From Myxococcota bacterium (lineage in GTDB: Bacteria > Myxococcota_A > Polyangia > Polyangiales > Houyiibacteriaceae), in NCBI GenBank assembly GCA_039030515.1, contig JBCCEA010000059.1:1-15445 (forward strand): a stretch of DNA of 15,445 bases, read 5' to 3'. Both the position numbers and the translations under genes were made by a program. The notes beneath the pieces were generated by a model. That model made no database searches and was not told the DNA's origin. It saw only the letters and a program-made list of their open reading frames with translations. Below, piece after piece: positions 1 to 15,445 of the stretch (position 1 is its first letter; every line of letters begins with the position of its first letter).

Positions 1-1
1 A

Positions 2-226
2 GCTGCAGCATCGTACCTGGTCAGGCGCGGGAAGAAGCTGCAGCGCCGTACCTGGTCCGGTTTGAGGCTGCAGTGCAGCTGGACGTATACAGCGATGTGG
101 CTGCAGCACCGTACCTGGTCAGGCGCGAGGAGGCTGCAGCACCGTACCTGGTCAGGTGTGGGGAGACGCTGCAGCGCCGTACCTGGTCCGGTGCGGGGAG
201 ACGCTGCAGCGCCGTACCTGGTCCGG
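2..226 (+). repeat. Tandem array of six 24-bp units GCTGCAGC(A/G)(C/T)CGTACCTGGTC(A/C)GG, period 33-35 bp with one longer gap (REP-like)
   Basis: Units read directly at 2-25, 37-60, 100-123, 133-156, 168-191 and 203-226. Linkers are 9-11 bp, G-rich and similar to each other, except one 39-bp gap at 61-99. A degenerate remnant TGGTCCGG lies at 241-248. The array may continue left of the window. Confidence 0.95.
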
Positions 227-376
227 TGCGGGGAGGCCGGTGGTCCGGTGCAGGGAAGGGTTAAATGGAGACTAATTTGGAAATCTGGGTAGCCTTCTCT
301 ATCCCGCAGCTGCAATGTTTTGCCCTGCAATGCATGTCTTAAAAACGTCGTTCAGAAGCATCTCCATGGACACACC

Positions 377-1771
377 TTGACCGAGCAAAAGCAAATCCTG
401 ATCGCAGACGACGAACCCAACCTAAGACGGGTTTTGCGGGCTCAGTTGTCCCGTGACGGATACGATGTTCATGCTGTAGGCGATGGACAGGCAGCAGCCG
501 AAGTTCTTGCTCAACACCATATCGATGTCGTTATCACCGATTTACGCATGCCGCAGATCGACGGCATCGGCGTACTCAAGCACATTCTCGAGGCACATCC
601 TGACGTGCCAGTCATCCTCATTACGGCACATGGCACCGTGGATACCGCGGTGGAAGCCTTAAAGCTTGGTGCGTTCGACTACGTAACCAAGCCTTTTGAT
701 CGCATCGAACTCGCTCGAGTAGTCGCAAAAGCGACGAAGACTCGAGACCTTTCTTACGTTTCGAAGGCACCAACTGACGCTCGAGGTCGCTATCGAATTA
801 TCGGTCAATCGGAACTTATGCAGGATGTATACGGGATCATCGATCGCGTTGCCGATACTCCGAGCACCGTACTCGTGACCGGAGAAAGCGGCACGGGTAA
901 AGAGCTCATTGCACGGGCCTTGCACGAGCACAGTGCTCGTAAGGACAAACCATTTATCCGAGTCAACTGTGCGGCAATCCCTCCGGAGCTCCTGGAGAGT
1001 GAGCTGTTCGGATACGAAAGAGGAGCGTTTACCGGTGCTGTGACTAGCAAGCCCGGGCGTTTTGAGCTTGCCAACGAAGGAACCCTTTTTCTGGATGAAA
1101 TCGGAGAAATCTCAGTCAGCATGCAGGTAAAGCTGCTCCGTGTGATTCAAGAGCAGGAGTTCGAAAGAGTTGGCGGAATCAAGACAATCAAGGTGGGTGT
1201 ACGACTCGTTGCCGCCACCAATCGAGATTTGAAAGAAGAGATCGAAGTTGGTCGTTTTCGAGAAGACCTGTACTACCGACTCAACGTAGTACAAATGCAC
1301 TTGCCTCCACTCAGAGAACGGCGCTCTGATATTCCCTTACTACTCGAGCATTTCATAGATTTATTCAATGATAAGCTTGGCCGGAACGTGCAGGGGTTTT
1401 CCAATGAGGCAAGAGATCGCCTGCTTGAATACCCTTTTAGGGGCAACATTAGAGAACTTGAAAACGTCGTAGAACGGTGCATGATTTTCTGTGATCATAA
1501 CGAAATTCTAAAAGAGCATTTGCCGCCAGAGGTGACCGAGAACACCGGAACTTTGTCGATTAAGTCCTTACTTCAAACAGCGCAACACGCATCCGAAGGC
1601 ACCGATCTTAAGGAGGCAGTTCGAGAGGCTGCAGCACGTGTGGAGCGAGAGCTCATCTTGCGTGCACTTGGTCAAACAGGCGGTAACGTAACCCACACTG
1701 CGCGTCTACTAAAAATCTCTCGTAAGAGCCTGCAGACAAAGATGAAAGAGCTCGGTTTGCGGCAGGAATGA
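377..1771 (+). CDS. Sigma54-dependent response regulator (NtrC/AtoC family: receiver, AAA+, Fis-type HTH)
   Basis: Receiver motifs ILIADDE, TDLRMP and KP; Walker [15 protein letters not shown] loop; Walker [21 protein letters not shown]-terminal [21 protein letters not shown]. Start placed at TTG 377 (GGA 6 nt upstream) rather than 320. Confidence 0.95.
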
Positions 1772-1926
1772 CACTCCAAATCTGAAAAGATCCTTGCCGA
1801 CATATGGATTGATCCTTTCCCAAACAATCAGTGGCTTCGGGTCCCTTGCCAAGTAGGAACGTATTCCGACTTTGATAGAGAACCGCGGTGCCTGGCCCCG
1901 AAGTGATTCAGAGAGTAGTCTCGTCC

Positions 1927-3342
1927 GTGGCCACAGCTCGCATACTCATTGTCGATGACGAGAAGAATATCCTAGCAACGCTTTCACGAGCTTTACGTGT
2001 GGAAGATTTCGACGTGGATGTTGCAGGTAGTTCTAAGCTCGCGCTTTCTCGGCTTTCGCAGAGATCTTACGACCTGATTCTCCTCGATGTGATGCTACCT
2101 GGCACCGACGGTTTGTCCCTTCTCAGGCAGCTGCGCTCGGAGTCTAACGATGTGGCAGTGATCGTAATGAGCGGTCACGCGTCGATTGAGACCGCAGTTG
2201 AGGCCACTCGATTTGGGGCCAGAGAGTTCATTGAAAAGCCCATCTCTACGGATCGGCTCCTAGTATCCATTCGGAACTGCCTCGATATACGCAAGCTTGA
2301 AGCGGAAAATAAGGAACTTAAGCAACGCAGCGGCGCGGTGAACTCTCTGCTTGGGGAAAGCGATCCAATGCGCCAACTTCGACAACGCATCTCACTTGCT
2401 GCTTCAGCCAACGCAGCCGTTCTTGTGACGGGGGAGCGAGGCACGGGAAAAGAGCTTGTGTCTCGAGCCATTCACGAAGGCAGCAAGCGTGCCCACAAGT
2501 CTCTTGAAAAGCTCAATTGTGCGGCGGTTCCCGCGGACCTAATCGAGTCCGAACTCTTCGGTCACGAAGCCGGGGCGTTTACTGGCGCTACTCGACAACG
2601 TCTCGGAAAGTTTGAGCGAGCTCATGGCGGTACACTTTTTCTGGATGAGGTCGGGGATATGCCACCGTCTATGCAGGCGAAGTTACTCCGAGTTTTGCAA
2701 GAAGGCGAGATCGAGCGAGTTGGGGGCCAAGATACGATCAGAGTCGATGTTCGGGTCGTGGCCGCGACCAACAAGTCCCTTGAAAAGGAAATCAAACTTG
2801 GACGGTTTCGAGCAGATCTATTCGATCGACTTAATATCCTACCGATTCACGTTCCGGCCCTTCGCGAACGACGTTCTGACATTGCCACGCTGGCTGAGTA
2901 TTTTGTGGATGCAGTGAGCAAGGCAAACGATCGACCTCCTAAGACCTTTTCCTCCGAGGCACTCGATGCCTTGAAGGAATATGGCTTTCCCGGAAACGTG
3001 CGCGAACTCCGCAATCTAATAGAGCGTCTCGTGATCTTAATCATCGGCAGCACGATAACTGAATCCGACATCCACTCTGTGATTCCATTCGGACAGCGTT
3101 CCTCGTCGATTTCCAAGGGATTTGTGCCGGGAATGCCTTTGAGGCAGATGATGGATGGCGTGGAGCGCGACCTGATCCTTCAAGCTTTGGACTACAACCG
3201 GGGACACATCACGAACACCGCTGCGAGTTTGGGTCTTGAGCGAAGCCATCTATATAAAAAAATGAAGGCATTAGGGATTCGAAAAGAAGCCAAAATGAAC
3301 GTCGCCGAGTCGATCGATCTCGACGATATGATCGATTCTTGA
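1927..3342 (+). CDS. Sigma54-dependent response regulator (NtrC family, NtrX-like receiver and HTH)
   Basis: ILIVDDE, LLDVMLP, MSGHASIETAVEA and FIEKP; Walker A GERGTGKE; GAFTGA; FLDEVG; HTH GHITNTAASLGLERSHLYKKMK. Start uncertain among in-frame GTGs between 1888 and 1927. Confidence 0.93.
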   Translation: MATARILIVDDEKNILATLSRALRVEDFDVDVAGSSKLALSRLSQRSYDLILLDVMLPGTDGLSLLRQLRSESNDVAVIVMSGHASIETAVEATRFGAREFIEKPISTDRLLVSIRNCLDIRKLEAENKELKQRSGAVNSLLGESDPMRQLRQRISLAASANAAVLVTGERGTGKELVSRAIHEGSKRAHKSLEKLNCAAVPADLIESELFGHEAGAFTGATRQRLGKFERAHGGTLFLDEVGDMPPSMQAKLLRVLQEGEIERVGGQDTIRVDVRVVAATNKSLEKEIKLGRFRADLFDRLNILPIHVPALRERRSDIATLAEYFVDAVSKANDRPPKTFSSEALDALKEYGFPGNVRELRNLIERLVILIIGSTITESDIHSVIPFGQRSSSISKGFVPGMPLRQMMDGVERDLILQALDYNRGHITNTAASLGLERSHLYKKMKALGIRKEAKMNVAESIDLDDMIDS

Positions 3343-3379
3343 TGTCAGAGAATATCGACTCCTAATATGCATTTTAGAA

Positions 3380-4216
3380 CTACGTCGTTGACCTTCTCCT
3401 ACACAGAAACACTACGTCATCAAGAATCTGCACTGGAGATTCTTGATTGCCGCGGCATAAGTATGGTGCACGTGAAAAAGCATCTACGTGCCAGCCCAGT
3501 GGCTGCAAAAGGTAGGCTGTTAGTGCCGTTACTCCAGCTTCCCACGACCGACTGTCTGCAGGTAATTGCTCTTCTGGTGCGCAAATGTGTCCGCCTACCT
3601 GCACATGAGGGCGTAGCGGTAGAGGGACAGCCAGAGCTAAATACCCCTGTTCACCAACGAATCGCGCAATGTTCTCCATAAGAGTAATCGGACGTTTCGT
3701 GCGGTCGATCACGTTGAGCAACGTGACCATATCAAAACCTCTGTGGAGAAGCTCTGAGGATATTTCGTTTGTCAAATCGACAGGAAATGCACTGTAGCCA
3801 AGACGTTTCAGGCGCTCAACCATGGGGAGACTCGTTTCTGTTGCCTCTACAGACTCAAAAAGAGGAGCGAGCTCTCTTGTGACTTGCCCGTCTCCGGCGC
3901 CAACGTCGAGCAAGCGTGCGCCCAAGAAGTCTTGGCCAAGCAGTGCTTGCCACTGCCGGGTTCCCAAGACGCGCATCGAGAAAATGCCTAGCGTTCCGTT
4001 GATGTCGTAGTCGCTCATCTTTCTTCGAACCGCCTCACGGACCTGCATCACGGCGTCACTGTGCGGTTGTTCTAATGCATTATCGATCCATCGTTTTGTT
4101 GAGTCATCCAAGCCGAGCGGTCGAAATCGGTTTCTCAGTGATTTCGGCAGTGCTTCTGTGTCGCAGGTGTAGTGCAGCGATAAGCCTCGATAACGGATCA
4201 TAGGCTCTCTTGACAT
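3380..4216 (-). CDS. Class I SAM-dependent methyltransferase, METTL9/DREV family-like (putative protein-histidine N-methyltransferase)
   Basis: Motif I LLDVGAGDG and post-I ATETS. Family-type segments DINGTLGIFSM, LLNVIDR, LAVPLPLRPHV and FSRAPYLCRG...LDDVVF resemble recalled human METTL9 segments. Start uncertain (4234 TTG, or ATG at 4225, 4216 or 4201). Confidence 0.85.
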   Translation of the reverse strand: MSREPMIRYRGLSLHYTCDTEALPKSLRNRFRPLGLDDSTKRWIDNALEQPHSDAVMQVREAVRRKMSDYDINGTLGIFSMRVLGTRQWQALLGQDFLGARLLDVGAGDGQVTRELAPLFESVEATETSLPMVERLKRLGYSAFPVDLTNEISSELLHRGFDMVTLLNVIDRTKRPITLMENIARFVGEQGYLALAVPLPLRPHVQVGGHICAPEEQLPADSRSWEAGVTALTAYLLQPLGWHVDAFSRAPYLCRGNQESPVQILDDVVFLCRRRSTT

Positions 4217-4423
4217 CGACTCCATTGATCGCAAGCAGCTTTCTGACCGAAGATATATTCGTTGTCCTCAATGCACACAGCGATAAGCTGCGGAAGAATC
4301 GCAAACGCACATGATCGATGCGCGTAAGCGCTCCGAAGCTCTAAGTTAATGACAACAGAGTCGGAGCCTGGTTCATTCAATTGAATGCAGTGGCAAATCT
4401 GCAAACTTCTCAGCCCGGGCCTC

Positions 4424-4972
4424 CTATGTTTGACTCGACCGTGGCCCCTTTGAATATGGGTTAGACACGTATACTTTCTGAATCTCCATGTAGATATCCC
4501 CTTTGGGACGCTGAACGAATACCTCGTCACCCTCTTCCTTGCCGAGGATTGCCCGGGCGACAGGTGAGTCACAGCTGATGCTGTCGGGATCTGCTCCGGT
4601 CTCGTCAGGGCCAACAATGCGATAGGTTTTCTCGAAGCCTTCCCCGTTCAAAAGGAGCACCCAGCATCCGAAGTAGACCTTCCCGTCGTCTTTGGGAACT
4701 CCGTCAACGATCTGCAGTACTTCAAGTCGTTTACCCAGAAACTTAAGACGGCGATCGATCTCCATAAGCTTTTTCTTGCTGTAGATGTACTCCGCGTTCT
4801 CTGATCGATCCCCTTCCGCTGCTGCAGTTGCGACCGCTTTCGTCACCTTAGGCCGCTCTATGTTCCAGAGATGGGCGGCTTCCTCTTCTAGACGCCGATA
4901 TCCCTCGAGGGTGATGAAGCCGGCCCGACCCGAAGTGTCTGGACGGTTCCTCTGTCGACTCTTGCCACGCAT
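4424..4972 (-). CDS. greB: Transcription elongation factor GreB
   Basis: FITLEGYRRLEEE...LWNIERPKVT...AAAEGDRSENAEYIYSKKKLMEIDRRLKFL (GreB-type GDRSENAEY and basic patch), YRIVGPDE and ISCDSPVARAILGK. Start set at ATG 4972 because the longer ORF overlaps the divergent gene. Confidence 0.93.
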   Translation of the reverse strand: MRGKSRQRNRPDTSGRAGFITLEGYRRLEEEAAHLWNIERPKVTKAVATAAAEGDRSENAEYIYSKKKLMEIDRRLKFLGKRLEVLQIVDGVPKDDGKVYFGCWVLLLNGEGFEKTYRIVGPDETGADPDSISCDSPVARAILGKEEGDEVFVQRPKGDIYMEIQKVYVSNPYSKGPRSSQT

Positions 4973-5087
4973 ATCGCTGATGTAGCAGCTCCAGCCGCGA
5001 GGGCAGCACCCCCAGTCAAAGCAAGGTTTGAGCCTCTGTAGATCGTTTTCGCTTGCACGCTCCGTGTCCGTGGATCCTCCTTCATGT

Positions 5088-5939
5088 ATGTTTGAAGCCG
5101 TGCCCTCTATTCCCATTCTTGCGAGTGGTGATGCGCGTCGCAGAGTGGAACGCCTCGATCTGCCGTTCAATAGTTTGGGATTTGACCCCTACGGTATCGA
5201 TAAGGACCAGCTGGCCCGACTCTACACGGTGCTCGGATGGATGCGCGCTCGCTACTTCGAGGCCGAAGAGTTTGGTCTCGAGCATGTACCAACTCGAGGG
5301 CGCGCGATGCTTGTCGGCAATCACTCTGGAGGCATTGCGATCGATGGGGCCATGGTCATGGCCAGTTTGTTTTTCGGTCGAGACGAACCGCGCCTGGCGC
5401 AGGGAATGGCCGAGAAGTTCCTCCATCGAACCCCGTTTGCCAGCTACATACTCAATCGGGTGGGTGCGCTAACCGGTCTGCCCGAGCATGCGGTGCGTTT
5501 GCTCGAAGACGAGCGGTTGTTGATGGTATTTCCGGAAGGCGCTCGCGGCACAGCAAAGCTCTTTCATGAACGCGACTCGCTGGTCGAATTCGGCACAGGC
5601 TTCATGCGGTTGTCCCTCCAGACCGGAACCCCTATCGTCCCCTTTGCGTTTGTCGGCGGAGGCGAAGCGATCCCGACCGTTGCGAATCTTTATGGCTTAG
5701 GTAAGTTGCTCGGTGTTCCCTATGTCCCAGTGACGCCCTGGGTTTTGCCGTTTCCGATGCCGGTTCGATTTGAGTTGATCTACGGCGCTCCGATGCGCTT
5801 CGAGGGCACCGGAAACGAAGAAGACCGCCAGATTCGCCGGTACGTGGAGCAAGTAAAAGAGCGGGTGGGCGGGCTGATCGCTCAAGCGAGGGCGGTTCGA
5901 GAAGGAACAATGCATCCATCGGACTTGAACTACTCATGA
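5088..5939 (+). CDS. Lysophospholipid/glycerol acyltransferase (PlsC-like, LPLAT superfamily)
   Basis: [12 protein letters not shown] catalytic His/Asp block, VFPEG motif, [15 protein letters not shown]. Its stop overlaps the next start (ATGA, 5936-5939). Start at ATG 5088 or GTG 5100. Confidence 0.9.
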
Positions 5940-6862
5940 AGGTGGCGATTACCGGTATTTCCGGAACGATCGGTAGGAGCGTCGCCTCGCGCCTTGTCGA
6001 ACGCGGTCACGAAGTGCTTGGTATCGATCGACGGCCCTGGTTCGGTGCACCCGAGGGCATCAAGATGCACCAAGTGGATATCCGCAAGCGTCCAGCTGAA
6101 GATGTTTTTCGCACGGAGCTACCGAGCGCTGTCGTGCACATGGCCACGGTGACCCATCTATCCGCGCGAAACCCAGATCAAATGCGCATCAACTTACAGG
6201 GGACCCGTGCGGTATTCGACTACGCCCACCGTTACGAGGTTTCCAAGGTCGTTTTTGTGGGTCGGCATACGTATTACGGGGCTGCGCCTGATGCTCCACT
6301 CTATCATGCCGAAGACGAGCCGCCGATGGCGGTACACACCTTCCCCGAGCTGGCAGATTTGGTGGCGGCGGACCTCTACGCAGGATCCGCGTTGTGGCGA
6401 TATCCCGAGATGCACACTGCAGTGCTTCGATTCTGCTACACGCTTGGGCCTTCAAGACACGGAACTCTCGCGGCTTTTCTCGGTGGTCCTCGTACGCCTA
6501 CGGTACTCGGTTTCGACCCGCTTTTTCAGTTCATGCACGAAAGCGACGTTGCAGATGCGATCGCCATGGGGCTGGAGGTGCCCCTTCGAGGTGTGTACAA
6601 CGTAGCCGGTCCGCAGCCTCTCCCTCTTTCGGTCATCGTTCGTGAAAGCAGAAGGCGGAACCTGGCGATTCCGGAACTACTCATGCCCTTGGCCTTGGGA
6701 CGTTTTGGACTACCTAAGCTTCCGACAGGCGCTATCGAGCACCTAAAATACCCCGTGGTGATCGACAGCAGTCTCTTTCGGAGCGTCACCGGATTCGTTC
6801 ATCGGCACACTGAACGCGAGACCATCGATGCTTTTGCGGCTCGATCGTCTTCAACTACATGA
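5936..6862 (+). CDS. NAD-dependent epimerase/dehydratase family protein (atypical SDR)
   Basis: N-terminal Rossmann motif [11 protein letters not shown], then [22 protein letters not shown] and GVYNVAG. Overlap with the acyltransferase suggests translational coupling. Confidence 0.88.
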
Positions 6863-6934
6863 GGAGTTTTGCCGAGCCGTCACTCCCATGCTTGGGTGTA
6901 CATCCAACCCAAGATCGAGAGGAATCTGACCACG

Positions 6935-7459
6935 ATGTTTCGTCCCAAACGCGCCATACCGAAGGCGGGCGCCGCATTGCTTGCGCTCGGTGGCTGTGCC
7001 GACGCAGAGCGTTTTCCCTTCACGACAGGGGTTGATGCCGGCGGCGTCGATGCGTCTTCATTCGACCTCGACGCTCAGGTGTCCGACGCGAAGTTTCAGG
7101 AGGACTCGGGTGGGCCTGGCGCTGACTCCGGATCCGATGAGCCAGACGCAGTTGTGTGCAACGTGAGCACTGAAGATCCCGTCAGCCTGAGTCAGGCGGC
7201 TTCCAATCACTGTGACAACCTGGGCTGTTGCGCTGGGGTCGACCTAGGTGCTGAATGTGACGTGTTCTATCAAGACCTGGTGCTCAACTACTTCGCTCCT
7301 TGCCAGGATGACTGGGCCATTTTATTCAACTGCGGAGCGACAAGCTGCGACGCGCAGTGGACGTTTTCTGATCGAGGCGAGATTCTGGCATCCGAAGAGC
7401 TGAGAGTCTGCGTTGAGGGCGATCCACGATTTCGTGGTTTTACGGATTGCGGGGGGTAG
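6935..7459 (+). CDS. Putative lipoprotein with an acidic linker and a Cys-rich C-terminal domain
   Basis: MFRPKRAIPKAGAALLALGGC gives a basic n-region, hydrophobic stretch and lipobox LGGC. A D/A/G/S-rich linker follows, then 10 more Cys. GAGG lies upstream of ATG 6935. Confidence 0.7.
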   Translation: MFRPKRAIPKAGAALLALGGCADAERFPFTTGVDAGGVDASSFDLDAQVSDAKFQEDSGGPGADSGSDEPDAVVCNVSTEDPVSLSQAASNHCDNLGCCAGVDLGAECDVFYQDLVLNYFAPCQDDWAILFNCGATSCDAQWTFSDRGEILASEELRVCVEGDPRFRGFTDCGG

Positions 7460-7540
7460 CGGGGCGATCATCCGAACGATAACTGCGTTCGCACTGCGCG
7501 ACCTTAGGTCATATGTTGGGCGCGGTATCGAAGTGTTTCG

Positions 7541-8788
7541 TCAAATCGGCTTCATCCAAAAAAGATGCTCCCGGCGCTTTTTTTTGCCACCCCAATCTGG
7601 GCGAGCTTGTGATGCTTCGGCTTCGATGCGAAACCCGCACTTGGGCGCGAGCCGATGTAACTGAACGTCTGCGTCCACCCGATGGCCTCCGACTTGAGCA
7701 TCCCCGAGAAGAAAGAAGAGATCGGCGGAGTCGGTCACCACACCCCTTATCGAGCGCAGGCTTGAACCGAGCTCTGCATCCCATCGCTGTTCACCATCGC
7801 GGTTGTTTCCAAGTTTACGACGGGATCCGATTTCCAGTCTCAGCATTCGACTGGTTTTGAGTCCGAGCCAAGGATATCTCCGGCTGTGATGGTCGATGTA
7901 GTCGTAGGTGCCTCCGTAGGGGGGGGAAGTCAGTACCAGTTCCACTGTCCTCCCACCTAAAAGAGGGCTGAGCTTTCGGGCATCGCCTTCTAGAATCTCA
8001 GGTCGCGGAGAGGCGGCACCGCAACTGTCGTCGAGTTCCTTCCAGCGTCTCACGAGCTCCTCACCTTTTCGTTCGAAGAATTCGGTTACAAGTCCTTTTC
8101 GGATGCGTTTCTCCCGCATTTTTTGGGAGGTATCGGCGGTCTGTTTGGAGAACTTGATGACGATGGCGCTGAAGAGCACTTCAAAAAGACGTCTCTGGGA
8201 GTCGCTTTCAACTTGCTGAATCTCCTCCAGTAGCCCCGCCAACTCTTTGAGTACATGGGGATCGTACCACTGGAGTTCGCTCTTTGGCAGCTTCGCCACA
8301 ACCGGTTTGCGGGTCTGAACACGCTCACGGGAAGCGTCCACCAATCGGGCCAAGGCGAGCAAAAACGTGTCTCTTCCCTGCTTCGAAACCCGTCGCGTTT
8401 TGGCTTCAGCAACTCGCAAGGCCAGTGGATTCAGATCAACTCCGGTGGAAGGCAGTCCTCGAACCCGCGATTCGACGAGAACCGTTCCACTGCCGCAGAA
8501 AGGATCCAGTATTTTCGATATCTTGGGGTTCGCTATCGTGCTGCCGGACGCGTCCTGCAAGGACGTCCAATAGTCGAGTAACGCGCGTACGATTCCCGGA
8601 TGCATTCGGGCCGGATACGAATGAAAACCGTGGGTTAGGGTGTCGGCGCTCGAAGCGCTTGCCCGGAGCGCTCGGGCGAGCACTTCAGTGGAGTCTGGCG
8701 GACCCGATGTCGTTATTTGGCCGCTTTGATGAGATAGAGGTGCTCTACGAGCTTCGTTCACCCGCCACGTCTTGGGCCACACGGTCAT
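7541..8788 (-). CDS. Amino-(N4-cytosine/N6-adenine) DNA methyltransferase-like protein, alpha motif order, orphan
   Basis: HGFHSYPARM, motif I ILDPFCGSGT, GVDLNPLA, a long central region, GDAR, and motif IV LVLTSPPY (SPPY is typical of m4C enzymes). Start uncertain (ATG 8788 or GTG 8761). Confidence 0.8.
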   Translation of the reverse strand: MTVWPKTWRVNEARRAPLSHQSGQITTSGPPDSTEVLARALRASASSADTLTHGFHSYPARMHPGIVRALLDYWTSLQDASGSTIANPKISKILDPFCGSGTVLVESRVRGLPSTGVDLNPLALRVAEAKTRRVSKQGRDTFLLALARLVDASRERVQTRKPVVAKLPKSELQWYDPHVLKELAGLLEEIQQVESDSQRRLFEVLFSAIVIKFSKQTADTSQKMREKRIRKGLVTEFFERKGEELVRRWKELDDSCGAASPRPEILEGDARKLSPLLGGRTVELVLTSPPYGGTYDYIDHHSRRYPWLGLKTSRMLRLEIGSRRKLGNNRDGEQRWDAELGSSLRSIRGVVTDSADLFFLLGDAQVGGHRVDADVQLHRLAPKCGFRIEAEASQARPDWGGKKKRREHLFWMKPI

Positions 8789-8965
8789 GCTGCGCCAGTC
8801 GACGTTTTTCGCCCTCCACCTGCCGTCAACGGCGCACAGCGATTCGGGTCGCGAGTTCACACGAGATCGACCGCGTACCGCAAGTAACGAGCGGGACGAC
8901 AACAGGATTTCGCCGCGTGGGATGGAACCTCGGTCGTGTTGCCGCGAGGCGTGTGCTGCTGTTCT

Positions 8966-9034
8966 GTGTCGCTGCTCGCGGTAGTGCAGTGTCGCTGCTC
9001 GCGGTAGTGCAGTGTCGCTGCCTGCGGTAGTGCA
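8966..9034. repeat. Three tandem 23-bp repeats GTGTCGCTGCTCGCGGTAGTGCA
   Basis: Copies at 8966-8988 and 8989-9011 are identical; 9012-9034 has CTC changed to CCT. Lies in the divergent intergenic region between the DNA methyltransferase and the kinase. Confidence 0.95.
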
Positions 9035-9076
9035 GTTTTTTGACCACGAGCTCCTTCAAGAGAGACCTTATCCTAC

Positions 9077-10072
9077 ATGTTGAGGGCCACGGGCGAACGC
9101 TCGGAGCTGCGTGGGACTGTCCTCGGGGGAAGCTATCGGGTGGGGGCCTGCATCGGCGCTGGAGGAACGGGCCTTGTATTCGAGGCGCGACGACTGGACG
9201 ACGGTGCGCTCTTTGCCGTCAAGATGCTTCGGCCGATCTACGCCGCACACACGGAACTCTGTCGACGGCTTCTTCGTGAGCGCGAGGTGAGTCGCTCGGT
9301 GCGCCATTCTGGAATCGTGCCGGTTGTGGATGAGGGACACCTTACGGACGGATCCCCCTACCTCGTCATGCCCCGTCTGAGAGGGGAGTCACTGGCGCAG
9401 TTGCTGCGGCGGGTAGGAATTCTTTCTTCGCCAGAGACCGCCGCGATCGGCATCCGTTTGGCTTCTGTACTGCAGTCTGCCCATTCTCGTGGTTTTGTGC
9501 ACCGGGATCTCAAACCTGAGCATGTACTGCTCGATCGTGCCTCTTGCGGTGCACTCGATATGCATCTCATCGATTTTGGGGTGGTTGCCTCGGTGACTGC
9601 ACCCCGTGAAGAGCGCGACGGTGAGCGAGGCAAAATATTTGGAACTCCGAACTATGCTTCTCCTGAGCAGGCTTGCGGGGATCCTTTTGTGGATGGGCGA
9701 TCCGACCTCTTTTCGCTGGGCATACTTCTTTTTGAATGCGTCTCGGGTGAGCTGCCGTACTGCGGAGACAACGTGGCGTCGCTTCTTCGGCAGATCATGA
9801 TGGCGGAGCCGCCCCGAGTCTCCTCGCTAGCGGGACATGTCGACGAGACCCTCGACCGGGTCATCGCCAGGGCGATGTCACGTTCGTCAGAGCAGCGCCA
9901 TCCTACGGCCCGGGCCATCGCTCGGGATCTGCGACCGGTTGCTGAGCCGCAACTTGGTGTCGAGAGGTTGCTTGCAAGCAGGCTACGGGTTGGCGGTGAG
10001 CAGCAAGAGCAAGTGGAAACCGTGAGGGAACGTGTTCCGCTTGCGGTCTGCGGTGCACCTAGCTTGGTCTGA
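9077..10072 (+). CDS. Hanks-type serine/threonine protein kinase (soluble, little beyond the catalytic domain)
   Basis: IGAGGTGLV glycine loop, AVK, HRDLKPEH, DFG, GTPNYASPEQ and SDLFSLG. No transmembrane segment is evident. Confidence 0.93.
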   Translation: MLRATGERSELRGTVLGGSYRVGACIGAGGTGLVFEARRLDDGALFAVKMLRPIYAAHTELCRRLLREREVSRSVRHSGIVPVVDEGHLTDGSPYLVMPRLRGESLAQLLRRVGILSSPETAAIGIRLASVLQSAHSRGFVHRDLKPEHVLLDRASCGALDMHLIDFGVVASVTAPREERDGERGKIFGTPNYASPEQACGDPFVDGRSDLFSLGILLFECVSGELPYCGDNVASLLRQIMMAEPPRVSSLAGHVDETLDRVIARAMSRSSEQRHPTARAIARDLRPVAEPQLGVERLLASRLRVGGEQQEQVETVRERVPLAVCGAPSLV

Positions 10073-10078
10073 GCGCCT

Positions 10079-10228
10079 GCATATTCTCCAGAGGACGCAC
10101 GGCAAGATTCTGGACAGAACCAGGACAAGCCGTACCAGGTACGGTAAAAGGCCGCATATTCTCCAGAGGATGCACAGCAAGATTCTGGACAGAACCAGGA
10201 CAAGCCGTACCAGGTACGGTAAAAGGCC
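10079..10228. repeat. Two tandem 75-bp repeats, each with the perfect interrupted palindrome CCGTACC-A-GGTACGG
   Basis: 10079-10153 and 10154-10228 differ at 2 positions. Palindromes lie at 10130-10144 and 10205-10219. The repeat starts 6 bp after the kinase stop. Confidence 0.95.
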
Positions 10229-10451
10229 GGCAACAGCTCGGTCGCCTCAGAAGCGATGACCGAGAGCTGAAACGATCCGCTCACATCCCTCCGGATGTGC
10301 AGACTTGAAGTGCCTCCCCGCGCATCCACCTAGCCTTAAACGAGGCTACGGGATCAAATCAATCGAGGTCTGCCGTGCGCAACGGCCGCATTTCGAAACG
10401 ATGCTAAGGGTGTCTCTGCGCGGTCACTCTGCGCGCGGAACATGCCTCGAA

Positions 10452-10456
10452 GGAGG
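10452..10456 (+). promoter_or_regulatory. Shine-Dalgarno site for sixA
   Basis: GGAGG at 10452-10456 (within AAGGAGGG) just upstream of ATG 10461. Confidence 0.7.
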
Positions 10457-10460
10457 GCGC

Positions 10461-10946
10461 ATGAAGATTCTGCTCGTGAGACATGCAGAAGCAGTCCCGT
10501 CCGAAAGAATGATGGACGATGCATCACGTTGGTTAACCCAGGCCGGACGATCTATGGCGCAGGCTCAGGGAGCTCGGCTCGCGAAGACCGGCGTGAGCTT
10601 GAGCTACCTCTGGACCAGCCCCTTGGTGCGCGCGGTGCAAACCGCCGAGCGAATGGCGCACTCACTCTCGTTTGACGGTGAAATCGGGGTGCTTTCCGAG
10701 CTGCATCCCGATCATGGTACGACCAGACAGCTTGTTTCTTGTCTCACCAATATCGAACCTGAAGCCAATGTGATGTGGGTCAGCCATATGCCGAAGGTGT
10801 GCGCACTAGTCTCCGACTTGACCGGGATAGAAGTGCCTCCCTTTCGAACGTCGCAGGTGGTTCAAATCGCGTTCAATCCGAGTGAGGGGTTGGCCCGTCT
10901 CGAATGGTCGCTCGAGCCCAGCTCGGGTCGATTCCTGAGGTACTGA
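10461..10946 (+). CDS. sixA: Phosphohistidine phosphatase SixA (histidine phosphatase superfamily)
   Basis: MKILLVRHAEA (RHx motif), RWLTQAGR, TSPLVRAVQTA and VSHMP. Length 161 aa with a good RBS. Confidence 0.85.
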   Translation: MKILLVRHAEAVPSERMMDDASRWLTQAGRSMAQAQGARLAKTGVSLSYLWTSPLVRAVQTAERMAHSLSFDGEIGVLSELHPDHGTTRQLVSCLTNIEPEANVMWVSHMPKVCALVSDLTGIEVPPFRTSQVVQIAFNPSEGLARLEWSLEPSSGRFLRY

Positions 10947-11097
10947 TCGCGAGCGAGCTTGAAATACAAGCCGCGTCCTGACGATGCGGAAACAAGCGCT
11001 CGCGTTCATGGGCTGAGGCGAAAAGGCGCCCCGAGTTCGCCATCGGGTAGGCTCGCAAGTTTTTTGTCCGGGCACTACAACTAAGGCGGAGGTGGAG

Positions 11098-11736
11098 ATG
11101 AAGCCAGCGACGTTGAGCGAGCTGCTGGAACGATTGCATCGCGATTTGGCGGAACGGTTTCAGCAAAGCGTTGAGGCACTTGAAGCGCGAGCGAACGCTG
11201 CGGATGAGCATGCTCAAGCCCGTCTGAGTGAGATGGACGAGCGTTCCGTTGCCGTGCTCCTCGAGCTGGGATCCGTTCGACGCTATGCGTTCTTGAAGGA
11301 ACGAGCTTTGCAGTTCGAGTCAAGCATAGAAGGTGTTGATGCCCCGATATGCTTTGCTTTTTCTCTTCCCGAGGACACGATCGAGCCATTGATCGACGCT
11401 TTGCGTCAAGCCGCCCCCGCCTCGGAGTCTATCGATCAAATATACCTGACCTCTCTTCGGGACACCGAGGCGCTATTTCAAACGCATCCCATCCGAATGC
11501 ACTTGACGGTCCAAGATATTCCGGGAGCGGGCACGTCGACGTTTTTCATCGGACTCGGAGTTTCAGAAGTGCCCAAGAATCCAGAGTTTACGGCGACCGT
11601 AAGTTATGACGACCTGAGGGAGCTCACCACACAGGGGTTTCAACCGCAGCAGCTGATGATGCAGGGCAAGGTTCGACTTCAGGGAGATTACTCTGCTGCG
11701 ATTCAGCTGGCCATGCAGTGGATGGCCAAGCAGTAG
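11098..11736 (+). CDS. Protein with a C-terminal SCP2 sterol/lipid-binding domain
   Basis: C-terminal PEFTATVSYDDLREL...QPQQLMMQGKVRLQGD matches the SCP2 pattern. GGAGG at 11088-11092 precedes ATG 11098. Confidence 0.75.
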   Translation: MKPATLSELLERLHRDLAERFQQSVEALEARANAADEHAQARLSEMDERSVAVLLELGSVRRYAFLKERALQFESSIEGVDAPICFAFSLPEDTIEPLIDALRQAAPASESIDQIYLTSLRDTEALFQTHPIRMHLTVQDIPGAGTSTFFIGLGVSEVPKNPEFTATVSYDDLRELTTQGFQPQQLMMQGKVRLQGDYSAAIQLAMQWMAKQ

Positions 11737-11834
11737 CCAGCTCAGAGAAACGAACTTGCGTCGCTGTCGACACGCTGAGTACCCTAGACCTGCCCTAAAA
11801 CTTGGGCAGGACGGATGATCACTTGGACCGCATT

Positions 11835-13616
11835 TTGAAGAATCGATTTGTTTTACCTGCGTTCGGCGCGAACGTTTTGCTGGTCCTCGTCGCTGTTTTG
11901 GCCGTGAATCCCTCGGGTGCCTCACTGATCGCAATTTTAGCGGTCGGTGTGGGTGGCTGGTTGATCGCAGTTTTCGGCATTTCGGTAGGGTCTTTGACGA
12001 AAAACGACGTCGATGCACTTGTGGCTTCCGTTCGAGGAGCTGCCGAAGGACGTCCCCCAAGTCGCCTCAGCGTACCGGAACTAGTCCCCTGCTACGAGGC
12101 GCTTCAGGATCTGGCTGATGACATCAATCGCCAGCACCGCTGCAGAGAAGAGATCTCCAGAAGCTCAAGCGACTTCGAGTCGCGAGCACTCGGGGCTGAG
12201 GCCGAGGTTCAGGAAGCTGCAGAGTCTCTCCGGAGGCTCCGGGACGAGTTACACACGGCCTCGAGTGCCCTCGGGCGCATGGAAGACAAAGCTGAGATCG
12301 AAGGAAAGAACGCGTCTCGACTCCGGGAAGAAGTGAGTGAGTGTGAGGCGGCGATAAGTGAACACGTGGAAGAGCTTTCGTCGGGTGTGCAAGAACAGGT
12401 CCGAGCCGTCGATCAGACCACTCAGTCGATGATGCAGATTGCAGCAGCCCTTCAGCAGATCGCGCAGCATGTGGAAGCCCTCGCGTCCAGTGCAGAGGAG
12501 AGCTCTTCCAGTATTTTGCAGATGACCGCCACAAACGATGAAGTTGCTGAAAACATGGCCAACCTGGCGGCGAGCGTTCGAGAAACCGTGTCTTCTATCG
12601 AAGAGATGGCGTACAGCATCAAAGAAGTTGCGCGCAACGTTGACGCGCTTTCGCTGACGGCAGAAGAAACTTCGTCGTCGATGAACGAAATGGACGTGTC
12701 CATCGATCAGGTGCAGTCCAACGCCAACGAAACAGCGCGTCTATCTGAGGAAGTTGCGCTAGACGCCGATCGCGGAGCTGAGGCTATTCTCAAGACCATT
12801 GAGGAGATCAACCGGATTCGGGAAACCTCCGGGGAAGCTGTCGACGTCATCAGCAATCTGGGTACTCGGATTGAAGCCATCGGAGACATCCTCAACGTGA
12901 TCGACGACGTGGCCGAGCAAACCAATCTCCTTGCTTTGAATGCTGCGATTATAGCAGCGCAGGCGGGAGAGCACGGCAAGGGCTTCGCTGTAGTTGCCGA
13001 CGAGATAAAGGACCTTGCAGAACGTGCGGGCGCGTCGACCAAAGAGATCGCAGAGTTGATCAAGACGATCCAGTCGGAGAGCAAAAATGCGATCACCGCC
13101 GTGGAGCGAGGCGCCCAGACCGTGGACCGAGGCGTTCAGGTGAGTGCTGACGCTGAAGAAGCCCTGAAAAAGATCCTCGAGTCATCTCAGAAATCAACCG
13201 GTATGGTGCGTGCCATCGCGCGTGCGACCGTAGAGCAAGCTAAGGGTAGCAAGCAGGTGACCGATGCGATTGGCAGAATTGCTGAAACCGTGCAACAAAT
13301 CGCTGCGGCAACAGCGGAGCAGGCTCGTGGCTCTGAGCTCATCATGAAGGGTGCAGAAAAAATGCGCATGATAACGCAGCACGTTGAGCGAAGCAGTCAG
13401 GAACAGGCTCGAGGCGGTCGCCAAATCAGTCAGTCCATCGAGAATATTTCCAATATGGTGAATCATCTCCACCAGTCCCATCGGCAGCAGGCAAATAGCT
13501 CTGAACAGACCCTGGTCGCAGCGCGCCGCATGCAGGAGTTGACCTCTGAGCAGGAGCGTCGATTGGCAGCAGTGGGTGGCGCCGCCTCGCGTCTACGCAA
13601 GGTAGGTCAAGGATAG
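11835..13616 (+). CDS. Methyl-accepting chemotaxis protein with two closely spaced TM helices and a long cytoplasmic coiled coil
   Basis: Signalling tip [42 protein letters not shown]; methylation-type heptads AEESSSS, EEMAYS and AEETSSS; N-terminal hydrophobic hairpin. Start at TTG 11802 or 11835. Confidence 0.93.
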
Positions 13617-13622
13617 TTTTTT

Positions 13623-14141
13623 GTGTTGGGAATCGGTGCTGGTGAATTTACCGTCCTCATCGTAGTTCTGGTTCTCGTCGTTGGCCCGAAGGAGATGCCG
13701 AAACTGGTGCGCTCCTTCGCGAAGTTCATCAGAGAGTTTCGAAAAGCCTCGAATGAAGTTCGTGATTCTGTCGGTATCGATAAAATGATCCGAGAGGAAG
13801 AGCTCAAAGAGCTTCGAGAAATGCAGCGCCTCGCGCGTGAACGGCTCCAGTTGCCCGAGTCGCCCTCCACTCGCGGAACCTCGTCGGTTCGCGGCCATGC
13901 AATCAGCTCCGGATCCGGAAAGAGCAACTCAAAGTCCCTAGTATTGGAGGCGGATCAAAGTGAGCCTGAATCCCCAACGCAGGGAGCGACCTCTTCAGGC
14001 ATCGATGCTGTAGACCAACCGCGAAAAGTGCCTGAGCTCCTACAAGCACCAGACTCCATTCCGTTTGCAGTCGAGTCCGAGGACGAGACAATTCCAGACC
14101 TAGCGCCTCACGCAGCTTTGGCTGAACCGAAAACGGAATGA
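13623..14141 (+). CDS. tatB: Twin-arginine translocase subunit TatB (TatA/B family)
   Basis: MLGIGAGEF-TM-GPKEMP, then an amphipathic helix and a long disordered tail. Overlaps the tatC start (ATGA). Confidence 0.88.
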   Translation: MLGIGAGEFTVLIVVLVLVVGPKEMPKLVRSFAKFIREFRKASNEVRDSVGIDKMIREEELKELREMQRLARERLQLPESPSTRGTSSVRGHAISSGSGKSNSKSLVLEADQSEPESPTQGATSSGIDAVDQPRKVPELLQAPDSIPFAVESEDETIPDLAPHAALAEPKTE

Positions 14142-14980
14142 CGGATGGGCCTACCGCCGGGTCAGAGCAGGGACCCGAGGATGAGGTAGAGATGGAGTTC
14201 TTCGAGCACCTCGGCGAGCTTCGTACGCGCCTGCGAAACGCGATTCTTGGTTCGCTACCTGCAATCGGGGTTGCCTGGTTTTTCAAAGAAGAGCTGCTGG
14301 ACTGGCTGCTCCAGCCTCTTGTGGAGGCCTGGGAGGCGCTGAATCTTGGGAAGCCACAAATTCATTTTGCCAATCCCATAGATCCCTTCGTCGCATATCT
14401 AAAGATCTCGATCATTGTAGGGCTTATTGCGAGTGCCCCGTGGCTTTTTTGGCAACTTTGGGCATTTATCGCTCCGGGACTATACCGTCGTGAAAAACGC
14501 TTGGCGGTTCCCTTTGTTTTATTTTCGACGGTCTTTTTCGTAGGAGGCGTTTGGTTTGGGTACGAGGTGGTGTTTCCACTAGGCTTTGAGACTTTTCTGA
14601 GCTTTGCTGGCTTGTTGCCAAGTGAATCCATCGCTGTGTCTCCAACGCTGATGATCAACGAGTATCTCGGGTTTGCCACACGCATGCTGCTCGCCTTTGG
14701 AGTGGTGTTCGAGGTGCCAGTGATCAATACATTTCTATCGGCAGTTGGTCTCGTCACCTGGCGTCAATTGCTCGCCTTTGCGCGTTGGTGGATTCTGATC
14801 GCTGCTGTATTGGCAGCATTTCTGACTCCTCCCGATATCGCCTCTCAGTTATTGATGCTCGTTCCACTCGTAGCTTTATATTTTCTGTCGATTGGATTTG
14901 CTGCTCTATTTGGCATTCGCCACGCGCGTCAGAGGTCAGCAGAGCACGAACAGGCCCAATCCAAGGGCTACGAACGTTGA
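14138..14980 (+). CDS. tatC: Twin-arginine translocase subunit TatC
   Basis: FFEHLGELRTRL, WQLWAFIAPGLYRREKR, FGVVFEVP and AAFLTPPD, with multiple TM segments. Confidence 0.96.
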   Translation: MTDGPTAGSEQGPEDEVEMEFFEHLGELRTRLRNAILGSLPAIGVAWFFKEELLDWLLQPLVEAWEALNLGKPQIHFANPIDPFVAYLKISIIVGLIASAPWLFWQLWAFIAPGLYRREKRLAVPFVLFSTVFFVGGVWFGYEVVFPLGFETFLSFAGLLPSESIAVSPTLMINEYLGFATRMLLAFGVVFEVPVINTFLSAVGLVTWRQLLAFARWWILIAAVLAAFLTPPDIASQLLMLVPLVALYFLSIGFAALFGIRHARQRSAEHEQAQSKGYER

Positions 14981-15004
14981 GACGCGGGTCTGCGACTGCG
15001 AAGC

Positions 15005-15183
15005 AACCTGACCGGGTACCAACCTGACCGGGTACCAACCTGACCGGGTACCAACCTGACCGGGTACCAACCTGACCGGGTACCAACCTGACCGGGTACC
15101 AACCTGACCAGGTACGGCCGTGGCAGCCCCCAGAACCTGACCAGGTACGGCCGTGGCAGCCCCCAGAACCTGACCGGGTACGG
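15005..15183 (-). repeat. Composite tandem array: 6 x 16-bp AACCTGACCGGGTACC, 2 x 33-bp AACCTGACCAGGTACGGCCGTGGCAGCCCCCAG and a final partial unit
   Basis: The 16-mers span 15005-15100 and are all identical. The 33-mers are at 15101-15133 and 15134-15166, and the last core is at 15167-15183. The reverse complement contains the left-array core CCGTACCTGGTCAGG. Confidence 0.95.
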
Positions 15184-15445
15184 TGTTTCGCTGCTGGCCC
15201 TCTGCGGCTTGGCGAAGATGTTTCGCATTCTACAAAGCCCGGCGGCGCCCTCGCCCAAAGGCGCGTGGATGAACGCAGGACTCTTCTTCGGCTTGTCTGC
15301 TGCAGCCAATCCGGTGATCGCCCTCGTGGCGGCCCTATGCATTCTTCCTCGTTTATTGCATCTAGTTTGCACGAGCCGCATCGGCCGCACCGGGTGCCTA
15401 CACGCGATCGTCGGCGGATGTATCGGCCTTTTGCCCTATCTTTGG
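15179..15445 (+). pseudogene. Partial polytopic membrane-protein frame, possibly a 5'-truncated DUF2723/TMEM260-like glycosyltransferase (runs off the window)
   Basis: Open frame YGVSLLALCGLAKMFRIL...AGLFFGLSAAANPVIALVAALCILP...GGCIGLLPYLW with hydrophobic segments. First ATG is at 15218 and an in-frame TGA lies upstream at 15089-15091. Family resemblance is from memory only. Confidence 0.35.

Follow-up and report, generated by a model that had tools for sequence, protein, structure and literature searches.

The window analysed here, a stretch of 15,445 nucleotides on contig JBCCEA010000059.1 of a Myxococcota bacterium, carries on its minus strand a METTL9-family coding sequence at 3380..4216, defined by the list of open reading frames and its translation as a gene of 278 amino acids ending with a stop codon at 3380-3382. 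All of the motifs discussed below lie on the same strand. The longest open reading frame of the gene extends over 3380..4234, opening with TTG at 4234 and holding in-frame ATG codons at 4225, 4216 and 4201; the ATG at 4216 is the best candidate start, as it appears to fit the N-termini of the homologues best. The translated N-terminus contains no hydrophobic segment, and the homology to METTL9 begins at human residue 58, indicating that the signal/anchor segment of the eukaryotic protein is absent from the bacterial one. A promoter and terminator scan of 3200-5400 returned nothing exceeding shuffled sequences. The neighbours in the window, encoding sigma-54 response regulators, a GreA/GreB-like factor, TatA/B and TatC, are bacterial. 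They were considered as an operon or functional clue and dropped, since recurrence among 49 loci is too loose: sigma-54 regulators recur in 7-8, an acyltransferase in 7 and an epimerase in 4, and neither the GreA-like gene nor a 139-aa open reading frame has a counterpart adjoining the METTL9-family gene in these loci.

The protein matches the Pfam family DREV (PF05219) with an E-value of 1.1e-41 and 143.2 bits, against a cut-off of 26, over profile positions 2-263 of 265 and residues 16-272 of the 278, while the strongest match to a generic methyltransferase family, Methyltransf_23, has 46.5 bits (E 4.3e-12). The first-pass annotation had proposed a full-length METTL9/DREV homologue whose likeness goes beyond the generic SAM motifs, and these scores bear it out. 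The protein segments that it quoted all occur in their given order in the translation of 3380..4234, and the human segments that it set beside them agree letter for letter with the alignment to 9vpq/7y9c and with the mammalian METTL9 P0276. The reciprocal comparison and the structural superposition that it recommended lead to the same place. A phmmer search of the PDB found human METTL9 chains (9vpq/7y9c) at E 2.6e-37 and Ostreococcus tauri METTL9 (PDB 8BVI) at E 8.6e-34; the top matches are all METTL9 chains, and the next family appears only at E 5.7e-4. BLASTP against the 318-aa mammalian METTL9 gave 94 identities over 268 positions (35%, E 4e-45). The AlphaFold model (pLDDT 94.2, pTM 0.91) was matched by Foldseek to human METTL9-peptide complexes with E-values of ~1e-28, TM scores of 0.83-0.89 and rmsd values of 2.2-2.7 Å over 267-272 columns, and to O. 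tauri METTL9 with an E-value of 2.7e-25, the ten top matches all being METTL9 entries. The model has the METTL9 fold, which is characterised by a seven-beta-strand core, family-specific N-terminal helices and a covering loop, and no nucleic-acid-binding domain was found in the protein. The gene encodes an intact, full-length seven-beta-strand methyltransferase of the DREV/METTL9 family.

For the residue-level comparison, equivalences were taken from the HMMER alignment to 7y9c/9vpq and residue roles from the accessible text of PMC10308197, and conservation was counted over 87 bacterial-side and 55 eukaryote-side alignment rows. Motif I, the post-I motif and the segments LLNVIDR and PYLCRGN were located by reading the DNA together with the alignment, and the two remaining segments by alignment. 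Motif I, LLDVGAGDG (residues 102-110; 3887..3913), provides D104, G106 and D109, equivalent to the SAM-binding D151, G153 and D156 of human METTL9, and D151 and G153 are invariant on both sides (87/87 and 55/55). The post-I motif, ATETS (residues 125-129; 3830..3844), contains T126 and E127, the counterparts of T173 and E174; the latter is retained in 81 of 87 bacterial-side and 54 of 55 eukaryote-side rows, and a human E174A mutant is described as inactive in the accessible part of PMC12269839. In LLNVIDR (residues 166-172; 3701..3721), N168 corresponds to the SAM-binding N210, kept in 84/87 and 55/55 rows, while D171 and R172 correspond to D213 and R214, a pair that is invariant in all 87 bacterial-side and all 55 eukaryote-side rows. 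According to the same text (PMC10308197), D213 of METTL9 forms a hydrogen bond with N3 of the histidine to be methylated, which leaves N1 (N-pi) pointing at the methyl group of SAM. With N118 included, the SAM-site residues D151, G153, D156, T173, E174, N210 and N118 are identical at seven of seven positions.

The pocket that receives the first histidine of the HxH motif is similarly complete: Y295, M126, C297 and L308 are all kept, as Y252, M81, C254 and L265. Two of these, Y252 and C254, lie in PYLCRGN (residues 251-257; 3446..3466), and Y295 is retained in 85/87 bacterial-side and 55/55 eukaryote-side rows. This same segment has R255 in place of E298 and N257 in place of D300, an EGD to RGN change that the first-pass annotation had singled out as a possible influence on substrate preference. 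Its Arg half stands as a lineage trait, being invariant in the subclade to which this protein belongs (33/33), and its Asn half does not, since few bacterial-side rows have Asn where the human enzyme has D300 (4/87, against Asp in 71/87).

The remaining peptide contacts are extensively remodelled. The segment MSDYDINGTLGIFSM (residues 67-81, human 112-126; 3974..4018) retains N73 and M81, equivalent to N118 and M126, and carries D69, Y70 and I78 where human METTL9 has R114, T115 and R123, the residues of the 'x' pocket and the peptide-backbone clamp. The x-pocket, which takes a small residue, is built in the human enzyme from R114, N118 and R123, and N118 is the sole one of these kept. On the bacterial side the R114 position is Asp in 62/87 rows, the T115 position is aromatic in 87/87, and the R123 position is M, T, A, I or L in 81/87, so that Arg is not one of the five most frequent residues there. 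In the covering-loop region, PLPLRPHVQ (residues 198-206; 3599..3625), P198, R202, H204 and Q206 stand in for the peptide-contacting V241, H245, Y247 and E249. The V241 position is Pro in 73/87 bacterial-side rows and Val in 46/55 eukaryote-side rows; the E249 position is Tyr in 44, His in 15 and Phe in 11 of the 87 bacterial-side rows and Glu in 48/55 on the eukaryotic side. Taken as a set, the contact residues R123, D300, Y247, E249 and Y306 are replaced by I, N, H, Q and Q. As given in the accessible text of PMC10308197, alanine or charge mutants of human R123, D300, Y247 and E249 lose peptide binding or more than 90% of the activity, and a Y306 mutant is reduced by 50-90% or more. Most of these replacements follow a pattern common to the bacterial branch, which is set apart by a signature of four contact positions. 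Given the aromatic residue at T115 and the scarcity of Arg at R123 across this branch, HxH specificity is not to be assumed.

Human METTL9 (PDB 7Y9C, 7YF2-4, 8GZE, 9VPQ), a protein-L-histidine N-pros-methyltransferase, is one of the nearest known relatives, with a defined set of differences. The two proteins are colinear over the catalytic unit, bacterial residues 16-272 against human 58-316, and share the fold, the SAM residues, the D213/R214 pair and the His(i-2) pocket. The bacterial protein lacks the N-terminal signal/anchor segment, lies outside the eukaryotic clade and differs by the changes R114D, T115Y, R123I, V241P, H245R, Y247H, E249Q, W255I, E298R, D300N and Y306Q, and its activity is a prediction. 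With modest confidence, we favour a cytoplasmic enzyme that uses SAM to methylate protein histidines at N-pi, in HxH-like sites and with an altered flank preference. The conserved Asp-Arg pair would hold N3 of the target imidazole and present N1 (N-pi) to the SAM methyl group, as in human METTL9, while the histidine two positions upstream would sit in the conserved four-residue pocket; the product would be 1-methylhistidine (N-pi) at His-x-His-like sites in proteins, formed by the same SN2 mechanism. The 'x' and flank preferences should differ from those of the human enzyme, because the residues of the backbone clamp and the x pocket are replaced. Such drift has a parallel among the METTL9 orthologues tested in the accessible part of PMC12269839, all of them eukaryotic, which still require HxH while their flank and 'x' preferences diverge. 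On these grounds the gene is a good candidate for protein-histidine methylation in bacteria.

The same fold and the same imidazole N-methylation could instead serve a small molecule or short peptide, such as a histidine metabolite, a thiohistidine, a dipeptide or a natural-product intermediate. We consider this unlikely, although several comparisons point towards it. OvoM, OvsM and the OvoA C-terminal domain, which likewise methylate an imidazole nitrogen (N-pi of 5-thio- or 5-selenohistidine), include the nearest solved folds after METTL9 (OvoM/OvsM, E ~1e-10, TM 0.5-0.6), ovoA_Cterm is the sole NCBIfam match, and the human peptide-clamp residues are replaced in the 278-aa protein. Moreover CARNMT1, which methylates carnosine and C3H zinc-finger histidines at N-pi, uses the same Asp-lined strategy, with an Asp on N3 that presents N1 to SAM (accessible text of PMC10308197). 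However, OvoM and OvsM are 16-20% identical to the bacterial protein and act on free amino acids, and the ovoA_Cterm match (TIGR04345) is weak, its 34.3 bits falling far short of the cut-off of 170. A search of the source genome found no OvoA: the best ovoA_Nterm match there, an ordinary FGE-sulfatase domain, has 118.6 bits where the cut-off demands 400. At E 1e-25, ovoA_Cterm was found in 5 of 201 genomes from the phylum and in no genome sampled from two DREV-rich families (0/13 and 0/15). CARNMT1 for its part belongs to a separate 7BS family in which the dimer encloses the pocket (same text of PMC10308197), and it is absent among the Foldseek matches listed (best 50) and the 14 phmmer PDB matches. 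The intact pocket for a second histidine, the covering-loop region, which differs from the human one by one single-residue gap, and the lack of biosynthetic-cluster-like neighbours in the window or in 41 loci also speak against a small acceptor. Less probable again is a family methyltransferase that has shifted to a different protein residue or to DNA or RNA. The strong remodelling of the substrate-contact shell would suit such a shift, DNA 6mA activity is reported for C. elegans METL-9 in the accessible part of PMC10397248, and a 453-aa open reading frame with weak DNA-methylase-type matches lies 3.3 kb away, a mere coincidence of place. On the other side, protein methylation by the C. elegans enzyme was detected (accessible part of PMC12269839), the DREV match fills residues 16-272 of a protein in which the search found no nucleic-acid-binding domain, and the imidazole-positioning Asp-Arg pair and the Tyr, invariant or nearly so in both branches, are hard to explain without a histidine target.

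That the gene does not work at all, being a eukaryotic contaminant, a gene transferred very recently out of a eukaryote or a relic in decay, we regard as highly improbable. The GC content of ~0.50-0.52 across 2800-4800, compared with 0.574 genome-wide, and a Euglena transcriptome member in a bacterial-side cluster might suggest it. The low-GC stretch, however, reaches from ~800 to ~4800 and takes in both sigma-54 regulators, so that it forms no island at the METTL9-family gene. The flanking genes are bacterial, the catalytic residues are all intact, and 25 of the 41 related genomes have a DREV match, in no case interrupted by a stop; an E. coli control gave no match at E 1e-10. The nearest relatives, 44-52% identical, come from contigs that carry the name Polyangiales and measure up to 966 kb, and the eukaryotic sequences form a clade of their own (SH-aLRT 97-98). 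The gene is bacterial and not contamination, as the first-pass annotation had expected from its neighbours. A scan of the loci of close relatives with the single protein as query found no matches, and an alignment-based scan succeeded. The named carriers are mostly Polyangiales, together with a few Nevskiaceae gammaproteobacteria, and one, Stenotrophobium rhamnosiphilum GT1R17 (locus L019), is cultured. The suspicion that databases might already list homologues from myxobacteria proved right, in that a few NCBI records are titled 'methyltransferase-like protein 9 [Myxococcales / Polyangiaceae bacterium]'.

In the trees, 28 eukaryote-side rows, 7 of which are named eukaryotes, fall on one side of a branch with an SH-aLRT of 97 (74 rows) or 98 (78 rows with outgroup), and the 278-aa protein falls outside this METTL9 clade, among rows named Polyangiales. 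Its sequence thus places it in a deep, large bacterial METTL9 branch, carried mainly by Polyangiales myxobacteria. The outgroup, five OvoA-C-terminal/OvoM-like rows, leaves the base of the family without clear branching, and the AU test retains bacterial monophyly (p-AU 0.85). Since this monophyly is not rejected, the split is old and the direction of any transfer cannot be read; the outgroup-rooted tree and the AU test name no donor lineage. A transfer between myxobacteria and eukaryotes or a shared origin, both raised in the first-pass annotation, is compatible with the trees as a link, and its direction is not given by them. The Euglena sequence mentioned above belongs to the 90%-identity cluster P0150, which the tree places with the bacterial rows. 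As a separate observation, a clade of 8 representatives has a low-GC composition among the family sequences.

If the enzyme is a protein-histidine methyltransferase, as we favour, its substrates might be sought among histidine-rich proteins. METTL9 methylation tunes the metal binding of zinc transporters (ZIP/ZnT). In the source genome, ANGST-type HxHxH runs occur in 9 open reading frames of at least 80 aa, 2 of which are metal-efflux proteins, namely an ArsP_1/SO_0444-like permease and a CzcB-family adaptor. The permease, of Cu/Zn-efflux-like type and encoded at C8:53084-54925 of the genome, ends in a (HHHGHG)n C-terminal tail; speculatively, histidine-rich metal-binding segments such as this one would be targets whose methylation tunes metal binding. 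The number of HxH motifs in the last 60 residues of the permease orthologues is 6, 3, 3, 5, 8, 11, 9, 9, 3, 0 and 1 in genomes with DREV and 6, 2, 0, 10, 1, 1 and 2 in genomes without it, and there is no clean co-occurrence of the tail with DREV across these 18 orthologues. A predicted complex of the enzyme with SAH and a 35-residue permease tail, run without controls, scored 0.00, which says nothing for or against binding. At 9 of the 41 related loci the METTL9-family gene is preceded, at a distance of 3-151 nt and in the same orientation, by a Kelch-repeat gene, whose product has an invariant HGH motif (10/10 members) within a 'PRHGH' segment. Its orthologues come from 8 DREV-positive and 2 DREV-negative genomes, with the HGH kept in one of these 2 (G035), and it was not found in the source genome, which is 85% complete. 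Because the Kelch protein bears a lipoprotein-type signal, methylation by a cytoplasmic enzyme would have to precede its export. The histidine-rich metal-efflux proteins and, in relatives, the adjoining Kelch protein are named as speculative candidate targets, and their occurrence does not bind them to the METTL9-family gene. A small upstream protein, 'c2', was found in 17 of the 25 genomes with DREV and in 6 of the 16 without it; as a functional link this phyletic profile is weak and confounded by kinship.

The accessible parts of PMC12269839 and of the 2021 discovery paper present the METTL9 family as widespread in eukaryotes only, a 2026 review contains neither 'bacteria' nor 'prokaryot' in its text, and our literature search found no paper on a bacterial METTL9 or pairing METTL9 with myxobacteria. 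As far as this accessible METTL9 literature goes, protein histidine methylation is handled as a eukaryotic matter. A conserved bacterial branch with an intact catalytic core offers a direct and cheap way to ask whether bacteria make protein 1-methylhistidine, and shows, in the manner of a natural experiment, how specificity for HxH and its flanks may depend on the substrate pocket. It also adds one further gene common to Polyangiales myxobacteria and eukaryotes, which bears on the origin of the family. A bolder proposal, which we put forward tentatively and think doubtful as a whole, is that the branch represents the first clade of N-pi protein-histidine methyltransferases in bacteria, methylating alternating-histidine metal-binding segments (the permease tail, the CzcB-type adaptor and, in relatives, the Kelch lipoprotein) to tune metal handling. 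If it were true, the confinement of the family to eukaryotes and little more than a single order of myxobacteria would be the trace of an ancient exchange of genes between Polyangiales-like bacteria and the stem lineage of eukaryotes.

The minus strand of the window carries a single open frame at 3380-4234, and its translation contains, in the order stated, all of the segments from which the first-pass annotation proposed a bacterial METTL9 homologue. Four in-frame starts are available (TTG 4234, ATG 4225, ATG 4216 and ATG 4201). Because the N-termini of the homologues sit only a few residues ahead of a conserved YRG motif, ATG 4216 is the best-fitting start, and the methyltransferase CDS (3380-4216, minus strand) then encodes 278 residues. 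Residues 16-272 match positions 2-263 of the 265-position Pfam DREV profile (PF05219; E 1.1e-41, 143 bits, cut-off 26), a full-length match well above the generic methyltransferase families, the best of which is Methyltransf_23 at 46.5 bits. No NCBIfam equivalog was assigned to the protein, the top match being ovoA_Cterm (34 bits; cut-off 170).

In a sequence search of all PDB entries, three of the top four positions went to constructs of human METTL9 (best E 2.6e-37) and the other to the Ostreococcus tauri entry 8BVI (8.6e-34), with OvoM following at 5.7e-4. BLASTP against P0276, a 318-aa mammalian METTL9 whose 90% cluster includes human isoform 4, gave 94 identities over 268 positions (E 4e-45). 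The alignment begins at mammalian residue 58; the N-terminus of the window protein is not hydrophobic and has no counterpart of the hydrophobic N-terminal segment of animal METTL9. An AlphaFold2 model built from a 33-row alignment (mean pLDDT 94.2, pTM 0.91) superposes on METTL9, the first ten Foldseek matches all being METTL9 chains (E 7.7e-29 to 2.7e-25, TM 0.82-0.89, rmsd 2.2-2.7 Å). The thio- and selenohistidine N-methyltransferases OvoM and OvsM come next, at E values of about 1e-10 and TM scores of 0.5-0.6. The first-pass observation is thus confirmed, and homology to METTL9 is supported by profile, pairwise and predicted structural comparisons alike.

Residue roles were taken from PMC10308197, in human METTL9 numbering. 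The window protein retains the SAM-site residues D151, G153, D156, T173, E174, N210 and N118, as well as D213 and its neighbour R214; D213 is described there as contacting N3 of the target histidine and so directing N1 towards SAM. The pocket for the histidine at position i-2 is retained at all four positions (Y295, M126, C297 and L308). Other human residues are replaced: R114 by Asp, T115 by Tyr and R123 by Ile; V241 by Pro, H245 by Arg, Y247 by His, E249 by Gln and W255 by Ile; and E298 by Arg, D300 by Asn and Y306 by Gln. According to the same source, R114, N118 and R123 form the x-pocket, peptide binding of the human enzyme is abolished by R123A, D300A and E249A, and activity falls by more than 90% in R123A, D300A and Y247A.

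These changes were placed in a family alignment of 150 rows, drawn from the 150 best representatives of at least 240 aa in a 1.84-billion-protein library and 14 named loci. A first tree divided it into 87 bacterial-side, 55 eukaryote-side and 8 unplaced rows, the side reflecting tree position for most rows rather than organism name. D151, G153, D213 and R214 do not vary on either side, and N210 (84/87 bacterial-side, 55/55 eukaryote-side), Y295 (85/87, 55/55) and E174 (81/87, 54/55) are nearly as constant. The bacterial side has a signature of its own at four positions: T115 (Y 45, F 42; eukaryote side T 48), R123 (M 33, T 23, A 13, I 7, L 5; eukaryote side R 31), V241 (P 73; eukaryote side V 46) and E249 (Y 44, H 15, F 11; eukaryote side E 48). 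At E298, Arg occupies all 33 rows of the window's own subclade. Two residues set the window protein apart from most of the bacterial side as well: at D300 it has Asn, a residue present in 4 of 87 rows where Asp has 71, and its Gln at Y306 falls outside the five commonest bacterial-side residues, Tyr being present in 56 of 87.

In a FastTree analysis of the 150 rows, a split between bacterial-like and eukaryote-like sequences received weak support (83); named eukaryote-side members include vertebrates, Rhodelphis, Cymbomonas, Symbiodinium, Yihiella, Aphanomyces and Creolimax. A quick IQ-TREE search (LG+C20 PMSF) on a hand-picked spread of 74 of these rows, with the long-branched P0238 removed, separated the 28 eukaryote-side rows from the others at a branch with an SH-aLRT of 97. 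When the tree was given a very distant outgroup, five OvoA-C-terminal/OvoM-like rows of the same phylum (P0177 removed), support for the eukaryote clade was 98, and the family's basal branching was not resolved. Constraining the 45 non-eukaryote rows to one clade gave a p-AU of 0.853 and a tree 23.1 log-likelihood units above the quick free tree; the best topology found therefore consists of two reciprocally monophyletic branches. Judged from these sequences, the split between bacterial and eukaryotic METTL9 is old. The first-pass annotation had raised transfer between myxobacteria and eukaryotes or a shared origin; separate old branches are recovered, and the trees identify neither a donor nor a direction for any transfer. 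Seven rows (P0168, P0189, P0190, P0196, P0220, P0227 and P0242) group as a clade of their own, DREV proteins of 260-280 aa that differ in amino-acid composition and have Gln in place of D156; in the better trees this clade joins the bacterial rows. The bacterial-side P0150 cluster holds a Euglena mutabilis transcriptome entry (P0407), which could reflect either bacterial sequence contaminating the transcriptome or a bacterial-type copy present in a eukaryote.

The gene is the only strong DREV match in its genome, a second match (32.5 bits) covering only profile positions 97-186, the generic methyltransferase core. At E 1e-10, DREV was found in 25 of 41 genomes, namely the window's own, 18 of 24 others of the same family and 6 of 16 from other families of the order, and in none of 14 control genomes. 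An even sample of the phylum yielded 19 carriers among 401 genomes at 1e-15, all 19 labelled as the same family or order. A prokaryote-wide scan of one genome per species with two conserved peptide patterns returned 43 loci, 41 of them substantial matches; further carriers may have escaped it, since the patterns favour the window's subclade. Of these 41, 35 are named Polyangiales, Polyangiaceae, Sandaracinus/Sandaracinaceae, Myxococcales, Myxococcota or 'delta proteobacterium', one is an 'uncultured bacterium', and the remaining five belong to Pseudomonadota, among them the cultured Stenotrophobium rhamnosiphilum GT1R17 (locus L019) and a Panacagrimonas MAG. L019 and two further loci from Nevskiaceae or other Gammaproteobacteria (L030, L045) nest within the window's Polyangiales subclade (SH-aLRT 97-98), beside a 'delta proteobacterium' row. 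This nesting, together with the rarity of the gene in their class (1 of 400 sampled genomes, the Stenotrophobium genome itself), suggests a later transfer out of myxobacteria. A word-indexed protein search recovered 264 relatives at E 1e-5, the closest 50-52% identical and usually named 'methyltransferase domain-containing protein' or 'SAM-dependent methyltransferase'; exhaustive phmmer gave 987 representatives at E 1e-3, of which 570 passed 1e-10 and 106 passed 1e-30. Myxobacterial homologues were already in databases, as had been anticipated: two NCBI records from Myxococcales or Polyangiaceae MAGs read 'methyltransferase-like protein 9'.

To the extent that sequence data allow, contamination and decay are excluded, given the bacterial neighbours, the presence of the gene in 25 of 41 genomes with no internal stops in any DREV match, and the separate clade of the eukaryotes. 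The main alternative to a protein-histidine methyltransferase is a small-molecule imidazole methyltransferase, a reading for which no pathway support was found here. A move to another acceptor is possible and would accommodate the remodelled pocket, but the residues holding two imidazoles do not vary, which agrees poorly with such a move.

The neighbours in the window are not conserved beside the methyltransferase gene in the other loci. Two tandem sigma-54-dependent response regulators, each with receiver, AAA+ and Fis-type HTH domains, lie on the plus strand (320-1771 and 1888-3342), the second convergent with the methyltransferase gene. The latter follows by about 200 nt a GreA/GreB-like elongation factor on the minus strand (longest ORF 4424-5170), whose domains begin at residue 86, indicating either an internal true start or an N-terminal extension. 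A 139-aa ORF without family match overlaps it (4198-4617, minus), and a 453-aa ORF (7541-8902, minus) has weak methyltransferase matches of about 16-36 residues each (UPF0020, E 2e-5; N6_N4_Mtase, E 2e-4). GC content is 0.49-0.52 over about 800-4800, a dip spanning the regulators as well as the methyltransferase gene, against 0.55-0.61 elsewhere in the window (genome 0.574).

In relatives, 'c2', a small protein with a core of about 120 aa and no Pfam match, is encoded upstream of the methyltransferase in 13 of 41 loci, and 10 loci encode a Kelch-repeat protein whose N-terminus is of lipoprotein type, its gene in nine of them ending 3-151 nt ahead of the methyltransferase on the same strand. 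The full order c2, Kelch, DREV methyltransferase occurs on one strand at L010:3928-6798 and likewise at L013, L014, L015, L017, L020, L034 and L039, with gaps of 3-151 nt. Across the 41 related genomes, c2 is present in 17 of the 25 with a DREV match and in 6 of the 16 without one, adjoining the methyltransferase in 11, and Kelch orthologues are present in eight DREV-positive genomes (adjacent in six) and two DREV-negative ones. A PRHGH motif near the Kelch C-terminus is invariant in all ten; it may simply be structural, as it lies where other blades have their Arg-x-x start, and HGH is retained in the orthologue of the DREV-negative genome G035. The window's genome (85% complete) has c2 away from the methyltransferase, at C13:29494-30036, and no Kelch orthologue was found in it.

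A crude scan of the window's genome found nine ORFs of at least 80 aa with an ANGST-type HxHxH run, one being a metallo-beta-lactamase in which the run is the metal site. Another of the nine is an ArsP_1 permease of 613 aa (L054:1085-2926, equal to C8:53084-54925, plus strand), a relative of the SO_0444 Cu/Zn efflux transporters that scores 216 bits where the cut-off is 300; it ends in GGHHHGHGHHHGHGHHHGHGHG, with an (HHHGHG)n tail. The nine also include a CzcB/NccB-family metal-efflux adaptor (L055:867-2168, equal to C1:163866-165167, minus strand), which is rich in His, Asp and Glu over an N-terminal stretch and has GHGHAH at its C-terminus. METTL9 targets include zinc transporters with such His runs, whose methylation lowers zinc binding (PMC7873184), which makes the permease tail an attractive, analogy-based lead. 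Its orthologues in 17 related genomes mostly have HGH-rich tails with or without the methyltransferase, and the candidate substrates are therefore leads rather than evidence.

The available portions of PMC7873184, PMC12269839, PMC10308197, PMC13027442 and PMC8662637 describe METTL9 as eukaryotic, and no mention of bacterial homologues was found in them. Searches of a literature collection with few subscription journals returned nothing on METTL9 in myxobacteria and, for METTL9 in prokaryotes, horizontal transfer and bacterial protein histidine methylation, nothing on a bacterial enzyme. To conclude, the window protein represents a new, bacterial form within a known family of enzymes, and we infer its enzymatic function from that kinship.
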